Sequence record: KP869111
DNA: 64,000 nucleotides
Direction: 5' to 3' (one strand)
Source of the DNA: Escherichia coli O157 typing phage 13
Under the pieces are notes generated by a model. That model searched no databases. It was given only the letters and a program-made list of their open reading frames with translations, and was not told the origin of the DNA. How positions within the stretch are numbered: position 1 is the first letter of the stretch; each line of letters opens with the position of its first letter. Positions 1-64,000 of the stretch are shown piece after piece. The translations under genes and the position numbers were made by a program.

Positions 1-231
1 CAACTGAGCAATCGAATCACGTCGCTGATAGTCTTCACCATCAATATCAACCTGACGTCCGTCCATACGCAGCATTTCTTTAAAGTGGACGATGTAATAT
101 TTACCTTGCTTTTGGAGGATATGACAAGACTGGTAAAGGACTTTATCCTTGTTATTAGCGATGCCCATACGGGTTAGAGTCTCTTTGACTTTCAGAAAAT
201 CTTCAGGGTTCTTCAATTTAATTTCAATCAT
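1..231 (-). CDS. regA: Translational repressor RegA, N-terminal part (gene continues beyond window start)
   Basis: Reverse complement of 229-231 is ATG followed by MIEIKLKNPEDFLKVKE, matching the recalled T4 RegA N-terminus; sits directly downstream of gene 62 as in T4. Not in the ORF track because it is truncated. Confidence 0.8.
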   Translation of the reverse strand, partial: MIEIKLKNPEDFLKVKETLTRMGIANNKDKVLYQSCHILQKQGKYYIVHFKEMLRMDGRQVDIDGEDYQRRDSIAQL

Positions 232-233
232 TT

Positions 234-797
234 TTACCATTCCAATGCTAATTTTTTAAATTGTTTTTGTTCTTTTACGTTTTTAGTAACTTCTTTGAGA
301 AATTCATCAGTGACCATGGCCTTCAGTTCTTTAAGGACTATTGGCAGCTTGTTATTTTTTTCAAGGAGCCGCTTATACTCGGTAGCATCATTCATGTTGA
401 TTGTGTAATGTTTCATCAACAGTTTGATAACTAGTAACTCTGAAGTGTCTTCGACTAGTTTAGCCCATTTAGAGAATCGACGACCACGCGGAATTGCCGC
501 CATCATATAGTTGAAGTGCGCTTCATCACTTAATTCAGAACCGACTAAGTTCATCATGTAAACGGCTGGCATACATTCTGGAAACTGGGATAACGAGTTC
601 TCAACCATAAATTTTGAGTAGTCGACCTGAGCAATTGACATAGATTTCTTTTCATTAATAGCATTAATGATTTTAAAGAATTCATTCTCAGGTTTTTCTT
701 TAAACATATCAGCACATTTTTGAATCGCATCAGCGTCATTAGACTTCCATGCAATTTGGTGCTCGTTAAGCTGGACGTCATCATCGAATAAGTTCAT
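234..797 (-). CDS. 62: Clamp loader small subunit gp62
   Basis: 187 aa, same length as T4 gp62; sequence [17 protein letters not shown] resembles recalled T4 gp62; synteny 45-44-62-regA. Confidence 0.93.
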
Positions 798-798
798 A

Positions 799-1761
799 TT
801 ATTTCCAAGTCAGTTCACAGGTCAGTTGAAGAAGCATATACATAACATGTAATTCAATATTACTTGCTAGTCCATGAAACTTATTATTTTCGCCTGCAAT
901 TTCGTAAAGCGAAATAATACTTTTACCAGGTGCAACTTGGTCATAACATTCTGAAACTAATTTATCTATGAACCATGAATAATCTGCAGCATATTTTGGA
1001 GCTAATGCACGAAGTTGTTTGATATCTTTGTTCTTCATTGCTTCGATAACATCAGAGACTGTGCCACGGTCATTAGTTACGATAGACAGAATACCTGCAT
1101 CAAGAACACCTTTAGACGAGTACTGGTCTAATTGGCCAATTGTACGACGAAAGTCTGGGAAGTTCTTTTTAACCAGAGCTGCAACAACTTTCATATCAGC
1201 GATTTCGATATTTTCGTTCTTACAGATTTCAACCATACGATGAATCATTTTCTTCATCATCGAGATTTTATCTTCTTCAGTCGGACGACCGAATTCTATA
1301 ACTCGACAACGGCTACGTAATGGTTCAATAATTCCATCAATGTTGTTGGCAGTAATAATAATAGAACAGTTACTAGAGAATTCTTCCATAAACGTACGAA
1401 GGTGACGTTGTGATTCGGCGAGGCCACTACGGTCAAATTCATCAATAACAATAACTTTAGGCTTGCCTTCCATTGAGACTGAACGAGCGAATGCAGTTAA
1501 CGGACCACGCACAAAATCAATCTTACAATCAGAACCGTTGACGAACATCATTTCGGCATTGATATCATTACATAATGCTTTTGCTACGGTTGTTTTACCT
1601 GTACCAGGAGAAGGAGAGTGCAAAATAATATGAGGAAGTTTTCCTTTAGATACTAAAGACTTGAATGTTTCATGGTCATACGCAGGCAGAATACATTCGT
1701 CAATGGAAGAAGGACGATATTTCTGTTCTAGAATGTGTTCTTTGGAATTGATAGTAATCAT
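799..1761 (-). CDS. 44: Clamp loader large subunit gp44 (AAA+ ATPase)
   Basis: 320 aa; Walker [11 protein letters not shown]; near-identical to recalled T4 gp44 ([18 protein letters not shown]). Confidence 0.95.
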
Positions 1762-1786
1762 GTAATTTTCCTCATTATCATTAAAC

Positions 1787-1804
1787 TGGAGGATTTCTCC
1801 TCCA
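1787..1804 (-). other. Stable hairpin between genes 45 and 44
   Basis: Minus strand TGGAGGA-GAAA-TCCTCCA (7-bp stem, GNRA-type loop) about 25 nt upstream of the gene 44 ATG. Confidence 0.45.
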
Positions 1805-1836
1805 TAATCGTATCACATTAAACGTAAATCTTTGTC

Positions 1837-2523
1837 TTAGAAGTCGTGAGTAGAATCGGCTTCCATTGCAATAACATAACTTACTTGAGAGCTTTCAAAC
1901 TTGGCTGCAACTTTATCACCAGCTCCCCACAACATTACTTTATAGTTACCTGGCTGGATTTTCATATTAGCCATATTGATTACAAAGTTAAAGTTATTAG
2001 AACCATCATAATCGGTAAGAGTCAAAGAATACTTAGGACGAGTTAGTCCGGAATCTTCAACTTTATTGTAACCGTTGATAACAATTTTACCATCTTTATT
2101 TGTAATAGCAATTGTATCAATCTGGAGACCACGTGAAACTCGAAGCAATTGTTGAAGGTCTTCAGCTTTAATTTCAGTAATCACAGAAGCCACCGGGAAT
2201 TGAATTGGCTTATTAGGAAAAACAATGGTGCTCTTGTCGGCAGCAGGCCAATAAACTGTGGAACGTGTATCTGCAATTTTAATATTGCCATCGGTGTGCA
2301 TTGAAATTTCAGCATCATCAGACACTAGACTCAAAATGCTTAAGAAGCTATTCAAATCATAAAGTGCTACGTCAAAATCAATTTCATCGGAGATATTTGC
2401 TTCTGCATAAGTGGTGCCATTAACTGCACGGGTCATAATAAATTTACCTTGACTCAGCAGAATGCCGGAGTTAATAGAGGCAAAGTTTTTCAGAATAGCG
2501 ATAGTATCTTTAGACAGTTTCAT
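1837..2523 (-). CDS. 45: Sliding clamp gp45
   Basis: Track ORF 1837-2538 begins with a TTG; the ATG at 2523 preceded by AAGGAAA gives MKLSKDT, matching recalled T4 gp45 (228 aa). Confidence 0.92.
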   Translation of the reverse strand: MKLSKDTIAILKNFASINSGILLSQGKFIMTRAVNGTTYAEANISDEIDFDVALYDLNSFLSILSLVSDDAEISMHTDGNIKIADTRSTVYWPAADKSTIVFPNKPIQFPVASVITEIKAEDLQQLLRVSRGLQIDTIAITNKDGKIVINGYNKVEDSGLTRPKYSLTLTDYDGSNNFNFVINMANMKIQPGNYKVMLWGAGDKVAAKFESSQVSYVIAMEADSTHDF

Positions 2524-2565
2524 TTTATTTCCTTTCAAGACAATTCAAAGTTTATAACAAATTTA

Positions 2566-2982
2566 TTATGCAGCAACCATCTGCTTTTTAATAGCTTCAG
2601 GCAGTGATTCAATATATTCTGGAATTTTAGAAGCAACAATTTCGCCAGCTGCAATTAATTGTTCATCGGCATCAACACAGTAGAAATCTTCCAGACGCTC
2701 AGAACCATCTTTATCAAGAACGATTTTTCCACCTGCTTCAATAGAATCTTTATAGTGCTTACGCATCAGATGAATCCACATATCAGATACATCGTTATCA
2801 ATAAAACCATAAATCATAAAACGAGTTTCTTGTGGCAAAGATTGAAGCTTTTTAGCACTTGCGTCATCACAATGCAGGACCCATGCTTTACGAACACGAT
2901 TATGGTTATGCGGGTTAGCGTCAGTACGGATAGAAGTAACTTTCAGATCAGCAGCAGTGAAACCTTTAGCAGTAGTAAACAT
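2566..2982 (-). CDS. rpbA: RNA polymerase-binding protein RpbA (by synteny and size)
   Basis: 138 aa ORF between gene 45 and the 45.2-like ORF, the T4 rpbA position; sequence not independently verified. Confidence 0.6.
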   Translation of the reverse strand: MFTTAKGFTAADLKVTSIRTDANPHNHNRVRKAWVLHCDDASAKKLQSLPQETRFMIYGFIDNDVSDMWIHLMRKHYKDSIEAGGKIVLDKDGSERLEDFYCVDADEQLIAAGEIVASKIPEYIESLPEAIKKQMVAA

Positions 2983-2994
2983 ATTATTTCTCTC

Positions 2995-3195
2995 TTATTC
3001 GTAGAAGTCAGTAACTGTCCATGCGGAATTGCGATTAGACATTATTTTATTATACTCATCTTTAAAAGCAGATTTGAGCATTTGTTCAGTAACAATATGT
3101 TCTTCACCTGAAAACGTATTGGTCAAAACATATTTTTTAATTTCAGGGACAACAAGAAGATGTTGTCCGGTTGAATACTCCATGTTGTTCTCCAT
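2995..3195 (-). CDS. Hypothetical protein (T4 45.2 position)
   Basis: 66 aa ORF between gene 46 and rpbA; T4 45.2 is about 62 aa. Confidence 0.5.
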   Translation of the reverse strand: MENNMEYSTGQHLLVVPEIKKYVLTNTFSGEEHIVTEQMLKSAFKDEYNKIMSNRNSAWTVTDFYE

Positions 3196-3237
3196 TTAAT
3201 TTGATGTGGTCATTATAACCACATCGTGTTAAAGCGT

Positions 3238-4926
3238 TTATGAAACAGTCATTACAGTAAATCGTCCAACTTTGCTCATTTGAAGATGTTGTCCATAACG
3301 TTGAGGGTCATGGTCTCTATGAGAAATAATGAACACGTTAGTATTTTGTAAACTTCCAAGAATGGTATCTATAGCCTTAACAGCCTCAGAATCTACAGCG
3401 CCGTCAAAAACTTCGTCAAGAATAAGAGTGTTGATTTTAACACCAGAGACCTTTTCAGCAATATCTCGCCATGTAAACAACAATGCGATATCGATACGTG
3501 CCTTTTCACCTTGACTAAATGAAGCATAACTAAAATCTTCACGACCACGTGATTTTATAGATTCATTGAATTCTTCATCAATAGAAAACACGTAATCGGC
3601 TTCCATGATTTTAAGATAATGGTTAATCTGCTTGTTGAACAGAGGCACATATTTTTTAATGATAGCACCTTTAATACCAGAATCTTTTAACATATCTGTG
3701 ATAATACCACGATGGTATTTTTCAAGAACGATATCCGATTTTGTTTTAATGATTTTATCAAGTTCTTTTTGAAGCAAAGCTATCTCATCGGCATGGTCGA
3801 TAAATTCCGCCGAGGCTTGTTCTATTGCAGCTTTAACTTTCTTAGCTTTATCAATAGTGGCAATCATTGCTTGTTTCTTGGTACGAATATCAGATGCAAG
3901 GTCCTGCTTAGTCTTAACATTAGCTCTATATTCGTCCACTAGGACACTCAGATTATCTCTGTGGCAGGTAAGTTGCTCGAATGAGTGATTACATTCATGA
4001 AGCTTATCGGTAATCTTAGAGACAATAGGGTCACCCTGGTGCAACTGTGATGCGCAAGTAGGACATGTACCGCCATCATGATACATCTTAATAACTTTGT
4101 TATATGAGTCAATTTTAGATTTAATCAAGAATGCTTCTTGTCCTATCTTGTTGAATGCCTCAGTAGGGTCTTCGTCAAGAACGATATTAAGTAGACGCTC
4201 GTTAGCTTCTTCGATTTCTGCTTTTAATGACCGAGCTTCTTTGGCTAGGTCGTCGTACATATTCTGTAGACGCGCTACATTATCACCAGATAATTTCTTT
4301 TGACGTTCGATGTTCTCATTATAAATCTTAATTTGTTGGATAATACCATCTTTCTTGGCATCGAGAACTTGTCCCTGGGAATTAAGTTCTCGAACTTGAG
4401 ACTTATTGATTTTATCCATTTCAGCGAGTGTGCCAACTTCTAATAAGTCTTCAACAAGCTTTCTGCGAGCAGGGGTGCTAAGAGCCATGAAAGGGGTATA
4501 CCCTGCCGTCCCAAGCACAACGATTTGTTTAAAAGACGCGTATGACATTCCGATGCTACGTTCAAATTCTTCTTGGAAGTCACGACTGCTGGCAGATTCA
4601 TCAAGACGAACACCGTCAACGGAGATTTCGAAAATATTGGGCTTTTGGCCACGTTTAATGAAGTATTTTTTACCATCGAATTCCATCCAAAGCTCAACTA
4701 AGAGCTCTTTCTTGTTCGTGCTATTAATGATTTGTCCTTTCTTAACATCACGAAATGGTTTACCGAAAAGTCCGAAAGTGATGGCTTCTAACATCGTAGA
4801 TTTACCACCGCCGTTTTTACCAGTGATTAATGTCTTTTGGACTTTATCTAATTGGATATCAATAGGATTCCCACCTACCGACATGATGTTTTGATAACGA
4901 ACACGATTTAATTTAAATGATTTCAT
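3238..4926 (-). CDS. 46: Recombination endonuclease subunit gp46 (Rad50/SbcC-like ATPase)
   Basis: 562 aa; Walker A GKNGGGKST near N-terminus, long coiled-coil middle, C-terminal signature; matches recalled T4 gp46 (560 aa). Confidence 0.95.
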   Translation of the reverse strand: MKSFKLNRVRYQNIMSVGGNPIDIQLDKVQKTLITGKNGGGKSTMLEAITFGLFGKPFRDVKKGQIINSTNKKELLVELWMEFDGKKYFIKRGQKPNIFEISVDGVRLDESASSRDFQEEFERSIGMSYASFKQIVVLGTAGYTPFMALSTPARRKLVEDLLEVGTLAEMDKINKSQVRELNSQGQVLDAKKDGIIQQIKIYNENIERQKKLSGDNVARLQNMYDDLAKEARSLKAEIEEANERLLNIVLDEDPTEAFNKIGQEAFLIKSKIDSYNKVIKMYHDGGTCPTCASQLHQGDPIVSKITDKLHECNHSFEQLTCHRDNLSVLVDEYRANVKTKQDLASDIRTKKQAMIATIDKAKKVKAAIEQASAEFIDHADEIALLQKELDKIIKTKSDIVLEKYHRGIITDMLKDSGIKGAIIKKYVPLFNKQINHYLKIMEADYVFSIDEEFNESIKSRGREDFSYASFSQGEKARIDIALLFTWRDIAEKVSGVKINTLILDEVFDGAVDSEAVKAIDTILGSLQNTNVFIISHRDHDPQRYGQHLQMSKVGRFTVMTVS

Positions 4927-5162
4927 ATGTATTCTCTTCGAATGAAGTCCTCTACATATTTTAACATGTCATCTCTATCAGCAAAATACTCATCTAGTTC
5001 TGCATACATAACAACACCCGGTGCGTACTCACAGGTAACATACATTGTTCCAAAGAAACGAGGAGTTGTCTCCTCATAATTCTCAGTCCATTCAACGATA
5101 CCAATATAACCGTCACCAATACTAAATTCGTGACGATGGATTTCATAGTCAGTCTTCGTCAT
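4923..5162 (-). CDS. Hypothetical small protein
   Basis: Track ORF 4923-5171; ATG at 5162 has a GAGGA Shine-Dalgarno 8 nt upstream; stop overlaps gene 46 start (ATGA). Confidence 0.5.
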   Translation of the reverse strand: MTKTDYEIHRHEFSIGDGYIGIVEWTENYEETTPRFFGTMYVTCEYAPGVVMYAELDEYFADRDDMLKYVEDFIRREYI

Positions 5163-5406
5163 TATACGCATCCTCGATACATGCTTCAGCCATTTTAAGA
5201 ATAGAGCCAGGAGTATCGTTGTCCATTATATTAAAGCTAAATTCAATAGCCCAGTCGGTACAGACATGAACGGCTTTAACTTCATTGCCTTCAACGCGTA
5301 ATGGCTCAATCCAATACTTGATAGTGTTCTCGAATCCATCATCATCTTTAACGTCTATTTCAACTTCAAGCCCAAGCCCGGCATTGTTAAATTCATCTAA
5401 AGTCAT
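5149..5406 (-). CDS. Hypothetical acidic protein
   Basis: 85 aa ORF, start overlaps gene 47 stop; acidic composition; translationally coupled chain 47 to 46. Confidence 0.5.
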   Translation of the reverse strand: MTLDEFNNAGLGLEVEIDVKDDDGFENTIKYWIEPLRVEGNEVKAVHVCTDWAIEFSFNIMDNDTPGSILKMAEACIEDAYNDED

Positions 5407-6422
5407 TGTGTTGCCTCAATATAAAGTTCGTTAGAATATTTGACCAGCGCTTCTCTGTCTTCGTCTGAGATATCTGGAATCGCGTCAATATATTCTTTAA
5501 TGATATCTTGAAGTGATTTAATCTCGATTTCCTGGTCGTCATCAGATTCAACACTGTTATCAACTTTAGAAACCATACGAAGAGAGTGAACTACTTTTTC
5601 AAGTTCAGATTCAAACTTAGTCAACTCTGAATCAATTTCTGATACTATAACACGTACGGCTAGATTAGTATAATCAGAATAATTGATTTTGCCTTTAAAC
5701 GGATAAGTGATTCTTCGATGCCATGTTGTTTCATTAGGAATAAATTCCATACGTTCAACATCAGTGTCAAATACCCAGAATCCACGCGGGTCGTTCTCAT
5801 CACCTGCAGTAAGGGTCCACGGTGTTCCAATATATTTGACGTTAGCAGCTTCAGAGATTGTGTGGAAGTGGCCTGACCAGACTTGTTTATAAGTCTTTAA
5901 GAAATCAGGTTCAAGCCCATGAGACTTCATCCCTTTATAGAAATAAAAGCCGTTCAGTTCCCAGTGCCCAACACAATACGCAGCAGAAGAAGTCTTGATG
6001 TGCTCTAAGATTTCACCTGTATTTTCTTCACACATCCATGGAACGATATCAATCAGACATCCGTCAAAATCTACAGTAGTCGGATGCTCATAAATAGTAA
6101 AGTTTTCAAATTGAGTTAACAATTCAGAAACAGTGTTAGGTGTTATTGTATTCTTAAACGCCATGTCATGGTTTCCTATCGTGACATGAACGTGAATGCC
6201 TGCTTTAGAAATCATATCAACGATTTCACGATTGAATTCCATTGTACGATGTGTTATTGCTTTACGGACGTCAAACCAATCACCGTACTGAATCCAAGTT
6301 TTAATCCCGTGTTTCTTAGAGTATTCAATTGCTTGTCGAATACCATCACGTTGAATATCTTGAACCCATGGGTCGTCTTGTTTGACTCCGATATGGAAGT
6401 CGCCTAAGTGCAAAATTTTCAT
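5403..6422 (-). CDS. 47: Recombination endonuclease subunit gp47 (Mre11/SbcD-like phosphoesterase)
   Basis: 339 aa, same as T4 gp47; MKILHLGDFHIG and GNHD phosphoesterase motifs. Confidence 0.95.
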   Translation of the reverse strand: MKILHLGDFHIGVKQDDPWVQDIQRDGIRQAIEYSKKHGIKTWIQYGDWFDVRKAITHRTMEFNREIVDMISKAGIHVHVTIGNHDMAFKNTITPNTVSELLTQFENFTIYEHPTTVDFDGCLIDIVPWMCEENTGEILEHIKTSSAAYCVGHWELNGFYFYKGMKSHGLEPDFLKTYKQVWSGHFHTISEAANVKYIGTPWTLTAGDENDPRGFWVFDTDVERMEFIPNETTWHRRITYPFKGKINYSDYTNLAVRVIVSEIDSELTKFESELEKVVHSLRMVSKVDNSVESDDDQEIEIKSLQDIIKEYIDAIPDISDEDREALVKYSNELYIEATQ

Positions 6423-6436
6423 ATTATTTCCTCATT

Positions 6437-6469
6437 AGTTAATTCATTTTATCATCCGTTTATAAAGCA
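6437..6469 (-). promoter_or_regulatory. Putative MotA-dependent middle promoter for gene 47
   Basis: Minus strand reads TTTGCTTTATA (MotA-box-like) then 9-11 nt then TAAAAT (-10), 24 nt upstream of the gene 47 ATG. Confidence 0.4.
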
Positions 6470-6492
6470 AAAAAGGAACTCCGAAGAGTTCC
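6465..6492 (-). terminator. Rho-independent terminator (UUCG tetraloop hairpin plus U-run)
   Basis: Minus strand GGAACTC-TTCG-GAGTTCC followed by TTTTTT; lies immediately after the 57-aa ORF stop. Confidence 0.7.
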
Positions 6493-6665
6493 TATCCACA
6501 TAGTACACCGTACAGAGGCTCATTTGAACTTTTAAATCGAATTGGCTTGTACGTAATAGTTCCTTCGGCTTTAGCTTTATCATAAGACTCTTTAAAACGT
6601 CTCATTCTTTCTGCTTTGCCTTTACGGATTTTATCGAAATTTTCAGAAGTCGGGATGTTCGTCAT
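6492..6665 (-). CDS. Small basic protein, 57 aa (not in ORF track)
   Basis: Hand-translated: MTNIPTSENFDKIRKGKAERMRRFKESYDKAKAEGTITYKPIRFKSSNEPLYGVLCG; GAGGTG Shine-Dalgarno 6-9 nt upstream of ATG; stop abuts the terminator hairpin. Confidence 0.5.
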   Translation of the reverse strand: MTNIPTSENFDKIRKGKAERMRRFKESYDKAKAEGTITYKPIRFKSSNEPLYGVLCG

Positions 6666-6704
6666 GCATAAGCACCTCTCAGAAAATGCCTAAATCAATT
6701 TCTC

Positions 6705-6926
6705 TCATCGTTTCCACCATTTCTTAACTTGAAATGAATCGGCCCACACGAGTTGTTTTGGGTCTGCCTTTACAATAGGCGGACAAATTTCTGTAATAGA
6801 ACCGTCGTGATATTCCTTTTCAGAAATTTTAACACAAAGAGGACCTCCCAATTTAAGGGTGAACCCTGCGTTCAGCTTCAGACGTTTAAACTTTGTTTGA
6901 ACTAGCGCCATTAATGATGTCCTCAA
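6705..6926 (-). CDS. Hypothetical protein
   Basis: 73 aa ORF in the 47-55 interval; overlaps the 3' end of the upstream ORF, so start is uncertain. Confidence 0.4.
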   Translation of the reverse strand: MRTSLMALVQTKFKRLKLNAGFTLKLGGPLCVKISEKEYHDGSITEICPPIVKADPKQLVWADSFQVKKWWKR

Positions 6927-7209
6927 TAGCCTGACGAGTAGTAACCCACTGGATTTTAATTAACTTGTCATTGTATGGTTGTCGTAGAATATCCCGAGAT
7001 TTCTTAATAGCATATTCGTAAGCTTCGAAGTTGTTTTGAATTGCTGCTTCTTGAGCATGAGCATAAAGACGGTTTAGTTCAAAACGATTCTTTTTAAGAA
7101 TCTTTTCGGATTTTTTACGTGCTTCAGCTTCATTTTTCTTTTGGATTTCTTGTAGCATTTTAGCTACTGCATCTTCTGCTTCTTTATTTTCAATAATCTC
7201 GGTAGTCAT
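6886..7209 (-). CDS. Hypothetical protein
   Basis: 107 aa ORF; charged, helical-looking composition. Confidence 0.5.
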   Translation of the reverse strand: MTTEIIENKEAEDAVAKMLQEIQKKNEAEARKKSEKILKKNRFELNRLYAHAQEAAIQNNFEAYEYAIKKSRDILRQPYNDKLIKIQWVTTRQAIEDIINGASSNKV

Positions 7210-7210
7210 A

Positions 7211-7420
7211 TTATCTCATTAAATTAAAATAAAAACGTCCATCCTCTTCAATACAGAACTCATACTCAACTGGAGTCCCATTTATCGAAAATGACACGTC
7301 ATGTGGGTTCAAAGGGTCGATGTCAAAATTAATTTTAAATTCACGACCCAACAGTTTTACCAAATAAGGGATTGCTTCGTCAAAAGGTTCTTCTAAGTAG
7401 TTAGAGATGTCAATTGTCAT
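7211..7420 (-). CDS. Hypothetical protein
   Basis: Track ORF 7211-7504 overlaps gene 55; internal ATG near 7420-7426 gives about 70 aa starting [15 protein letters not shown]. Confidence 0.4.
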
Positions 7421-7967
7421 CCTCATATAAAAAATCCAAACTAGGCGAATCGCTAACAACTTCCTTCTTTTCAGCCCCAGGAGCTTTATAAGCGGATTCT
7501 TCATAATGCGTCATTTTATCGTAGATGTCTTGAATAAACGTTTCATCTACTAACGCTACCATATCATCGTCATGACTGTCGTAGACATTATGAACGAAGT
7601 AACTATATTTCTTTGCAACTTCCTTACGTTCTTTTTTGATACGTTGGACAAAAGCATTAAAACAAGCTCGAGTTATGTATGCATGTGGGTTATTGTACTT
7701 AGTTTCGTCGAAATTATGAAGTCCCTTAATAGAGGCTTCAATCCCATCTGCAATCATCTCCTGCTTCCAAGACTGGGTATATCCTGAAAAGTTGAAACGT
7801 TTGGACAGGCCTTCGGCGATAAGCATAATTGCTAAACCGATGGTATCATTCTGACGAATAATTTTGTTTGGGTCTTTATTATTTAAGAGCTCCTTTTTCC
7901 ACTCGATTATAGCGGCGAGAAGCTCTTTATTATTCACATAGTTATTTTTAGGTTTTTGTTCAGTCAT
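7410..7967 (-). CDS. 55: Late-transcription sigma factor gp55
   Basis: Track ORF starts with TTG at 7985; ATG at 7967 preceded by AAGAGGT gives 185 aa, exactly the T4 gp55 length; sequence matches recalled gp55 ([13 protein letters not shown]...[39 protein letters not shown]). Confidence 0.92.
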
Positions 7968-8039
7968 AAGTACCTCTTGGCTCAATTCATAGGTCTATTA
8001 TATCATAATATTTAGAGACCTATCTTAAAGCACGAGATA

Positions 8040-8309
8040 CTATCGGAGCAAACAATAAGCCTGAAACACTTTTTCCATTAAACGTTTGAACTCATGGATA
8101 TCGATATAAAGCTCAGTAAGACCTGCATTATAAAGAAAATCTAAAAAGTTCTCATGTGTTTCGTTATAGTCGCCTTCGTTTAATTGAGATACATGAGTTT
8201 CCCAAAAACCAACACCTTTAACGAATGGAAAATACGTGACTTTCATGTATTCGTCAACATAAAATTCGCCCAGCTTTTCTTCAGTTATACTGATTCGAGT
8301 TAATTTCAT
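8040..8309 (-). CDS. Hypothetical protein
   Basis: 89 aa ORF, ATG start, ATGA overlap with upstream ORF. Confidence 0.5.
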   Translation of the reverse strand: MKLTRISITEEKLGEFYVDEYMKVTYFPFVKGVGFWETHVSQLNEGDYNETHENFLDFLYNAGLTELYIDIHEFKRLMEKVFQAYCLLR

Positions 8310-8533
8310 TCTAGTTCCTTTGCTGCTTCAAGAGCAGCATCCAGCGAATCAAATTGGTCAACGAAATCAATATTCAACGCATCGTCAACCGTAGCATATA
8401 ACCACCATTGTTTGAATTCGTATTCAAGAATAAATCCAGGACCTTCAATCTGAGGAAGACCTAGGCTATTTGTACCAACTTCGTAACCAGCTAGACGCAG
8501 GTCATTAATCAAAGTTTCTGTTAATACGCTCAT
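8306..8533 (-). CDS. Hypothetical acidic protein
   Basis: 75 aa ORF, ATGA-coupled to neighbours. Confidence 0.5.
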   Translation of the reverse strand: MSVLTETLINDLRLAGYEVGTNSLGLPQIEGPGFILEYEFKQWWLYATVDDALNIDFVDQFDSLDAALEAAKELE

Positions 8534-8862
8534 TTTGCCGCCTTAACAATTTTCAGGTCAACGAATTTTTTCTTACGTTGATTTTTCATACGACGGATAG
8601 TCTTTTCAGAGATTTCATGTTTCTGATAAGCTTTAGATTCAACACCAAATGCAGCAACGTCAAATTCAGAAAGAATATATTGTACTAGAATTTCACGAAT
8701 AGAATTACGTCCAATTTTCTGGTCGTGTTTTTGCATGATTTCATAAAGACGGAATTCCCACGCATCAAGAACTTGAGGAGTAACAATATTGCCAGATTCC
8801 AGAAGAGCAACAACTTTATCGAAAGCGAAAGAATTAACTACGTTTTTGATTTTAGTAGACAT
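8530..8862 (-). CDS. Hypothetical protein
   Basis: Track ORF 8530-8901; ATG at 8862 has a strong GAGGAA Shine-Dalgarno; basic C-terminus. Confidence 0.5.
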   Translation of the reverse strand: MSTKIKNVVNSFAFDKVVALLESGNIVTPQVLDAWEFRLYEIMQKHDQKIGRNSIREILVQYILSEFDVAAFGVESKAYQKHEISEKTIRRMKNQRKKKFVDLKIVKAAK

Positions 8863-8928
8863 ATTATTTTCCTCGGTTATTTTATTATCCAACGAGGGCA
8901 TTATACTCTGCTCTCAAGAGTCTGTACA

Positions 8929-9168
8929 CTATTTTTTAAGCATGAAAAGCAAGTAATTTGTATCGCGTGGGCTGATATCGACACCCATATCAAAGATACC
9001 TTTATATATTGGGTATTTGTTTTCGGTTGTATCGAAGCTGAAACTATTTCCATCACAACTAACAGTAATAGCATCTGTTAAAATGTCATACTCAATCCTA
9101 ACAATTGAATCCCCAATTTTAACGTCGAGGTGTTTTTTGAATTTGATAAAATCTAATTCTTGGGCCAT
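8929..9168 (-). CDS. Hypothetical protein
   Basis: 79 aa; GAGGAA Shine-Dalgarno before ATG at 9168. Confidence 0.5.
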   Translation of the reverse strand: MAQELDFIKFKKHLDVKIGDSIVRIEYDILTDAITVSCDGNSFSFDTTENKYPIYKGIFDMGVDISPRDTNYLLFMLKK

Positions 9169-9231
9169 GATATTTTCCTCATTTTAAGACGATAGGAAGT
9201 CATGTTATTATCTTCCTATCGTTGTATATTA

Positions 9232-9432
9232 TTAACCGAACTTTTTAGCGCCTTTCCAGCCTTCGTACATAACTGCGCAAGTCAATAGCACGGCATGTTG
9301 GCATTCTTTGTATTTGTAAATCCAGAACCAGCGTAAAAAGTCTTCATCCTCAACACCGTTGAGTTTCATATTGGCAAAGAATTCGGCACGTTCTTCACGA
9401 AGTTGCCATGACACAATATTTTCAGGATTCAT
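9232..9432 (-). CDS. Hypothetical protein
   Basis: Track ORF 9232-9444 starts with GTG; ATG at 9432 overlaps upstream stop (ATGA). Confidence 0.45.
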   Translation of the reverse strand: MNPENIVSWQLREERAEFFANMKLNGVEDEDFLRWFWIYKYKECQHAVLLTCAVMYEGWKGAKKFG

Positions 9433-9563
9433 TTTGTGTTCCACGCCCCATTTTCATCGATGAACTTAATCCAGTCATTTACAGACCATTTAGTTGTATC
9501 ACCCTTTGGATTAACATTTAAAGTATATAATCCCTGCTTAAAAAGCATTCGTTTGATATTCAT
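9429..9563 (-). CDS. Hypothetical small protein (start uncertain)
   Basis: Track ORF 9429-9656 overlaps upstream gene; ATG at 9563 with GAGGA gives 44 aa. Confidence 0.3.
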   Translation of the reverse strand: MNIKRMLFKQGLYTLNVNPKGDTTKWSVNDWIKFIDENGAWNTK

Positions 9564-9570
9564 AATTTCC

Positions 9571-9864
9571 TCAACTGTAACGATAACATTCGTTAGCTTT
9601 ACGTTTGGCTTCAGTATGAGAAGTATTATAATCATACTCTTCTTTACTGTAAACATCTTTTTTCAACTTACGAACTTCTTTGCGGAGTTGTCGATTCATT
9701 TCGTTCTTGACTTCAGAATCAACGCCTTTCATACGCTTCCATTTATCAGAGCGGAATATGTTTTCAACCATGTCTTTGTGGCTAACACCGTCAGGAGCTT
9801 TACGTTTACCAAAATAGTCATAATCGCGAACTTTCAAATCTTTACGACGATACGTTTTACCCAT
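9571..9864 (-). CDS. Hypothetical highly basic protein
   Basis: Track ORF 9571-9891 starts with TTG; ATG at 9864 with GAGGT Shine-Dalgarno; Lys/Arg-rich. Confidence 0.5.
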   Translation of the reverse strand: MGKTYRRKDLKVRDYDYFGKRKAPDGVSHKDMVENIFRSDKWKRMKGVDSEVKNEMNRQLRKEVRKLKKDVYSKEEYDYNTSHTEAKRKANECYRYS

Positions 9865-9871
9865 AAGTACC

Positions 9872-10120
9872 TCAGAGGTTGATTGATACAACGCGTTTGA
9901 TAAAATTCACTTCACTTACTGAAAGGTCTTTAAGACCGATTGATTCTAAACGCTGAGTAAGCGTCAACATCGGGATATAATCCCAATGAGTTTTATTTGC
10001 TTGATAAGTACGAACGCCATTAGCAATTTCAACATGCAAATCGGAAATGGTAACGAATACCGGACGTTCGTCATTAACTTTAAGGGTTAGAACAACTTTC
10101 TTTGAATCTAAACTAATCAT
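9872..10120 (-). CDS. Hypothetical protein
   Basis: 82 aa, ATGA overlap with upstream ORF. Confidence 0.5.
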   Translation of the reverse strand: MISLDSKKVVLTLKVNDERPVFVTISDLHVEIANGVRTYQANKTHWDYIPMLTLTQRLESIGLKDLSVSEVNFIKRVVSINL

Positions 10121-10299
10121 GACTTAATTTCCTTCGCAATTGAACAGAAGATACCACGGTCACAAAGCATTTCACCAATTTCTGGATATTTGATTGAACG
10201 GTACCAAACATCCAGGCTTGAAACTCTGGTTATCTGTACTGCATTACCGTTGACAGAATAGTACTGGTCAACCTTAATTTCTTTATCTTCAATTGTCAT
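10117..10299 (-). CDS. Hypothetical small protein
   Basis: Track ORF 10117-10338; ATG at 10299 has a GAGGAA Shine-Dalgarno; first gene after the early promoter at 10329-10357. Confidence 0.45.
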   Translation of the reverse strand: MTIEDKEIKVDQYYSVNGNAVQITRVSSLDVWYRSIKYPEIGEMLCDRGIFCSIAKEIKS

Positions 10300-10328
10300 T
10301 TTATTTTCCTCTGTGGTAGATGGTGTTA

Positions 10329-10357
10329 ATCTTAACATATCTATCGAGGATGTAAAC
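10329..10357 (-). promoter_or_regulatory. T4-type early promoter (GTTTAC-N17-TAAGAT)
   Basis: Minus strand GTTTAC at 10357-10352, 17-nt spacer, TAAGAT at 10334-10329. Confidence 0.55.
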
Positions 10358-10439
10358 TGGTTTTATGAAAATATTTTTGATTTGAGAGGGGCACAAGGAG
10401 ATAGTGAAGTGAAGATTCCAATGGATTATATTAGAAATG

Positions 10440-10467
10440 AGATAAAGAAGACCAGGCGGCACCTGGT
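10440..10467 (-). terminator. Rho-independent terminator after the nrdH-like gene
   Basis: Minus strand GACCAGG-TGCCG-CCTGGTC followed by TTCTTTATCT; directly 3' of the nrdH-like stop. Confidence 0.6.
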
Positions 10468-10790
10468 CAATCTTCTATGATATCAGAGTCGTATCCTAAT
10501 GAAATCAAGGACTTTTTAAACTCTGCAATATTCTTTTGTTTCTTATCATTTAAAAATATGACAGGATAACGAATATTAAGTGAAGTGAATCCTGCACGTT
10601 TAGCAAGAGATACGATTAAAGGTCGGTCATATTCAATCTTACCATTATTAGTGAGGACTTTATAAAATGTATAAGGAGCATTGAGCTCCTTTAAAAGTTT
10701 TGTAACAGTATAACATCCTGGACAACGTCCTACTTCTTCAGGGATGCCATAAATTTCAATCTTGTTCTTTAAGTTCGAGTTTTGTTCCAC
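10467..10790 (-). CDS. nrdH: Glutaredoxin-like protein NrdH (probable GTG start)
   Basis: C-terminal 100 aa of track ORF 10467-10919 contains the redox motif CPGC (VGRCPGCYTVTKLL); the N-terminal part of the track ORF overlaps the neighbouring gene and is hydrophobic junk; GTG at 10790 has an AAGGA Shine-Dalgarno. Track and label coordinates disagree by 1 nt here. Confidence 0.6.
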   Translation of the reverse strand: MEQNSNLKNKIEIYGIPEEVGRCPGCYTVTKLLKELNAPYTFYKVLTNNGKIEYDRPLIVSLAKRAGFTSLNIRYPVIFLNDKKQKNIAEFKKSLISLGYDSDIIED

Positions 10791-11073
10791 GAGAAATAAT
10801 TCCTTGGTAAGCCCAATAAGGAGGATTAACAGAATCCTCGCCAGAGTTTTCTTCAGGAAAATAAACCTGGATAACAAATCCAGATGCATCAAAGGTAAAA
10901 TAAACCGTAGGCAGTTCACCTAACAATTCGGCACGAGCATTAATTTCTTCGAGATCTCGTTCACGTCCAGCCCAAAAACTAGGATTTAGATTACATTCGT
11001 AAAAATAATAGTCATTACCGAACATATCAAACCCCTTCCAACTCTCTACCACATACCGCTCAAAACTAATCAT
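10756..11073 (-). CDS. Hypothetical protein
   Basis: 105 aa ORF with ATG start. Confidence 0.5.
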   Translation of the reverse strand: MISFERYVVESWKGFDMFGNDYYFYECNLNPSFWAGRERDLEEINARAELLGELPTVYFTFDASGFVIQVYFPEENSGEDSVNPPYWAYQGIISRGTKLELKEQD

Positions 11074-11075
11074 AA

Positions 11076-11291
11076 TTAAGCCTTTTTATCAAGAACAGAA
11101 TTCAGTTTATTAGTAATTTTGTCCAAACGTTCATTGAATTCGCTGGAGGATAAACCCTTTTCCGGAGAAATTAAACTAATCACGAAAAATACACCAGTAA
11201 AAGGAATAAGAAAAATAGCTCCAACTGCCATAAACAAAAAGAACGTTACAGTTGTAAGAAAATCAGCTAAACCTTTACGAAATTTATACAT
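11076..11291 (-). CDS. Hypothetical small membrane protein
   Basis: 71 aa; hydrophobic stretch FFLFMAVGAIFLIPFTGVFFVISLI. Confidence 0.5.
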   Translation of the reverse strand: MYKFRKGLADFLTTVTFFLFMAVGAIFLIPFTGVFFVISLISPEKGLSSSEFNERLDKITNKLNSVLDKKA

Positions 11292-11402
11292 ATTTACCCT
11301 TAATTAATTAACCAAGCATTGATAAGCAAACCATATTGCGAATAAAATTCTGGACCAAAATGAAAAATCATATCATTTATAGTATCCATAATGTAGTTCA
11401 AT

Positions 11403-11873
11403 TTAATCATGTTTCCACACCCCATTGGTATTCGACCAAAGTCGCTGATTATCTGATCCTCGCCACAGTTTTTTGGTCGGAAGATTTTTCTCATACTTCC
11501 CATCAATAATAACATCAACATATTTAAGCATTTCTAGTTGTTTAATATCTTCAAACTTATATCCTGTCCACAACCAAATGCTTTTATTGGGATAAATATT
11601 TTTTACTGTTTGAACAATGCAATGAACAACATCTCTATTATCAGGATAGAGAGGGTCGCCTCCGGTTATAGTCAATCCTTCTATATAATCATTATTCAAA
11701 CATTCAATTAATTGTTCTAGTGTCTCTCCAGTGAATGGAGCACCATTTCTAGCGTTCCATGTTGATTTATTATAACACCCTTCACATTTATGCAAACAAC
11801 CTGTAACGAAAAGAACGACCCTGCAACCAGGGCCATTCACAAAATCGCAAGGATAAAATCTATCATAATTCAT
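11403..11873 (-). CDS. nrdG: Anaerobic ribonucleotide reductase activating protein NrdG (radical SAM)
   Basis: 156 aa, same as T4 NrdG; cysteine cluster CLHKCEGCYN typical of glycyl-radical activases. Confidence 0.9.
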   Translation of the reverse strand: MNYDRFYPCDFVNGPGCRVVLFVTGCLHKCEGCYNKSTWNARNGAPFTGETLEQLIECLNNDYIEGLTITGGDPLYPDNRDVVHCIVQTVKNIYPNKSIWLWTGYKFEDIKQLEMLKYVDVIIDGKYEKNLPTKKLWRGSDNQRLWSNTNGVWKHD

Positions 11874-13687
11874 TGGTGTTTAACCCTATGCATGATTTCT
11901 TTATTTTTACCGAGATTAAATCCGCGTTCGTTCGGATTTCCCAAATAACCGCATGTTCTTCTTATGGTGTTCATCTTTTTAGGATCAGTTTCTCCGCAAA
12001 CTGAACAAACAAATCCGTTTTCAGTAGGAGTCATTTCATGGGTACTTCCACATGTAAAACATTTATCTACTGGCATATTAACACCAAAATAATCTAAATG
12101 TTGTGCAGCATAATCCCAGACAGCCTCAAGTCCCTTTAAATTGTTTTTCATATCTGGAAGTTCAACATAAGAAATGTGACCACCTGTCGCAATGAAATGA
12201 TATGGCGCTTCACGAGAAATCTTTTCAAACGGAGTAATATTTTCTTCTACTGAAACATGGAAACTATTAGTGTACCAGCCTTTATCTGTAACATCTTTTA
12301 CACTTCCATATTTTTCTGTGTCTAGTTTACAGAAACGATAACAAAGGTTTTCAGCAGGTGTAGAATACAAGCTAAAAGCAAACCCAGTTCTTTCAGTCCA
12401 TTGTTTAAGAAGAGCATTCATTTTAGTTAAAATTTCTTGTCCAATATCACGTCCGACAAGAATATTCAATTCGTGGATACCAATGTATCCTAAAGACACT
12501 GAACTTCTACCGTTTTTAAATAACTCAATTATGTCGTCATCAGGTTTAAGACGAACCCCGAATGCACCTTCTTGGTAAAGAATAGGAGCAACAGTCGCTT
12601 TAACTCCTTTTAAGGAACTAATTCTACACATCAAGGCTTCAAAACACAGATCCATACGTTCATTGAATAATTCAACAAATTTCTGTTCATTGAACTGTGT
12701 TCCAATATAAGAATCTAATGCGATACGAGGAAGATTCAGTGTTACAACACCGAGATTATTACGTCCATCAAGAATTTCATTACCAGTCGAATCTTTCCAT
12801 ACGCTCAAGAAACTACGGCAACCCATTGGAGAAACTGGAACTGAAGAACCAGTAATAGCTTTATTATTCTTAGCTGAAATAATATCAGGATACATTCTTT
12901 TGCTTGCGCACTCTAGAGCAAGCTGCTTAATATCATAGTTCGGATCGTCTTTATAAAGATTAACACCTTCTTCAACGAACATAACAAGCTTAGGGAAAAT
13001 AGGAGTTATTCCATCACGACCAAGACCTTTAATGCGGTTTTTAAGAATTGCCTTCTGAATCATTCGTTCAGTCCAATCGGCCCCCGTACCAAATGTAATT
13101 GTTACAAAAGGTGTTTGTCCGTTTGAACTAAAGAGAGTATTTACTTCATATTCATAAGCTTGGAACGCGTCATAGACATCTTTTTCTGTTTTGGATTGAG
13201 CATAATTCAACGCATCAGCGATTTGCCATTTTTCCGCATCTTCAACATGTTTAGCGTATGTGCGTTTAACATAAGGAGAAAGAACTTTATCGACATTTGC
13301 AAATGTAGTTCCGCCATACTGATGTGAAGCAACTTGTGCAGTAATTTGTGCCATAATTGCAGTAGCAACACCAATCGATTTAGGCGTTTCAATTTGAGCA
13401 TTGCCTAATTTAAATCCGTTCTCAAGCATCCCCTTTAAATCGACTAAACAACAATTAGTAAACGGAAGAGCAGGAGAATAATCAATATCATGCATGTGGA
13501 TAATTCCACTTTCATGCGCATTCATAATAAAAGACGGGACCATATTTTTGGCAATGTGCTTAGACACAATACCAGCCATAAGGTCCCGTTGAGTTGGAAA
13601 AACACGAGAATCTTTATTAGCATTCTCGTTTAAAAGGTCTTTATTAGTTTTATGAATTAATCCTTCAATTTCTTTTTCAATTTTCAT
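11870..13687 (-). CDS. nrdD: Anaerobic ribonucleoside-triphosphate reductase NrdD (uninterrupted, no intron)
   Basis: 605 aa, the T4 NrdD length; C-terminal Zn-ribbon CFTCGSTHE...CSVCG and glycyl radical region RTCGYLG. Confidence 0.95.
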   Translation of the reverse strand: MKIEKEIEGLIHKTNKDLLNENANKDSRVFPTQRDLMAGIVSKHIAKNMVPSFIMNAHESGIIHMHDIDYSPALPFTNCCLVDLKGMLENGFKLGNAQIETPKSIGVATAIMAQITAQVASHQYGGTTFANVDKVLSPYVKRTYAKHVEDAEKWQIADALNYAQSKTEKDVYDAFQAYEYEVNTLFSSNGQTPFVTITFGTGADWTERMIQKAILKNRIKGLGRDGITPIFPKLVMFVEEGVNLYKDDPNYDIKQLALECASKRMYPDIISAKNNKAITGSSVPVSPMGCRSFLSVWKDSTGNEILDGRNNLGVVTLNLPRIALDSYIGTQFNEQKFVELFNERMDLCFEALMCRISSLKGVKATVAPILYQEGAFGVRLKPDDDIIELFKNGRSSVSLGYIGIHELNILVGRDIGQEILTKMNALLKQWTERTGFAFSLYSTPAENLCYRFCKLDTEKYGSVKDVTDKGWYTNSFHVSVEENITPFEKISREAPYHFIATGGHISYVELPDMKNNLKGLEAVWDYAAQHLDYFGVNMPVDKCFTCGSTHEMTPTENGFVCSVCGETDPKKMNTIRRTCGYLGNPNERGFNLGKNKEIMHRVKHQ

Positions 13688-14157
13688 TTTAAACTCTTTC
13701 TAAGCTGCTTTTTGAATGAAGCTATTAATTGTGTTTTAGTATCAGATTCATTATATTCAAATCCTCTTTGAAGCATCTCAGTCATCATTTCCTCTTTACC
13801 TAGTCTTGAGAACTCTTTAGTTTTGTCTGGAACAAAATTAGGATGGATATTATTATCAGAATAATCTTGTTTCAAATAAGCAAGAAGAGCTTCAAGCCAT
13901 TCGAGGTAATCAACGTTTTGACCTTTAAGACCAGAACGGTTGAACTTATGCTTCATTTGACCTTCTGCTGCATTGCACAGGTTACATAGTAAACCACGAA
14001 CCTTACCAGCTTTTGGCCCGTTTAATTCATGGTCGTGGTCAAGATGGTTACCTTGAACATCAGGGTCTAATTCACGGTGGCAAATAGGACACTTACCATT
14101 CTGTGCATCATAAAATTTTTGTTTTTCTTCTTTATATTTTGCGCCTGATAATAACAT
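13684..14157 (-). CDS. 49: Endonuclease VII (Holliday junction resolvase) gp49
   Basis: 157 aa; near-identical to recalled T4 gp49 (NGKCxICxREL...HLDHDHELNGPKAGKVRGLLCNLCNAAEGQMKHKFNRSGLKGQ). Confidence 0.93.
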   Translation of the reverse strand: MLLSGAKYKEEKQKFYDAQNGKCPICHRELDPDVQGNHLDHDHELNGPKAGKVRGLLCNLCNAAEGQMKHKFNRSGLKGQNVDYLEWLEALLAYLKQDYSDNNIHPNFVPDKTKEFSRLGKEEMMTEMLQRGFEYNESDTKTQLIASFKKQLRKSLK

Positions 14158-14163
14158 GATAAA

Positions 14164-14186
14164 CCCTTACCTTAAATAGATAAGGG
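14164..14186 (-). promoter_or_regulatory. Hairpin sequestering the gene 49 ribosome-binding site
   Basis: Minus strand CCCTTA-(11 nt loop)-TAAGGG; the 3' arm TAAGGG lies 6 nt upstream of the gene 49 ATG. Confidence 0.55.
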
Positions 14187-14194
14187 TATTTATA
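14187..14194 (-). promoter_or_regulatory. Late promoter TATAAATA for gene 49
   Basis: Exact TATAAATA on the minus strand immediately 5' of the hairpin; a transcript initiating here would lack the 5' arm. Confidence 0.6.
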
Positions 14195-14384
14195 ATTTAG
14201 TAAACGTTATAAAAGTCTCGATGGAAACGCTTATACTGACGAATCATTCTTTTAGTAGGACGAGTTTCTGAAATAATTGAAGTCCTCATATTTGGATTGT
14301 TTGGGGCCCAATCATAATAAATTTCCAGGATTTTTGCCCATTTTTTCTTTCGCCATAAAATAGTTCAGTTTTCATAATAAGCCC

Positions 14385-14798
14385 TTAACTTAAACGTCTT
14401 TCTAAATATTCAATGTATTCCGCGGCGGCTTGCATCAGATTACCTTCATAACCGTCATTATTTTCTTGACCGGCTAATTTAGCTAAAGCATAAGAAATAC
14501 GTTCACCTTCGAATTCGCCAAGACCACCATCACAAACTACTTGGTCAATTTCTTCGAGTTCATCTATTGAATGGGATTCCCAGAAGCACCAAAGAGAAGT
14601 ATCACGGTCATAGATGCAAAGTTTCTCACCTGTGTTCAACATCACTTCGATAATGCCATGGTCGCCATAACCATCTTCGGTAGTAGTACCAATTACCTTG
14701 ATGATTGTTCCTTTCTTTAATTCAGGAAACTTGACTTGTAGTTCTTCATCTTCTTTAACAATCTTGAACCATTTACCGCGAGTTTCAGAAATATTCAT
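14385..14798 (-). CDS. Hypothetical protein
   Basis: Track ORF 14385-14936; ATG at 14798 gives 137 aa (MNISETRGKWFKIVK...); the upstream part overlaps the neighbouring small ORF. Confidence 0.5.
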   Translation of the reverse strand: MNISETRGKWFKIVKEDEELQVKFPELKKGTIIKVIGTTTEDGYGDHGIIEVMLNTGEKLCIYDRDTSLWCFWESHSIDELEEIDQVVCDGGLGEFEGERISYALAKLAGQENNDGYEGNLMQAAAEYIEYLERRLS

Positions 14799-14799
14799 A

Positions 14800-14970
14800 T
14801 CAATATTCTCTATAAAAGTTACGATGAGAACGTTTAGCTTTGCGAAGCTGACGTTTAGTAGGACGAACTGTAAATGGTTGTCCAGAGAAAAAATTCGGAT
14901 CGGTTTTAATAAGCAAATACCAATCATGTTTGCCATTTTTTAATAAACGGTACAATAATTTAACTTGCAT
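14800..14970 (-). CDS. Hypothetical small basic protein
   Basis: Track ORF starts with TTG at 14997; ATG at 14970 with GGAAGAG upstream; 56 aa with a basic C-terminus. Confidence 0.4.
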   Translation of the reverse strand: MQVKLLYRLLKNGKHDWYLLIKTDPNFFSGQPFTVRPTKRQLRKAKRSHRNFYREY

Positions 14971-15019
14971 AATAATCTCTTCCCATTTCCATATCAATTA
15001 ATTCATTTATTGAAGGTTC

Positions 15020-15049
15020 ATCATAACACGTTTCTTCGTCGTTGTAAAC
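15020..15049 (-). promoter_or_regulatory. T4-type early promoter (GTTTAC-N18-TATGAT)
   Basis: Minus strand GTTTAC at 15049-15044 and TATGAT at 15025-15020; two hairpins lie just upstream at about 15046-15098. Confidence 0.5.
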
Positions 15050-15098
15050 TGTTTCGACGTCTGGCTCGACCGTCTCCCATCGAGCCGAATACCACGGT

Positions 15099-15455
15099 TT
15101 AACCGCGGAGTTTATTGATCTCTTCATAATCAACCCAGGATTCTAGCCCAGATGGCAAATCAGATTCAATTTCCCAAAGAAGCTCTTCAATGGCTTGCAG
15201 GCGATTATATTCTTCAACGGTAATGGTAACCATTGGTGCAACCGGTTCTGCCTTTTTAACAATCATATCGTTCATCAGGATGTAAAGGTCATCACGAACG
15301 ACAGTGTCGTTCCAACCCCATGATTTGGCTTCATAAGCTAATGATGAAGGGAGCACATTTAAAACTTCAATAATAGTTGGAGCATCAGGACCAAGTTCAT
15401 TGGCACAAACTTCGTATACATCTTGGAAATCTTTAAGATTTAATGAATATGTCAT
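15099..15455 (-). CDS. Hypothetical protein
   Basis: 118 aa, ATGA overlap with the nrdC stop. Confidence 0.5.
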   Translation of the reverse strand: MTYSLNLKDFQDVYEVCANELGPDAPTIIEVLNVLPSSLAYEAKSWGWNDTVVRDDLYILMNDMIVKKAEPVAPMVTITVEEYNRLQAIEELLWEIESDLPSGLESWVDYEEINKLRG

Positions 15456-15715
15456 TTAAAATATTCTCGTAGTTGGTCAAAGCCACCGATCGAAGTTCCA
15501 TCAGGAGCAAACACTTGAGGCATAGTCAATCCAACTTGTGATTCACGTCCAAGCTTAACCAGAAGCTCAGCAATTTTCTCATCATCAAAAACACCTTTTT
15601 CTGGCATAACGTTAATGAATTCGAATGGTTGTTTCTTAACAGTCAGCAATCGTTTCGCATTATCACAATAAATGCATTTATGAATAGTAGAGTCATACCC
15701 GTACACTTTAAACAT
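15452..15715 (-). CDS. nrdC: Thioredoxin/glutaredoxin NrdC
   Basis: ATG at 15715 preceded by AAAGGAAAA gives MFKVYGYDSTIHKCIYCDNAKRLL (CxxC motif), matching recalled T4 NrdC (87 aa). Confidence 0.85.
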   Translation of the reverse strand: MFKVYGYDSTIHKCIYCDNAKRLLTVKKQPFEFINVMPEKGVFDDEKIAELLVKLGRESQVGLTMPQVFAPDGTSIGGFDQLREYFK

Positions 15716-16121
15716 TATTTTTCCTTTCATCGATTAAATATGCAACGCCAAATACAATACATGTAATAAAACCTGTGATACAGATAGAAACCAACAACAC
15801 TGTACCAAAGAACCAAATCAGGTTATCTTTAGTAGTTTGTTTTATATCCATCTCACGAATTTCTATAGCTATAGTATCACCTTTATTCAGAAGCGTATAA
15901 AACGACGGTGATACATGCCTGTCAAAAACTCGTCCTTGCTCATCTTTATAGACTGCAATAAATTCTAATTTAGAATATTTTCCTGTAGATTGACCTGAGA
16001 TTAATTCCACTACCTCCACAGGAATTACTTTAGTTTCCATGTAAGTATTCTGACTGTTCCAAATGAATGGAATAATAGCAAAAACTAAAGCTGCGATAAA
16101 ACAACGAAGGCTATATCTCAT
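15708..16121 (-). CDS. Hypothetical membrane protein (N- and C-terminal transmembrane segments)
   Basis: 137 aa; hydrophobic N-terminus CFIAALVFAIIPFIW and C-terminal LIWFFGTVLLVSICITGFITCIVFGVAYLI. Confidence 0.5.
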   Translation of the reverse strand: MRYSLRCFIAALVFAIIPFIWNSQNTYMETKVIPVEVVELISGQSTGKYSKLEFIAVYKDEQGRVFDRHVSPSFYTLLNKGDTIAIEIREMDIKQTTKDNLIWFFGTVLLVSICITGFITCIVFGVAYLIDERKNNV

Positions 16122-16426
16122 TATAATGTTCTCTCAAATTTGTGGAAGCATTTACGGCATTTCAATTTCAAGTTATCACTGGTCCAGTTAACCAGTTGGA
16201 CTTGGATAGTTCCACATTCCGGACATGGATGTTTTGCTGCCGATTTGGCAGCATTTTCACGTCGTTCAACCATTTTCATGATTTCGTTCCATGCTGGAGG
16301 AACGAACTCTTCTTCACCGTGGATTTTATCTCGCTGAACAAATTCAATCTTTGAACTATCGTCAATAAACTTAACCAAGCGGTGATTAGTGTTCATATCA
16401 ATATCCTCTAAAAGACGTAGTTTCAT
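16121..16426 (-). CDS. Hypothetical zinc-ribbon protein
   Basis: 101 aa; CPECG...CRKC four-cysteine motif at the C-terminus. Confidence 0.5.
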   Translation of the reverse strand: MKLRLLEDIDMNTNHRLVKFIDDSSKIEFVQRDKIHGEEEFVPPAWNEIMKMVERRENAAKSAAKHPCPECGTIQVQLVNWTSDNLKLKCRKCFHKFERTL

Positions 16427-17370
16427 TATAACACCTCAATGGCATTTCGTAAACCATCCGCTTTCGCATTCAGAGCTTTTAACGATTTAGTCTGTTCTTT
16501 AATCTGGGCTTCGACTTCTTTCAGACGAGATTTGAGATATTCGCGTTCTTCGGCCATGATATCGACCTTTTCTGCTTTAGGTTCTTTAATAGGCTTAAAC
16601 ACATTAGGGTTCTTCAGTTTAATTTTAATTCGAGAACTGAATAACATTGAACCGTTATCTTCGGTTTCGTCGAACATTTCAACAACATCCATAGTCTGTA
16701 ACATCATGCGAAGTTTATAAGACAGAGAACGAATGGTTTTGTTGCGCTTATTAATTTCTTCGGCTTTCATGGTACCGAGATTACGTGAGTAATAATAAGG
16801 AACCTGGATATCAATTGATAACGATGCGTTACCATTACCAGTTGGTTTGAATACTGCAGTAACCCAATCTTTAACATGAACTTTATTTGTACGACCATCG
16901 CCGCCTGTGAATAATTTACGTGAATGTTTAAAAAGCATATTCACTTGGTTATTGAATTCACAAGCAAATTTATCAGCAAATTTAGTTTCAGGAATGGTGG
17001 AGAACCAATCAGCTAAATGAGTCTTTTTAACATCATTAACAATAGTGAATTCAACCAAATCGGTTTTAGATGTCACAGATTTAATAAAGCTCGGTTTCAT
17101 AAAGTTTTTAATGTTATCACGAGCCACAGTAGAAGATAATAAACGAGAACGTTTGAACCATTGAAGCAACGTCCCTAATGAATGAGAATATGCATTTTGA
17201 GTATCTTTACAGATATGATTTTCTTGGCCTGTGTATGTACCAAAATCGCGAAGAATACCACTTACTACATCTCGGTGTGGAACATCAAATCCTAATGAAC
17301 CAGAAGCACGTTGGGCATGAACGTTAGCGATAAGACCTGCAAAGTATTCAATGTAATGTGAACGTGTCAT
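16426..17370 (-). CDS. Hypothetical protein with C-terminal coiled coil (tandem set member 1)
   Basis: 314 aa; ATG with AGGAAAA Shine-Dalgarno; C-terminal heptad-like segment EEREYLKSRLKEVEAQIKEQTKSLKALNAKADGLRNAIEVL; own early promoter upstream. Confidence 0.6.
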   Translation of the reverse strand: MTRSHYIEYFAGLIANVHAQRASGSLGFDVPHRDVVSGILRDFGTYTGQENHICKDTQNAYSHSLGTLLQWFKRSRLLSSTVARDNIKNFMKPSFIKSVTSKTDLVEFTIVNDVKKTHLADWFSTIPETKFADKFACEFNNQVNMLFKHSRKLFTGGDGRTNKVHVKDWVTAVFKPTGNGNASLSIDIQVPYYYSRNLGTMKAEEINKRNKTIRSLSYKLRMMLQTMDVVEMFDETEDNGSMLFSSRIKIKLKNPNVFKPIKEPKAEKVDIMAEEREYLKSRLKEVEAQIKEQTKSLKALNAKADGLRNAIEVL

Positions 17371-17398
17371 AATATTTTCCTCTCGTTAAGATAGATTC

Positions 17399-17428
17399 AT
17401 TATACTCCAACCATCCTTGGTTGTAAAC
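17399..17428 (-). promoter_or_regulatory. T4-type early promoter inside a repeated cassette
   Basis: Minus strand GTTTAC (17428-17423), 18-nt spacer, TATAAT (17404-17399); 26-nt block TATACTCCAACCATCCTTGGTTGTA repeated at 18422-18447. Confidence 0.6.
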
Positions 17429-17432
17429 TATT

Positions 17433-18392
17433 TTATGATTTTAACGCATTCATTGCGTTAAAAAGTTTAGAATACTGCAACTGGAGATTCGTTACAACAC
17501 TTTGAGCATCACGAAGCTTAGCTTGTGCTTTGTCAAGTTCAACAGACAGTTGGTCCATAGTGGCCTTGATTTGATTGTAATGGTAATCTTCGGCCGGAAG
17601 AAGGTCATTAGAAACATTTAGTTTTACTGCAGACAGTTTGCACACATTTGGCAAACCTTTAAACATTGATTTACCCGAAGTAGAATAAGCACTTAGGACT
17701 TCGGCCTGTTCAATTGGGGTCCCAGTAAGCGATGCTTCAAACAATGCATTTTCCTTTTTAAGATTTTGATAATATTCGGAGTCTTTGTGCCACCATGGCG
17801 CAGGAACCTTTTTACCAATAGATACACGAGCCTGGATAGCGATATGGCCCTTATTCTTGATAAGGTCGATAATATTAAGCTCACGAGAATAAATCGCTTT
17901 AATCTGGTGGATATTATCACCTAAAACTTCCAACGCTTGGTGGAATACACGAGCGACATTATCATTCTTAGGTTTATACGTAAGAGTGAACTCATTCTCA
18001 CTGATAACCATGATTTCCAACTTATCGTAAGTATATTTCAAATGTTTCATGTTAATTGCTTGAGGACGAATACGAGAAGCAATGGCCATCAGATTGTTAA
18101 GGTTATTCCGGAACTGCTTAGCGAAATATTGTCCTTCACCGCCAATACAAAAATTACGAAGTTTCTGTTTGGCCAATAAACGGCTGAACTCACCATTTTT
18201 AATGAACTCTTTAACGGGTGTGTTAGTAACGCATTCAAATTGAGTAAACTTACGAGAAGTAATCCCATAATATGAACAGATTTCCTCAATCTCTTCAGGA
18301 GTCTTTACAGGCATACGGATAGGATTAGGTCCTGGAGTATATGCGTTCGAGGTAAATTCTTTGATAAGTTCTCTACGTGTAATAAAAGCCAT
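17433..18392 (-). CDS. Hypothetical protein with C-terminal coiled coil (tandem set member 2)
   Basis: 319 aa; GAGGAA Shine-Dalgarno; C-terminal coiled coil MDQLSVELDKAQAKLRDAQSVVTNLQLQYSKLFNAMNALKS. Confidence 0.6.
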   Translation of the reverse strand: MAFITRRELIKEFTSNAYTPGPNPIRMPVKTPEEIEEICSYYGITSRKFTQFECVTNTPVKEFIKNGEFSRLLAKQKLRNFCIGGEGQYFAKQFRNNLNNLMAIASRIRPQAINMKHLKYTYDKLEIMVISENEFTLTYKPKNDNVARVFHQALEVLGDNIHQIKAIYSRELNIIDLIKNKGHIAIQARVSIGKKVPAPWWHKDSEYYQNLKKENALFEASLTGTPIEQAEVLSAYSTSGKSMFKGLPNVCKLSAVKLNVSNDLLPAEDYHYNQIKATMDQLSVELDKAQAKLRDAQSVVTNLQLQYSKLFNAMNALKS

Positions 18393-18419
18393 TTTATATT
18401 CCTCATGTTGAAAAATTTA

Positions 18420-18448
18420 TTATACTCCAACCATCCTTGGTTGTACAT
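18420..18448 (-). promoter_or_regulatory. Early promoter-like cassette (repeat of 17399-17428)
   Basis: TATAAT at 18425-18420 and TGTACA 17 nt upstream; 25 of 26 nt identical to the cassette at 17401-17426. Confidence 0.5.
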
Positions 18449-19443
18449 CATTCCTTAAGAAGTTTTACTACCTGAATAAGATTAGCTCGTTCTGTTTTAT
18501 TTTTACCGTTTAAGCCTGCTAATCGTGAGATTTCATCGTCAGTCTGTTGAATAGTTACATTAAGTTCGTTAATCAAAGCTTCAAAGTATTTGATTTGCTC
18601 AGCATGTTTTGATTCAAATTTCTGAACCGGAATAACGTCTTGGTTCAGTTCATCAATAAGGTCTTTAAGAGCATCTTCTTGGTTGATATCATATTCAACT
18701 TCTTTTATTTCTTCAACGAGCTCGTCTTTATATCTAACGTCTTTTAGTCCTGGAGCTGGTCCTGAAATCTCTTCTTTAAGAGTACAAACATACCCAATAC
18801 GGTATCCAACGCCGTCTCGCTTGATATCAACTTCGTCGATAAATCCACAATGTTTAAGTCCAGAGCCGATTATGTCAAAATATCCTTGACGTCGTCCTTC
18901 AAACGTTACACGAACTACTAAGACGGTTTTGCCACCGACCTTTTGAAGCTCACATTTATAAAAGTTTGTTGAACCTGAATAACATGGATGAGTTTTAAAG
19001 TTCATCTGACGATCTAGGCCCATTTGTAAACGTGCTGTTACGGCCATAAAACGTGTTTGGTTCTCGTTAAGATGAGCAACAATCCATTTCAAAGGCATTT
19101 TACCCTGTTCACGGCCGAACAAATCAGTACGTCCTAGATTACGCAGGATGTTGTTAGAGTTAATCATCGACAGAACGTTAAGTTTATTCAGCGCGCTGAA
19201 GATTCCATCAGCCATTGATTTTCCATAACCTTTACACGCTTTAATAAGTGCTCGCGGCAGATTAGTATAGATTTCAGACGGCATATGAAAATCAAATTTA
19301 CTAGTCAGTAATTGATGAACTTGGATAGCAATTTGCTCATAATTAAGTGCTCTGCGATCGTTATGGTCTTTAAACCATACTTTAATCTGTGAAGCACATA
19401 AACCGTTAATTTCATGTTTTACCGCATCAGATGTAATGCTCAT
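18448..19443 (-). CDS. Hypothetical protein with C-terminal coiled coil (tandem set member 3)
   Basis: 331 aa; GAGGAA Shine-Dalgarno; C-terminal coiled coil KYFEALINELNVTIQQTDDEISRLAGLNGKNKTERANLIQVVKLLKE. Confidence 0.6.
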   Translation of the reverse strand: MSITSDAVKHEINGLCASQIKVWFKDHNDRRALNYEQIAIQVHQLLTSKFDFHMPSEIYTNLPRALIKACKGYGKSMADGIFSALNKLNVLSMINSNNILRNLGRTDLFGREQGKMPLKWIVAHLNENQTRFMAVTARLQMGLDRQMNFKTHPCYSGSTNFYKCELQKVGGKTVLVVRVTFEGRRQGYFDIIGSGLKHCGFIDEVDIKRDGVGYRIGYVCTLKEEISGPAPGLKDVRYKDELVEEIKEVEYDINQEDALKDLIDELNQDVIPVQKFESKHAEQIKYFEALINELNVTIQQTDDEISRLAGLNGKNKTERANLIQVVKLLKE

Positions 19444-19505
19444 AACTATTTCCTCGGATTGAATTGGAACTCAAAACCATTATAACCCGTCCTTGGGTAA
19501 AGCGT

Positions 19506-20033
19506 TTATGCGTGAACCGACTTTAAACGTTCTTCAAATTTCCGAAGAGTACTAATACGTTCTGCTTTCTGTTTTGTATAGTTTGCAATACGTTCTGAAG
19601 TGAGAGCGTATCGTTCGTTTACTGTTTCTTTCATGAAGTCAGGGATTTCACGAGAAGCTTTAATTTCATCAAACTTATCGAGTACTGCCTGGTCTTCAGC
19701 AATTAAATTTTCGTACATCTCGATATCTTTCTTGATGAAGTCGATATCTTCCTGGGTTACTTTGGATAAACGAGATGCTTTATCCTTTTTGTACTGCTCG
19801 TTAGTTTCACGAGACCAGAATAATGTACGTTTTTTGTTAGTGTTTTTGTAGACTTCCACAATTCCAACTGAATCGATGATAACAATCCAATTCCAGCGAG
19901 ATTTGAAAATCTGACCTCCGTCCACGGTAATCTCGTTACCATAAGCAATGTCATTAAAGAACTTACTTTGTGCTTCGGATTTAAATTTACCGTCGTTATA
20001 ATTTACCAGGTTGAAAATATCTTTAGCGTTCAT
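19506..20033 (-). CDS. Hypothetical protein with C-terminal coiled coil
   Basis: 175 aa; GGAGGT Shine-Dalgarno; charged helical C-terminal half. Confidence 0.55.
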   Translation of the reverse strand: MNAKDIFNLVNYNDGKFKSEAQSKFFNDIAYGNEITVDGGQIFKSRWNWIVIIDSVGIVEVYKNTNKKRTLFWSRETNEQYKKDKASRLSKVTQEDIDFIKKDIEMYENLIAEDQAVLDKFDEIKASREIPDFMKETVNERYALTSERIANYTKQKAERISTLRKFEERLKSVHA

Positions 20034-20060
20034 GTTTTACCTCCAGTAGTTGATAGGTCT

Positions 20061-20089
20061 ATAATAACATAACCATAGACCTTGTAAAC
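20061..20089 (-). promoter_or_regulatory. T4-type early promoter with flanking inverted repeat
   Basis: Minus strand GTTTAC (20089-20084), 17-nt spacer, TATTAT (20066-20061); inverted repeat AGGTCTAT/ATAGACCT at 20055-20062 and 20075-20082. Confidence 0.5.
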
Positions 20090-20091
20090 AA

Positions 20092-20379
20092 CTAAAAGAA
20101 ACTTTTTTCGGTATTTTTTCCACTGAACCAAACAGACTTCGGGATTTTTTGTAATTTTTCAGATTTAAGTTTCTCTTCCTGTTCTTTCTTATATACACCC
20201 TTGTCGTACTGGAGCATCTCTATGACATTCTTTTGCAAACGATCTAAGGTAATTAAGGCTTTAGTTTTTCCTTTCAAGGAAGAGTCCTGGCGAACCTCCT
20301 CGCTATATTGCATTGTAGAACTAACCATACGATGAGCATAGAGTTCGACTGCGGCTTTAATTTTTTGCATAAAATCCAT
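20092..20379 (-). CDS. Hypothetical protein
   Basis: 95 aa; strong AAAGAGGA Shine-Dalgarno before ATG at 20379. Confidence 0.5.
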   Translation of the reverse strand: MDFMQKIKAAVELYAHRMVSSTMQYSEEVRQDSSLKGKTKALITLDRLQKNVIEMLQYDKGVYKKEQEEKLKSEKLQKIPKSVWFSGKNTEKSFF

Positions 20380-20517
20380 AACATATCCTCTTTGATTTGT
20401 ACATCATTATTTTTAAATATTTCTATGCCCTCAGTAGGTTCCTGGTGTCCTTCTTTGAGGTAAGCCATATGATTATTCATCTTTATGGCTTTTGTTACCT
20501 CAGAACTTCCTATAAGC

Positions 20518-21498
20518 TTATTTCAGTAAAGTAACTTCCGAGATTTCTTCCCAACCATCTTTATCAGTTGAAATAAAATCTGCTACATAAAGAGCCGTAC
20601 GTAATGATACATTGCGAAGACGAGATACGTTAGCCTTCATCCAGGACAATGCTTTATACGTTTCTGCATCCGTCAGACCACGTTTCTGCATCATGTCAGT
20701 AGATAATATTACATCTTCAACTCGAACCATAATCTCTTCATTAGAGTGTACTCCAAGGTCGAGATACACTGAACGAGATACTAAAGCTTGAAGGTGTGGA
20801 GCAAGTTTCGAACCCCGTTCTAACTCTTTATCGATATCAACGTTTGTAATGAAAACGATAGTACCTTCAAACTCAAATTCTTTATCAATACCCTTATCCT
20901 CGAGATAAGATGACGCAGTGCTCCAACAAACTTTGCGTTTATCTCCGGTATCTAATGCTGCTTTAAGAAGGTTCAGGATGTCCATATCTGAGAATACGTC
21001 AACGTCATCGATTAAGAGAACGCTGTCTTCATCACGGTTGAGCCAAAGTTGTTCGTAAAGGCCAATACCAGAGATTTTACCATTAATGCTTTTGTATTTG
21101 ATGAAACCATTATCATTAGCATTATTAAGTGCTTTATCCAGAGAATACGTCTTACCAATACCAGCTGCACCTGAAATAATGAGTGAACGAATTTTGCCAT
21201 CGATAATGCCATTCGTCATCATGTTCATTACTTTAAAGCGTTTGTTGATACGGGTTTTCATATCTTCAGTGCTTTCAACAACTGCAACTGGTGATGTCTC
21301 AACTCCTTCCATTACGATGTCTGATTTGAAGACCCATACTCCACGTTCAGAACCATCAATCATAACGAAAATTTTACCATCACCTAAGTGGGAACATTCA
21401 GGATTAAGCTTTGCCGGGAACCAGGTCTTTGTGGCAACATAAGAACCAGAGATTTCGTTATTACGATAGATACCTTTTTTGATTTGAACGTTGAACAT
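20518..21498 (-). CDS. Putative AAA+/P-loop ATPase with an N-terminal domain of unknown function
   Basis: Track ORF 20518-21519; ATG at 21498 has a GGAGA Shine-Dalgarno; Walker A ISGAAGIGKTYS, Walker B VLLIDDVDVF, sensor-like IVFITN. Confidence 0.6.
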   Translation of the reverse strand: MFNVQIKKGIYRNNEISGSYVATKTWFPAKLNPECSHLGDGKIFVMIDGSERGVWVFKSDIVMEGVETSPVAVVESTEDMKTRINKRFKVMNMMTNGIIDGKIRSLIISGAAGIGKTYSLDKALNNANDNGFIKYKSINGKISGIGLYEQLWLNRDEDSVLLIDDVDVFSDMDILNLLKAALDTGDKRKVCWSTASSYLEDKGIDKEFEFEGTIVFITNVDIDKELERGSKLAPHLQALVSRSVYLDLGVHSNEEIMVRVEDVILSTDMMQKRGLTDAETYKALSWMKANVSRLRNVSLRTALYVADFISTDKDGWEEISEVTLLK

Positions 21499-21584
21499 TT
21501 TATTCTCCAATTTACTCATTTCGTTTCGATAGGTCTATAGTATCATATCCTAAAAGCATGTACACTACTTTTTAAAAATATTTT

Positions 21585-21611
21585 AACCCCCTAAAGGGAC
21601 CCGAAGGTCCC
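21585..21611 (-). terminator. Terminator-like UUCG-tetraloop hairpin after the secreted-protein gene
   Basis: Minus strand GGGACC-TTCG-GGTCCC followed by TTTAGGGGGTT; immediately 3' of the stop at 21617. Confidence 0.5.
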
Positions 21612-21616
21612 CACAT

Positions 21617-21883
21617 TTACTTATCACACTTAGCAACATAATTAGGCATATCACAGAATACAGAGCGAGTAACTACTCGACCCTTTGACCATGCTTCAGT
21701 TGCTTGTCCGGCCGTGCTATTAATATAGCTTGATTTAATGTTCTCAATACCCTGAGAATGTGATGCATTTACCGAACCGTTAGAAGGCCCAGAAGACTGG
21801 TTACCACCAGCTCCTGCGCCCGTGGTAGCACCAACAGAGAATGCCATCATTACTGCGAATAAACCAATTACTAATTTTTTCAT
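21617..21883 (-). CDS. Small secreted protein (predicted signal peptide)
   Basis: 88 aa; N-terminal MKKLVIGLFAVMMAFSVGA typical signal peptide, then Gly/Ser/Asn-rich linker and a C-terminal region with two Cys. Confidence 0.55.
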   Translation of the reverse strand: MKKLVIGLFAVMMAFSVGATTGAGAGGNQSSGPSNGSVNASHSQGIENIKSSYINSTAGQATEAWSKGRVVTRSVFCDMPNYVAKCDK

Positions 21884-21914
21884 ATTTACCTCAAGTTAAT
21901 GGTTATTTATCTAT

Positions 21915-22904
21915 TTATTTATAGTAAGAATTATGATTTTCGAGATAGACTTGCTCAAGGAAGTCATCCCAGAAACTCATATCTACTTTTTGTTGCATAC
22001 CGTTCTTAGCGGCTTGTTCTGACGCATGTTCAACTTGGTCAACGATATCTTCTAGGAATTCTTGCACAGTTTTAAACGTATGTTTACCAAGCTTAACATC
22101 GAGAATAAATGGAGCATCCTGAAGTGGGTAAACCAGGTCGCCGGTTTTGTAAATTTCCAATAATTGAAGTCCACCACGACATGCATGACTCAATGCTTTC
22201 CAGTCAATACCTTCGTTAGCTTCTGCCTTACGAGCACGTTCGCCATAGTTCTCTTCCAGTTTAACCAGGATGGCATTGAACTCTTTATTGGTTAACGTAT
22301 CTTGGAATTTACGGTCTAACAGATTATAGAATGTTTGCTTACCTGTTTTCTCGTTTTCGGTTTCAACCCATGAAGCAAATTCACCTACAGGCAGAACATT
22401 CTTCATATGTGATAAACGAATTACTGCACCATTATCAAAGTATTGTCCCCATTCATTAGAACGTTTAAGGGCTTGACGAAGAACAGCCAGTCGAGAACCC
22501 TTGACACCGTATTTAGAAGCTTGCTTACGGACATACCCTAAATAAGATTTCATGTTAGTGGTATAGAAACGAGACCTGTTATCTTGAATATACTTCCATA
22601 CATCAGGCAAATCAGATTTAACTACTAGACTTTGTGGAGTGTGAAGCATATCTAATGCGACGGTTTCACCATCTGCAGCTAGTTTAAAGAAATATTTGAG
22701 ACTATATAACTCATGGTCCACGTCGTCTTTTGTGTTCTTAGAAGATGTGTTATTCGTGTTCTTGCTCATGTGTTCTTTAACGTTACCGGTCAAGATATCA
22801 CGAGCATGAGGGACATAAATTTCTTTAAAATCGACGTCAGATTCAGGAGTAGACGTTCCATAAAGGTGGCTACCAAAGTAGCCTTTCATAATTGTTTTCA
22901 TCAT
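21915..22904 (-). CDS. Putative Pol-beta-superfamily nucleotidyltransferase
   Basis: 329 aa; N-terminal GS-x3-GT-x4-SDVD (YFGSHLYGTSTPESDVDF) plus downstream acidic residue (VALDM); start overlaps the stop of the upstream membrane-protein gene (ATGA). Confidence 0.6.
   Translation of the reverse strand: MMKTIMKGYFGSHLYGTSTPESDVDFKEIYVPHARDILTGNVKEHMSKNTNNTSSKNTKDDVDHELYSLKYFFKLAADGETVALDMLHTPQSLVVKSDLPDVWKYIQDNRSRFYTTNMKSYLGYVRKQASKYGVKGSRLAVLRQALKRSNEWGQYFDNGAVIRLSHMKNVLPVGEFASWVETENEKTGKQTFYNLLDRKFQDTLTNKEFNAILVKLEENYGERARKAEANEGIDWKALSHACRGGLQLLEIYKTGDLVYPLQDAPFILDVKLGKHTFKTVQEFLEDIVDQVEHASEQAAKNGMQQKVDMSFWDDFLEQVYLENHNSYYK
21916..21923 (-). promoter_or_regulatory. Late promoter-like TATAAATA upstream of the secreted-protein gene
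   Basis: Exact TATAAATA on the minus strand overlapping the last codons of the nucleotidyltransferase gene, 33 nt upstream of the ATG at 21883. Confidence 0.45.
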
Positions 22905-23374
22905 TTAGCCTTATATTCAAGAGTAGGACAGACTTTTTCTTTACGAGCTTTAAGGTATTCGCCTATTAATGATTTCTTACGTTCAATAGGCTCAAGTCCA
23001 TTTTTAATTCGTTCTTGGTTTTGCGCAATGAGCTCAATTTCTTTATAATATTTTCTGTCGTTATATTTGTCTAACAACCAAGACGGACCAATTACCAACC
23101 CGGTAGCAATAAAAGCCATGACTGCTACAATTAAAATGCCTACACCAATTGAGGCTGGAACTAATGTCCATAGACTGCTAAAAACAAAGAATTTAGTTAA
23201 AATTTCCTGGCCAATGATTGTGACTGCTGCTAAAATCGCAAATCCAATAATTGAAACAGCCAATACCGGGATTAACGTTTTCCAAAAATAAGCACACAAC
23301 GTTTTCGGACGATTCCATGTACTATTGAACGCGGCATAAATTTTAAAGTGCCAAGAGTTTTCATTGATAATCAT
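22901..23374 (-). CDS. Hypothetical membrane protein (about 3 transmembrane helices)
   Basis: 157 aa; hydrophobic segments LIPVLAVSIIGFAILAAVTII, FFVFSSLWTLVPASIGVGILIVAVMAFIATGLVI; AAGGA Shine-Dalgarno. Confidence 0.55.
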   Translation of the reverse strand: MIINENSWHFKIYAAFNSTWNRPKTLCAYFWKTLIPVLAVSIIGFAILAAVTIIGQEILTKFFVFSSLWTLVPASIGVGILIVAVMAFIATGLVIGPSWLLDKYNDRKYYKEIELIAQNQERIKNGLEPIERKKSLIGEYLKARKEKVCPTLEYKAK

Positions 23375-23383
23375 AATAATTCC

Positions 23384-23914
23384 TTATTTCAAAGTTGGGA
23401 TAATAGAATCGAGATAAGCTTTAAGAGCAACTGCTTCATCTTTGTCTAATGTAACGATATGTTGACGAAGGTCATCAATTTGACGAATAACTACAACATC
23501 GCCATCTTCATAAGAAGGATTAACGCCTAGGACCGTTGTATAGTCAGGGCGGTCCTGATTTGTAATAAAAGCATTACGGCATTTAGCCCATTGAAGTTTG
23601 GCCTTTTTGGCTATTTCAGATTCCATTAATTCTTTCACCTTAGTGACGAATGTTTTCCAATTATTGATAGAAAGGCATTCATCTTCTGTTTCGATATTAA
23701 CCCCACTATAAAGACCGTGATAAAAACGAACTTGAAGGTCTTCATCGATGTTAATTACAGATGCATGGCCTGGCGGATTGAGTTTCAAAATCTTGTCCAG
23801 TTCCATAGGAAGAATAGTAACAGAATCATCTTCTTGTGTCAGAACGTAAGCATAACCACGTTTTTCGATACATAAATCACCAAACAACTCGGTTGTTTCA
23901 ATTACAATTTTCAT
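23384..23914 (-). CDS. Hypothetical protein
   Basis: Track ORF starts with TTG at 23926; ATG at 23914 gives 176 aa (MKIVIETTELFGDL...). Confidence 0.55.
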   Translation of the reverse strand: MKIVIETTELFGDLCIEKRGYAYVLTQEDDSVTILPMELDKILKLNPPGHASVINIDEDLQVRFYHGLYSGVNIETEDECLSINNWKTFVTKVKELMESEIAKKAKLQWAKCRNAFITNQDRPDYTTVLGVNPSYEDGDVVVIRQIDDLRQHIVTLDKDEAVALKAYLDSIIPTLK

Positions 23915-23915
23915 A

Positions 23916-24095
23916 TTATTCACCAATTAAAGTTTCAACAAAATTCACCAAAGCATTCTGGCACGCATCAACCTGATTTTCATAAAAGTCTCCGTTATCA
24001 TTTACCGCGTGATAAGCTACATCATTCAAATCTGAATCGGCTTCACGTAGGTCACGGATAAGGTCCATCAATTTATTAGCTTGTTCACGGGTCAT
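23916..24095 (-). CDS. Small acidic protein, 58 aa (not in ORF track)
   Basis: Hand-translated MTREQANKLMDLIRDLREADSDLNDVAYHAVNDNGDFYENQVDACQNALVNFVETLIGE; ATG overlaps the stop of the upstream small ORF (ATGA). Confidence 0.35.
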   Translation of the reverse strand: MTREQANKLMDLIRDLREADSDLNDVAYHAVNDNGDFYENQVDACQNALVNFVETLIGE

Positions 24096-24202
24096 TTTAC
24101 CATACTCGTTTCAATAAGATTCACTATGCCGTTTACCATGTTATAAGTAAACATCGGATAATTGTATTGTACTACAACATAAGCGATAAGCAAAAGTTTC
24201 AT
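24092..24202 (-). CDS. Small hydrophobic peptide, 37 aa (not in ORF track)
   Basis: Hand-translated MKLLLIAYVVVQYNYPMFTYNMVNGIVNLIETSMVK; GGAGA Shine-Dalgarno 5 nt upstream; first ORF after the early promoter at 24231-24260. Confidence 0.3.
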   Translation of the reverse strand: MKLLLIAYVVVQYNYPMFTYNMVNGIVNLIETSMVK

Positions 24203-24230
24203 TTTGTTCTCCGTTTGTTTTGGTAGGACT

Positions 24231-24260
24231 ACTATAACATAGTCCTACCAAGATGTAAAC
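24231..24260 (-). promoter_or_regulatory. T4-type early promoter inside a palindromic cassette
   Basis: Minus strand GTTTAC (24260-24255), 18-nt spacer, TATAGT (24236-24231); 10-bp inverted repeat GGTAGGACTA/TAGTCCTACC spans 24222-24249; cassette near-identical to 34476-34512. Confidence 0.6.
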
Positions 24261-24466
24261 TACCGATTGTGTTTTAAATGTTGATAAAGTTCTTCAACTT
24301 GTTTTGGGTCTAAAACAATTAGGTCATTTTCTTGGCGAAGATAAATCCATCCCTTATCCCCAGGACCATTTTTACAAAACATTGCCACCATATCATCATC
24401 TTCAGCGCTTTCAGGTAAAAGTTCAAGCACACCGTCTTCAGATTTTCTAGTATAATCGTAAAGCAT
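24260..24466 (-). CDS. Hypothetical small acidic protein
   Basis: Track ORF 24260-24493; ATG at 24466 has a GAGGA Shine-Dalgarno; 68 aa. Confidence 0.45.
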   Translation of the reverse strand: MLYDYTRKSEDGVLELLPESAEDDDMVAMFCKNGPGDKGWIYLRQENDLIVLDPKQVEELYQHLKHNR

Positions 24467-24473
24467 AATATCC

Positions 24474-24653
24474 TCACATAATCTCGTTAACATACATTTG
24501 CAATTCAGTGTGGGCGTCGGCCATCTTTTTCATAGCTCTGTTAATGTCGATGTCTCCATCTTCGCACCCATGAGCATTTTCCCAATCAGATACCGCATTA
24601 GCATACTCTTCAATCAAAAACATCAACTTAGAAATCTTTTCTTTACGTGTCAT
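24474..24653 (-). CDS. Small protein, 59 aa (not in ORF track)
   Basis: Hand-translated MTRKEKISKLMFLIEEYANAVSDWENAHGCEDGDIDINRAMKKMADAHTELQMYVNEIM; GGAGA Shine-Dalgarno; follows the promoter at 24681-24709. Confidence 0.4.
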   Translation of the reverse strand: MTRKEKISKLMFLIEEYANAVSDWENAHGCEDGDIDINRAMKKMADAHTELQMYVNEIM

Positions 24654-24680
24654 AGCGTTCTCCTATAGTAAGTAAGGACT

Positions 24681-24709
24681 ACTATAACACAACCTGAGGA
24701 GAAGTAAAC
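24681..24709 (-). promoter_or_regulatory. T4-type early promoter with anti-Shine-Dalgarno inverted repeat
   Basis: Minus strand GTTTAC (24709-24704), 17-nt spacer, TATAGT (24686-24681); 7-bp inverted repeat TTCTCCT (24658-24664) / AGGAGAA (24697-24703), one arm being the Shine-Dalgarno of the 59-aa ORF. Confidence 0.55.
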
Positions 24710-24715
24710 TGATAG

Positions 24716-24748
24716 ATGCCAAAAAGCCCCAACCATAAGGAAGGGGCT
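24716..24748 (-). terminator. Rho-independent terminator after rI
   Basis: Minus strand AGCCCC-(12 nt loop)-GGGGCT followed by TTTTTG. Confidence 0.6.
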
Positions 24749-24754
24749 AGTAAA

Positions 24755-25057
24755 TTAGATAGATGTAGGCTCTAATTTTATTTTCATGAACTCGGCAAAT
24801 TGTCTGGCAGTTTTTATGCCTTGTTCATGACATTCAAATGCATCATCACAGGGACTATTTTTGTAATGCTTTGCCATATACTTATAGAATTTTTCAGAAT
24901 TCTCGACATTTTGAATTTCAAACAAAGTATATACGTTTTTAATCCCTGATTCCATAAAGTTATCAAAATATGGGTCGATATATGCAGTACCAACGATAGG
25001 AGTTGTTGCTGCAAAAAACCCCAGCATCGCCATGACAGCTATCGCTCTTAAGGCCAT
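24755..25057 (-). CDS. rI: Lysis inhibition regulator rI (membrane-anchored periplasmic protein)
   Basis: 100 aa; signal-anchor then DPYFDNFMESGIKNVYTLFE...CDDAFEC, matching recalled T4 RI (97 aa); AGGAGG Shine-Dalgarno. Confidence 0.8.
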   Translation of the reverse strand: MALRAIAVMAMLGFFAATTPIVGTAYIDPYFDNFMESGIKNVYTLFEIQNVENSEKFYKYMAKHYKNSPCDDAFECHEQGIKTARQFAEFMKIKLEPTSI

Positions 25058-25069
25058 ATAGGCCTCCTG

Positions 25070-25282
25070 TTAATTTTGGCCAGTATTTATTTTTCGCCTT
25101 TGGACGGCCTTAACATCTGTGAGGTATTTTTCCAGCTTGCGCTTGCGTGTATAATCAGCTTTAGAACCAGTTTGACGGATATCCTCGTTTAAATGAGAAA
25201 TAGAATGTCCTAATTCTCTTCGGATTTCATCCAATTGGGTTACAGTAAGATTACGAAGTTGTCTTTCGTTTAATTGCTGCAT
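25070..25282 (-). CDS. Hypothetical protein
   Basis: 70 aa; AAGAGGT Shine-Dalgarno; basic helical composition. Confidence 0.5.
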
Positions 25283-25309
25283 ATATACCTCTTGGTTAGA
25301 TATTAGTAT

Positions 25310-25891
25310 TTATAACAACCCTGTCAAATCATTCCAATGCTTCCGGCATAATGACACGTATCTATCGGTATCACCAATTTCAATTTGACTGCCATCTGTA
25401 ATTGGAAGTCCGTCTTCCGTGACTCTAGCTACCATTGTGGCCTTTTTACCGCAATGACAGACACCTTTAAGTTCAACAAGCTTATCGGCAATAGCCATTA
25501 ATGCTTGAGAACCTTCAAATAGATTACCTTTAAAATCTGTTCGTAGTCCATATGCCATTACTGGCACATTGTATACGTCAACAATACGACTAAGTTGATA
25601 CACCTTTTCAGTAGTTAAGAACTGAGCTTCGTCAACAAATACACAGTGAATATCCTTTTGTGCTGCAGCCCATTTATAGAATTCAAAGATATCCATGTCT
25701 TTTGTAATTATATTGGCATCCTGACGAATACCAATACGAGAGACTATTTCACCTTTTGAATCACGAGTATCAATAGCCGGTTTAAGAACTAATACACCCA
25801 TGCCACGTTCTTTATAGTTATGTGCGGCAGTAAGTAATGAAGAAGACTTACCAGCGTTCATAGCGGCATATGTAAAAATTAAACTAGCCAT
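25310..25891 (-). CDS. tk: Thymidine kinase
   Basis: 193 aa, same as T4 Tk; P-loop MNAGKSSSLL and C-terminal Zn-binding cysteines CHCGKKA...CRKHW; matches recalled T4 Tk. Confidence 0.93.
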   Translation of the reverse strand: MASLIFTYAAMNAGKSSSLLTAAHNYKERGMGVLVLKPAIDTRDSKGEIVSRIGIRQDANIITKDMDIFEFYKWAAAQKDIHCVFVDEAQFLTTEKVYQLSRIVDVYNVPVMAYGLRTDFKGNLFEGSQALMAIADKLVELKGVCHCGKKATMVARVTEDGLPITDGSQIEIGDTDRYVSLCRKHWNDLTGLL

Positions 25892-25900
25892 AAGAGTCCC

Positions 25901-26083
25901 TTATAGTGAATTCACGTAGTCAATGAGTTCTTGTTCTTTCCTGTCAAATGATTCCAACAATGCTTGATATTCTTCATCTGTTAAAGGAGCATATTCATCG
26001 TACGCATTGGTGGCTGCTTGCTCATCCAATAGGTCATGGATAAGTTCGAATAGTTTAGCTTTCTCTTCTTTAGTTAATTTCAT
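25901..26083 (-). CDS. Hypothetical small acidic protein (T4 tk.1 position)
   Basis: 60 aa ORF immediately upstream of tk. Confidence 0.45.
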   Translation of the reverse strand: MKLTKEEKAKLFELIHDLLDEQAATNAYDEYAPLTDEEYQALLESFDRKEQELIDYVNSL

Positions 26084-26286
26084 TTAGGTTCACCTTCTTT
26101 AACGAAATCTGGGTAAGGGTAAAATCCTGAGTAAAACCCTTCACCTTTATGATTGCTACAACCTTTGTTCGAACAGTAACACCAATAATCAAAATCACAA
26201 GCCATTTCGTCATTGCATAAAGCAAAAACTACAGGCCATTCGCATTTTTCGCATTTAGCACCTGTAAGAATTTTTGTTTGACTCAT
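26080..26286 (-). CDS. Hypothetical cysteine-rich small protein
   Basis: Track ORF starts with TTG; ATG at 26286 overlaps upstream stop; 10 Cys in 68 aa (CEKCEW...CNDEMACDFDYWCYCSNKGC). Confidence 0.45.
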   Translation of the reverse strand: MSQTKILTGAKCEKCEWPVVFALCNDEMACDFDYWCYCSNKGCSNHKGEGFYSGFYPYPDFVKEGEPK

Positions 26287-26495
26287 AACCATGTCACCTT
26301 TAAGCAATATTCTTCTACATGTTGTTTACGGCCTTTCTTATCAATAAAGGTATATTCAACGAATGTTCCGATGTAGTCTTTATCTACATCATGTGGACTA
26401 TTAATTGGACATTTGGTACGACAAATGCGTTCCCATTGACGAATAATTACTGCCTTATTCTTTGGGTCATATGGATGTGGATAATGTATATTCAT
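26283..26495 (-). CDS. Hypothetical protein
   Basis: Track ORF starts with TTG; ATG at 26495 (MNIHYPHPYDP...) overlaps upstream stop; 70 aa. Confidence 0.45.
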   Translation of the reverse strand: MNIHYPHPYDPKNKAVIIRQWERICRTKCPINSPHDVDKDYIGTFVEYTFIDKKGRKQHVEEYCLKVTWL

Positions 26496-26989
26496 AATAA
26501 CGGTTCCCAATCAACAATCACAATTTCTAGTTTAGTGGAATACGTATCTAAAATCTCTTCGATGACATCCCAGTTTCCGCCACCGATACCTGCACCAATT
26601 CTTGGCATATAAATTACAGGCTTTGTTATCTTATTCTTTCCGAATTCATTTAATTCTATTATACAATTCATTAAAGCAGAGTACTCAAAATTAGGTCCCG
26701 GCTCAAACTGCGTATAAAGATTAAAGCAATAAGCTTTATGGGTCTTAAAATATTTTTCATAAACCGAATAAGTCCCGAGTTTAGACTCGTCTCCGAATTC
26801 GGTTTGAAGTTTATCGGCTTCCAGAATTTTTGGATAAGCCTTTGCTAATTGTCCTGCCACACCGGCGCCCATTGTATGAAAACAATTACACCCATGAGCA
26901 ATATTATTACCTTTAGAAAACAGGGCGACAATATCGCCCTTGATATAGTTTTTAATCACTTGCTGCAAGTCCTCTAGTATAAGAGTCAA
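26492..26989 (-). CDS. Macrodomain-like protein (candidate ADP-ribose binding/hydrolase); start codon uncertain (TTG/GTG)
   Basis: 165 aa; two glycine-rich loops at macrodomain-like spacing: HTMGAGVAGQLAKAYP and IYMPRIGAGIGGGNW; no in-frame ATG near the N-terminus. Confidence 0.5.
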   Translation of the reverse strand: MTLILEDLQQVIKNYIKGDIVALFSKGNNIAHGCNCFHTMGAGVAGQLAKAYPKILEADKLQTEFGDESKLGTYSVYEKYFKTHKAYCFNLYTQFEPGPNFEYSALMNCIIELNEFGKNKITKPVIYMPRIGAGIGGGNWDVIEEILDTYSTKLEIVIVDWEPLL

Positions 26990-27299
26990 CTAGACGGTCC
27001 ACCATAGAATTGCATGCTGCCTTATCTTTAGGTTCCGCCACCGAGCATTCTAATATTTGCCATTTTTTATAGTATCTTTTAATTAAGGTAGACGCCTTGA
27101 ACCTACTAGACGCCCCATCTTTTTCTCCGTCTTTATACGCGTATAACAATTTTTGTGAAAAATCTACTTTACACTCTTGACTTTTACCACAATAATCAGA
27201 CGCCGTTCTGTTTGTATACTCCGTTACATCAGTATATGTAGTATTAGCAAGAGCGTTAAATGAAACCAAGCTAACTATTAAAGCCAACATTTTGGTCAT
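26952..27299 (-). CDS. Secreted protein with signal peptide (T4 vs position by synteny)
   Basis: 115 aa (the T4 Vs length); N-terminal MTKMLALIVSLVSFNALA signal peptide; four Cys; ATGA-coupled to the upstream gene. Confidence 0.5.
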   Translation of the reverse strand: MTKMLALIVSLVSFNALANTTYTDVTEYTNRTASDYCGKSQECKVDFSQKLLYAYKDGEKDGASSRFKASTLIKRYYKKWQILECSVAEPKDKAACNSMVDRLVDSYTRGLAASD

Positions 27300-27838
27300 T
27301 CTTTTATTTCCAGTAGTTTATTTGATTTAAGGTAATTAGCCTTTTCTAGGACTTCAGAAGCATATTTACTTCCAGCACTTGTCTTCCATCCCGCATTATA
27401 TGAGGATATGGCTTTTCTTATATCCCCGTTATGTATATTTAACCAATAAGAAAATTCGATATAAGCCCATCTGGCTGAATTAGACCGCTTAGATAGCATT
27501 TTCTTAATTTGGGCATCAGTCATATTATAACCAAGCTGGTTAATTCTTGCCCTCATTGTTGGTAGATAGTTTTGGAACATTCCATACGCATGGTGACCTT
27601 TCTTATCTTTAAGATTAATACCGGCAGATGATTCTTGCCATAGTATTGCGGCCATTATGTATCCAAGTCCTTTCTTATGCATATTTTCATGCGTTTTAAA
27701 TTTTCCATCCTTAGAAAACTGTTCCCCAAACTGATAAGCATAATTCAAGTTATCGAGTTGGACATTACTAAAAGTATGCTCGGAGCTATGTGCTGATAAC
27801 GAAAGAGCAAATAGACCAGCGAGTAGTGCTTTTCTCAT
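27296..27838 (-). CDS. Secreted lytic transglycosylase-like protein (SLT domain candidate)
   Basis: 180 aa; signal peptide MRKALLAGLFALSLSAHS; motif AAILWQESSAGINLKDKKGHHAYGMFQ resembles the SLT catalytic Glu-Ser and GLMQ-type motifs. Confidence 0.55.
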   Translation of the reverse strand: MRKALLAGLFALSLSAHSSEHTFSNVQLDNLNYAYQFGEQFSKDGKFKTHENMHKKGLGYIMAAILWQESSAGINLKDKKGHHAYGMFQNYLPTMRARINQLGYNMTDAQIKKMLSKRSNSARWAYIEFSYWLNIHNGDIRKAISSYNAGWKTSAGSKYASEVLEKANYLKSNKLLEIKE

Positions 27839-27846
27839 GTTTACCT

Positions 27847-28305
27847 CTAGATTTTAATCACTGCTTTAGAAGCTTTTCCTGGTAGTCGTTTACTGTTAAT
27901 AATAGCCATTCTGCATTGAAGAGTCTTCATTTTGAATGCTGGATTTTCGCGACAAACTGTAAGTCCTAACCAAAGATTTCCATCAGTTATTTCTAAACGG
28001 CCTGGGCGATATTCGACACCTTCGACAAAATCTTCATCAACATCTGGACGGGCTGGCATTGATAAAAATTCTGCAACTTCTTTAACATGATTTTTTACTT
28101 TATGAAATAATTCAAAAACGTAATTCTCATCTATTTCTCTCTGGATGGCACGATCTAAGAGATGTTGAGAATACTTGATATGAAAGCCTGGTAGTCCAAG
28201 AGACTTTGCAGCATCTTTTATACTGGCATTTATTTTGCGGAACTCCGTTTCAAAGATTCGACGGAGTTTATTGCGGCGGATAAAAACGTCTGAATTGATA
28301 GTCAT
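27847..28305 (-). CDS. regB: Endoribonuclease RegB
   Basis: 152 aa; MTINSDVFIRRNKLRR...YSQHLLDRAIQREIDE...GVEYRPGRLEITDGNLWLG...LQCRMAIINS.RLPGKASKAVIK matches recalled T4 RegB (153 aa). Confidence 0.75.
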   Translation of the reverse strand: MTINSDVFIRRNKLRRIFETEFRKINASIKDAAKSLGLPGFHIKYSQHLLDRAIQREIDENYVFELFHKVKNHVKEVAEFLSMPARPDVDEDFVEGVEYRPGRLEITDGNLWLGLTVCRENPAFKMKTLQCRMAIINSKRLPGKASKAVIKI

Positions 28306-28313
28306 TTTGATTT

Positions 28314-28354
28314 CTCCTCTAGTTGACAGGTCTATAGTAACACAACTAGAGGAG
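28314..28354 (-). promoter_or_regulatory. 12-bp inverted repeat sequestering the regB Shine-Dalgarno
   Basis: CTCCTCTAGTTG (28314-28325) and CAACTAGAGGAG (28343-28354); on the mRNA the 3' arm carries GAGGAG 8 nt before the regB ATG. Confidence 0.55.
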
Positions 28355-28362
28355 AAGTAAAC
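28334..28362 (-). promoter_or_regulatory. T4-type early promoter located within the regB hairpin
   Basis: Minus strand GTTTAC (28362-28357), 17-nt spacer, TACTAT (28339-28334); -10 lies in the loop of the inverted repeat. Confidence 0.55.
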
Positions 28363-28661
28363 TACTCTTTGAAAGGAATTAACTTTTTAACTGCTTTAGA
28401 TACTTCGTCACGAACCTGGTGGAAGTTCTTGAGCTGTTCAAGGCGTTGTTCGTAATACGCAATCTCATCTTCTTCAAGACAATCGTCAGCGTCTTCTTTC
28501 AGATATGCCTTGTACTCATTAAAGAGGGCCCATAGGCGGTTCTCAAAGTCATCAAGGCTTTGAATTTTCTTGTGCTTCGGAACAAGGCCAAAAGGATTGC
28601 TTTCAGTTATGCGTCGAGATGCTTCATAATGAGTTCCAAAGCCTGATAGGATTTGAGCCAT
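28362..28661 (-). CDS. Hypothetical protein
   Basis: Track ORF 28362-28703; ATG at 28661 overlaps upstream stop; 99 aa. Confidence 0.5.
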
Positions 28662-28906
28662 TAGTATTTTTCCTCTGGTTGAAATACCGCACGACAAGCC
28701 CACATACTAGCTTCCTTTAGGCGTTCTTTAGCACAGTTCAATTGGGACAAAGCTGTCAAAGCTTCAGGAGTATTCGCAGACAACGCTTCTTCCGCCAAGG
28801 CATCGAAAATAAGCCCTAATCGAACTTCTGCATCTTTAATAGCGTTCACTTTACCGATTTTATCATCGGTATGCGGCTTGTAGCCTTTGATGTCTTCAAT
28901 CGACAT
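28661..28906 (-). CDS. Hypothetical protein
   Basis: Track ORF 28661-29074; ATG at 28906 with GAGGAA Shine-Dalgarno gives 81 aa ([16 protein letters not shown]...). Confidence 0.45.
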
Positions 28907-29120
28907 AAGGAATTTCCTCATCGGTGGCAAGGTCATATTCGACCAATTGGATAGGCTCATTAATACCATATCCACGTACAGTGATATCGGTTGTCGGATA
29001 TTTTCCAGTAATATCACCCATTCTAAATGCTTCAGTGAATGATTGCTCGCCTGAGCAACTAAACCAGGCGGCAAAACATTTTAAAACATCTTCAGACCCT
29101 TCTATAATCAATTTAGCCAT
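28896..29120 (-). CDS. Hypothetical protein
   Basis: 74 aa ORF; start abuts the stop of the glycyl-radical cofactor gene. Confidence 0.45.
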   Translation of the reverse strand: MAKLIIEGSEDVLKCFAAWFSCSGEQSFTEAFRMGDITGKYPTTDITVRGYGINEPIQLVEYDLATDEEIPYVD

Positions 29121-29482
29121 TATAGACTCTCAGTAAAGGTACGAGCGATAACGTCGCGCTGCTGTTCCGGGGTCAGAGAGTTAAAGCGAACTGCATAACC
29201 GGATACACGGATGGTCAGCTGTGGATATTTTTCCGGATGCTTAACTGCATCTTCCAGAGTTTCGCGACGCAGAACGTTAACGTTCAGATGTTGACCACCT
29301 TCAATTTTAACTTTAGGTTGATGTTCAATTTCAATTTCACGGGCATTCAAACCGTAGAAAATTTCCGGGTCTACAATAGCGTCTTCTTTAAAAGTCTTAG
29401 AGACGATAATCCGGGCTTGAGTACCGTCTTCAAAATAAATAGTGCCTTTATGTGCACCTTCAAGAATTTGATATGCTTTCAT
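29120..29482 (-). CDS. Autonomous glycyl radical cofactor (GrcA/YfiD-like)
   Basis: 120 aa; C-terminal glycyl radical motif [25 protein letters not shown]; T4 is known to encode a YfiD homologue in this region. Confidence 0.8.
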
Positions 29483-29488
29483 ATAACC

Positions 29489-29797
29489 TCAATTAGAAAA
29501 TAAATTTATCCAAGTTTTTTCTTTAATCAAAAATGGGTCAGAACTAAACGCCATTAAACTTTGAGTGATTAATCCCTTAAATGGCCCATCAATAAATTCC
29601 ATTTTGAAATGCGGAATACTAGTCATCAACCGTGCGTTAGGAGCAGTACAAAGAACCTGCTGCCCTGCGAACGGACCTTTAGTCAAACGGTATCGTTTAG
29701 GTTTAAAATGGTAAATCTCGTAATTTTCTACAAGAGCCCTTTTATTGCATACTGGGCTGTTATAACAATATTCAAAAACTTCAATAGTGGTCATCAT
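29489..29797 (-). CDS. Hypothetical protein
   Basis: 102 aa; ATGA overlap with upstream gene. Confidence 0.5.
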   Translation of the reverse strand: MMTTIEVFEYCYNSPVCNKRALVENYEIYHFKPKRYRLTKGPFAGQQVLCTAPNARLMTSIPHFKMEFIDGPFKGLITQSLMAFSSDPFLIKEKTWINLFSN

Positions 29798-30333
29798 TGC
29801 ATTCCAATCACAAAAAATTGAGGACGAGCATTACCGCCGATGCAATATTTGCTTTTGCAGCAGTACTGTACTGTTTTAATATGGACATTGTAAATCTTAT
29901 CCATATCAGGAGCTTTAATAGGCTCGTCAATTATATACAGAATACGAGAAAGCGTTAATCCACGGAATTTAGAACCTTCATTGCCAATAAAACTACGAAC
30001 AGAATCAGTAAATAAACGGAATCGAATATCATCGCTAGAATAACGAGAAAATTCTTTTTCAATGTTACCAGCAGAAATTTTAGCATAAGCTGAAGTATTA
30101 GAAAGAACAATAACTGTTCCGCCATCATACAGCCAATTAGCAGCAAAGTTAGTCACAGCAATTGATTTACCGGATTGTCTGCCACCGTCTAAACGAAGTG
30201 TACAGTACTGCTTGAGTACGTCTTCAAACGGTGGGATATAACCGTTCTTACAAATTTCTTCTACTCTAGCATCAGAATGGTGTGTAAAAGCATTCATCAG
30301 GGATAGATAAGGTCCAGTTAAAAATGTTCTCAT
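29794..30333 (-). CDS. Small P-loop NTPase-like protein
   Basis: 179 aa; Walker A-like LDGGRQSGKS and Walker B-like RILYIIDEP. Confidence 0.5.
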   Translation of the reverse strand: MRTFLTGPYLSLMNAFTHHSDARVEEICKNGYIPPFEDVLKQYCTLRLDGGRQSGKSIAVTNFAANWLYDGGTVIVLSNTSAYAKISAGNIEKEFSRYSSDDIRFRLFTDSVRSFIGNEGSKFRGLTLSRILYIIDEPIKAPDMDKIYNVHIKTVQYCCKSKYCIGGNARPQFFVIGMQ

Positions 30334-30369
30334 TTAGTTTCTCTTTTATGTTGGGCCATTCCGTGGCAC

Positions 30370-30399
30370 ATGTTAGGTCCTTCGACTCGCTATGTAAAC
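30370..30399 (-). promoter_or_regulatory. Early promoter-like element (GTTTAC-N18-TAACAT)
   Basis: Minus strand GTTTAC at 30399-30394 and TAACAT at 30375-30370, within the 173-nt noncoding gap 30334-30506. Confidence 0.4.
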
Positions 30400-30506
30400 C
30401 CATTACCGCACTTGGGCTCGACATTATTACAGGTTGGAAAAGGTACATCACTCAGAGGACTCGACGTTCATGAGGAGAGGTTGCGTTTCCCTTTATTAGG
30501 CAAGAA

Positions 30507-30932
30507 TTATACTCTAGGCTTTTGAGCTTGTTTGGTATTGGATTCCCATGCGGCTTTGGTAATTTTGTTAGTGGCATAACCAAAGGCATTAGATAGAACA
30601 CCTTTAGAGTTGAATACATCCAATCCAATAAGTACACCGGCTGTGTTAAATTTAGGAGCAAAGTACGCATTAGTTTTAGAAAGAGCTTTTTTCAATTCNN
30701 NNNNNNNNNNNNNNNNNNNNNNNNNNNNNNNNNNNNNNNNNNNNNNNNNNNNNNNNNNNNNNNNNNNNNNNNNNNNNNNNNNNNNNNNNNNNNNAGGGTC
30801 TTGAACCAAACCATCAAAAACGCCTTTACTATTTACTTTATATGTTACTTTGGGATTTTTACCTTCTTCGATAGCAGCTTTCTGTTCCGCAGATAATGTA
30901 ACTTCAGTGATAAACTCCTGATATGTTTTCAT
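30507..30932 (-). CDS. Internal head protein-like (capsid targeting sequence); interior masked by N-run
   Basis: Starts MKTYQEFITEV, the T4 internal-protein capsid-targeting leader; 96 N (30699-30794) inside the ORF. Confidence 0.6.
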   Translation of the reverse strand: MKTYQEFITEVTLSAEQKAAIEEGKNPKVTYKVNSKGVFDGLVQDPXXXXXXXXXXXXXXXXXXXXXXXXXXXXXXXXELKKALSKTNAYFAPKFNTAGVLIGLDVFNSKGVLSNAFGYATNKITKAAWESNTKQAQKPRV

Positions 30933-30940
30933 TTTGTTCC

Positions 30941-31354
30941 TTAGTAAATTGATTTACCATAGTATTTGTACCAAGTCGGACGTTGAGCAATTTTTTCATC
31001 TAAGCGTGCTTGACTTATCGCAATGGACGCTTCGGACGGGACGTAATTATTACGAAATTCTACAGGAATGTCGGAAATATCCTGGACTGTCGTGTCCTTG
31101 ATTTTGAAACCACGTTTCAAGCATTCGGCGATTAGCTCGATTTGACGTAAACGTAAAAATTCGAGTTTGTCGTAAAAGAATGTTACGTGACCTGTGCCTA
31201 AGATAAATGTTGGAGAGATTTTAAAATCCTTTACACGTTTACCGTTTTGAACATGTTTACGGACTGCACCAAATACGCGTGGTAATTCACGATACTCAGC
31301 CATAAGATGTTGGTCGGACAGTTCAGAAACAAGTGTTAAATTGATACGAGTCAT
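30941..31354 (-). CDS. denV: Endonuclease V (pyrimidine dimer DNA glycosylase) DenV
   Basis: Track ORF 30941-31366; ATG at 31354 gives [35 protein letters not shown], near-identical to recalled T4 DenV (138 aa). Confidence 0.9.
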
Positions 31355-31381
31355 AATTTCCTCCAAGTAGTTGATGAATGT

Positions 31382-31411
31382 ATAGTATCAAAACTCTTGG
31401 AGGAAGTAAAC
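31382..31411 (-). promoter_or_regulatory. T4-type early promoter upstream of denV
   Basis: Minus strand GTTTAC (31411-31406), 18-nt spacer, TACTAT (31387-31382). Confidence 0.5.
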
Positions 31412-31412
31412 A

Positions 31413-31694
31413 CTATTTTTCTGAAGCGCCTGAAATATATTTTTCAAGACGTTGTTTCATCAGCGAGCCGTTCTTAGCGATTTCTTCCGGTTTATCGCAC
31501 ATACGCAACAAGGCTTCAAGCTTAACGATATCACTGGTGCGCTCAAATTTGCGAGTATCTATCTTACTGGCAAGTTCAGAAATACGTGCTAATAGACTTT
31601 CAGCTTCAACCAAAGCTGCACCTAGCTTAGTTGCAAATGTGTCAGTAGCTTCGTTAAGAATAGATTCTGATAAAAATTCACTATATGTTTTCAT
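31413..31694 (-). CDS. Internal head protein-like (capsid targeting sequence)
   Basis: ATG at 31694 overlaps the e stop (ATGA) and gives [11 protein letters not shown]..., 93 aa. Confidence 0.55.
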
Positions 31695-32179
31695 ATATAC
31701 GCTTTCCAAGTTCCTGTTTTAAATGTTGAGATTACGCGTTTCGCTCGATTAGGTGTCTGACGGTACCATTTAGATTGGGCTAGATTTACTGCCGCTTCAT
31801 CCCAACGTTTCTGTTGAAGCATACGAAGAGAATTAGTAAAACCAGCGACGCCTGCTACACCCATTTGGAAGACCATATTGACCAATGCACATCGACGAAC
31901 CGCATCTAAAGAATCATATACCGGTTTAAGTTTAGCATTACCCAAGATTCCGCGAACGGCTTTATCAACGTCTTCATTAAATAGCTTTTCAGCCTCATCA
32001 AGGGTAATTGTACCGTTGCATTTACGTCCGATCATTCTGTCAAGTTCAGCTTTAGCTACGGCTAAAGACGGGTTCTTTGTTACTAAATGGCCTATGCCAA
32101 TCGTCCAAAAGCCTTCAGTGTCTTTGTATAAAGTCAGTCTAAGACCTTCGTCATTACGAAGCATTTCAAATATATTCAT
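31691..32179 (-). CDS. e: Lysozyme (endolysin) e
   Basis: Track ORF 31691-32191; ATG at 32179 preceded by GGGAGGT gives [31 protein letters not shown], near-identical to recalled T4 lysozyme. Confidence 0.93.
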
Positions 32180-32180
32180 A

Positions 32181-32206
32181 ATACCTCCCACGTTTATAGG
32201 AGGTAT
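32181..32206 (-). promoter_or_regulatory. Hairpin sequestering the e gene Shine-Dalgarno, with late-promoter-like sequence in the loop
   Basis: Minus strand ATACCTCC-TATAAACGTG-GGAGGTAT; the 3' arm is the Shine-Dalgarno; loop reads TATAAACG (6/8 match to TATAAATA). Confidence 0.5.
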
Positions 32207-32213
32207 TTATTAC

Positions 32214-32669
32214 TTATAGGATGGTAGTGAGCACCTTATATAATGATTTACCCATTACATATTCCCATTGAGAAGGTTTAATTAAAGCGAATGCATCAAA
32301 TTCAGGAATCTGTCGTCCGTCTGGGAATGTATGATAGGAATTACAAACACTGTTTCTGAATTGCTCGTGCTCTACAGGGATGGTATATAGGAACAGATGA
32401 ATATTCTTATTGTCTGAGTAATGATGTTCACCTAGGTCTTTCAGGAAGGCAGGGTCATATTGTGTAAACCCAGTTTCTTCTTCGCATTCACGAATAGCGG
32501 CTTCAATAGGAGATTCGCCAGGTTCGACACGGCCTTTAGGAATATCCCACCGATGAGTTAATGCACCTTTAGGACGAGAACCAGTTACACGCCCCATGAA
32601 TAACTCTTTATCTTCGGTAAGGAAAATAATACCGGCTGATAGCTCTTTCACTTTATTTTTCTTACTCAT
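32214..32669 (-). CDS. nudE: Nudix hydrolase NudE
   Basis: 151 aa, the T4 NudE length; Nudix box GRVEPGESPIEAAIRECEEETG. Confidence 0.85.
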   Translation of the reverse strand: MSKKNKVKELSAGIIFLTEDKELFMGRVTGSRPKGALTHRWDIPKGRVEPGESPIEAAIRECEEETGFTQYDPAFLKDLGEHHYSDNKNIHLFLYTIPVEHEQFRNSVCNSYHTFPDGRQIPEFDAFALIKPSQWEYVMGKSLYKVLTTIL

Positions 32670-32988
32670 CANNNNNNNNNNNNNNNNNNNNNNNNNNNNN
32701 NNNNNNNNNNNNNNNNNNNNNNNNNNNNNNNNNNNNNNNNNNNNNNNNTCGGTCCCATGATTTGGCCATTAATTCGGACATAAATTCTTCAATGCGCGTT
32801 TCTTTAGATGGACTTTCACTATTAGAGACCGCAAGTTTGTAATCTGCAATAGGACAGAACATATCAAGGTCCGTATTAAGGTCGTCTTTGATTTTTTCTT
32901 CTGACACATCTTTATCGTATGTGTACAGATAACTATCACATGATTCTGATTTAATGTAAATTGCTATACTCATCTCAAATTCCTGCAT
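32662..32988 (-). CDS. Hypothetical protein (C-terminal part masked by N-run)
   Basis: 108 aa track ORF; 77 N (32672-32748) cover its 3' end and the nudE 5' leader, so the true end is unknown. Confidence 0.35.
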   Translation of the reverse strand: MQEFEMSIAIYIKSESCDSYLYTYDKDVSEEKIKDDLNTDLDMFCPIADYKLAVSNSESPSKETRIEEFMSELMAKSWDRXXXXXXXXXXXXXXXXXXXXXXXXXXDE

Positions 32989-33461
32989 TCGGTAATAAAA
33001 CGTTCAACTTCATTATTCTTGGCCTTTATCTTGTCTTTATGTTCTTGTAAACTACTTTTAATAAGATTAATAATGATGGCGGCGGTACCGCCGCCAATGA
33101 TGCCACCAACAACACTTATGATACTAGATGCTAATAAGATAGCAATAATATCAACAAAACTGAAAGAACTCACCTTAGTACTAAAAAACCATACCGACGG
33201 TGCAAATATAATCCATCCTGTTATCCATTGGCACTTATTGAAAAACTTTTCAAGATCAGCTTGAGTTGTTCGTATTACTTCATCGATAGGTTGATATCCA
33301 TTAATGTATCTGTTCACAATAATACCTGCTGGCTGGTCGATTTTAAATTCTTGGCAAATACGTTTCACTAAGTAGGATGGACATCCTGTCCAATCTACTG
33401 AATAGTATGAAATACCTTCATTGCCATCGTCTATATTAGACCAATATGTTTTGTTAATCAT
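32970..33461 (-). CDS. Hypothetical membrane protein
   Basis: 163 aa; hydrophobic segments WITGWIIFAPSVWFF and IIAILLASSIISVVGGIIGGGTAAIIINLI. Confidence 0.5.
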   Translation of the reverse strand: MINKTYWSNIDDGNEGISYYSVDWTGCPSYLVKRICQEFKIDQPAGIIVNRYINGYQPIDEVIRTTQADLEKFFNKCQWITGWIIFAPSVWFFSTKVSSFSFVDIIAILLASSIISVVGGIIGGGTAAIIINLIKSSLQEHKDKIKAKNNEVERFITECRNLR

Positions 33462-34147
33462 TACCAGCCTTCCATAGGGAATTCCAGATAAACTTGGGTA
33501 TTGACACGAATTTCATTGGTAATCTTTTTAACTCGGTCTGTATTACGAGATACACGTCCGAACCAACGCCATCCATTACTAATTGCACGAGAACCAGTGT
33601 GCCATGTTTGCCAATCAAACTGAAGAAGAGTACGATCTGGAGCTTCCCATTTCTCTAGTTCGCCTTTTTCGATTTTTTCGAGGACTTCTTTGTGCCACTG
33701 GCGATAGATAAGTTCGCCATCAGGAATCTGACTGAACTCTGCAGTTCCTGTTGCAAAATGAGTAGGACACACATCAGCGTTAACAAGACCAAGAATATGT
33801 TCAGACAAATAGCGAGGATTGTCATAGTCAGGTTGTCCTGCAGTAATAAAATGTTGACCAACCGGAATATCCGGGCGTGGTACGTCATCATGGTGATAAC
33901 CAGGAATAGCAGGATACCAACCAGGCATCAGCATATGGACTCGTGAATCAAATACTACATCCGAGTCTTTCCAATCGTCAGGGAGATTTTGGATAAAGCT
34001 ACGAGTAATTGGACCGCCGTTATCAAAAGCAAAATTCAAATCGCAATTAAAGAACATAGGCTCGTTTTTAATCTGGTCATTTTTAATCGCATGAGCAAAA
34101 CCACCTACTGCACGAGCTTGACTATTAAACACTTTAGAACTATTCAT
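33461..34147 (-). CDS. Hypothetical protein (possible metal-dependent oxygenase-like fold, unverified)
   Basis: 228 aa; His/Asp-rich segment PGYHHDDVPRPD and later WHTGSR; no confident family assignment from sequence alone. Confidence 0.5.
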   Translation of the reverse strand: MNSSKVFNSQARAVGGFAHAIKNDQIKNEPMFFNCDLNFAFDNGGPITRSFIQNLPDDWKDSDVVFDSRVHMLMPGWYPAIPGYHHDDVPRPDIPVGQHFITAGQPDYDNPRYLSEHILGLVNADVCPTHFATGTAEFSQIPDGELIYRQWHKEVLEKIEKGELEKWEAPDRTLLQFDWQTWHTGSRAISNGWRWFGRVSRNTDRVKKITNEIRVNTQVYLEFPMEGW

Positions 34148-34148
34148 A

Positions 34149-34454
34149 TTATTTTCCTCGACATTCTTTAATGAAATTTTCTAGATTGGTAGATTCAATA
34201 GCTTTTTTACGAGCTTCTGCGTGTTCTTCTTCAGACAATTTACATTTATAATTGACCCAGACGTTATGGTCGAAACTAGTCGTGGCATATAATAACAATG
34301 CTCCAACGAATAGCAAAAACGGCGATAAGAATACAAAACCAGGAACACCATCCATACTGTAAGCCTTTTGTAATACTGCAACAGAAAGAGCTGCGTAAAA
34401 AAGTGATACAAATATTGTTAAAAGACCAATTCGGTTGGTTTCGCCTAATTTCAT
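34149..34454 (-). CDS. Hypothetical membrane protein
   Basis: 101 aa; two hydrophobic helices then a charged C-terminus; first gene after the promoter at 34483-34512. Confidence 0.5.
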   Translation of the reverse strand: MKLGETNRIGLLTIFVSLFYAALSVAVLQKAYSMDGVPGFVFLSPFLLFVGALLLYATTSFDHNVWVNYKCKLSEEEHAEARKKAIESTNLENFIKECRGK

Positions 34455-34482
34455 AATATTCTCCTCATGTTTTAATAGGACT

Positions 34483-34512
34483 ACTATAACATAGCCCTAT
34501 CAAGATGTAAAC
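34483..34512 (-). promoter_or_regulatory. T4-type early promoter inside a palindromic cassette (copy of 24222-24260)
   Basis: Minus strand GTTTACATCTTGATAGGGCTATGTTATAGTAGTCCTA; 35 of 37 nt identical to the cassette at 24222-24260. Confidence 0.6.
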
Positions 34513-34515
34513 TAC

Positions 34516-34803
34516 TTACAGAAGAGTTTTTGCAATAATTTTAAGCTGAGCTACAGAAATATGCTTAGCTTTAAACAGTGCGGTCTCTTCAGCCGGAGAG
34601 ATAACAATAGTAGCGCCATCTTTCTTAGCAGACCATCCATCCCCTAAGTAAACAGTACCTTTTACTTCTTCGCCGTCAACCAGACTAATCATTGGTTTAC
34701 CCTCACGTCCTTTATTTGCTTTAATAACTTCGGAAGTAAGGGTTGCTTCGGTCAGAGTAGAAACGTTAGCAACAGGTGATATAAATTCTTTATAGGTTTT
34801 CAT
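34516..34803 (-). CDS. ipI: Internal protein I-like (capsid targeting sequence)
   Basis: 95 aa (the T4 IPI precursor length); starts MKTYKEFISPV with a TLTE-A protease-type site; sits next to 57B as ipI does in T4. Confidence 0.6.
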   Translation of the reverse strand: MKTYKEFISPVANVSTLTEATLTSEVIKANKGREGKPMISLVDGEEVKGTVYLGDGWSAKKDGATIVISPAEETALFKAKHISVAQLKIIAKTLL

Positions 34804-34837
34804 TTTATTTCCTTGAGGTTGTTTATTTGATAGGATG

Positions 34838-34867
34838 ATAGTATCACACCATCATACTTATGTAAAC
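34838..34867 (-). promoter_or_regulatory. T4-type early promoter upstream of the ipI-like gene
   Basis: Minus strand GTTTAC (34867-34862), 18-nt spacer, TACTAT (34843-34838). Confidence 0.5.
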
Positions 34868-34880
34868 TGTTTTGTGAAAA

Positions 34881-35566
<686 letters not shown>

Positions 35567-35570
35567 TTTA

Positions 35571-36305
35571 TTACCTTAAGATTGTTTCAATTTTAGAATA
35601 AAGCTCTTCTAAAGAGCCGTCGTTTGTAATAACTAAATCGCCTTCTTCAATAGGCAACCCAGCTTCTGTAATATGTTTATCAGTGGATTCCGTACCAGAG
35701 CGAACCACATGAATAACTGTAGCACCCATCGCTCTAGCGGTTTCCATTTCATGGACTTGGCGTGTATCGGTTACAACATAGTAATCGAAATCACTTCCAA
35801 TATAATCCATATAGTTTAATGCAAAAAGTTTAACCCAATACATACGGTCAAATAAATTAACGACAACATCCGTACCGAGGGCTTGCATAAGACGGCGGAT
35901 TGACCATGTGTCGTTGATATTATTTATAGCTTCACGCAGGGCTTCATACGGTTTAATATCTAGATATGAATACCCACCTTCTAAGGATGATAATACTTTA
36001 ACATTATTAATTGGTAAATATTGACTTTGTAAATAAATTAGCGCTTCTTCCAATAATTCAATAACATCCAACTTATTGAGATTTAATGGTGTTTCACGGT
36101 CATATCCGACACCTTCAAAGTATTCGTATTTCAACTCTGTGAATACATTAGGGTTTTCGGCATGTTTACGTCCCCAGGCTATTGCTAGAGCGTCTTTAAT
36201 CGGATATGCCAATTGGTATTTTACGGATTTAAAGTTTGAATTGATGTAATCAGCAGTGGTGTCTTTACCACTACGTTTGACGCCACTTAAAAAGATTAGC
36301 TCCAT
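35571..36305 (-). CDS. 1: Deoxynucleoside monophosphate kinase gp1
   Basis: 244 aa; MELIFLSGVKRSGKDTTADY... matches recalled T4 gp1 (241 aa). Confidence 0.93.
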   Translation of the reverse strand: MELIFLSGVKRSGKDTTADYINSNFKSVKYQLAYPIKDALAIAWGRKHAENPNVFTELKYEYFEGVGYDRETPLNLNKLDVIELLEEALIYLQSQYLPINNVKVLSSLEGGYSYLDIKPYEALREAINNINDTWSIRRLMQALGTDVVVNLFDRMYWVKLFALNYMDYIGSDFDYYVVTDTRQVHEMETARAMGATVIHVVRSGTESTDKHITEAGLPIEEGDLVITNDGSLEELYSKIETILR

Positions 36306-36358
36306 AGGTTTTCCTCATATAATTTATGAGTGATTATAACATACGGAGCTAGAAGCGA

Positions 36359-36943
36359 TTAACGCAAGGAAGGGTGTCTAGAAATGGATTTAGATTCGAC
36401 TGCTTGACGTGGTTGTTGAGATACAATGACTTCACCATCCTTTTCTATCGTCATATACGCATAGTGAATAGTTGCTACGCACGTAACGGCAGGGTCAGAA
36501 TCTTCAGTGTAACTAAATTCAATTTCGCTCAGATCGGAAATCCATGGTTTATAGAAATTTGCCGTCAAAACTACTTCTGTCTTATTGTTATTTAAAATGT
36601 GCAAAGTAACAAACTCAGGACCATCGGAGTGGGCAGTATTATGTCCGGTTATATAGTTATTAGTGCTGAGCATCCATTTATACATGTTCATCCAGGACGT
36701 CATGTCTTCATCAACTATAAATCGTACAATAAAAGGGTCGTATTCAAATGTGGTGCCTGCACGCATTGCACGTCCTAACCCCATTGTGCCTGTCACAGTT
36801 TCAACAACAGGAATTCTCACACCTGGCAACGGTGCCGTTTGAGCATTGAGCACAAAACCCGAAGTTCGTGTACTATCTGGGATATCCACAACAAAGTTTG
36901 TTATATTTGTTTGGTTAAAAATCTGTCTCGTTGGACGAGTCAT
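36359..36943 (-). CDS. 3: Tail completion and sheath stabilizer protein gp3
   Basis: Track ORF starts with GTG at 36949; ATG at 36943 with GAGGTG Shine-Dalgarno; synteny 1-3-2-4. Confidence 0.8.
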   Translation of the reverse strand: MTRPTRQIFNQTNITNFVVDIPDSTRTSGFVLNAQTAPLPGVRIPVVETVTGTMGLGRAMRAGTTFEYDPFIVRFIVDEDMTSWMNMYKWMLSTNNYITGHNTAHSDGPEFVTLHILNNNKTEVVLTANFYKPWISDLSEIEFSYTEDSDPAVTCVATIHYAYMTIEKDGEVIVSQQPRQAVESKSISRHPSLR

Positions 36944-37045
36944 AAGCACCTCAAAAACGCTTTAATAAAAATGCAGTATAATGGTTTTAGGTCTCTTCCA
37001 TTAATCTGGTTCAACAGAATATCAGAAGAACGGAAGAGAATAGAA

Positions 37046-37867
37046 TTAAGATTTCCAAACAGTATTCGCAGAGAAACGTTTTCCTTTTGACATAAATTGC
37101 TGAGTAGGTAACATGATTATGTTAGCCCAGTCTTTAGGAGCTATTTCTGTTATTGTTCCTCTAATGTGGCCTGGCAGGTATGCTTTAATCATTTTGTCCG
37201 CACCTTGAAATCCTTTCACCTTGCTCCAGTCTATCTTCAACTTTGTGTTATTAGTAATAGTAGTTGTGCTAGCATATTGCTTCAGCAATTCTTCAAGAAA
37301 CTGTTGTCGTGCTTTAGGTGGGATATAGTGCAAGTTTAACCCATACATCAAATTATGTTTACCTAATCCTAAATAAATAATCAAAGGATATCTGTCCCAA
37401 TACGGCAGAGTATCTTTATGTTTAGCATCATACACGTAAGTATAAATTTTGCCTGGCGTAGGCTTGACTACTTTATGACCTTTTACACTTTTCTTAATTG
37501 TTTCAACAAACCACTTAGATGATTTGTTGTTTACTGCTGCGCCTTCATTTCTAATCTTTTCTCGTATTGAACTGCGAAACGAGTTTATCATCAGAAGTTG
37601 ACGTTCTTGCTTATTGAGTTTATTTTTAGGTTTAGATTCAAGCGTTTCAATTTTCTGTGCAGTCTTAATAGATGATGCATATCTAGACATTGCAGATGTA
37701 AACGACGAGTATTTTATTCCTTTTGATTCTGCAAATGCTTTTGCAGTGATTCCTTTCTCTTTAGCTTTCTTGTATTCTAATCCTATCTCAATCCATTTTC
37801 TTTCATTCATAGACTGAGCAATCTTAGGGGCTTGTACGCCTTCAGATATAATTTGGAATATGCTCAT
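37046..37867 (-). CDS. 2: DNA end protector protein gp2
   Basis: 273 aa (T4 gp2 is 274 aa); basic protein; AAGGGGT Shine-Dalgarno; synteny. Confidence 0.85.
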
Positions 37868-37869
37868 AA

Positions 37870-38319
37870 TTACCCCTTGTATCCGAGTTTTCTAAGACCA
37901 TCTTCGGTTAGAACTCGAAATTTTATATTTCTCTTTTCAGCAACAGCTGAGGCAGCTTTCCATTTGTCACAGTTCACAGACCAGGTATATATTTCATTCA
38001 TATAACGTTTCTTTGCTGCGGTAGTAAGATTTGCGGGCTTAATAGGTGGTTGAGTTTCTTTCTTTGGTTTTATTTCTACAAAGAACTCTTGACCTGATGC
38101 ATCTTTCATCCATATGTCCATATAGTATCGACGTTTCTTACCTTCAGCATTACAAAAATATGGAATTACTGCTGTTTCACTACCCCATGCAATAATTTCT
38201 GGATTTTTATCCAACCATTCGAAAAAGAATTTTTCCCAGTTTGAACGATACGTTATTTTGGTATGGTCTCCACGGTATTTTTTTAAATTTTTTGGGACCC
38301 ATTTACCAGAGTAGGCCAT
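37870..38319 (-). CDS. 4: Head completion protein gp4
   Basis: Track ORF 37870-38463; ATG at 38319 preceded by AGGAGGA gives [18 protein letters not shown]..., matching recalled T4 gp4 (150 aa). Confidence 0.9.
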
Positions 38320-38330
38320 GTTGTCCTCCT

Positions 38331-38338
38331 TATAAATA
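38331..38338 (+). promoter_or_regulatory. Late promoter TATAAATA (for gene 53)
   Basis: Exact TATAAATA 43 nt upstream of the gene 53 start. Confidence 0.7.
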
Positions 38339-38345
38339 GTATTAT

Positions 38346-38353
38346 TATTTATA
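38346..38353 (-). promoter_or_regulatory. Late promoter TATAAATA on minus strand (for gene 4)
   Basis: Exact TATAAATA on the minus strand about 27 nt upstream of the gene 4 ATG; divergent with the gene 53 late promoter. Confidence 0.65.
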
Positions 38354-38380
38354 CCAATTTCATATTGGAAGGAGACTATC

Positions 38381-38956
38381 TTGTTATTTACATTCTTCGA
38401 CCCAATAGGATATAGTGCTAAAACAGTTGATAAGAATGCACCTACTATTCCTATGACAGACATATTTCGTAACTATAAAGAGTACTTTAAGCGTGTGGCT
38501 GCCAATTATAGATTACGTTCTTATTATATTAAAGGCTCTCCGCGTCCTGAAGAACTAGCGAATATCATTTATGGCAACCCTCAATTATACTGGGTCCTTT
38601 TGATGTGCAACGATAACTACGACCCGTATTATGGTTGGATTACATCTCAGGAAGCAGCGTATCAAGCTTCTATTCAGAAATATGCTAATGCTGGCGGCGA
38701 CCAAGTTCTTTATCATATTAATGAAAATCGTGAGAAATTTTACAATTTGGTTTCATATCCGGACGAGCCTTTAGTGTGGTATGATAAAGGTGATGAAGCT
38801 CGTAAGTATCCGCAATATAAAGGACCTTTAGCTGCAGTAGATACTTATGAAGCTGCAGTATTAGATAATGAAAAACTTCGTAAAATAAAAATTGTTGCAA
38901 AAGAAGATATAAACTCGTTTATCACAGATTTGATTCGTGAGATGGAGATTGCATAA
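38381..38956 (+). CDS. 53: Baseplate wedge protein gp53 (TTG start)
   Basis: 191 aa; MLFTFFDPIGYSAKTV... matches recalled T4 gp53; start codon is TTG with GGAAGGAGA Shine-Dalgarno; no in-frame ATG nearby. Confidence 0.9.
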   Translation: MLFTFFDPIGYSAKTVDKNAPTIPMTDIFRNYKEYFKRVAANYRLRSYYIKGSPRPEELANIIYGNPQLYWVLLMCNDNYDPYYGWITSQEAAYQASIQKYANAGGDQVLYHINENREKFYNLVSYPDEPLVWYDKGDEARKYPQYKGPLAAVDTYEAAVLDNEKLRKIKIVAKEDINSFITDLIREMEIA

Positions 38957-40689
38957 TGGAAATGATTAGCAGTAGCCTTAATTGGTTCGTGGGTGTTGTC
39001 GAGGACAGAATGGACCCATTAAAACAAGGGCGAGTTCGAGTTCGAGTCGTTGGTCTTCATCCAGCACAGAGAGCACAAGGTGATGTACAAGGTATTCCTA
39101 CAGAAAAACTTCCATGGATGACTGTTATTCAACCTATTACGTCTGCATCAATGTCAGGTATTGGTGGTTCTGTTACAGGTCCTGTTGAAGGAACTCGAGT
39201 ATATGGTCATTTCTTAGACAAATGGAAAACAAACGGGATTGTACTTGGTACATACGGCGGAATCGTACGTGAAAAGCCTAATAGACTTGAAGGTTTTTCA
39301 GACCCGACAGGCCAGTATCCGCGACGTTTAGGTAATGATACGAACGTATTAAACCAAGGTGGTGAAGCTGGTTATTATTCAAACTCTAACGTAATTCAAG
39401 ATAACAACTTGGATTATGGTATAAACCCGGATGATACAGATTTAGCAAATATTCCGGAAGATGATGACCCTAATTTTACAATAACAGAAATGTTACGTCG
39501 TGACGAAGGTCTTCGTGATAAAGTGTATTGGGACCATCTCGGATATCCTACCGTAGGTATTGGACACCTTATAGTAATGGAAAAAACCCGAGATATGTCT
39601 AGAATTAATAAATTGTTATCCGATCAAGTAGGGCGTGAAGTAACAGGAAATCCTGGGACTATTACATTAGAAGAAGCAACAGCGTTATTTGAGAAAGACC
39701 TTGCTAAGATGCAGAAAGACATTCGTTCTAATTCTAAAGTAGGTCCTGTTTATGCTAAAATGAACAGATCTCGCCAAATGGCATTAGAAAACATGTGCTT
39801 CCAAATGGGCGTTGGTGGTGTAGCAAAATTCAATACTATGCTTAAAGCAATGGCCGAAGGCGATTGGAAAACTGCATACAAATCTGGACGCGATTCATTA
39901 TGGTTCCAACAGACTAAAGGGCGTGCTTCACGTGTAACAACAATTATTTTAACCGGTAACATGGAATCATACGGTGTTCCTGTTAAAACACCGCCTTCAC
40001 CAGGAGTTGGTGCTGATTTAGTTACTAGAAATACCGATCCGGAAGACCCTGCTGGTCCTCCTGTTCCATTAGATTCACGTATCCTTTTTAAAGAACCTGA
40101 ATCAAGTTATCGTGGTGAGTATCCATACGTTCATGCTATGGAAACAGAAAGTGGTCATATCCAAGAGTTTGACGATACTCCAGGTAATGAACGTTATCGC
40201 TTAGTTCATCCAACAGGGTCATATGAGGAAGTTTCTCCGTCTGGGCGTCGTACTCGTAAAACTGTAGAAGACCTTTTTGACATCACTAATGGTGATGGGA
40301 ACTTCTTGATTTCTGGCGATAAGCTTGTTAACGTTGGTGCTAATGAAATATATTATAACATGGCAGACCGCCTCCATCAAATAGACGGCAATGACACAAT
40401 CTTTATTCGTGGTAACCAATCTAAAACTGTTGAAGGCGATGGAACTCTTTACGTTAAGGGTAATATCAAAATAGTTGTTGACGGAAATGCAGATATTCTT
40501 GTTAAAGGTGATGCTAAAACTCAGGTCGAAGGGAATCATGATTACACCGTCAACGGAAACGTTAAATGGACTGTTAATGGTAATGTTGATATGACTGTTG
40601 CCGGTGATTGGGCAGAAAGAATGTCTACAATGAGCTCAGTAGCTTCAGGACAATACACTGTTGACGGATCTCGTATTGATATTGGGTAA
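38956..40689 (+). CDS. 5: Baseplate hub subunit and tail lysozyme gp5
   Basis: 577 aa (T4 gp5 is 575 aa); central lysozyme domain and C-terminal beta-helix VxGxxxxx repeats. Confidence 0.95.
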   Translation: MEMISSSLNWFVGVVEDRMDPLKQGRVRVRVVGLHPAQRAQGDVQGIPTEKLPWMTVIQPITSASMSGIGGSVTGPVEGTRVYGHFLDKWKTNGIVLGTYGGIVREKPNRLEGFSDPTGQYPRRLGNDTNVLNQGGEAGYYSNSNVIQDNNLDYGINPDDTDLANIPEDDDPNFTITEMLRRDEGLRDKVYWDHLGYPTVGIGHLIVMEKTRDMSRINKLLSDQVGREVTGNPGTITLEEATALFEKDLAKMQKDIRSNSKVGPVYAKMNRSRQMALENMCFQMGVGGVAKFNTMLKAMAEGDWKTAYKSGRDSLWFQQTKGRASRVTTIILTGNMESYGVPVKTPPSPGVGADLVTRNTDPEDPAGPPVPLDSRILFKEPESSYRGEYPYVHAMETESGHIQEFDDTPGNERYRLVHPTGSYEEVSPSGRRTRKTVEDLFDITNGDGNFLISGDKLVNVGANEIYYNMADRLHQIDGNDTIFIRGNQSKTVEGDGTLYVKGNIKIVVDGNADILVKGDAKTQVEGNHDYTVNGNVKWTVNGNVDMTVAGDWAERMSTMSSVASGQYTVDGSRIDIG

Positions 40690-40692
40690 TAT

Positions 40693-41208
40693 ATGGCACA
40701 AATACTTCCTTTAAATACCGACTTAGGAGAAGACATGGAAGGGGCGTCTATTGACGTCCTTTTTACTCCACAGTTAGAAACAACCGAAACTTTAGTGTCA
40801 ATAAATATAACAGATTATGAACCGACACAAGGCATTACGGTAGACGGCAATCGTTTATATGGAACATATGAAAGTGTGTTTAGCTTTTCTTCGGATGCAT
40901 TGAAATACCGATTAAATGATGATTTTGAAACAGCATCTTCATGGGATGATTTACCAAAAGATGAATCCACACAGTTATATTTGTGGAGAGCTCCTCAGAA
41001 TCTTCGTAAAGTGTTTAGTTATACGGTTGAAATGATTTATAACTACCAAGAAGAAAGTTCATCAGGCGGTTCTAGAAGTGACTCTGGTACAGAACCTCCA
41101 CCGGCTCCAGTACAAAAAACTCTTACTAAGGTTTATACAAAAACTATAGTAGGAAATTGGAGCAAATGGGCTCATCAATTACGAAACTATGTTTATGTGA
41201 GGCCGTGA
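40693..41208 (+). CDS. 5.1: Conserved hypothetical protein (T4 5.1 position)
   Basis: 171 aa ORF between genes 5 and 5.4. Confidence 0.6.
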
Positions 41209-41210
41209 AA

Positions 41211-41504
41211 ATGTCTGGCTTAAGTTACGACAAGTGCGTTACAACAGGTCATGAAGCATGGCCTCCTACTGTAATAAATGCTTCCCAATCTAAAGTATTC
41301 ACCGGCGGTATTCCTGTTCTTGTAGCAGGAGACCAAATAACACCTCATACAGAAATTAAAAAACCATACGAGACTCATGGAGGTGTTACTGAACCTCGTA
41401 CATCTAAAGTATACGTCACCGGTAAAAAGGCCGTTCAAATGGCTGACCCAATTTCATGCGGGGATACTGTTTCTCAGGCCTCGTCAAAAGTCTTTATAAA
41501 ATAG
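41211..41504 (+). CDS. 5.4: PAAR-repeat baseplate spike tip protein gp5.4
   Basis: Track ORF 41157-41504; ATG at 41211 gives [21 protein letters not shown]..., matching recalled T4 gp5.4 (97 aa). Confidence 0.85.
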
Positions 41505-41512
41505 GAATTAAA

Positions 41513-43486
41513 ATGGCAAACACTCCTGTAAATTATCAATTAACCCGAACAGCGAATGCTATTCCCGAGATTTTTATCGGGGGCACATTTGCCGAAATCA
41601 AACAGAACATTATCGAATGGCTCCATGGACAGAATGAATTTCTTGACTATGATTTTGAAGGTTCACGCTTAAACGTATTGTGCGACCTTTTAGCATATAA
41701 CACTCTTTACATCCAACAGTTCAGTAATAGTGCAGTGTATGAAAGTTTTATGCGCACTGCAAACTTGCGTAGCTCTGTTGTACAAGCGGCTCAAGATAAC
41801 GGATATCTGCCTTCATCTAAATCAGCAGCACAAACAGAAATTATGCTCACATGTACGGATGCGTTAAATAGAAACTATATCACCATTCCACGTGGCACTC
41901 GTTTCTTAGCATATGCTAAAGATACTTCTGTTAACCCATATAACTTTGTTTCTACTGAAGATGTCATTGTAGTTAAAGACAAAAATAACCAATATTTCCC
42001 ACGTCTTAGATTAGCTCAGGGACGTATTGTTCGTACTGAATTAACATTTGATAAATTAAAACCTATCATTATTCGTGATAAGAACATTGACCGTAATTTA
42101 GTTAAGTTGTACGTTGATGGAGCAGAATGGATTAACTGGACTCGTAAGTCGATGGTTCACGCTGGTTCTACGTCAACAATCTATTATATGCGTGAAACAG
42201 TTGATGGGAACACCGAATTTTATTTTGGTGAAGGCGAAATCTCTATTAACACATCAGAAGGTGCGTTAACATCCAACTATATTGGTGGCCTTAAACCTGT
42301 TCAGGGTTCTAAAATCGTAATTGAGTATATTTCTACTAATGGCGCAGATGCTAACGGTGCTGTAGGATTTTCTTATGCTGATACATTAGCTAATATCACG
42401 GTAATCGATATTAATGAGAACCCTAGCAATAACCCAGACTTTGTCGGGGCCGATGGCGGCGGCGACCCTGAAGATATTGAACGTATTCGAGAATTAGGCA
42501 CAATTAAACGCGAAACTCAACAACGTTGTGTAACCGCTTCCGACTATGACACATTCGTCTCTGAGCGGTTTGGTTCTATTATTCAAGCAGTTCAAACATT
42601 CACAGATTCGTCTAAACCTGGGTATGCATACATTGCTGCTAAGCCTAAATCTGGATTGTATTTGACTTCTGTCCAACGTGATGATATCAAAAACTATTTG
42701 AATGATTATAACTTAGGGACTATTACACCTGTTGTTATTTCGCCTGATTATTTGTTTATCAAAATGAATATCAAAGTTACGTACGCGTTGAATAAACTCC
42801 AAGAATCAGAACAATATCTTGAAGGGCAAATTATTAATAAAATTGACCGATATTATATTGAAGATGTAGAAATTTTTAACTCATCGTTTGCAAAATCTAA
42901 AATGCTAACTTATGTCGATGATGCAGATATTTCTATTATTGGTTCTTCAGCTACTATTCAAATGGTTCGCGAAGTACAGAACTTTTATAAAACGCCTGAG
43001 GCCGGTATTAAATACAATAATCAGATTAAAGATAGATCGATGGAATCTAATATATTCTCGTTTGATTCGCACAGACCTAATCCAGAAAATGCAAACGAAA
43101 CTATTAAATACGGTGTTCGCATAGTATCTTCTGACCGTAATGACCGTGGCATAGGTCAAGTTATTATTGGTCCATTTGCAGATGGCGATGTTGTTGAAAA
43201 CGAAAATATACAACCTTATACAGGTAATGATTTTAATAAACTTACTGTTACTGACGGACGAAACAAATACTATTCAATTGGTGAGGTGAATTATCCTGCC
43301 GATTCGATTTATTGGAACATTGCTAAAATTGACCTCACTTCAGACCGTTTTGAAGTTCAGACAATTGAACTTTATTCCGACCCTGCAGATGATATTATTT
43401 TTACAAAGGATGGTTCTTTAATCGTATTCGAAAATGACTTACGTCCTCAGTACTTAACTATAGATTTGGAGCCTATTTCACAATGA
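41513..43486 (+). CDS. 6: Baseplate wedge protein gp6
   Basis: Track ORF 41456-43486; ATG at 41513 gives MANTPVNYQLTRTANAIPEIFIGG..., matching recalled T4 gp6 (660 aa). Confidence 0.93.
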   Translation: MANTPVNYQLTRTANAIPEIFIGGTFAEIKQNIIEWLHGQNEFLDYDFEGSRLNVLCDLLAYNTLYIQQFSNSAVYESFMRTANLRSSVVQAAQDNGYLPSSKSAAQTEIMLTCTDALNRNYITIPRGTRFLAYAKDTSVNPYNFVSTEDVIVVKDKNNQYFPRLRLAQGRIVRTELTFDKLKPIIIRDKNIDRNLVKLYVDGAEWINWTRKSMVHAGSTSTIYYMRETVDGNTEFYFGEGEISINTSEGALTSNYIGGLKPVQGSKIVIEYISTNGADANGAVGFSYADTLANITVIDINENPSNNPDFVGADGGGDPEDIERIRELGTIKRETQQRCVTASDYDTFVSERFGSIIQAVQTFTDSSKPGYAYIAAKPKSGLYLTSVQRDDIKNYLNDYNLGTITPVVISPDYLFIKMNIKVTYALNKLQESEQYLEGQIINKIDRYYIEDVEIFNSSFAKSKMLTYVDDADISIIGSSATIQMVREVQNFYKTPEAGIKYNNQIKDRSMESNIFSFDSHRPNPENANETIKYGVRIVSSDRNDRGIGQVIIGPFADGDVVENENIQPYTGNDFNKLTVTDGRNKYYSIGEVNYPADSIYWNIAKIDLTSDRFEVQTIELYSDPADDIIFTKDGSLIVFENDLRPQYLTIDLEPISQ

Positions 43487-46400
43487 CAGTAAAAGCGCCA
43501 GCAGTCACAAGTCTCAGAATATCCAAGTTGTCCGCTAACCAAGTTCAAATACGCTGGGATGACGTTGGTGCTAATTTCTACTATTTCGTAGAAATCGCTG
43601 AGACTAAAACGGCAGACGGGGAAATAATTCCCCCTGCCAGCTACAGATGGATAAATTTAGGATATACCCCTAATAACAACTGGTTCGAAAGTAGCTTAGA
43701 CCCATTAACTTCTTATATTATTCGTGTATCAACTGCCGCTGAAGGCTTCGAGAGATCTGATTGGGTATATACCGAAATATTTGAATCATTTCAGACTAAC
43801 GCGTATACATTTCAACATATGATTGAAATGCAATTGGCTAACACTTTTATTAGAGAAAAATTTACAAATAACAACATGGCTTATGTCGATTTTAATAACG
43901 ACACTATAATGGCAGCTCTAATGAATGAATCGTTCCAATTTAGCCCTGCTTATGCAGATATTTCATCTATTAAAAATTTCATTATTGGCGAAAATGAGTA
44001 TCATGAAATTCAAGGTTCGATTCAACAGGTGTGTCATGATATAAACCGTGTTTATTTGATGGAATCCGAAGGAATTCTTTATTTGTTTGAACGGTATCAG
44101 CCTGTGGTTAAAGTCTCTAATGATAAGGGACAAACCTGGAAATCGGTTAAATTGTTTAATGACCGTGTAGGGTACCCTGTATCAAGAACAGTGTATTACC
44201 AGACAGATTACACCACGTATGTTCTTGGGTATGATAAATTATTTTACGGCCGTAAATCAACTGACGTTCGTTGGTCTGCTGATGATGTGAGATTTAGTTC
44301 TCAAGATATAACATTTGCTAAAATTGGTGACCAGTTAAATTTAGGATTTGATGTAGAAATATTTGGTAACTACGCATCATTACCTGCTAACGTGTCACGT
44401 ATTGCAGAAGCTATCGTTTGCAATGACGATTATGTGTACGTCGCTGCTCGAGATAAAGTTCGTTTTATTAAAACTAGTAATGCCCCTATCGATTCAGACC
44501 CGTTATCTCCGACGTATTCCGAACGTTTGTTTGAACAAGAAACATTTAACATCACAGGTAACCCTAAGGCAGTTTGTTATAAAATGGATTCTGTCGGCGG
44601 TAAAATATTTGCACTGATTATCGGTGAAGTTGTTAATCTTAATGACGACCCGAGGACCACTCCTATTGTTGATTCTGCTGATAAGGGTATTTACGTTCTA
44701 GACCATGATGCTGGCACATTTAAACGTGTGTTTGGTAATACTGAAGAAGAACGCCGTCGTATTGAACCTGGGTACACCAGTATGTCTACTGATGGTGTTG
44801 AGTTATCTATTTCATCTAGTAATTTTAAATTTCTAGAATCGGATATTGTTGATGACCCAAAAACGCAAATCAAGTACGGTTTAATCGGTGCTGTTAAATA
44901 TGAGTATCCTCGCGAATGGTTGGCTGATAAACATTATCATATGATGGCATTTATTTCAACTGAAGACTCTCAATGGGAATCGTTCACTCCTCAACCGATG
45001 GAATACTATGCTGAGCCATTCTTTAGTTATTCTAGAAAGTCTGGTACTCGTTGTTGGATTAATAACTCAGACAAGGCCGTTGTAATTTATTCTGATTTAC
45101 TTTACACTAAGGTTATTGAGAATCATCCACTTAGTTCTTCAGACCGTGAAGTTCATGAATATTGGAAGGACGGTGACTGTACAATAGTGATGCCTAACGT
45201 GGATTTCACCGGATTTAAAAAATATGCATCCGGCATGATTTTCTATAAATCATCAGGTGAGATTATTTCTTATTATGATTTTAGTTATCGTGTTAGAGAT
45301 AATGTTTCTATAATTTGGAAGCCTACTAATATATTCTTAACAGCATCATTACAAAACCAAGAAAAAGATACCACATGGACTCCTGTAGAAGAGAATGGTA
45401 TTGCAGACCCAGATTTACGTCCATTGCTCACTACAATGATGCCGGAGTCTTATCTTTTAGATAATACAAACTTTGAAGCGTTCTGCGAGGCTTATATTCA
45501 GTATCTTTCTGACGGTTATGGGACCCATTATAACAACCTTTTGAATCTTATTAAAAATCAATATCCGCGCGAAGAACATGCGTGGGAATACTTATGGTCT
45601 GAGATTTATAAACGAAACATTTACTTAAACGCCGAAAAACGCGATTTAGTGTCTCGTTTCTTTGAATCAAGAAGTTATGACTTCTATTCAACTAAAGGAA
45701 CTGAAGCATCATATAAATTCTTGTTTAAAGTGCTTTATAACGAAGATGTTGAAATTGAAATTGAATCTAGTTCCGGGACCGAATATGATATCATCATTGA
45801 ATCTGATTCGTTGACAGAAGATTTGGTCGGACAAACCATATACACCGCTACAGGACGTTGTAATGTGACGTATATCGAGAGAAGTTACTCTAAAGGTAAA
45901 TTACAATGGACTGTAACAATTCACAACCTCTTAGGTCGTTTAATCCAAGGACAGGAAGTTAAAGCTGAAAGACTCCCTGGTTTTGAAGGTGAAATTGTTC
46001 GTGGTATTAAAGGTAAAGAGCTTTCTCAGAACAACATCGATTACATAAATCGTGGTAGAGCATACTACGTAATGAAGATTAAATCTAAACTTCCGTCATC
46101 TCGTTGGAAATCAGACGTATTACGTTTTGTTCATCCGGTTGGATTTGGATTTATCGCAATTACCCTTCTCACAATGTTTATTAACACCGGATTAACACTT
46201 AAACATGTTGAAACCATTATTAATAAATACAAAAACTATAAGTGGGATTCTGGATTACCGACTAAATATGCAGACCGAGTGGCTAAATTAGACCCACAAG
46301 GAAATGTTGAGTTTGACCCTATTACAGGTAAAGCGATATATGAAATAGGCCCTATGGCTGGTCAAGATTATCCATTGCCTGAAGATTATAACGCTGAAAA

Positions 46401-46581
46401 CAATAACTCCATATTTCAAGGTCAACTTCCATCGGAACGACGTAAACTGATGAGCCCATTATTTGATGCGTCCGGAACAACATTCTCTAGATTTAGAGAT
46501 TTGGTTGAACAACGGTTAATCGATAATGTAGGAAATCCAAGAGACCCCGTGAATCCACCACAGGTTAAATTAGATGAATGA
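43483..46581 (+). CDS. 7: Baseplate wedge initiator gp7
   Basis: 1032 aa, identical length to T4 gp7; synteny. Confidence 0.95.
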   Translation: MTVKAPAVTSLRISKLSANQVQIRWDDVGANFYYFVEIAETKTADGEIIPPASYRWINLGYTPNNNWFESSLDPLTSYIIRVSTAAEGFERSDWVYTEIFESFQTNAYTFQHMIEMQLANTFIREKFTNNNMAYVDFNNDTIMAALMNESFQFSPAYADISSIKNFIIGENEYHEIQGSIQQVCHDINRVYLMESEGILYLFERYQPVVKVSNDKGQTWKSVKLFNDRVGYPVSRTVYYQTDYTTYVLGYDKLFYGRKSTDVRWSADDVRFSSQDITFAKIGDQLNLGFDVEIFGNYASLPANVSRIAEAIVCNDDYVYVAARDKVRFIKTSNAPIDSDPLSPTYSERLFEQETFNITGNPKAVCYKMDSVGGKIFALIIGEVVNLNDDPRTTPIVDSADKGIYVLDHDAGTFKRVFGNTEEERRRIEPGYTSMSTDGVELSISSSNFKFLESDIVDDPKTQIKYGLIGAVKYEYPREWLADKHYHMMAFISTEDSQWESFTPQPMEYYAEPFFSYSRKSGTRCWINNSDKAVVIYSDLLYTKVIENHPLSSSDREVHEYWKDGDCTIVMPNVDFTGFKKYASGMIFYKSSGEIISYYDFSYRVRDNVSIIWKPTNIFLTASLQNQEKDTTWTPVEENGIADPDLRPLLTTMMPESYLLDNTNFEAFCEAYIQYLSDGYGTHYNNLLNLIKNQYPREEHAWEYLWSEIYKRNIYLNAEKRDLVSRFFESRSYDFYSTKGTEASYKFLFKVLYNEDVEIEIESSSGTEYDIIIESDSLTEDLVGQTIYTATGRCNVTYIERSYSKGKLQWTVTIHNLLGRLIQGQEVKAERLPGFEGEIVRGIKGKELSQNNIDYINRGRAYYVMKIKSKLPSSRWKSDVLRFVHPVGFGFIAITLLTMFINTGLTLKHVETIINKYKNYKWDSGLPTKYADRVAKLDPQGNVEFDPITGKAIYEIGPMAGQDYPLPEDYNAENNNSIFQGQLPSERRKLMSPLFDASGTTFSRFRDLVEQRLIDNVGNPRDPVNPPQVKLDE

Positions 46582-47578
46582 TTCAAGTGTTATCTATCGT
46601 GCAATAGTTACATCAAAATTTAGAACAGAGAAAATGCTGAATTTTTATAATTCAGTTGGGGATGGAGATGATAAGAACTCCATTTATATTACGTTTGGAC
46701 GTTCAGAGCCTTGGGCGTCAAATGAAAATGAGGTGGGCTTCGCCCCACCTTATCCTACAGATTCTGTTCTTGGTGTTACTGATATGTGGACCCATATGAT
46801 GGGTACCGTTAAAGTTTTACCTTCAATGTTAGATTCTGTTATTCCTAGACGTGATTGGGGAGATGTGCGATATCCAGACCCTTACACGTTTAGAATTAAC
46901 GATATAGTCGCATGTAATACTGCTCCGTACAACGCGACAGAAGTTGGAGCTGGTTGGTTAATTTACCGTTGTTTAGATGTCCCTGACGTAGGGCTCTGTT
47001 CAATAGAATCTTTAGATAATAAAGATGAATGTCTTAAATTAGGTGGTAAATGGACTCCGTCTGTTCGTTCTATGTCTCCTCCTGAAGGCAGAGGCGATGC
47101 TAATGGGGTCATCGAAACAGGTGATGGATATATTTGGGAATATCTTTATGAGATTCCTGCTGATGTGTCAATTAACCGTTGCACTAACGAATATCTTGTA
47201 GTTCCATGGCCGGAAGAAATTAAAGAAGACCCCACCCGTTGGGGATATGAAAATAACTTAACTTGGCAACAAGATGACTACGGTTTGATTTACCGTGTTA
47301 AAGCTAATACGATGCGGTTTAAAGCATATTTTGATTCTGTTTATTTCCCTGAGGCAGCTTTGCCTGGTAACAAGGGTTTTAGACAGATATCAATTATCGC
47401 AAACCCGTTAGAAGCTAAGAAAAATCCAAATGACCCTAATGTTAAAGCAGAAAAGGATTATTACGACCCTAGAGACCTGCAACGTCATTCCGGTGAAATG
47501 ATTTATATGGAAAACCGACCACCTGTTATTATGGCAATGGACCAAACAGAAGAAATTAACATTTTGTTTATGTTTTAA
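46574..47578 (+). CDS. 8: Baseplate wedge protein gp8
   Basis: 334 aa, identical length to T4 gp8; synteny. Confidence 0.95.
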   Translation: MNDSSVIYRAIVTSKFRTEKMLNFYNSVGDGDDKNSIYITFGRSEPWASNENEVGFAPPYPTDSVLGVTDMWTHMMGTVKVLPSMLDSVIPRRDWGDVRYPDPYTFRINDIVACNTAPYNATEVGAGWLIYRCLDVPDVGLCSIESLDNKDECLKLGGKWTPSVRSMSPPEGRGDANGVIETGDGYIWEYLYEIPADVSINRCTNEYLVVPWPEEIKEDPTRWGYENNLTWQQDDYGLIYRVKANTMRFKAYFDSVYFPEAALPGNKGFRQISIIANPLEAKKNPNDPNVKAEKDYYDPRDLQRHSGEMIYMENRPPVIMAMDQTEEINILFMF

Positions 47579-47581
47579 TTA

Positions 47582-47606
47582 GGGAGCCTTCGGGCTCCCA
47601 TTTTTG
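47582..47606 (+). terminator. Rho-independent terminator after gene 8
   Basis: GGGAGCC-TTCG-GGCTCCC followed by ATTTTTG. Confidence 0.7.
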
Positions 47607-47610
47607 TATC

Positions 47611-47618
47611 TATAAATA
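47611..47618 (+). promoter_or_regulatory. Late promoter TATAAATA (for gene 9)
   Basis: Exact TATAAATA 33 nt upstream of the gene 9 ATG. Confidence 0.7.
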
Positions 47619-47650
47619 GAATATAATATCGGACAACAAAAGGCAGAATT

Positions 47651-48523
47651 ATGGCATTTTTTAAGCAAACTCCTAAACAATTAATCGATACCGGCGAAAT
47701 TGGTAATGCCTCAACAGGTGATATCTTATTCGACGGTGGTAATAAAATAAATGACGATATCAACGCTATTTACAATGCATTTGGCGATCAACGTAAAATG
47801 GCCGTAGCAGATGGAACCGGACCTACAGGTCAAACTATTCATGCCACAGGTTATTATCAAAAAGGAAAGGCAGCCGATTATCAAACTCCTATTAAACCCG
47901 GCACCATGCATGATATTGATGCTTCTGATGGCGGTGTGATTGTTATTATTGACCGTCCTGAATTAGGTGACTCTGTAGAATTCATAAACTCTAATGGGTC
48001 TATTTCTGTTAACAATCCTTTAAGTATCCAAGTAACTGATGGTTCGATTAAAGGTGTTCTTAATAATCTTGTTATTTCCACCCCTTATACCCATGTTGTT
48101 CTTCGTTGTGTTGAACTTAATGGGCCAACTTCAGTATGGAATTATTCTACTGATAGCATGTTTGGGCAGAAAGAATCTCCTGTCGATGGGACTTGGAGTC
48201 TTACAGGAAACACAGTTTCTATTCCTCTGTTTTATCGCACGGATTATAACATGGCCAAATTGCTTGTTACATGCCAATCCGCCGACGGTAGAAAAATAAA
48301 AACATGCGAAATAAATATTCTAATAGATACAATTAACTCAGAAGTTCTTTCTACCGAATTTGCAGTAATGCGAGTTGGTAATGTAGATGAAACCGACGAG
48401 ATTGCTAATATTAGCTTTAGTATTATTAACAACTTTGCTACTATGACGATTACATCCGATATTATTGGATTACGTTCGGCAGTTAAAATTATCTCAACTC
48501 AGAAAATTGGGGTCGCTCAATAA
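47651..48523 (+). CDS. 9: Baseplate wedge tail fiber connector gp9
   Basis: 290 aa; KQLIDTGEIGNASTGDILFDGGNKIN matches recalled T4 gp9 (288 aa). Confidence 0.93.
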   Translation: MAFFKQTPKQLIDTGEIGNASTGDILFDGGNKINDDINAIYNAFGDQRKMAVADGTGPTGQTIHATGYYQKGKAADYQTPIKPGTMHDIDASDGGVIVIIDRPELGDSVEFINSNGSISVNNPLSIQVTDGSIKGVLNNLVISTPYTHVVLRCVELNGPTSVWNYSTDSMFGQKESPVDGTWSLTGNTVSIPLFYRTDYNMAKLLVTCQSADGRKIKTCEINILIDTINSEVLSTEFAVMRVGNVDETDEIANISFSIINNFATMTITSDIIGLRSAVKIISTQKIGVAQ

Positions 48524-50328
48524 TGAAACAAAATATTAAAATTGGTAACGTCGTTGATGACGGACAAGGCGATTACCTTCGTCGAGGTGGTGAAAAAATA
48601 AATGAGAACTTTGACGAAATCTATTATGAATTAGGTGATGGTGAAGTTCCTTATGCAGCTGGTGCATGGAAGACTTATGATGCGGCTGATGGTCTTAATC
48701 TTAAGGCTGCTTGGGGTAAATCTTATGCAATTAATACTACTTCTGGGCGAGTTTCGGTAAATCTTCCTAAAGGGACAATTGCAGACTATAATAAAGTTAT
48801 TCGTGCTCGTGACGTATTTGCAACTTGGAACATTAACCCTGTTACTTTAATTCCGGCAAACGGAGACACGATTAAAGGTTCTTCATCTCCGGTAGAAATT
48901 AACGTTCAGTTCTCTGATTTAGAATTAGTTTATTGTGCTCCTGGACGTTGGGAATACATCAAGAACAAACAAATTGATAAAATAGTTAGCTCTGACATTA
49001 GTAATGTTGCTCGTAGAGAATATCTTGTTGAAACCCAAGGTCAGACCGATTTCATGGATGTTTTTAACGGGACCTCTTATAACGTTAACAACATTCGCGT
49101 AAAACATCGTGGCAACGAATTGTATTATGGTGATGTATTCAGTGATAATAGTGATTTTGGTTCTCCGGGCGCTAATCCTGGTGAACTGGTTGCACTCGAT
49201 GGATTTAATATTAGATTACGCCAACCATGTAATGTTGGGGACACTGTACAAATTGAGACATTCCTAGACGGTGTTTCTCAGTGGCGTAGTTCATATACTC
49301 GTCGCCAAGTTCGCATTTTAGATAGTAAATTGACTGCTAAAAAGTCTATTGACGGAAGTATTTACGTCACTGATTTGAGTACGTTCAGGTCTATTCCATT
49401 TACAGCATTTGGTATTAATCCTACGGAACCACCTAACCCGAATTCATTAGAAGTTCGCTTCAATGGTATTCTCCAAGAATTAGCTGGTACTGTTGGAACT
49501 CCTATTTTCCGTTGTGAAGGTGTGGATGCTGATTCTGAAGAGTCATGCGCTAATCTCGGTGGGACATGGACTCAATCGTATACAGATTATGCGATTGAAT
49601 ATACTGATAATATCCCTAGCGCAATTCTGTTTGACCGTCAATTTGAAGACCAAGACATTATTACCATAACATGGTTTAATAACGATTTAGGAACTCTTCT
49701 TGAAATGGAAGAAATTCTTGATGTCGCTGATGAGAAATATGTTTCTCAAGGGTCTAACATTGAAATTACTGGTGACGTTGCATTAACCGATTTCGATAAA
49801 ATTGGATGGCCTAATGTAGAACCTGTTCCTAAGTATGAACGTGAATTCTCGACTATCTCAGCAATATTTGACACAATTTATCCTGTTGGGACTATTTACG
49901 AAAATGCTGTTAACCCTAATAATCCGGCCACTTATTTAGGTTTTGGTTCATGGAAAATTTGGGGGCAAGGCAAAGTATTAGCAGGTTGGAATGACGACGC
50001 GTCGGATCCTAATTTTGCATTAAATAATAATGACCTTGACGTCAATGGTAACCCTACTCATACCGCAGGTGGTACCGTTGGTGTAACAACCATCACATTA
50101 GAAAATGCTGATTTACCGGCTACACAAACCGATGAAAAGGTTCTTATTTCTGATGATAATGGTACAGTAATTATAGGCGGCTGCCAATATGACCCGGATG
50201 AAGAAGGTCCTATTTACACTAAATATCGTGAAGACCATGCAAAGACTAATGGATCTCATGTTCCAGCGCGTTCTATAACTAATATTCAGCCATCTATAAC
50301 TGTATACCGTTGGGTAAGGATTGCATAA
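48523..50328 (+). CDS. 10: Baseplate wedge subunit and tail pin gp10
   Basis: 601 aa (T4 gp10 is 602 aa); synteny. Confidence 0.93.
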
Positions 50329-50987
50329 TGACTGTACTTAATACAAAGGCGGGAGTTATTTCCCGTCATGCTGATTTTTTGAATTACAGAAAAAATCCAG
50401 ATCAAATTGATGTTTTAAACAACCAAGCTGTAGGTTCCGTGACTATTTCTCAGTTAGCTCGCGGTTTTTATGATGCTAACGTAGAATCTGCAATAAATGA
50501 TGTCCATAATATGGCACGAGCTGATATTGGTACTGTTGTCACAAACACTTCAGGCGTATCGCCTGAAGGTACAGCACAAGTTGATTATTGGACTTTTTCT
50601 GGTGATGTTCTCGACGATACTTTGGCCCCTGGAACGCCGGTCGTTATTAACGTATTTGGACTTGCTGTTAAAGCAACAATCGGTATGACTGATAACGAAT
50701 TAACGGCACAAGTTCGTATAGCTTTACAAGAAGCCATTGCTAATCAAATCGCTATTTCTTCTTATAAAGACCATCCGTCCGAAGGTAATAAACTTCAGGT
50801 GACATATTTAGATAACCAACGTCATGTGTTGCCAACATATGCTTCGTTTGGTGTAACAATTTCGCAAGAAATTTTGTCTGAAGCAAAATCCGGATACGGA
50901 ACATGGAATTTACTGGGTGCCCAAACGGTTACTCTTGATAACCATAATACTCCTACCGTTTTCTACCACTTTGTGAGAGCCTCATGA
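50328..50987 (+). CDS. 11: Baseplate wedge subunit and tail pin gp11
   Basis: Track ORF 50310-50987; ATG at 50328 overlaps the gp10 stop and gives 219 aa, the T4 gp11 length. Confidence 0.9.
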
Positions 50988-52639
50988 GTAATAACAATAC
51001 ATACCAACACGTTTCAAACGAATCCATTTACGTTGAATTCGACCCTACGGGGTCGAATTTTCCAGATACAGTCACTAATGTCCAAGCCGCATTAGCTGCT
51101 ATTTCTCCTTCAGGTGTTAATGGTGTACCGGAAGCAACAACTACTACACCAGGAATTATTCAAATAGCTACTCCACAAGAAGTTATTGATGGACTAGATA
51201 ATAGTAAAGCTGTTACTCCGGCATCACTGAATGCTCGTCTACAATATCCTAATGCAACCGAAACTCAATATGGCTTAACTCGTTATGCTACTGAAGATGA
51301 AGCAGTAACAGGAACTATTGACGATGCATCAATTACTCCGCTTAAATTGAATCAAAAAATAGACAATGTATTCCAGACAAAAGTGTCAACAGAAGCATCA
51401 AATGGTGTAATTAAAATTTCGACTTCTGCTGCGGCATTAGCCGGTTCTGACGATACGACGGCAATGACTCCGTTAAAAACGCAACAATTGGCAATTAAAC
51501 TTATTTCGCAAATTGCTCCAAATAATAGTGACGCCACTGAATCTATTACCGGTGTTGTTCGTTTGGCTACAGTTGCTCAAGCGCAACAAGGCACCCTGCG
51601 TGAAGGCTATGCAATTTCACCTTATACCTTTATGAATTCAGTAGCATCAGAAACTAATAAAGGTGTCGTTAAACTAGGGACACAGACTGAAGTAAATAGT
51701 AACAACTCTTCAGTTGTAGTGACCGGCGCAACATTAAACGNNNNNNNNNNNNNNNNNNNNNNNNNNNNNNNNNNNNNNNNNNNNNNNNNNNNNNNNNNNN
51801 NNNNNNNNNNNNNNCGTGGGGCTACAACTTCTTTACGTGGAGTTGTTCGTTTAACTACACAAGCTGGTAGCCAATCAGGTGGTGATGGTTCTTCTGCCCT
51901 TGCTTGGAATGCTGATGTTATCCACCAACGAGGCGGACAAACTATTAATGGCACGCTTCGCATTAATAATACGTTGACTGTTGGTTCTGGTGGCGCTAAT
52001 ATAACGGGTAATGTCAATATGACCGGTGGTTATATTCAAGGCAATCGTATTGTGACTCAAAATGAATTAGACCGAATTCTCCCAGTTGGCGCTATTACAA
52101 TGTGGGCTGCAGATAGTTTACCGAGTTCTGACTGGCGCTTCTGTCACGGTGGGACCGTTTCTGCTTCAGAATGTCCGGTATATGCTTCCAGAATTGGGAC
52201 ACGATATGGCGGTAGTTCTTCTAACCCAGGCTTGCCTGATATGCGTGGATTATTTGTTCGCGGCTCAGGTCGTGGCTCTCACTTAACAAATCCAAATGTT
52301 AATGGTAATGACCAGTTTGGTAAGCCTAGATTAGGTGTAGGTTGTACCGGTGGATATGTCGGTGAAGTGCAAAAACAACAGATGTCATATCATAAGCATG
52401 CTGGCGGTTTTGGTGAACATGATGATTCTGGAGCATTCGGTAATACCCGTAGATCAAATTTTGTTGGTACACGTAAAGGACTTGACTGGGATAACCGTTC
52501 ATACTTCACCAATGACGGATATGAAATTGACCCGGCATCACAACGAAATTCCAAATATACATTAAATCGTCCTGAATTAATTGGAAATGAAACACGTCCA
52601 TGGAACATTTCTTTAAACTATATCATTAAGGTAAAATAA
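50984..52639 (+). CDS. 12: Short tail fiber gp12 (interior partly masked by N-run)
   Basis: 551 aa including 74 N (51741-51814); synteny between gp11 and wac; repetitive Gly/Thr-rich fibre sequence. Confidence 0.88.
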
Positions 52640-54087
52640 TGGCTGATATAACTCTGGTAGATTTACCATATGTTGACGGCCCGCCAGACGCGGGTCAGAG
52701 TCGTATTGAATGGATTAAAAACGATGAAGAAATAACAGGTGCTGACACAAAATACGGTTCTGAAGGTGTAATGAACCGTCCTATTGTTGAAGTTCAACGT
52801 AACGTAGAAGCGTTAGATGTTAATATTAAAACTATAGCATCTTCTTTGAATACGGCCAATGAAGATATCAAAGCTATTCAAGGTATTTTAGATGTTTCTG
52901 GGGATGTTGATGCTCTTGCACAGATAGGCCAGAACACCCAAGATATTGATGTCATTAAAGTCACAGTTCAAACCCATGCTAGTGAATTGAATGATTTGAA
53001 TGAACATATTGATGCGAATACTGATGATATTGGTGTTTATAATCAGGAAAAAGATTCAGTTTATAGAACGGTTCGTAACGACCTGCTTTGGATTAAAAAT
53101 GAATTAGGACAATATACTGGTCAAGATATTAATGGGGTTCCTACTCCAGGAAATGATAGCACTGGTATGAAACGCCGTATTATGACTAATAGCTCCGTAA
53201 TTGTTGACCACGGTGTTCGATTAACTGATCTAGAAACTAAATTTGCTGATTCTGACGTCGGCTCTTTAACTACTGAAGTCGAACACTTGCGCGAAGAAAT
53301 GGGACCTCGCACTTCTTTCACTACTCCAGTGTTTAGTCGTCTTTCCAGTATTGATTTAACTTTGTCGCGTCAAAATGCTGACTTGGATGGCATTAAACAG
53401 TCTATTGGGTATCCTAATACGACTTCTATTATTACTACCACTAATGCAAATAGTTCAGCAATAAACGACATTAATCTTGAGCTCAATCAATCAGGTGGTA
53501 TTAAACCTCGTTTGACTACAGTAGAAACTGCCATTGGCGCTGATGATTTGCCTACTACAATCCAAGGACGTATTAAACTCAATACTGATGCTATCGGAGC
53601 ATTGAACACTGTTGTCGGCTCTGATTCTTCGTCAGGACTGCGTTTTAATGTGTCATGGTTAAATAACGTAGTTGGTGTTGACGCTTCAGGCGGAAAACCG
53701 GAACCAGACGGCTCTTTGCTTTATCGTACTCGAGAGCTTGAAGGAACTATCAGTGGGATGAGTAATGACATTCAGAACATTCAAACTGATGTTGGGACTA
53801 CTTCCACAGGAATTAAGGGTTCTGTAAACACATTAAATACTCTTATAAATGGCACCAACCCAAATGGTTCGACTGTTGAAGAACGCGGTATATTGCCTAC
53901 AGTTAAAAGTCATGATACGACAATTAATGGTTTAACTTCTAGAATTGCTACTCTTGAAACTGACTTGGCCGCTGCAGAAGCTGAAATCCAAACTCTTAAG
54001 GACGCTGGATATATTGAAGATGCTCCTTCAGACGGTAAATTCTATGTTCGCAAAGATGGTGCATGGGTTGAACTTCCTACAGCTTAA
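52639..54087 (+). CDS. wac: Fibritin (whisker antigen control) Wac
   Basis: 482 aa; coiled-coil heptads and foldon-like C-terminus GYIEDAPSDGKFYVRKDGAWVELPTA; matches recalled T4 fibritin. Confidence 0.9.
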   Translation: MADITLVDLPYVDGPPDAGQSRIEWIKNDEEITGADTKYGSEGVMNRPIVEVQRNVEALDVNIKTIASSLNTANEDIKAIQGILDVSGDVDALAQIGQNTQDIDVIKVTVQTHASELNDLNEHIDANTDDIGVYNQEKDSVYRTVRNDLLWIKNELGQYTGQDINGVPTPGNDSTGMKRRIMTNSSVIVDHGVRLTDLETKFADSDVGSLTTEVEHLREEMGPRTSFTTPVFSRLSSIDLTLSRQNADLDGIKQSIGYPNTTSIITTTNANSSAINDINLELNQSGGIKPRLTTVETAIGADDLPTTIQGRIKLNTDAIGALNTVVGSDSSSGLRFNVSWLNNVVGVDASGGKPEPDGSLLYRTRELEGTISGMSNDIQNIQTDVGTTSTGIKGSVNTLNTLINGTNPNGSTVEERGILPTVKSHDTTINGLTSRIATLETDLAAAEAEIQTLKDAGYIEDAPSDGKFYVRKDGAWVELPTA

Positions 54088-54093
54088 TGAAAA

Positions 54094-54107
54094 GGGCCTT
54101 CGGGCCC
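54094..54107 (+). other. UUCG-tetraloop hairpin after wac (weak terminator or RNA stability element)
   Basis: GGGCC-TTCG-GGCCC; no strong downstream U-run. Confidence 0.45.
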
Positions 54108-54119
54108 TAAAGGATTTAT

Positions 54120-55046
54120 ATGTCAGGTTATAATGCACAAAACCCTAAAGAATTAAAGGATGTAATATTACGTCGTTTAGGCGCTCCTATTGTAAATGTT
54201 GAATTAACTACGGACCAAATTTATGATTGTATTTCACGAGCGTTAGAACTTTATGGCGAATACCATTTTGACGGGTTGAATAAAGGTTTCCATGTATTTT
54301 TTGTTGATGACGAAGAAAAATACCGTCACGGCGTATTTGATATGCGTGGTTCTAATGTATTTGCCGTAACAAGAATTATAAGAACAAATGTTGGCTCTAT
54401 TACTTCAATGGATGGTAATGCAACTTATCCATGGTTCACCGATTTCCTTTTAGGAATGGCTGGTGTTTCAGGTGGTATGGGTAGTAATTGTGGTAAATTC
54501 TACGGTCCGAACGCTTTTGGCGCTGACCTCGGGTATTATTCTCAATTAGTATCTTATATGGGTATGCTTCAAGATATGATTGCTCCTCTTCCAGATTTTT
54601 GGTTTAACTCTGCAAACGAGCAATTAAAAGTAATGGGTAACTTTAGACAAAAAGATGTCATTATCGTTGAATCGTATGTTCGCTCTTATATCGAGACCCA
54701 TAAGATGGTAGGAAATACAGTAGGGTACGGACAGGTCGGTCCTCGTGATTCATGGTCTATTTCTGAACGTTATGATAATCCAGACCATAATTTGGTCGGA
54801 CGTCGAGTTGGTGAAGATCCTGCAACTAAACAAGGCGCATATAACAACCGCTGGGTTAAAGATTATGCAACTGCATTAGCTAAAGAGCTTAATGGACAAA
54901 TTCTTGCTAAACATCAAGGTATGATGTTACCGGGTGGCGTCACTGTTGATGGTGTTCGATTAATTGAAGAAGCTCGTTTAGAGAAAGAAGCTTTACGAGA
55001 AGAGTTATATTTACTGGACCCTCCTGCAGGTATTTTGGTAGGTTAA
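54120..55046 (+). CDS. 13: Neck protein gp13
   Basis: 308 aa (T4 gp13 is 309 aa); synteny. Confidence 0.93.
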
Positions 55047-55047
55047 T

Positions 55048-55812
55048 ATGGCAACTTATGATAAAAATCTTTTCGCCAAACTAGAAAATCGTGGTGGGTA
55101 TTCTAAAACTAATGAAACCGAGATTTTAAACAAATATGTGAATTTTAATAATTACGAGAATAGTCAGACATTAGCTGATGTTCTAGTGGCAGAAAGCATA
55201 CAGATGCGCGGTATTGAATGTTTTTATGTTCCACGTGAATATGTTGCCGTGGACCTTATCTTTGGTGAGGACCTTAAAAATAAATTTACTAAAGCATGGA
55301 AATTTGCTGCATATCTGAACTCTTTTGAAGGTTATGAAGGAGCGAAATCGTTCTTCAGCAACTTCGGAATGCAAGTTCAAGACGAAGTTACATTATCTAT
55401 TAACCCAGGTCTTTTCAAACACCAGGTCAACAATCAGGAGCCCAAGGAAGGTGATTTAATATACTTCCCAATGGACAACAGTTTGTTTGAGATTAACTGG
55501 GTTGAACCATATGACCCATTCTATCAAGTAGGTAAAAATGCGATTCGTAAAATTACTGCAGGCAAGTTTATTTACTCTGGCGAAGAAATCAATCCGGTGC
55601 TTCAGAAAAATGAAGGTATCAATATACCTGAATTTAGTGACTTGGAACTTAACCCTGTTAGAAATCTTGACGGTATCCATGACATTAATATCGATGAATA
55701 TTCTGAAGTTGAGCAAATCAATTCAGAGGCAAGTGAATACGTTGAGCCGTATGTAGTAGTTAACAACCGTGGTAGACAAAATTCACCATTTGACGATGGG
55801 TTTATGAATTAA
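55048..55812 (+). CDS. 14: Neck protein gp14
   Basis: 254 aa (T4 gp14 is 256 aa); synteny. Confidence 0.93.
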
Positions 55813-55861
55813 TAAATAGATAAGATAAAGCAAACACCGGTCGAAAGGCCGGTTAGGAGAA

Positions 55862-56686
55862 ATGATGTTTGGTTATTTTTACAACTCGTCGTTCAGGCGA
55901 TATATCACAATGATGGGCGATTTGTTTTCAAATATCCAAGTTAACCGTCAATTGTCTACAGGCAATAAATTAATTAGAGTTCCTATCACGTATGCATCTA
56001 AAGAGCACTTTATGATGAAACTTAATAAATGGACCTCTATAAACTCACAAGAAGATGTGGCTAAAGTCGAAACTATCCTACCACGTATAAATCTCCAAAT
56101 GGTAGATTTCGTTTATAACCCGACGTTTAAAACGAATATATTGAATAACTCTCTTTTGAGTAAATCGACTAAGGATATTGTAGACCAATACAACCCATCA
56201 CCAATTAAAATGATTTTTGAACTGAGCATCTTTACTCGTTATGAAGATGATATGTTCCAAATCGTTGAGCAAATTATTCCATATTTTCAGCCACATTTTA
56301 ATACGACTATGATTGAGCAATATGGGCAGGATATTCCATTTGAAAGGGATATTAAGGTCGTATGGATGGCTGCGGCAATGGATGAACAAATAGATGGTGA
56401 TAATTTATCCCGTAGACGTTTAGAGTGGTCATTAACATTTGAAGTAAATGGATGGATGTATCCTCCGGTAGGCGCAGCAGAAGGTCTTATTAAAACGACT
56501 TATCTTGATTTTCATGCTAATGAACGAGACCTTCAAACAGCCGAAAGCGTTTTTGAATCAGTTGATACAGAAATTAAACCGAGAGACGTTGAAGTACAAG
56601 ATTGGAATGGTGAAGTTGAACAAACTTATACTCATGATATTCCAATTCCGACTCCACCAACCCCTCCTGGTCCTAGAAAACAATAA
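55862..56686 (+). CDS. 15: Tail sheath stabilizer and completion protein gp15
   Basis: 274 aa (T4 gp15 is 272 aa); synteny. Confidence 0.93.
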   Translation: MMFGYFYNSSFRRYITMMGDLFSNIQVNRQLSTGNKLIRVPITYASKEHFMMKLNKWTSINSQEDVAKVETILPRINLQMVDFVYNPTFKTNILNNSLLSKSTKDIVDQYNPSPIKMIFELSIFTRYEDDMFQIVEQIIPYFQPHFNTTMIEQYGQDIPFERDIKVVWMAAAMDEQIDGDNLSRRRLEWSLTFEVNGWMYPPVGAAEGLIKTTYLDFHANERDLQTAESVFESVDTEIKPRDVEVQDWNGEVEQTYTHDIPIPTPPTPPGPRKQ

Positions 56687-59012
<2,326 letters not shown>

Positions 59013-59039
59013 AAATAAAGCAAATTAAGAGGAATTAAA

Positions 59040-61022
59040 ATGTCACTTCTCTCTCCGGGCGTTGAGCTCAAAGAAACTACCGTACAGAGTACTGTAGTTA
59101 ATAACTCCACTGGTACTGCTGCCCTGGCTGGAAAATTCCAATGGGGCCCTGCATTCCAGATTAAACAAATCACTGATGAAGTTGCATTAGTTGATATGTT
59201 TGGTACTCCTAATACGGATACAGCAGATTATTTCATGTCTGCTATGAACTTCCTTCAATATGGTAATGACCTTCGTGTTGTACGCGCAGTTGACCGTGAT
59301 ACTGCTAAGAACTCATCTCCTGTAGCAGGCAATATTGAATTCACAATCTCTGCTGCTGGTAGTAACTATGCAGTTGGTGATAAAATTATCGTTAAGTATT
59401 TGACCGAAACTGTTGAAGCAGATGGTTATGTCACTTCGGTTGATGTCGATGGTAAAATTCTTAACATTTATATCCCAACCGGTAAAATTATTGCTCGTGC
59501 AAAAGAAATTAATGAATATCCGGCATTGGGTTCTAACTGGACCGCCGAAGTTGCCAGTTCTTCTTCTGGACTTTCTGGCGTTATTACAATTGGTTCTATC
59601 GTAACCGATTCGGGTATTCTGTTAACTGAAGTTGAAACTTCTGAAGAAGCTATTACTTCTCTAACTTTCCAAGAATCTATTAAAAAATATGGTGTCCCAG
59701 GCGTAGTTGCTCTTTATCCTGGTGAACTTGGCGACCAGCTCGAAATTGAAATCGTATCTAAAGCAGACTACGACAAAGGTGCTTCAGCCCAGTTAAAAAT
59801 TTATCCTGATGGTGGTACTCGCGCATCTACTGCTAAAGCAATCTTTGGGTATGGCCCACAAACTGATGACCAATATGCAATTATAGTTCGTCGTAACGAT
59901 GCTGTAGTTCAGAGCGTAGTTCTTTCTACTAAACGTGGTGAACGCGATATTTATGGTAGTAATATCTTTATTGATGATTTCTTTGCTAAAGGTGCAAGCA
60001 ATTATATTTTCGCTACTGCACAAGGTTGGCCAAAAGGTTTCTCTGGCGTAATCAAACTGGGTGGTGGCTTATCATCTAATGAAACGGTTGACGCTGGTGA
60101 TTTAATGGAAGCTTGGGATTTGTTTGCTGACCGCGAATCTGTTAATGCGCAGTTGTTTATTGCCGGTTCTTGTGCAGGTGAATCTTTAGAAGTTGCTTCT
60201 ACAGTTCAGAAACATGTTGTAGCAATTGGTGATTCTCGCCAAGATTGCTTGGTTCTTTGCTCACCACCACGTTCAACTATAGTCGGTATTCCTGTTAATC
60301 GTGCAGTTGATAATCTGGTTGATTGGCGTACTGCATCAGGAACTTACACTGATAATAACTTTAATGTAAGTTCTACTTATGCTGCTATTGACGGTAACTA
60401 TAAATATCAATATGACAAATATAATGACGTGAATCGTTGGGTTCCGTTAGCTGCTGATATTGCAGGTCTTTGTGCCCGTACAGACAATATTTCTCAGCCT
60501 TGGATGTCTCCGGCCGGTTATAACCGTGGACAAATTCTTAACGTTATTAAGCTTGCAATTGAAACTCGTCAACCACAACGTGATCGTTTGTATCAGGAAG
60601 CTATTAACCCTGTTACTGGTACCGGCGGTGACGGATATGTTCTGTATGGTGATAAAACTGCCACTTCCGTTCCTTCACCATTTGACCGTATTAACGTTCG
60701 TCGTTTGTTCAATATGGTTAAAACGAACATTGGTTCAGCATCTAAATATCGCCTGTTTGAATTGAACAACGCATTTACCCGTTCTTCTTTCCGTACAGAG
60801 ACTTCTCAATATCTACAGGGTATTAAAGCTCTCGGTGGTGTATATAACTTTAAAGTTGTTTGTGATACTACCAATAACACCCCAGCAGTTATCGACCGTA
60901 ATGAATTTGTAGCTACTTTCTACTTACAACCTGCCCGCTCGATAAATTATATTACGTTGAACTTTGTAGCAACAGCAACTGGTGCCGATTTCGACGAACT
61001 GATTGGTGCTGTAGGTGGTTAA
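59040..61022 (+). CDS. 18: Tail sheath protein gp18
   Basis: 660 aa (T4 gp18 is 659 aa); synteny. Confidence 0.95.
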   Translation: MSLLSPGVELKETTVQSTVVNNSTGTAALAGKFQWGPAFQIKQITDEVALVDMFGTPNTDTADYFMSAMNFLQYGNDLRVVRAVDRDTAKNSSPVAGNIEFTISAAGSNYAVGDKIIVKYLTETVEADGYVTSVDVDGKILNIYIPTGKIIARAKEINEYPALGSNWTAEVASSSSGLSGVITIGSIVTDSGILLTEVETSEEAITSLTFQESIKKYGVPGVVALYPGELGDQLEIEIVSKADYDKGASAQLKIYPDGGTRASTAKAIFGYGPQTDDQYAIIVRRNDAVVQSVVLSTKRGERDIYGSNIFIDDFFAKGASNYIFATAQGWPKGFSGVIKLGGGLSSNETVDAGDLMEAWDLFADRESVNAQLFIAGSCAGESLEVASTVQKHVVAIGDSRQDCLVLCSPPRSTIVGIPVNRAVDNLVDWRTASGTYTDNNFNVSSTYAAIDGNYKYQYDKYNDVNRWVPLAADIAGLCARTDNISQPWMSPAGYNRGQILNVIKLAIETRQPQRDRLYQEAINPVTGTGGDGYVLYGDKTATSVPSPFDRINVRRLFNMVKTNIGSASKYRLFELNNAFTRSSFRTETSQYLQGIKALGGVYNFKVVCDTTNNTPAVIDRNEFVATFYLQPARSINYITLNFVATATGADFDELIGAVGG

Positions 61023-61054
61023 TAAGACGCCTGATGGGCTATTTCGGTAGCCCA

Positions 61055-61062
61055 TATAAATA
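61055..61062 (+). promoter_or_regulatory. Late promoter TATAAATA (for gene 19), preceded by a hairpin
   Basis: Hairpin GGGCTA-TTTCGG-TAGCCC at about 61036-61053, then exact TATAAATA. Confidence 0.7.
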
Positions 61063-61134
61063 TACTATATCGTTTAAAAATTAATTCTATGGGCATCAGG
61101 TTAATCCTAAGCCCATATTACTACAGAGGCTAAT

Positions 61135-61626
61135 ATGTTTGTAGATGACGTAACTCGTGCCTTCGAATCTGGTGATTTCGCTCGCCCTAACCTGTTCGAA
61201 GTAGAAATCTCTTATCTTGGGCAAAACTTTAGCTTCCAGTGTCGTGCTACGGCTCTTCCTGCTGCGATCGTTGAAAAGGTTCCTGTTTCTTATATGAACC
61301 GTAAAATTAATGTGGCTGGTGACCGTACATTCGATGATTGGACTATTACAGTAATGAACGACGATGCTCATAGCATTCGTCAGAAATTTGTTGATTGGCA
61401 AGGTATTGCAGCAGGACAAGGTAATGAAATTACCGGTGGTAAACCTGCTGAATATAAAAAGACTGCTATCGTTCGTCAATTTGCTCGTGATGCTAAAACG
61501 GTCACTAAAGAAGTTGAAATTGTCGGCTTGTGGCCTACTAACGTTGGTGAAGTATCTCTTGACTGGGACAGTAATAACGAGATTGAAACGTTCGAAGTAA
61601 CTCTTGCTCTTGATTGGTGGGAATAA
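61135..61626 (+). CDS. 19: Tail tube protein gp19
   Basis: 163 aa; MFVDDVTRAFESGDFARPNLF... about 88 percent identical to recalled T4 gp19. Confidence 0.95.
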   Translation: MFVDDVTRAFESGDFARPNLFEVEISYLGQNFSFQCRATALPAAIVEKVPVSYMNRKINVAGDRTFDDWTITVMNDDAHSIRQKFVDWQGIAAGQGNEITGGKPAEYKKTAIVRQFARDAKTVTKEVEIVGLWPTNVGEVSLDWDSNNEIETFEVTLALDWWE

Positions 61627-61635
61627 TCTGGTTGG

Positions 61636-61649
61636 GGAGAAATCCCCAG
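61636..61649 (+). other. GAAA-tetraloop hairpin after gene 19
   Basis: GGGGA-GAAA-TCCCC. Confidence 0.45.
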
Positions 61650-61674
61650 CTTCCCGTGATGACGGAGAAGTCCA

Positions 61675-61682
61675 TATAAATA
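61675..61682 (+). promoter_or_regulatory. Late promoter TATAAATA (for gene 20)
   Basis: Exact TATAAATA 28 nt upstream of the gene 20 ATG. Confidence 0.7.
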
Positions 61683-61710
61683 TAACTATAATTCCCATTC
61701 GGAGAATACA

Positions 61711-63282
61711 ATGAAATTTAATATCTTAAGTTTGTTTGCTCCATGGGCAAAAATGGACGAACGTGATTACAAAGACCAAGAAAAAGAAAATTTAGAATCG
61801 ATCACCGCACCAAAATTAGACGACGGCGCTAAAGAATACGAAGTATCTGAAAATGAAGCACAGCAAACATATAATGCTATGTTTCAGAGAATGTTCGGTA
61901 GCCAAGAACCAGGGCTCAAATCAACGCGTGAATTAATCGATACGTATCGAAATTTGATGACGAACTATGAAGTGGATAATGCAGTCTCTGAAATAGTTTC
62001 CGATGCTATCGTATATGAAGATGATACAGAAGTCGTTTCTATAAATTTAGACAACACAAAATTTAGTCCAAATATCAAATCAATGATGTTGGATGAATTT
62101 AACGAAGTGTTAAATCATTTATCTTTCCAACGTAAAGGTTCAGACCATTTTAGACGTTGGTACGTAGATTCTCGAATTTTCTTCCATAAAATTATTGACC
62201 CTAAACGCCCTAAAGAAGGTATTAAAGAGCTTCGTCGTTTAGACCCACGTCAAGTTCAATATGTCCGTGAAGTTATTACAACCACTGAAGCTGGTGTTAA
62301 AATAGTCAAGGGTTATAAAGAATATTTCATTTATGACACATCACACGAATCTTATGCTTGTGATGGTCGCATATATGAAGCTGGCACAAAAATAAAAATC
62401 CCTAAAGCCGCGATTGTTTATGCCCATTCTGGTTTAGTTGATTGTTGTGGTAAAAATATCATTGGTTATTTGCATCGGGCTATTAAGCCGGCGAACCAAT
62501 TAAAACTTCTTGAAGATGCAGTCGTAATTTATCGTATTACTCGTGCTCCCGATCGTCGTGTATGGTACGTTGATACAGGTAATATGCCTTCAAGAAAAGC
62601 AGCAGAACATATGCAACATGTTATGAATACGATGAAAAACCGTATTGCATATGATGCTACTACAGGCAAGATTAAAAACCAGCAGCATATTATGTCGATG
62701 ACCGAAGATTATTGGTTACAACGACGTGATGGTAAAGCAGTAACAGAAGTTGATACATTACCAGGTGCAGATAATACCGGAAATATGGAAGATGTACGTT
62801 GGTTCCGTAATGCGCTTTATATGGCTTTACGTATTCCTATTACCCGTATTCCAAGTGACCAAGGTGGTATACAGTTTGATGCTGGTACTTCTATTACACG
62901 AGATGAATTATCATTTGGTAAATTTATTCGTGAGCTGCAACATAAATTTGAAGAGATATTCCTAGACCCGCTTAAAACTAATTTAATTCTTAAAGGAATT
63001 ATTACAGAAGATGAGTGGAATGATGAAATAAATAATATTAAGATAAAATTTCATCGGGATAGTTATTTCTCGGAATTAAAGGATGCTGAGATTCTGGAGC
63101 GTCGCATTAATATGCTTCAGATGGCCGAACCATTTATTGGTAAATATATTTCTCACAGAACAGCTATGAAAGATATTCTTCAGATGTCTGACGAGGAAAT
63201 TGAACAAGAGGCTAAGCAAATTGAAGAAGAGTCGAAAGAGGCTCGTTTCCAAGACCCCGACCAAGAACAAGAGGATTTTTAA
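61711..63282 (+). CDS. 20: Portal vertex protein gp20
   Basis: 523 aa (T4 gp20 is 524 aa); synteny. Confidence 0.95.
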
Positions 63283-63512
63283 TGGACGATTTAATTCAAG
63301 CTATTAAATCAAACGACCTCGTTGCTACTCGAAAGTTTTTTGAAAGTGCAATGGCAGAAAAAACGGTTCGTTTGATTGAAGCACGCAAAGCAGAAATCGC
63401 TTCTCAATTTTTGATTGAAGGCGAAGAACCTGAAGAAGAAAAGAAAGCTTCGGAAGACGACGCTGATGAAGGCGATGACGACGAAGACGAAGATGATGAG
63501 GACGATGAATAA
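63282..63512 (+). CDS. 67: Prohead core protein gp67
   Basis: 76 aa with a highly acidic C-terminus ([18 protein letters not shown]); synteny. Confidence 0.8.
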
Positions 63513-63937
63513 TGTATCTTATCCCTGAATCTTATGAATTGGTACTCGAAAATGTCGAAGCACTTATTCCTGAAGCACAGGGCCGAATCGATGCATTGTC
63601 TTCTGCTCTCGATATTGACGATATAAATACTATTATCGAGAACATGCTTGAAACTGAAACGGATTTAGCTGTTGCAATGGCTTCCATTATTAATGAAGAA
63701 CAGTTAAACGAGTTTATCGTTAAACATGTTTCTTCTCGTGGTGAAGTCACCCGCACTAAAGACCGTAAAACTCGTGAACGTAACGCGTTCCAAACAACCG
63801 GTCTTTCTAAAGCAAAACGTAGACAAATCGCTCGTAAGGTCGTTAAAGCTAAAAAAGCTAACCCTTCAGGCCAAGTTAAAGGCTTGCGTAAGCGTAAAAA
63901 AGCTCTTAAACGTCGTAAAGCATTAGGATTAAGCTAA
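63512..63937 (+). CDS. 68: Prohead core protein gp68
   Basis: 141 aa, identical length to T4 gp68; basic C-terminus; synteny. Confidence 0.85.
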
Positions 63938-64000
63938 TGAATAAACCCGAGTTACTTATTGAAACTTGGGGTCAACCCGGTGAGATTATTGATGGCGTTC
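63937..64000 (+). CDS. 21: Prohead core scaffold protein and protease gp21, N-terminal fragment (continues beyond window)
   Basis: ATG overlapping the gp68 stop gives [21 protein letters not shown], matching recalled T4 gp21 N-terminus. Confidence 0.75.
   Translation, partial: MNKPELLIETWGQPGEIIDGV

Follow-up and report, generated by a model that had tools for sequence, protein, structure and literature searches.

On balance, the folding predictions and sequence comparisons favour reading the region upstream of regB as a cassette resembling the promoter-early stem-loop (PeSL) cassettes described from T4-like phages (Arbiol 2010, PMC2839356; Comeau 2014, PMC4122927), in which the choice of promoter would gate translation. 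In the proposed mechanism, the spacer separating the -35 box from the -10 box would encode an anti-Shine–Dalgarno (anti-SD) arm, and the leader would encode a complementary arm that includes the SD. Read-through RNA (delayed-early, middle or late, from denV and beyond) would carry both arms and form a hairpin with a 14-bp stem, at about -21 kcal/mol, burying the SD, leaving regB poorly translated, and hiding the GGAG that RegB needs single-stranded. RNA from the embedded promoter would lack the 5' arm and be freely translated, and RegB synthesis would be confined to the short period in which early promoters fire. We infer both the existence and the abundance of the regB read-through RNA; a terminator scan found no strong terminator between the denV promoter and regB.

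Organization of the regB upstream region

The window, i.e., the whole 64-kb stretch of DNA that was analysed, belongs to an RB69-type (Mosigvirus) T4-like phage, and both regB and a 59-aa ORF lie on its minus strand, which has 13 promoters of the GTTTAC type. The regB product matches the RegB endoribonuclease family, Pfam PF10715, with E = 2e-69 and 232.7 bits (cut-off 27), and is 100% identical to the RB69 RegB. GTTTAC is the T4-type early -35 consensus (PMC1524935). The elements around the hairpin are as follows:

28364..28362, minus strand: stop codon TAG of an upstream 113-aa ORF, overlapping the -35 of the regB promoter
28357..28362, minus strand: early promoter -35 hexamer GTTTAC, its G being the last base of the TAG stop
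28343..28356, minus strand: 5' arm UUCUCCUCUAGUUG (anti-SD plus extension), wholly within the 17-nt -35/-10 spacer
28334..28339, minus strand: -10 hexamer TACTAT, in the 17-nt hairpin loop
28312..28325, minus strand: 3' arm CAACUAGAGGAGAA, containing the regB SD GAGGAG (28319..28314)
27847..28305, minus strand: regB coding sequence, 152 aa, with its ATG at 28305

The promoter is of the early sigma-70 type, GTTTAC-N17-TACTAT, and a search of the regB region for a late promoter (TATAAATA) found none. Based on the usual 7-nt spacing after the -10, transcription would start at about 28327, roughly 2 nt before the 3' arm; because the 5' arm lies wholly upstream of this predicted start, the promoter's own transcript is expected to lack it. 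The initial annotation had described a perfect 12-bp repeat here (28314-28325 / 28343-28354), with the SD in the 3' arm and the early -10 in the loop. The anatomy bears out both points, and the perfect repeat extends to 14 bp (28312-28325 / 28343-28356), or to 19 nt at 89%. Perfect inverted repeats of at least 12 bp with a loop of up to 40 nt occur twice in the window, as compared with 0.28 expected; both are located at early promoters, and the regB repeat is the longer. Since 6 nt separate the stop codon of the upstream ORF from the 5' arm, a ribosome that terminates there might disrupt part of the stem.

Predicted occlusion of the regB SD

Read-through regB RNA is predicted to fold with -23.2 kcal/mol (z = -3.6; none of 200 shuffles equalled it), the helix alone having about -21 kcal/mol (-21.3), and the predicted pairing probability of the arms stays at 0.95–0.98 with 0, 60 or 150 nt of added upstream context. 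On such upstream-initiated transcripts the SD is predicted to be held in a stable helix: its unpaired probability is ~0, the lowest among the 83 start regions of the window, in which regB, denV, and the textbook case, lysozyme e, have the three most occluded SDs. The short RNA from regB's own promoter, in contrast, is predicted to be unstructured with an open SD, which suggests lower translation of the long transcripts than of the short ones.

The hairpin of denV (31411..31354), which the initial annotation did not mention, is a strong third case:

31358..31411, minus strand: denV early promoter hairpin, with GTTTAC at 31411..31406 and TACTAT at 31387..31382
31405..31396 with 31367..31358, minus strand: spacer arm UUCCUCCAAG and its partner CUUGGAGGAA, which holds the SD (predicted pairing probability 0.975)

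Two distinct architectures, each in different phages, keep the denV SD occluded, and a nearly identical 55-nt cassette precedes T4 denV and Dhakavirus-type regB.

Conservation and covariation across T4-like phages

The comparison covered the promoter-to-ATG stretch of regB in 38 distinct versions, drawn from more than 10 T4-like lineages. The SD is predicted to pair with the spacer in 30 of them, at -14 to -23 kcal/mol and through at least 10 different stem sequences, and the transcripts from the own promoter are all predicted at ~0 kcal/mol. The distance from the -35 to the ATG is 59–65 nt in all 38 homologues. When 5' and 3' halves were swapped among 13 lineages, cognate combinations gave -18.9 kcal/mol and non-cognate ones -10.7 kcal/mol (permutation p < 1e-5). 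When the sequences were aligned with one SD pair as the anchor, both sides had changed in 11 of 14 pairs, and the covariation score was 0.366 as compared with 0.12 in shuffles (0/500 reached it) and 0.08–0.10 in slid controls. For example, an altered SD is matched by an altered anti-SD in lineages L055 (GAGGAU/AUCCUC) and L057 (AGGAGG/CCUCCU). The pairing is absent in Gaprivervirus and Tegunavirus; the Marfavirus regB hairpin spans the -10 with the SD outside it, and no promoter was found for the Krischvirus regB.

Bare SD/anti-SD pairing was found in 8/25 and 3/14 real promoter/start pairs, as compared with 34% and 32% of chimeras; since it is no commoner than in chimeras, the extended stems only are evidence of selection. 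Anti-SD tetramers are over-represented in early-promoter spacers. Many other early promoters carry hairpins that span the -10 and exclude the SD, so selection may in general favour a promoter-spanning hairpin and not SD occlusion.

Such SD-free hairpins, seen both in the window and in T4, agree with a different role, in which the stem-loop is a PeSL terminator or attenuator that stops or damps upstream transcription, each gene depends chiefly on its own promoter, and the inclusion of the SD is incidental. PeSL stem-loops between or across the -35/-10 boxes have been proposed as terminators, and one GC-rich PeSL lowered lacZ expression to the same degree as rrnB T1 (PMC2839356). We consider this role unlikely for regB. 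After the stem comes AAAUCAAAAUG, in which the U-run of an intrinsic (Rho-independent) terminator is missing, and the terminator scan gave no hit there. Moreover, the SD is kept in the stem over more than 10 lineages even when its sequence changes, the occlusion of the denV SD survives a change of architecture, and a genuine candidate terminator is present separately at the 59-aa ORF.

Alternatively, the inverted repeat could act in DNA and not in RNA, as a hairpin or cruciform for cassette recombination (PeSL shuffling) or in promoter opening. Sense folds are more stable than antisense folds in 11/18 lineages (p = 0.14, not significant), which leaves some room for a DNA-level role; recombination within PeSLs has been demonstrated (PMC2839356), and the cassette shared by T4 denV and Dhakavirus-type regB is what mobile cassettes would be expected to yield. 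We nevertheless regard this explanation as very improbable, in that the T4, sb4, and ESCO47 stems hold G-U pairs that are valid in sense RNA only, the T4 stem has -21.4 kcal/mol in sense and -12.2 kcal/mol in antisense, and recombination needs identity between cassettes rather than complementarity inside one. The stems also differ among promoters of one genome, contrary to a common protein operator.

Possible coupling to the upstream gene

The coat and replicase cistrons of the RNA phage MS2 are translationally coupled through an SD-sequestering hairpin. As predicted for regB, the downstream SD is locked by a strand at the end of the upstream cistron; the regB 5' strand, however, comes after the stop codon, in the promoter spacer, and an internal promoter gives a structure-free route. 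If coupling of this kind operated at regB, a ribosome terminating at 28364..28362 would enter the 5' arm and free the SD, and long-RNA regB would be translated only in step with the upstream gene. The upstream stop overlaps the -35 or precedes it by 0–4 nt in nearly all lineages, and the 5' arm begins 6–11 nt downstream. The footprint of a ribosome on a stop codon extends roughly 9–10 nt past it. At regB this would release about 5 nt of the arm, those that pair with GAGAA in the SD region, and leave about 9 bp of the stem intact, half of the SD core among them. Tight spacing between stop and -35 is general in compact cassettes, also in those without SD pairing, and the analogous hairpin of gene e represses ~100-fold (PMC3014915). 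We regard coupling as an improbable explanation of the regB hairpin.

The GGAG motif in the regB SD

The GGAG at 28317..28314 lies within the regB SD and is predicted to be single-stranded in the short transcript only, where it would provide the intergenic single-stranded GGAG that RegB/S1 recognizes. The 11-nt RegB/S1 consensus is GGAGRAYARAA, with C totally absent at position 9 (PMC1702504), and GGAGAAAUCAA at the regB SD departs from it three times, at positions 7 and 8 and with a C at position 9; the T4 equivalent reads GGAGAAUAACA. The proposal of the initial annotation that this SD contains the RegB cleavage motif thus holds for GGAG and fails for the full consensus. Because the AAAUCAA context departs from the consensus at three positions, efficient regB self-cleavage is not assured. 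The window resembles the autoregulated T4 regB in having GGAG in the SD and a typical early promoter of its own (PMC3014915). It differs in this off-consensus 3' context and in the hairpin, which would add a structural layer for which we found no description in T4.

The hairpin might mainly protect long polycistronic RNAs, which also carry the vs.1, vs, and tk genes, from RegB, or be a stability barrier, with only the short regB transcript being cleaved autoregulatorily. RegB requires GGAG to be single-stranded, secondary structure readily inhibits it, and it cuts its own SD in T4 (PMC3014915, PMC1702504); the folding and conservation data are compatible with such protection. The sequence after GGAG argues against it, as does T4 denV, which has a similar hairpin even though its SD is RegB-resistant anyway (PMC1702504). 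We give protection as the main function a low probability, and it would not exclude translational gating.

The 59-aa ORF

The initial annotation had extended the gating logic to a second site, where TTCTCCT and AGGAGAA (24658-24703) were proposed to pair upstream of the 59-aa ORF. Folding and covariation across genera support this logic at regB, whereas the corresponding helix is not predicted at the 59-aa ORF. The elements of this site are as follows:

24725..24748, minus strand: terminator-like hairpin AGCCCC...GGGGCU followed by UUUUU (24748..24720 with the U-run), directly upstream of the promoter
24681..24709, minus strand: early promoter GTTTAC-N17-TATAGT, which shares 24/29 positions with that of regB
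24697..24703, minus strand: TTCTCCT, within the -35/-10 spacer
24658..24664, minus strand: SD AGGAGAA of the 59-aa ORF, whose proposed partner is 24703..24697 (pairing not predicted)
24646..24691, minus strand: competing predicted helix between UGUGUUAUAGU (24691..24681, covering the -10) and GCUAUGACACG (24656..24646, covering the AUG)
24474..24653, minus strand: 59-aa ORF (DUF7438), downstream of the promoter

Both sequences are present, but the 7-bp helix has -5.6 kcal/mol alone and an ensemble probability of 0.000, and the fold of the region is no better than that of shuffles (z = -0.34). The pairing is at chance level: the window contains 245 inverted repeats of 7 bp (175 expected), and the same SD/spacer pairing arises in 32–34% of random promoter/start-region chimeras. 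The competing helix dominates the fold and hides the AUG, with a predicted unpaired probability of 0.002–0.008 in the long RNA, and is no better than shuffles. Despite its close identity to the regB promoter, the promoter here has no complement to the distal arm. Little read-through is expected, because the promoter directly follows an intrinsic terminator. Taken together, the TTCTCCT/AGGAGAA match is very likely a by-product of a shared promoter cassette and an ordinary SD, with no gating, although close relatives have 8 bp (GAGGAGAA) and both the enrichment of anti-SD tetramers in spacers and the predicted pairing of the AUG point the other way. With regB, this site shares no more than the cassette's generic anti-SD, and the 59-aa ORF is probably not gated in the same manner.

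Relation to known systems

In T4, the genes e, soc, 49, and I-TevI have hairpins that sequester the start region and embed a late promoter (PMC3014915). The likeness to e, 49, and I-TevI drawn in the initial annotation is apt; the e homologue in the window (start-region hairpin at ~32207..32180) scores like regB in the accessibility screen. In each case the SD is buried on upstream transcripts, the 5' strand of the helix is missing from own-promoter transcripts, and translation is limited to one temporal class, which for regB is a prediction. The regB promoter, however, is early rather than late, its 5' arm fills the otherwise unconstrained -35/-10 spacer, and regB is predicted to be translated early only, while the T4 genes are translated late only. 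An early-promoter case of such a hairpin was not found in the reviews consulted. The mechanism is known for late promoters, and the predicted arrangement at regB would be its early-promoter version.

The initial annotation did not recognize that these elements belong to the PeSL promoter/stem-loop cassettes already described. The regB region is laid out like an intergenic PeSL, with the upstream stop, an early promoter overlapped by a stem-loop that lies between the -35/-10 boxes or across them, an SD, and an ATG, and the cassettes recur before different genes, as for T4 denV and Dhakavirus regB. In the PeSL papers the stem-loop figures as a terminator or attenuator and recombination site, with the SD drawn as a separate element (PMC2839356, PMC4122927), whereas at regB the SD is in the 3' arm itself, the stem lacks a following U-tract, and pairing and SD co-vary.

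Implications for T4-like phages

It is possible, though we advance it tentatively, that a sizeable subclass of T4-type early promoters encodes an anti-SD arm in the sequence-free spacer. One and the same 60-nt cassette would then drive early transcription while silencing, on every read-through RNA, its gene's translation (and RegB cleavage), constituting a genome-wide, mobile "immediate-early only" switch. If so, gene choice on the long delayed-early, middle, and late RNAs would be set cassette by cassette. A time-resolved omics study of T4 raised the question of why transcript and protein timing disagree for many genes (PMC9697503), and such a switch could explain mismatches of this kind.

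For regB itself, the more than 10 stem variants are natural compensatory mutants ready for experiments. If the mechanism is confirmed, the classic promoter-origin gating of translation in T4 would be extended from late to early genes with the opposite temporal sign, the -35/-10 spacer would gain a second, RNA-level coding role, and the widespread PeSL stem-loops would have a role other than termination. It would also provide a reason for the brief burst of RegB, a nuclease that destroys early mRNAs.

The regB promoter and its predicted hairpin

By sequence, the window comes from an RB69-type (Mosigvirus) T4-like phage, because a 951-base stretch around regB matches E. coli O157 typing phage 3 at 100% identity and T4 and T2 at only about 75%, and its RegB protein is 100% identical to RB69 RegB and matches Pfam PF10715 (E = 2e-69). 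N-masked runs occupy 30699-30794 (96 bases), 32672-32748 (77) and 51741-51814 (74). All genes concerned lie on the minus strand, and their RNA therefore runs from high to low coordinates. The window contains 14 copies of the early promoter pattern GTTTAC-N16-18-TANNNT, 13 of them on the minus strand, where 3.1 in all would be expected.

On the coding strand, the sequence upstream of regB reads ...aaagagTAGTTTAC-UUCUCCUCUAGUUG-ugu-UACUAU-agaccugu-CAACUAGAGGAGAA-aucaaa-AUG, with the following elements.

28362..28357, minus strand: -35 hexamer GTTTAC, which starts with the final G of the TAG that ends the upstream ORF
28356..28343, minus strand: 5' arm of the hairpin, wholly within the 17-nt spacer
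28339..28334, minus strand: -10 box TACTAT, in the hairpin loop
28325..28312, minus strand: 3' arm, with the Shine-Dalgarno (SD) sequence GAGGAG
28305, minus strand: regB start codon

The initial annotation had described a perfect 12-bp inverted repeat here; the repeat is present and perfect, but it is 14 bp long. Its placement of the -10 box in the loop and of the SD in the 3' arm was borne out on the coding-strand sequence. Perfect inverted repeats of at least 12 bp with loops of at most 40 nt are found twice in the 64-kb window, compared with 0.28 expected from dinucleotide shuffles; both are at early promoters with the -10 box in the loop, and the regB copy is the longest. Rfam has no family over the regB region.

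For an 86-nt regB RNA that contains the two arms, the computed fold has -23.2 kcal/mol (z = -3.6; 0/200 shuffles as stable); the helix by itself gives -21.3 kcal/mol. The pairing probability between the two arms is 0.98, 0.97 and 0.95 when 0, 60 and 150 nt of upstream RNA are added, and the SD is open in the computed fold of the 38-nt RNA from the predicted start (~28327). The computed folds thus agree with the proposal that read-through RNA is predicted to hide the SD and RNA from the embedded promoter to leave it open.

Conservation of the regB hairpin in T4-like phages

The regB loci collected from IMG/VR and GenBank phages gave 38 distinct sequences from -35 to ATG, all of 59-65 nt. The SD pairs with the promoter spacer in the minimum-energy fold of 30 of them, with energies of -14 to -23 kcal/mol among lineages of the coliphage type and -6 to -9 kcal/mol in Aeromonas phages, and the computed own-promoter transcripts of these 30 are unstructured. 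The stems differ among lineages with complementarity kept, as in CUAGUUG/CAACUAG (Mosigvirus), UUUUAGU/ACUAAAA (Kanagawavirus) and UGUAG/CUACA (Dhakavirus), and also CUUUAUG/CAUAAAG, UGUAAG/CUUACA, AUUUG/CAAAU and CUUG/CAAG. An altered SD is matched by an altered spacer, GAGGAU with AUCCUC in one sequence (L055) and AGGAGG with CCUCCU in another (L057).

A MAFFT alignment of 31 full promoter-to-ATG sequences (A2) put the SD columns out of register and was set aside for pair counts; a half-swap energy test, in which the 5' half from one lineage is joined to the 3' half from another, and a further alignment, A3, took its place. Cognate halves in the half-swap test of 13 lineages averaged -18.9 kcal/mol, compared with -10.7 kcal/mol for non-cognate halves (permutation p < 1e-5). 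A3 is ungapped, and a single pair, that of the first G in GGA, serves as its anchor. Among its members, which are solely sequences whose SD pairs with the spacer in their own fold, 79% of the cells in the window's 14-pair helix are paired and both sides have changed in 11 pairs (51 cells). The covariation score of this set is 0.366, against 0.12 for shuffles (0/500 reach 0.366) and 0.08-0.10 when partners are slid by 1-3 columns.

Computed folds of Gaprivervirus and Tegunavirus regB contain no SD pairing, the 11-bp hairpin of Marfavirus regB spans the -10 box and leaves the SD free, and no promoter stands upstream of regB in PspYZU05 or in Krischvirus of the RB49 type. The inverted repeat seen at regB is real, non-random and maintained in evolution.

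Selection on the inverted repeat might also act at the DNA level. A comparison of sense and antisense stability, made to separate RNA- from DNA-level selection, found no significant difference overall (11/18, p = 0.14), which leaves some room for this reading; however, the T4 stem (CUUGACUG/CAGUUAAG) includes three G-U pairs, its antisense strand being less stable by 9 kcal/mol, and we regard a DNA-level role as very unlikely.

The region upstream of the 59-aa ORF

The same logic had been proposed for 24658-24703, upstream of a 59-aa ORF (24474-24653, minus strand; Pfam DUF7438, E = 1.4e-16). TTCTCCT (24703..24697) and AGGAGAA (24664..24658) are indeed complementary, but their helix, at -5.6 kcal/mol over a 32-nt loop, is not predicted to form (ensemble probability 0.000). 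The region folds no better than its shuffles (z = -0.34), and short-loop inverted repeats of 7 bp are common in the window, with 245 counted where 175 would be expected. The dominant predicted helix instead joins UGUGUUAUAGU (24691..24681, with the -10 box) to GCUAUGACACG (24656..24646, with the AUG); it is likewise predicted to be missing from the promoter's own transcript, and as a putative functional element it has no statistical or comparative support.

Close relatives carry GAGGAGAA (8 bp) at this site, and the only homologues of the 59-aa ORF that keep the same context are near-identical Mosigvirus copies; no promoter stands in front of the T4 homologues (mobD.2a/mobD.3 region, ~47% identity). 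The promoter is identical to that of regB at 24/29 positions, but nothing complementary to the arm's distal part is present. Read-through is expected to be limited here, since a terminator-like element lies directly upstream.

24748..24720, minus strand: intrinsic-terminator-like hairpin AGCCCC...GGGGCUUUUU, directly 5' of the promoter of the 59-aa ORF

The repeat upstream of the 59-aa ORF is probably a generic by-product of sharing this promoter cassette.

SD accessibility and pairing at other early promoters

Start regions of 83 heuristically called window genes (110 nt upstream and 40 nt downstream) were screened for SD accessibility, and the lowest unpaired probabilities, all ~0.000, belong to regB, denV (31354..30941) and e (32179..31691). 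Gene e is the textbook example of an SD sequestered by a hairpin in which late promoters are embedded (PMC3014915), and it can therefore serve as an internal positive control of the screen. The likeness to the T4 sequestering genes that had been pointed out for regB is upheld by the presence of the e homologue with regB among the three most occluded SDs.

32180-32207, minus strand: hairpin AAUACCUCC-UAUAAACGU-GGGAGGUAUU in the start region of the e homologue, directly 5' of its AUG, with the T4 gene e structure

We examined 25 promoter/start-region pairs from the first 76 kb of T4 and 14 from the window. The SD pairs with its own spacer in 8/25 and 3/14 of them, respectively, and this pairing is as frequent (34% and 32%) in chimeras that join each promoter to the start regions of the others. 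Bare SD/anti-SD pairing was thus dropped as evidence of design, since chimeras pair just as often. The cause is an enrichment of the spacers in anti-SD tetramers (CTCC, CCTC, TCCT), at 7/25 against a 6% background in T4 (p = 6e-4) and 4/14 against 6.6% in the window (p = 0.011), mostly within the first 9 nt past -35 (T4 sequences L164 and L165 and window promoters). Cognate folds are ~4 kcal/mol more stable than chimeras (p <= 5e-5), because their stems reach past the SD core. Stability is the non-random part, and the evidence retained is the extended stems and the covariation.

In the window, strong hairpins that include the SD are found at regB, denV and 10299 (a 60-aa ORF); those of T4 are at regB, denV, motB.2, nrdC.8, mobD.5 and mrh.2. 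The cassette of the 60-aa ORF folds at -11.5 kcal/mol with an SD unpaired probability of 0.001. Many other early promoters have a hairpin with the -10 box in the loop that ends before the SD, as do T4 early promoters upstream of ipI, ipII, dmd and mobD.2; the window copies are 8-12-bp inverted repeats, for example UUGGUAGGACU / AGUCCUACCAA.

10299-10357, minus strand: early promoter of the 60-aa ORF, with predicted pairing of spacer bases UCCUC to the SD GAGGA and an inner helix UAGAU/AUCUA
24202-24260, minus strand: -10-in-loop hairpin ending short of the SD
34454-34512, minus strand: -10-in-loop hairpin ending short of the SD
20033-20089, minus strand: -10-in-loop hairpin ending short of the SD

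The hairpin at 34512 contains two G-U pairs, which are valid in sense RNA only. Many cassettes have in common a leader motif, AUCAACUAC, located between their -10 box and SD. A protein operator at the regB hairpin was considered and dropped, because stems vary among the promoters of one genome and complementarity persists.

denV and possibly mobile cassettes

A third clean case, absent from the initial annotation and stronger than the site at the 59-aa ORF, is denV, where the spacer UUCCUCCAAG (31405..31396) pairs with CUUGGAGGAA (31367..31358).

31358-31411, minus strand: denV early promoter and perfect 10-bp spacer/SD hairpin (P = 0.975)

The T4 denV cassette (4357-4417 of sequence L083; GTTTACATCTCCTGTAGGTATGATACTATAGACCTATCAACTACAGGAGAA), ~55 nt of promoter, hairpin and SD, is almost identical to the Dhakavirus-type regB cassette (L054), so one cassette serves different genes in different phages. 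This is consistent with mobile cassettes of the promoter-early stem-loop (PeSL) type. Across T4-like phages the denV SD is occluded either by a spacer arm or by an arm made of the -10 end and discriminator, and either would be missing from RNA started at the promoter itself. That two architectures lead to one outcome suggests that the property conserved at denV is SD occlusion, rather than just any hairpin.

Relation to known systems and a model for regB

Structures that sequester the start region are known in T4 for e, soc, 49, I-TevI and some homing endonuclease genes, all with late promoters (PMC3014915). Gene e is gated for late-only expression, and the regB proposal is its mirror image, with an early promoter. 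PeSLs (Arbiol et al. 2010, Comeau et al. 2014) combine an early promoter with a stem-loop, often between or across the -35/-10 boxes, reaching from the stop codon upstream to the SD/ATG downstream; their authors read the stem-loops as terminators or attenuators and recombination sites, and drew the SD separately (PMC2839356, PMC4122927). The window elements share this anatomy, but in regB and denV the 3' arm is the SD. Following the PeSL hypothesis, the regB stem could attenuate or terminate upstream transcription, which we consider unlikely, as the stems of regB and denV lack a U-tract and do not resemble terminators, and the regB stem was not flagged by the terminator scan. In the literature searched, an early-promoter SD hairpin is described neither at regB nor at denV; older subscription works (Sanson & Uzan 1993, Mosig et al. 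1998, the 1994 T4 book) did not come up there and may contain an earlier mention.

Translational gating by promoter choice is the best-supported candidate mechanism at regB, and the explanation first proposed would be the most economical one. RNA that reads through from upstream, from the denV promoter (31411) or from further away, would hide the regB SD, and the terminator scan found no strong terminator between that promoter and regB. RNA from the embedded promoter would begin ~2 nt 5' of the 3' arm, with the SD open. RegB synthesis would be confined to a short burst, because in T4, where regB has a typical early promoter, early promoters are off after 2-3 minutes (PMC3014915). Translational coupling to the upstream ORF has a similarly low probability to termination; the upstream stop codon lies 6 nt before the 5' arm, and a terminating ribosome would thus reach ~5 nt of the arm.

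T4 RegB cleaves its own SD, and RNA structure shields RNA from RegB (PMC3014915). The gating hairpin would likewise protect GGAG from RegB on long RNAs, though we think it quite unlikely that it exists purely for RNA protection or stability. The regB SD context in this RB69-type window, GGAGAAAUCAA (28312-28317), deviates from the T4-derived RegB/S1 consensus GGAGRAYARAA at positions 7-9, with a C at position 9, which Durand et al. tied to poor cleavage of denV RNA (PMC1702504); the T4 context is GGAGAAUAACA. RegB is thus less sure to cut its own SD here than in T4, and self-cleavage may differ between RB69-type and T4-type phages.

The main value of these results is that they indicate a class of early-promoter cassettes in which the spacer would double as an anti-SD.

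What the first reader, a model, noticed from the sequence alone, without database searches (positions are those of the whole stretch)
26492..26989. Macrodomain-like ORF at the tk.4 position with a non-ATG start
The 165-aa ORF has two glycine-rich loops (HTMGAGVAGQLAKAYP and PRIGAGIGGGNW) spaced as in the diphosphate- and ribose-binding loops of macrodomains. A phage macrodomain could reverse ADP-ribosylation, either counteracting host ADP-ribosylating defences (DarT-type) or tuning the phage's own Alt/ModA/ModB-type modifications. The N-terminus has no ATG, implying a TTG or GTG start.
Basis: inference. Interest (0 to 1): 0.6.

Follow-up and report, generated by a model that had tools for sequence, protein, structure and literature searches.

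The report
Phage tk.4/AdfM macrodomain, GTG start

Summary
The ORF is real, but the gene is 155 aa (window 26492-26959, minus strand), starting at GTG 26959, not the 165-aa TTG-to-stop ORF. The GTG aligns codon-for-codon with the ATG of T4 tk.4 and about 30 relatives. Two 99%-identical phages carry an in-frame TAG between the TTG and the GTG.

The window matches E. coli O157 typing phages 3/6 (Mosigvirus) at 100%. There the CDS is annotated from the same GTG as "macro domain protein" or "phosphatase". It is 85% identical, without gaps, to T4 Tk.4 and sits in the same tk-tk.1-tk.2-tk.3-tk.4-vs-vs.1-regB order.

A 2025 preprint found that T4 tk.4 is the single hit needed on a DarTG2 host and named it AdfM. 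The DarT-type reading is therefore supported by orthology.

One nuance: the family has an invariant Gln where DarG and TARG1 have their catalytic Lys, as in SCO6735. SCO6735 cleaves thymidine-linked ADP-ribose from DNA. The protein works like DarG's macrodomain but is not a DarG.

Verdict: already known, low interest.

The parts
26492..26959 (-). tk.4 / adfM coding sequence: 155 aa plus TGA stop, a stand-alone macrodomain
   Evidence: Annotated CDS in NC_041864 and KP869104. 85% identity over 155 aa with no gaps to T4 Tk.4. Pfam Macro above its gathering score. AF2 pLDDT 95.4.
26957..26959 (-). GTG start codon
   Evidence: Codon-aligned with the ATG of T4 and about 30 relatives. Also GTG in L004-L006 and L013.
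26960..26989 (-). 30-nt upstream extension of the maximal ORF (TTG 26989-26987), not part of the gene; it is the 3' end of vs
   Evidence: An in-frame TAG lies in this stretch in the 99%-identical L004 and L005. The second TTG is TCG in L006. No homology upstream of ORF residue 11 in relatives below 95% identity.
26970..26974 (-). Shine-Dalgarno-like GAGGA, 10 nt upstream of the GTG, inside vs
   Evidence: Read from the sequence. T4 has the same GAGGA 11 nt upstream of its ATG.
26952..26959 (-). 8-nt overlap GTGATTAA between the tk.4 start and the vs stop (TAA 26954-26952); likely translational coupling
   Evidence: T4 has a 4-nt ATGA overlap instead. Coupling itself is an inference.
26852..26872 (-). 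Glycine-rich loop 1, M30-G-A-G-V-A-G36
   Evidence: Aligns with RMGAGIA of TARG1 and VMGKG of DarG.
26570..26605 (-). Glycine-rich phosphate-binding loop 2, P119-RIGAGIGGGN-W130
   Evidence: G122 and G124 align with SCO6735 G126/G128 and TaqDarG G117/G119. P119, I121, G122 and G124 are invariant in 65 homologues.
26708..26710 (-). Codon of Gln84, at the position of the catalytic Lys of DarG (K80) and TARG1 (K84) and of the essential Gln85 of SCO6735
   Evidence: hmmalign and hmmsearch alignment. Invariant in 65 of 65 homologues.
26885..26896 (-). H22-G-C-N25 motif. N25 corresponds to TaqDarG N22, SCO6735 N27 and PhiKZ AdfM N23. H22 corresponds to SCO6735 H24.
   Evidence: H22 is invariant and N25 is present in 64 of 65.
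26922..26940 (-). 8-bp GC-rich hairpin followed by GUUUUCU, inside codons 7-13 of tk.4; role unknown
   Evidence: Terminator-like hit. Folding energy -13 kcal/mol, conserved in T4, with a different sequence but the same pairing in L028 and L029.
26952..27299 (-). Upstream neighbour vs (valyl-tRNA synthetase modifier)
26283..26495 (-). Downstream neighbour tk.3, whose ATG overlaps the tk.4 stop (ATGA)

Best explanation
The gene is the Mosigvirus (RB69-like) ortholog of T4 tk.4, recently renamed adfM. It encodes a 155-aa stand-alone macrodomain of the ALC1/TARG1/DarG class.

Translation starts at GTG 26959. It is probably coupled to termination of the upstream vs gene through the 8-nt overlap GTGATTAA, helped by a GAGGA 10 nt upstream.

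The protein most likely binds the ADP-ribose that the host toxin DarT2 attaches to thymidines in single-stranded phage DNA and hydrolyses the ribose-thymine bond. That would restore replicable DNA and let the phage grow on DarTG2-carrying hosts.

Shown here: the gene limits, the orthology, the fold and the active-site layout.

Taken from the literature for the T4 ortholog: the anti-DarTG2 phenotype.

Inferred: the chemistry, meaning hydrolysis using the invariant Gln84/Asn25 pair and an activated water as in SCO6735, rather than the lysine nucleophile of DarG and TARG1.
For: Identity and limits:
- The window is 100% identical over 6 kb to E. coli O157 typing phages 3/6.
- The CDS is annotated at 26492..26959 as 'macro domain protein' or 'phosphatase'.
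- The GTG aligns with the ATG of relatives, and upstream in-frame stops occur in close relatives.

Orthology:
- 85% identity over 155 of 155 aa without gaps to T4 Tk.4.
- Same gene order as T4.

Fold:
- Pfam Macro 28.1 bits against a cutoff of 22.
- AF2 pLDDT 95.4, pTM 0.91.
- Foldseek top hits are TARG1, Poa1p, BT1257 and Taq/Mtb DarG, all at probability 1.00.

Active site. The aligned residue numbers reproduce those quoted in the papers.
- N25 = TaqDarG N22 = SCO6735 N27.
- Q84 = SCO6735 Q85 = DarG K80 = TARG1 K84.
- G124 = SCO6735 G128 = DarG G119.

Function:
- T4 tk.4 was the single significant HIDEN-SEQ hit on a DarTG2 host, and a clean knockout was sensitised.
- T4 lacking adfA and adfN stayed DarTG2-resistant, which predicted a further factor.
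- SCO6735 has Gln at the same position. It cleaves thymidine-linked ADP-ribose from DNA, and Q85A and N27S abolish or nearly abolish that activity.
- A stand-alone DarG macrodomain is sufficient as an antitoxin.
Against: - No experiment exists on this phage's protein. The T4 result is a preprint with genetics only, and its authors themselves describe enzymatic removal as 'likely'.
- The catalytic Lys of DarG and TARG1 is absent, replaced by Gln84.
- The basic residue important for DNA substrate in DarG (K29) and SCO6735 (K34) is Ala32 here, and Ala or Ser in the family. SCO6735 K89 is also not conserved.
- The ALC1 macrodomain, which is a binder, also has Gln at this position.
- The GAGGA-to-GTG spacing of 10 nt is longer than optimal.
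Confidence: 0.75

Rival explanations
1. It is a small-molecule ADP-ribose-derivative enzyme. Candidates are an ADP-ribose-1''-phosphate phosphatase like yeast Poa1p, or an O-acetyl-ADP-ribose deacetylase. This is what the database names 'phosphatase' and 'A1pp phosphatase motif' imply.
For: - The HxCNC motif is shared (HGCNC here, HSCNC in Poa1p).
- The positions of the Poa1p residues chosen for mutant structures, H23 and S30, are H22 and T29 here. I counted this correspondence on the alignment.
- tk.4 has carried the A1pp annotation since at least 2006.
- A comparative study argued that phage Macro domains may mainly target soluble ADPr derivatives.
Against: - The only phenotype known for the T4 ortholog is loss of DarTG2 resistance.
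- Appr-1''-p phosphatase activity is a common weak side activity of macrodomains (my general knowledge).
- I know of no phage process that produces Appr-1''-p.
Confidence: 0.08
2. It neutralises DarT2 without catalysis. It would act either by binding ADP-ribosylated DNA or by directly inhibiting DarT2, working as a macrodomain 'reader' or inhibitor.
For: - It lacks the catalytic Lys of DarG and TARG1.
- The Gln position is shared with the non-catalytic ALC1 macrodomain.
- Catalytically dead SCO6735 Q85A still inhibited DarT in vitro.
Against: - SCO6735, with the same Gln/Asn pair, is a fast dT-ADPr hydrolase.
- In TaqDarG the isolated macrodomain K80A mutant did not inhibit DarT; interaction needs the C-terminal domain, which is absent here.
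- Invariance of Q84, H22 and N25 across 65 homologues fits an active site.
Confidence: 0.1
3. It reverses the phage's own ADP-ribosylation of host proteins by Alt/ModA/ModB, or ModB RNAylation, to tune the infection programme.
For: T-even phages encode these transferases (general knowledge).
Against: - Alt and Mod modify arginine, which macrodomains of this class are not known to cleave. Arginine-specific macrodomains such as MavL form a separate group (title and abstract).
- In the passages I read, the T4 screen reported a tk.4 requirement only on the DarTG2 host.
- tk.4 is not next to alt or mod.
Confidence: 0.04
4. The protein is the full 165-aa ORF, starting at TTG 26989 as in the first reader's coordinates.
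For: It is the longest ORF. A weak GGTGGA lies 8 nt upstream of the TTG.
Against: - An in-frame TAG lies between the TTG and the GTG in the 99%-identical L004 and L005.
- T4 has TAG directly before its ATG.
- Residues 1-10 have no counterpart in any relative below 95% identity.
- Both records annotate the GTG.

Confidence: 0.03

Closest known systems
T4 Tk.4 = AdfM (anti-DarT factor Macrodomain), bioRxiv 10.1101/2025.11.20.689424
   Same: 85% identical over all 155 residues with no gaps. Same gene neighbourhood. Every family-invariant residue is retained.
   Different: The start codon is GTG instead of ATG. A 1-nt difference upstream changes the vs/tk.4 overlap from ATGA (4 nt) to GTGATTAA (8 nt). 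The host genus is the same but the phage genus differs (Mosigvirus versus Tequatrovirus). The function has not been tested in this phage.
SCO6735 (Streptomyces coelicolor) and BT1257 (Bacteroides thetaiotaomicron) stand-alone macrodomains
   Different: Only 23-29% identity. SCO6735 K34 and K89, which position DNA, are Ala32 and not conserved here. These are bacterial chromosomal genes, not phage genes.
DarG antitoxin of DarTG2 (T. aquaticus, M. tuberculosis)
   Different: There is no C-terminal DarT-binding domain: 155 aa against a ~330-position DarG model. Catalytic Lys80 is replaced by Gln, and K29 by Ala. No adjacent darT. It falls far below the NCBIfam DarG cutoff (31.9 versus 250 bits).
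PhiKZ gp104, also named AdfM (Cell Rep 2026, PMC13309987)
   Same: A phage-encoded stand-alone macrodomain that counters DarTG2. De-ADP-ribosylation of DNA has been shown in vitro for gp104.
   Different: It belongs to a different macrodomain lineage. gp104 is DarG-like: FPTK motif, phmmer 9e-25 to Mtb DarG, and 133 bits on the PADLOC DarG model against 33 bits for this protein. BLASTP between the two finds only a 23-residue match. hhalign gives 96% probability but only 22% identity.
Human TARG1 / OARD1
   Same: Top Foldseek hit. The profile E-value is 9e-17 and alignment is full length.
   Different: The TARG1 catalytic dyad K84/D125 corresponds to Q84/G126 here.

Membership tests
Macro domain (Pfam PF01661) | Profile score above the curated gathering threshold | tested here: met
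   28.1 bits against a cutoff of 22, covering profile positions 2-117 of 118.
Macro domain (Pfam PF01661) | Three-layer alpha/beta macro fold with two glycine-rich ADP-ribose-binding loops | tested here: met
Macro domain (Pfam PF01661) | Binds ADP-ribose | not testable with these tools
   Needs ITC or a crystal soak.
ALC1-like class (TARG1 / DarG / SCO6735 / Poa1p) | Closest structural and sequence neighbours belong to this class rather than to MacroD, viral or PARG classes | tested here: met
T4 Tk.4 / AdfM orthologous group | High full-length identity and conserved position between tk.3 and vs | tested here: met
   85% identity over 155 of 155 aa with no gaps. Gene order is tk, tk.1-tk.3, tk.4, vs, vs.1, regB in both genomes.
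T4 Tk.4 / AdfM orthologous group | Required for growth on DarTG2 hosts | not testable with these tools
   Shown only for T4.
DarG antitoxin (NCBIfam NF048014 equivalog) | Score above the equivalog cutoff | tested here: not met
   31.9 bits against a cutoff of 250.
DarG antitoxin (NCBIfam NF048014 equivalog) | C-terminal DarT-binding domain | tested here: not met
   The match covers only positions 4-146 of 338 (NCBIfam) and 4-145 of 329 (PADLOC). The protein ends at residue 155.
DarG antitoxin (NCBIfam NF048014 equivalog) | Catalytic lysine (TaqDarG K80) | tested here: not met
   The aligned residue is Gln84, invariant in 65 homologues.
DarG antitoxin (NCBIfam NF048014 equivalog) | Encoded next to a darT toxin gene | tested here: not met
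   The neighbours are vs and tk.3.
TARG1-type glycohydrolase | Lys84/Asp125 catalytic dyad | tested here: not met
   Gln84 and Gly126 occupy the aligned positions.
SCO6735-type (Gln) DNA de-ADP-ribosylase | Gln85, Asn27 and Gly128 equivalents | tested here: met
   Q84, N25 and G124. The alignment reproduces the published residue numbers.
SCO6735-type (Gln) DNA de-ADP-ribosylase | DNA-positioning Lys34 and Lys89 | tested here: not met
   Ala32 (Ala or Ser in 59 of 65 homologues) and Glu86, a variable position, at the aligned sites.
Poa1p-type ADP-ribose-1''-phosphate phosphatase | Appr-1''-p phosphatase activity | not testable with these tools
   Sequence and fold similarity only. The H23 and S30 equivalents are H22 and T29, counted by me on the alignment.

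The most novel reading that the evidence does not exclude
The Tk.4-type AdfM of T-even phages is not a captured DarG. It is an independent recruit from the Gln-type BT1257/SCO6735 branch of macrodomains. On this reading it removes thymidine-linked ADP-ribose by a lysine-independent, water-mediated mechanism (Gln84/Asn25) and with a DNA-binding surface different from both DarG and SCO6735, since it lacks K29/K34. The two phage proteins now both called AdfM (T4 Tk.4 and PhiKZ gp104) would then be convergent solutions from different macrodomain lineages, possibly with different substrate ranges.
Probability: 0.45. Interest if true: 0.3.

Novelty: already known. Interest (0 to 1): 0.12.

Why it matters
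It confirms that this RB69-like phage carries the anti-DarTG2 macrodomain found in T4. That is useful for predicting its host range on DarTG2-carrying E. coli.

It also fixes the gene's true start: GTG, 155 aa.

The only point beyond current annotation is the active-site layout. It is of the Gln (SCO6735/BT1257) type, not the DarG lysine type. The two phage proteins that share the name AdfM also belong to different macrodomain lineages. This is a modest refinement, not a discovery.

Tried and rejected
- **TTG 26989 and TTG 26968 as starts.** Both rejected from comparative data.
- **Four-sequence MAFFT alignment with TARG1, BT1257 and PhiKZ gp104.** It misaligned the central strand and was discarded. 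It was replaced by hmmalign to the 65-sequence family profile, whose residue correspondences reproduce published numbering.
- **hhalign of the family against PhiKZ gp104.** It placed a gap at the TQF/PTK motif, so it could not be used on its own for the Lys/Gln equivalence.
- **First structure job.** It was rerun with database homologues.
- **Promoter scan.** The number of sigma70-like sites is no more than in shuffles (11 found against 12.4 expected). No promoter is claimed.
- **Literature search for the Poa1p structure paper.** It returned nothing useful.
- **Membership in DarG proper.** Tested and rejected.
- **Not used.** I did not run the large representative-protein search or the metagenome and genome scans, because the answer did not depend on them.

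Full report
**What is in the sequence**

The minus strand of the window carries a stop-to-stop ORF at 26492..26989. There is no in-frame ATG before the first glycine loop. The observation as written is therefore correct.

**Source of the window**

Window 24000-30000 is 100% identical to Escherichia coli O157 typing phages 3 and 6. These are Straboviridae, Tevenvirinae, genus Mosigvirus (taxonomy lines), which from my own knowledge is the genus that includes RB69.

In both GenBank and RefSeq the CDS is annotated at window 26492..26959. GenBank calls it "macro domain protein" and RefSeq calls it "phosphatase". Its neighbours are tdk, three small ORFs, then this gene, the valyl-tRNA synthetase modifier vs, a vs.1-like gene and regB. 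This is the same order as tk, tk.1, tk.2, tk.3, tk.4, vs, vs.1, regB in T4.

The 155-aa product is 85% identical to T4 Tk.4 over all 155 residues, with no gaps. It is the tk.4 ortholog.

**Start codon**

The real start is GTG at 26959-26957, not TTG at 26989. Six lines of evidence support this.

- Both records annotate the GTG.
- The PHROG 335 match and the tblastn matches to all relatives below about 95% identity begin at ORF residue 11, which is the GTG codon.
- In 48 related viral loci, the codon aligned to the GTG is ATG in T4 and about 30 others, followed by the same M-I-x-x-Y-I-K-G-D-I N-terminus. It is GTG in the three close Mosigvirus loci and in one other lineage.
- Two 99%-identical loci (L004, L005) have TAG two codons upstream of the GTG, in frame. 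L006 has TCG where the second TTG would be. T4 has TAG directly before its ATG.
- A GAGGA lies 10 nt upstream of the GTG. T4 has the same GAGGA 11 nt upstream of its ATG.
- The GTG overlaps the end of vs (GTGATTAA, vs stop at 26954-26952), whereas T4 has the classical ATGA overlap. The 1-nt spacing difference accounts for the different vs C-termini. Translational coupling to vs is my inference.

**Macrodomain identity**

- Pfam Macro (PF01661) scores 28.1 bits, above its gathering score of 22, and covers the whole profile.
- A profile of 65 homologues hits solved macrodomains: BT1257 and TARG1 at about 1e-16, SCO6735 at 9e-14, Poa1p at 4e-13 and Mtb DarG at 1e-12.
- The AlphaFold2 model built on that alignment has mean pLDDT 95.4 and pTM 0.91.
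- Foldseek against the PDB returns TARG1, Poa1p, BT1257 and the T. aquaticus and M. tuberculosis DarG macrodomains at probability 1.00.

The protein therefore belongs to the ALC1-like (TARG1/DarG/SCO6735/Poa1p) class.

**Active site**

I recovered the sequences of TaqDarG, MtbDarG, TARG1, BT1257 and SCO6735 from the printed PDB alignments. I aligned them to the family profile with hmmalign.

The alignment reproduces the residue numbers used in the literature, which validates it:

| Window residue | SCO6735 | TaqDarG | TARG1 |
|---|---|---|---|
| H22 | H24 | | |
| N25 | N27 | N22 | |
| A32 | K34 | K29 | |
| Q84 | Q85 | K80 | K84 |
| G124 | G128 | G119 | |
| G126 | | | D125 |

H22 and Q84 are invariant, and N25 is present in 64 of 65 homologues.

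The catalytic lysine of DarG and TARG1 is absent, as is the TARG1 aspartate. The layout matches SCO6735 instead. SCO6735 efficiently cleaves thymidine-linked ADP-ribose from DNA. Q85A/E mutations abolish that activity, and N27S nearly does. A water-mediated mechanism has been proposed for it (PMC9411070).

SCO6735 and BT1257 are close homologues of each other (2e-53). BT1257 is the best solved relative of the phage protein.

Against a simple transfer of mechanism, the DNA-positioning lysines K34 and K89 of SCO6735 (and K29 of DarG) are not conserved here.

**Function**

[quoted passage not shown] A clean knockout was sensitised to DarTG2. The authors named the gene adfM and proposed enzymatic removal of ADP-ribose from DNA.

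Earlier work had shown that T4 lacking adfA and adfN remains DarTG2-resistant, and had predicted a further factor.

DarT2 ADP-ribosylates thymidine in single-stranded DNA, and the DarG macrodomain alone suffices as an antitoxin.

Given 85% identity and full retention of the invariant residues, the same role is the best explanation here. It rests on orthology, not on an experiment with this phage.

**Not a DarG**

- The NCBIfam DarG equivalog model gives 31.9 bits against a cutoff of 250.
- The PADLOC DarG model gives 33 bits on its macro part only.
- There is no C-terminal DarT-binding domain and no adjacent darT.

PhiKZ gp104 was named AdfM independently and has been shown to de-ADP-ribosylate DNA. 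It is a genuine DarG-type macrodomain: it has the FPTK motif, matches Mtb DarG at 9e-25, and scores 133 bits on the PADLOC DarG model. It is only remotely related to Tk.4. The two AdfM proteins come from different macrodomain lineages.

**Rival explanations**

- The "phosphatase" label goes back to A1pp/Poa1p similarity noted for tk.4 by 2006. Poa1p-like activity cannot be excluded from sequence, but no biology points to it.
- A non-catalytic binder or inhibitor role is possible, because ALC1 also has Gln at the key position and dead SCO6735 still inhibits DarT. The invariant active-site residues and the SCO6735 precedent argue for catalysis.
- Reversal of the phage's own Alt/Mod arginine modifications has no support.

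**Distribution and novelty**

tblastn finds relatives in 2,800 of 50,697 phage records, across Escherichia, Klebsiella, Salmonella, Pseudomonas, Vibrio, Acinetobacter and Aeromonas phages. Many are already labelled as macro domain proteins.

The gene, its domain and now its role are already known.

Noticed in passing
window 26922-26940, minus strand (inside tk.4 codons 7-13): There is a GC-rich 8-bp hairpin, AGGGCGAU-AUU-GUCGCCCU, followed by GUUUUCU. It looks like an intrinsic terminator and begins 20 nt after the GTG start (-13 kcal/mol). It is identical in T4-type loci. Distant relatives L028 and L029 keep an 8-10 bp stem with different bases (GGC/GCC changed to GGA/UCC, a compensatory-looking change). 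Most other lineages lack it. The 86-nt context is not unusually stable (z = -1.5). It could be an early-transcript terminator or attenuator, a translation-modulating structure, or a by-product of Gly-Asp and Ile-Ala codon complementarity.
   Followed up: partly
window 26952-26974, compared with L003 5387-5410 (T4): The ATG-to-GTG difference at the tk.4 start comes with a 1-nt spacing difference upstream. This shifts the vs reading frame relative to tk.4. vs ends in ...GLAASD* with an 8-nt overlap here, and in ...GLSTR* with a 4-nt ATGA overlap in T4.
   Followed up: yes
By position and length only 27847-28305 corresponds to T4 regB. 27296-27838 is the vs.1 position, reported elsewhere as SLT transglycosylase-like. 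The other two are at the vs.7 and vs.8 positions. This looks like an annotation artefact.
   Followed up: partly
literature, not the window: Two unrelated groups gave the same name, AdfM, to two different phage macrodomains: T4 Tk.4 (Gln-type, BT1257/SCO6735-like) and PhiKZ gp104 (Lys-type, DarG-like). The two are only remotely related.
   Followed up: yes
PDB entries 2fg1/2afc versus 5e3b: BT1257 is the structural-genomics 'protein of unknown function' from Bacteroides thetaiotaomicron. It is a close homologue of the characterised DNA de-ADP-ribosylase SCO6735 (phmmer 2e-53) and keeps H24, N27, K34 and Q85. It is probably the same enzyme.
   Followed up: partly

Follow-up and report, generated by a model that had tools for sequence, protein, structure and literature searches.

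Four internal proteins of T-even phages have so far been assigned a role in defence, namely IPI, IPII, IPIII and Bas37_0260, and the identified targets of IPI, IPII and Bas37_0260 are all type IV restriction enzymes. The target of IPI is GmrS/GmrD (PMC9026906), IPII acts against the fused GmrSD/BrxU (bioRxiv 10.1101/2023.04.06.535777), and Bas37_0260 is a leader-bearing inhibitor of McrBC (HIDEN-SEQ; bioRxiv 10.1101/2025.11.20.689424). IPIII is required on E. coli ECOR17, where expression of the leaderless protein by the host rescues the deletion mutant. Leader mutants of T4 IPIII have shown that Tyr4 and Phe7 matter for targeting and that position 8 and Glu10 matter for processing, and the first 10 residues of the leader suffice for the packaging of foreign proteins in T4 (PMC9026906). 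The genes of T4-type phages are shuffled by promoter-early stem-loop (PeSL) elements (PMC2839356, PMC4122927).

The window, i.e., the whole 64-kb stretch of DNA that was analysed, belongs to Mosigvirus (the RB69 group of T4-like phages) and is 99.9-100% identical to the Escherichia coli O157 typing phages 6 and 3. A preliminary description had named three internal-protein-like genes in it; our analysis recovered all three at the same coordinates and with the same N-termini, and placed them on the minus strand, a detail that the description had lacked. The features of the window that bear on these genes are as follows.

30507 to 30932, minus strand: ORF1, RB69ORF123c family; leader MKTYQEFITE, with a predicted gp21 cut after ITE10.
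30699 to 30794, no strand: run of 96 N inside ORF1, with no counterpart in relatives.
30941 to 31366, minus strand: denV (endonuclease V), a context gene; ORF1 begins 8 nt past its stop codon.
31413 to 31694, minus strand: ORF2, ip5-family internal head protein of 93 aa, with a 15-residue leader.
31691 to 32191, minus strand: gene e (lysozyme), with a stop codon that shares bases with the start of ORF2 (ATGA).
34468 to 34518, minus strand: PeSL-like element just downstream of ipI; a GTTTACA -35 box, then a 13-bp stem-loop holding the -10 box.
34516 to 34803, minus strand: ORF3 (ipI), almost certainly orthologous to T4 internal protein I; precursor of 95 aa, leader of 19 aa, IPI* of 76 aa.
34838 to 34866, minus strand: upstream of ipI, a promoter of early type with TTTACA, 17 nt and TG-TACTAT; it is conserved with that of T4 ipI.
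63282 to 63937, plus strand: genes 67 and 68, prohead core proteins.
63937 to 64000, plus strand: gene 21 (prohead protease), first 21 codons; it runs past the window end.

A six-frame scan of the window for ORF starts with the motif MK[TS][YF].[EQ]F returned ORF1, ORF2 and ORF3 only. In 200 shuffles the motif turned up 0.01 times on average and never more than once; with three leaders found and 0.01 expected, their occurrence is far beyond chance. All three proteins carry the capsid-targeting leader MKT(Y/F)xEF, in which position 4 is aromatic and position 7 is Phe, and these leaders keep the residues at positions 4, 7, 8 and 10 whose importance in T4 IPIII was established by mutation. Each leader closes with an L/I-x-E motif at a predicted cleavage site: ITE10 in ORF1, LSE10 and LNE15 in ORF2, and LTE19 in ORF3. 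The earlier proposal that all three begin with the T4 leader removed by gp21 was upheld for the leader type and its L/I-x-E ending. One correction applies to ORF3, which has Pro at position 10; processing there is impossible, and the leader has 19 residues ending in LTE, like that of T4 IPI. The kept leader residues, the L/I-x-E ends, and the presence in the window of genes 67 and 68 and the start of gene 21 together support the assignment to T4-type internal-protein genes. At its tail, the window has the same sequence as typing phage 6, the nearest relative, which has full gp21 and gp22; over 184 aa, the gp21 of that phage is 94% identical to the T4 protein. Behind the leader, the three bodies differ from one another, as had been described: mutual BLASTP alignments were confined to the first 10-25 residues, and the hhalign probability between the leaderless parts was below 3%. 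With masses of 8-11 kDa, the mature parts are small, and those of ORF1 and ORF3 are basic, as T4 internal proteins are.

There is little doubt that ORF3 is IPI. It matched the Pfam family PF11634 (IPI_T4) with E=1.3e-50 and 169.7 bits (gathering cut-off, 25); ORF1 and ORF2 had no match in Pfam, and neither is a member of the T4 IPI family. ORF3 is 88% identical to T4 IPI, and its residues 20-95 agree at 72 of 76 positions with the solved structure of IPI* (PDB 2JUB), the mature chain of which begins at ORF3 residue 20, exactly after LTE19. The likeness extends to the length of 95 aa, the 19-aa leader ending in (I/L)TE, the locus after gene 57B, a synteny common with T4 ipI, and the early-type promoter, which overlaps only a weak stem-loop (z = -0.8). 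The differences comprise four substitutions in the mature part, several positions in the leader (MKTYKEFISPVANVSTLTE against MKTFKEFTSTTTPVSTITE), and the DNA of the phage, which in this Mosigvirus is arabinosylated instead of glucosyl-hmC. A GmrSD-family enzyme cuts the arabinosylated-cytosine DNA found in Mosigvirus (PMC13390438), which would explain why IPI has been retained there. With a mature domain 95% identical to T4 IPI*, ORF3 would be expected to inhibit GmrS/GmrD type IV restriction. The claim that all three proteins have unknown targets fails for ORF3, since the target of IPI is known, and RefSeq already labels this ORF "internal virion protein / nuclease inhibitor".

ORF1 is 97% identical to RB69ORF123c and matched phrog_3966, the function of which is unknown (E=4.5e-32). 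The family is narrow, occurring only in Mosigvirus and Dhakavirus, and the leader is kept across both genera; ORF1 is more than 95% identical across approximately 77 Mosigvirus-type records, and its counterpart in Dhakavirus WG01, ORF115, occupies the same position after denV. Both ORF1 and WG01 ORF115 start with MKTYQ(E/Q)FITE despite an overall identity of 35%. The usual label of ORF1 is "hypothetical", and it is the sole one of the three ORFs generally so annotated. One ORF had been described as partly N-masked, and ORF1 does contain 96 N; however, its length of 141 aa is most likely an artefact of this run. The flanks of the run are directly contiguous in the 100%-identical typing phages 6 and 3 (positions 3299 and 3300 of L001, the typing phage 6 sequence), where the ORF has 109 aa, and in 90 of 90 phage records with a homologue the alignment covers at least 80% of the 109-aa query in one piece of ungapped length, so that 109 aa is most likely the real length. 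The run probably marks a scaffold gap or masking and does not stand for protein sequence. From the 109-aa length, mature ORF1 is predicted to have approximately 99 aa and a pI of 9.7.

ORF2 is already annotated as an internal head protein of the ip5 family and matched phrog_3499, "internal head protein", over positions 1-87 (E=1.2e-46). It is 47.6% identical over 84 aa to T2 ip5 and to Bas37_0261 (E=1e-22 to 2e-23), and up to 51% identical to ip5 of other T2-type phages, a type that includes T2, PP01, AR1 and Bas37. At 48% identity, ORF2 and ip5 share both MKT(Y/F)xEF and an I/L-x-E motif at position 15; of its candidate gp21 sites, LNE15 is the family-conserved one, and it is kept in variant P0006, in which E10 is missing. 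The ip5 gene of T2 and Bas37 sits at the ipI locus after 57B, whereas ORF2 adjoins the lysozyme gene e, the place of ipIII in T4. The overlap of the e stop codon with the start of ORF2 suggests that ORF2 is co-transcribed and translationally coupled with e. Whereas the T4 internal proteins are basic, mature ORF2 has a near-neutral pI of 6.3-8.1. ORF2 is predicted to be all-helical, with three helices in the AF2 model (pLDDT 72.8). Transposon insertions in Bas37 ip5 were depleted on E. coli CFT073 with a log2FC of -2.09 (adjusted p reported as 0.00000), whereas CFE299 showed no depletion (-0.01); the CFT073 signal is a single unvalidated screen value from a homologue 48% identical to ORF2 (bioRxiv 10.1101/2025.11.20.689424 and its supplement). 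The neighbouring 57B also drops in the CFT073 screen (-1.56), so a polar effect on the ip5 signal is possible.

By their sequences, ORF1 and ORF2 are members of phage families that are known but lack functional characterisation. Their setting resembles that of T4 IPII and IPIII in the leader (MKTYQEFIAE, as against MKTYQEFITE in ORF1 and a ten-residue counterpart in ORF2) and in the neighbourhood (denV, ipII, ipIII, e), and ORF1 is likewise small and basic. The resemblance is one of leader-delivered cargo, not of homologues, and similarity ends at residues 10-15. No homology to IPII or IPIII was found, as BLASTP matched residues 1-16 only and hhalign gave at most 2.8% on the mature parts; none was found to Bas37_0260 either, with no BLASTP match past the leader and an hhalign probability of 0.1%. 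Bas37_0260, which lies at the ipI locus, is alike in design, a T4 capsid-targeting leader joined to a small novel domain in a swappable cassette, but its body is unrelated to those of ORF1, ORF2 and ORF3. Overall, leaderless ORF1 and ORF2 had no relation to IPI, IPII, IPIII or Bas37_0260 detectable by BLASTP or hhalign, and no informative fold match was obtained for either.

The internal-protein genes are patchy in occurrence and swappable as cassettes. The element downstream of ipI (fold energy, -17.2 kcal/mol; z = -3.2) corresponds to PeSL cassettes in its GTTTACA -35 box, its 13-bp stem-loop across the -10 box, and its flanking copies in typing phage 6; it was recognised from sequence and fold only. 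This stretch matches typing phage 6 twice, as 47-nt direct repeats that are 91% identical, and between the two copies lies an extra internal-protein cassette, which is absent from the window. No exact late promoter (TATAAATA) lies directly upstream of ORF1, ORF2 or ORF3, and our promoter scan found no promoter belonging to ORF1 or ORF2 themselves.

We consider it probable that ORF1-ORF3 are T4-type internal proteins of Mosigvirus, ORF3 being IPI and ORF1 and ORF2 unrelated cargo for which an anti-defence role is the leading candidate. The N-terminal leader (MKT-Y-x-E-F-I/L...) would attach the protein, while nascent, to the scaffolding core of gp22, gp67 and gp68, leading to its enclosure in the prohead, and gp21 would cut the leader after L/I-x-E, at ITE10 in ORF1, at LNE15 and possibly also LSE10 in ORF2, and at LTE19 in ORF3. 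The small mature proteins would remain in the DNA-filled head and be injected with the genome. Since such proteins would be in the cell before phage gene expression, they could disarm defences that act at that stage. IPI* would block GmrS/GmrD, a type IV enzyme that attacks sugar-modified cytosine DNA, and the cargo domains of ORF2 (ip5) and ORF1 (RB69ORF123c), carried by the same leader, would on the leading reading act against further first-line defences of the host that differ from strain to strain.

The steps of this scheme differ in strength. Packaging of ORF1 and ORF2 is likely, a judgement that draws on the sequence because we found no virion proteomics covering these proteins in the literature for any Mosigvirus, and both would then be cleaved by gp21 and injected. 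The lack of an exact late promoter before the three genes, the lack of own promoters in ORF1 and ORF2 and the near-neutral pI of mature ORF2 count against the scheme. Because ORF1 and ORF2 resemble no internal protein with a known target and lack an informative fold match, an anti-defence role for them is argued by analogy; it is a tenable reading, to which we give slightly less than an even chance.

T4 IPIII also affects head assembly, and internal proteins therefore need not all be defence inhibitors. Its loss halves the head assembly rate and lowers the burst size (PMC9026906). T4 internal proteins, at approximately 360 copies per head, bind DNA at low salt. ORF1, ORF2 or both might likewise be packaged for a structural purpose, with no inhibition of defence: they could neutralise charge, organise the packaged DNA or help to assemble the prohead core. 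The strongly basic pI of mature ORF1 would suit such a role, as would its near invariance among the Mosigvirus-type records, which is less like that of a fast-evolving arms-race gene. However, T4 lacking all three internal proteins is viable on standard laboratory hosts (PMC9026906), all of the function-resolved T-even internal proteins are defence inhibitors, the patchy, cassette-like occurrence fits an accessory function better, and ORF2 is not basic; we therefore regard a purely structural role as unlikely. Still less credible is that the leader of ORF1, ORF2 or both is a leftover of cassette shuffling, its 5' coding sequence serving as a recombination site, and that the proteins, poorly packaged, are made and act in the infected cell. 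In favour of this reading, adjacent cassettes share 90% DNA identity in their 30-nt leader-coding stretches, which flank an indel alongside the PeSL-like repeats; moreover, ORF1 comes after denV, ORF2 is coupled to gene e, and neither has its own or an exact late promoter. Yet the targeting and cleavage residues are kept across genera while the DNA and protein bodies diverge to 35-48% identity, and the first 10 residues of the T4 leader package foreign proteins on their own (PMC9026906).

Returning to ORF1 and ORF2 as injected cargo, we tentatively propose that ORF1 may be a new-fold inhibitor of a defence against arabinosylated or otherwise sugar-modified DNA and that ORF2/ip5 may act similarly against a defence in the uropathogenic strain CFT073; this joint reading is possible, though less so than an anti-defence role as such. 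Possible targets of ORF1 include a type IV restriction enzyme or another first-response system outside the reach of IPI, IPII and Bas37_0260.

Internal-protein genes are expected biology in a T4-like genome, and ORF3 is already fully explained. ORF1 and ORF2 represent two more leader-bearing cargo families, common in the RB69-group coliphages used for therapy and biocontrol, and their targets, once found, would lengthen the list of injected anti-defence proteins and aid the prediction of host range.

The three leader-bearing ORFs listed below are present with the N-termini quoted for them in the preliminary description. All lie on the minus strand, as does every gene between 28 and 36 kb.

Leader-bearing ORFs of the window
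30507-30932, minus strand: ORF1, N-terminus MKTYQEFITE
31413-31694, minus strand: ORF2, leader-bearing N-terminus
34516-34803, minus strand: ORF3, N-terminus MKTYKEFISP

A six-frame scan of the 64 kb with the leader motif MK[TS][YF].[EQ]F returned three matches, which fell only in ORF1, ORF2, and ORF3, each match opening a gene that is conserved and annotated; a shuffled-sequence control gave a mean of 0.01 matches and a maximum of 1 (200 shuffles). The region is 99.9-100% identical to that of O157 typing phages 6 and 3 (Mosigvirus, RB69 group of T4-like phages), and its gene order matches that of T4 (regB, vs genes, denV, lysozyme e, nudE, ..., ipI, 57B, 57A, gene 1, and gene 3). The possibility that the ORFs are spurious was rejected, because they are conserved, syntenic, and annotated in many records. 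Between nudE and ipI lies a 228-aa ORF (33461-34147, minus strand), the annotation of which reads 2OG-Fe(II) oxygenase in phage NRG-P0074 and hypothetical protein in typing phages 3 and 6.

ORF1 contains a run of 96 N at 30699-30794, and it reads as 141 aa only because of this run. The sequences on either side of the run are 100% identical in typing phages 6 and 3, where they abut directly and the ORF1 protein has 109 aa; alignments of the homologues revealed no insertion at this position in any relative. Two further runs were found, with 77 N in place of 2 bases at the junction of nudE and its upstream gene (32672-32748) and 74 N in place of 2 bases inside the short-tail-fibre gene 12 (51741-51814). 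Relative to typing phage 6, in which the sequences flanking each run are 100% identical to those of the window, all three runs are net in-frame additions (+96, +75, and +72 nt). Each run may be a scaffold gap, a mask, or real sequence that is hidden; most simply, the true length of ORF1 is 109 aa.

ORF3 is IPI, a protein that is already known, as is its target. Its residues 20-95 match Pfam IPI_T4 (E=1.3e-50; 169.7 bits against a cut-off of 25 bits), its full length is 88% identical to T4 ipI, and the mature IPI* chain (PDB 2JUB, 76 residues), which starts at the residue directly after ORF3 LTE19, is identical to residues 20-95 at 72 of 76 positions. Like T4 ipI, ORF3 is located after 57B and has the early-type promoter GTTTACA...TGATACTAT; it also copies the longer leader of T4 IPI. 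An IPI homologue was found in 291 phage records, and the RB69 copy has already been noted in the literature (PMC13326640). Since injected IPI* inhibits GmrS/GmrD type IV restriction (PMC9026906), ORF3 is already explained, and the earlier proposal that all three proteins act on unknown targets was wrong for this one. Mosigvirus DNA carries arabinosylated cytosine and is cleaved by BrxU, a GmrSD-family enzyme (PMC13390438), which gives Mosigvirus a plausible reason to keep IPI.

We identify ORF1 as RB69ORF123c, with which it shares 97% identity; it also matches phrog_3966, a family of unknown function (E=4.5e-32). The family is narrow: among 90 phage records, 77 are more than 95% identical to ORF1 and 13, from Dhakavirus-type phages such as WG01, are about 35% identical. 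When 1.8 billion representatives were searched exhaustively by HMMER with ORF1, the only credible relatives were its own cluster and a 119-aa WG01-type cluster; the other matches were long, multi-stretch, apparently repetitive proteins and were treated as spurious. WG01 ORF115 (119 aa) is likewise the first gene after denV, and it keeps MKTYQQFITE in front of a body that is 35% identical to that of ORF1, indicating that the leader is conserved under strong divergence. If ORF1 is cut after ITE10, the product would have 99 aa, a mass of 10.7 kDa, and a pI of 9.7. A metagenome-derived version of ORF1 (P0002, 125 aa) has 16 extra residues ahead of MKTYQEF; because the longer N-terminus would bury the leader, we suspect that the start was miscalled and that the variant is not real.

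ORF2 matches phrog_3499, "internal head protein" (E=1.2e-46), and has relatives more than 97% identical in approximately 230 phage records. Its identity to ip5 of T2, PP01, AR1, and their relatives is 48-51% (47.6% over 84 residues for T2 ip5 and for Bas37_0261), and it is an ip5-family protein. The ORF2 start overlaps the end of the lysozyme gene e (ATGA), where T4 has ipIII, whereas ip5 of T2 and Bas37 lies at the ipI locus directly after 57B; thus, the internal-protein locus that holds this cargo gene differs from phage to phage. The partner of ip5 at the ipI locus is ip7 in T2 (L006, 2501-3136) and the McrBC inhibitor Bas37_0260 in Bas37 (L011, 1054-1621). The candidate sites for gp21 cleavage of ORF2 are LSE10 and LNE15. 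The natural variant P0006 (MKTYNEFLTVTTLNE|ATDTF) has lost E10 and kept LNE15, and the ip5 site is also at residue 15 (ITE15). Of the two, a cut at residue 15 is therefore more likely, and it would leave a mature protein of 78 aa and 8.6 kDa.

Structure prediction, which the preliminary description had proposed for the mature domains, gave a plausible model for ORF2 and not for ORF1. The AF2 models were built from single sequences, and our indexed search returned close relatives only. The ORF2 model was a plausible, all-helical arrangement of three helices (pLDDT 72.8, pTM 0.34); that of ORF1 was too poor for use (pLDDT 49.4). A Foldseek search with the ORF2 model gave no match below E=0.7 in BFVD or E=3.7 in the PDB, and hence no meaningful structural neighbour.

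The set of leader-bearing genes varies between phages. Typing phage 6 has a fourth such ORF (87 aa, MKTYKEFIAESESF..., phrog_13302) between ipI and the next gene (L001, 6898-7272); this cassette is present in typing phages 6 and 3 and approximately 30 other phages and is absent from the window (34455-34520). Two kinds of repeat flank the indel: PeSL-like direct repeats of 47 nt, which are 91% identical to each other, and the first 30 nt of the two genes, which encode the leader and share 90% identity. The PeSL-like copy left in the window is as follows.

PeSL-like element of the window
34468-34518, minus strand: stem-loop of 13 bp covering the -10 box of a GTTTACA promoter (fold energy -17.2 kcal/mol, z = -3.2)

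It is of the same type as the PeSL elements through which T4-type phages are reported to shuffle genes (PMC2839356). Beside ORF1, NRG-P0074 carries one more leader-bearing ORF, of 104 aa (L003, 1607-2276), that is weakly similar to ORF1 (33% over 76 aa, the leader partly included). Clusters of leader-bearing ORFs around denV also occur in other genera; WG01 has four (ORF118, an IPIII ortholog, the ORF1 homologue ORF115, and ORF114; L007, 884-3126).

The sequence gives good support to the earlier reading of these ORFs as internal proteins. In T4, the N-terminal 10 residues of IPIII are enough to load foreign proteins into the head, with positions 4 and 7 serving targeting and positions 8 and 10 serving gp21 processing (PMC9026906); ORF1 and ORF2 keep all four positions. 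The right end of the window carries the head genes 20, 67, and 68 and the first 21 codons of gene 21 (prohead protease), and full gp21 of typing phage 6 is 94% identical to T4 gp21 across the 184 residues compared. The presence of core and protease genes supports a model in which the scaffold core would bind the leader, gp21 would remove it, and the protein would stay in the head and be injected with the DNA; we infer these steps for the proteins studied here. Literature searches returned nothing usable on virion proteomics or mass spectrometry covering these proteins in RB69 or Mosigvirus. The exact late promoter TATAAATA, sought as a sign of late expression, was absent near ORF1, ORF2, and ORF3, the nearest copy being inside gene 1 (35921-35928).

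Pfam and NCBIfam contain no family for ORF1 or ORF2, and BLASTP of both against T4 IPI, IPII, and IPIII aligned only the leaders. The body of the McrBC inhibitor Bas37_0260 (sequence from phage KarlGJung, MZ501089) is unrelated to those in the window. When leaderless ORF1 and ORF2 were compared by hhalign with IPI, IPII, IPIII, ip7, Bas37_0260, and the extra typing-phage-6 cassette, every pairing scored at most 2.8% probability. At this level of comparison, the putative cargo domains of ORF1 and ORF2 have no relation to any protein of known target.

The main rival to an anti-defence role is that the cargo is structural or acts in assembly. T4 IPIII has a phenotype that is partly of this type (PMC9026906), and the high conservation and basic charge of ORF1 would suit such a role. 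Precedent points to anti-defence: IPIII is required on ECOR17, IPII, like IPI, has a restriction target, acting on fused GmrSD (bioRxiv 10.1101/2023.04.06.535777), and McrBC is the target of Bas37_0260 (bioRxiv 10.1101/2025.11.20.689424). In the HIDEN-SEQ supplement, Bas37 ip5 insertions were depleted on CFT073 relative to K-12 (log2FC -2.09, adjusted p 0.00000) and not on CFE299 (-0.01) (bioRxiv 10.1101/2025.11.20.689424); the passages of the preprint consulted do not mention this signal. The depletion, an unvalidated value for a 48%-identical homologue, is a hint of anti-defence activity in the ORF2 family and may be partly polar, because 57B insertions drop too.

ORF1 and ORF2 belong to internal-protein families that are known but uncharacterised; such genes are ordinary, expected content of a T4-like genome. 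As a candidate pair for anti-defence screening, they are of moderate practical value.
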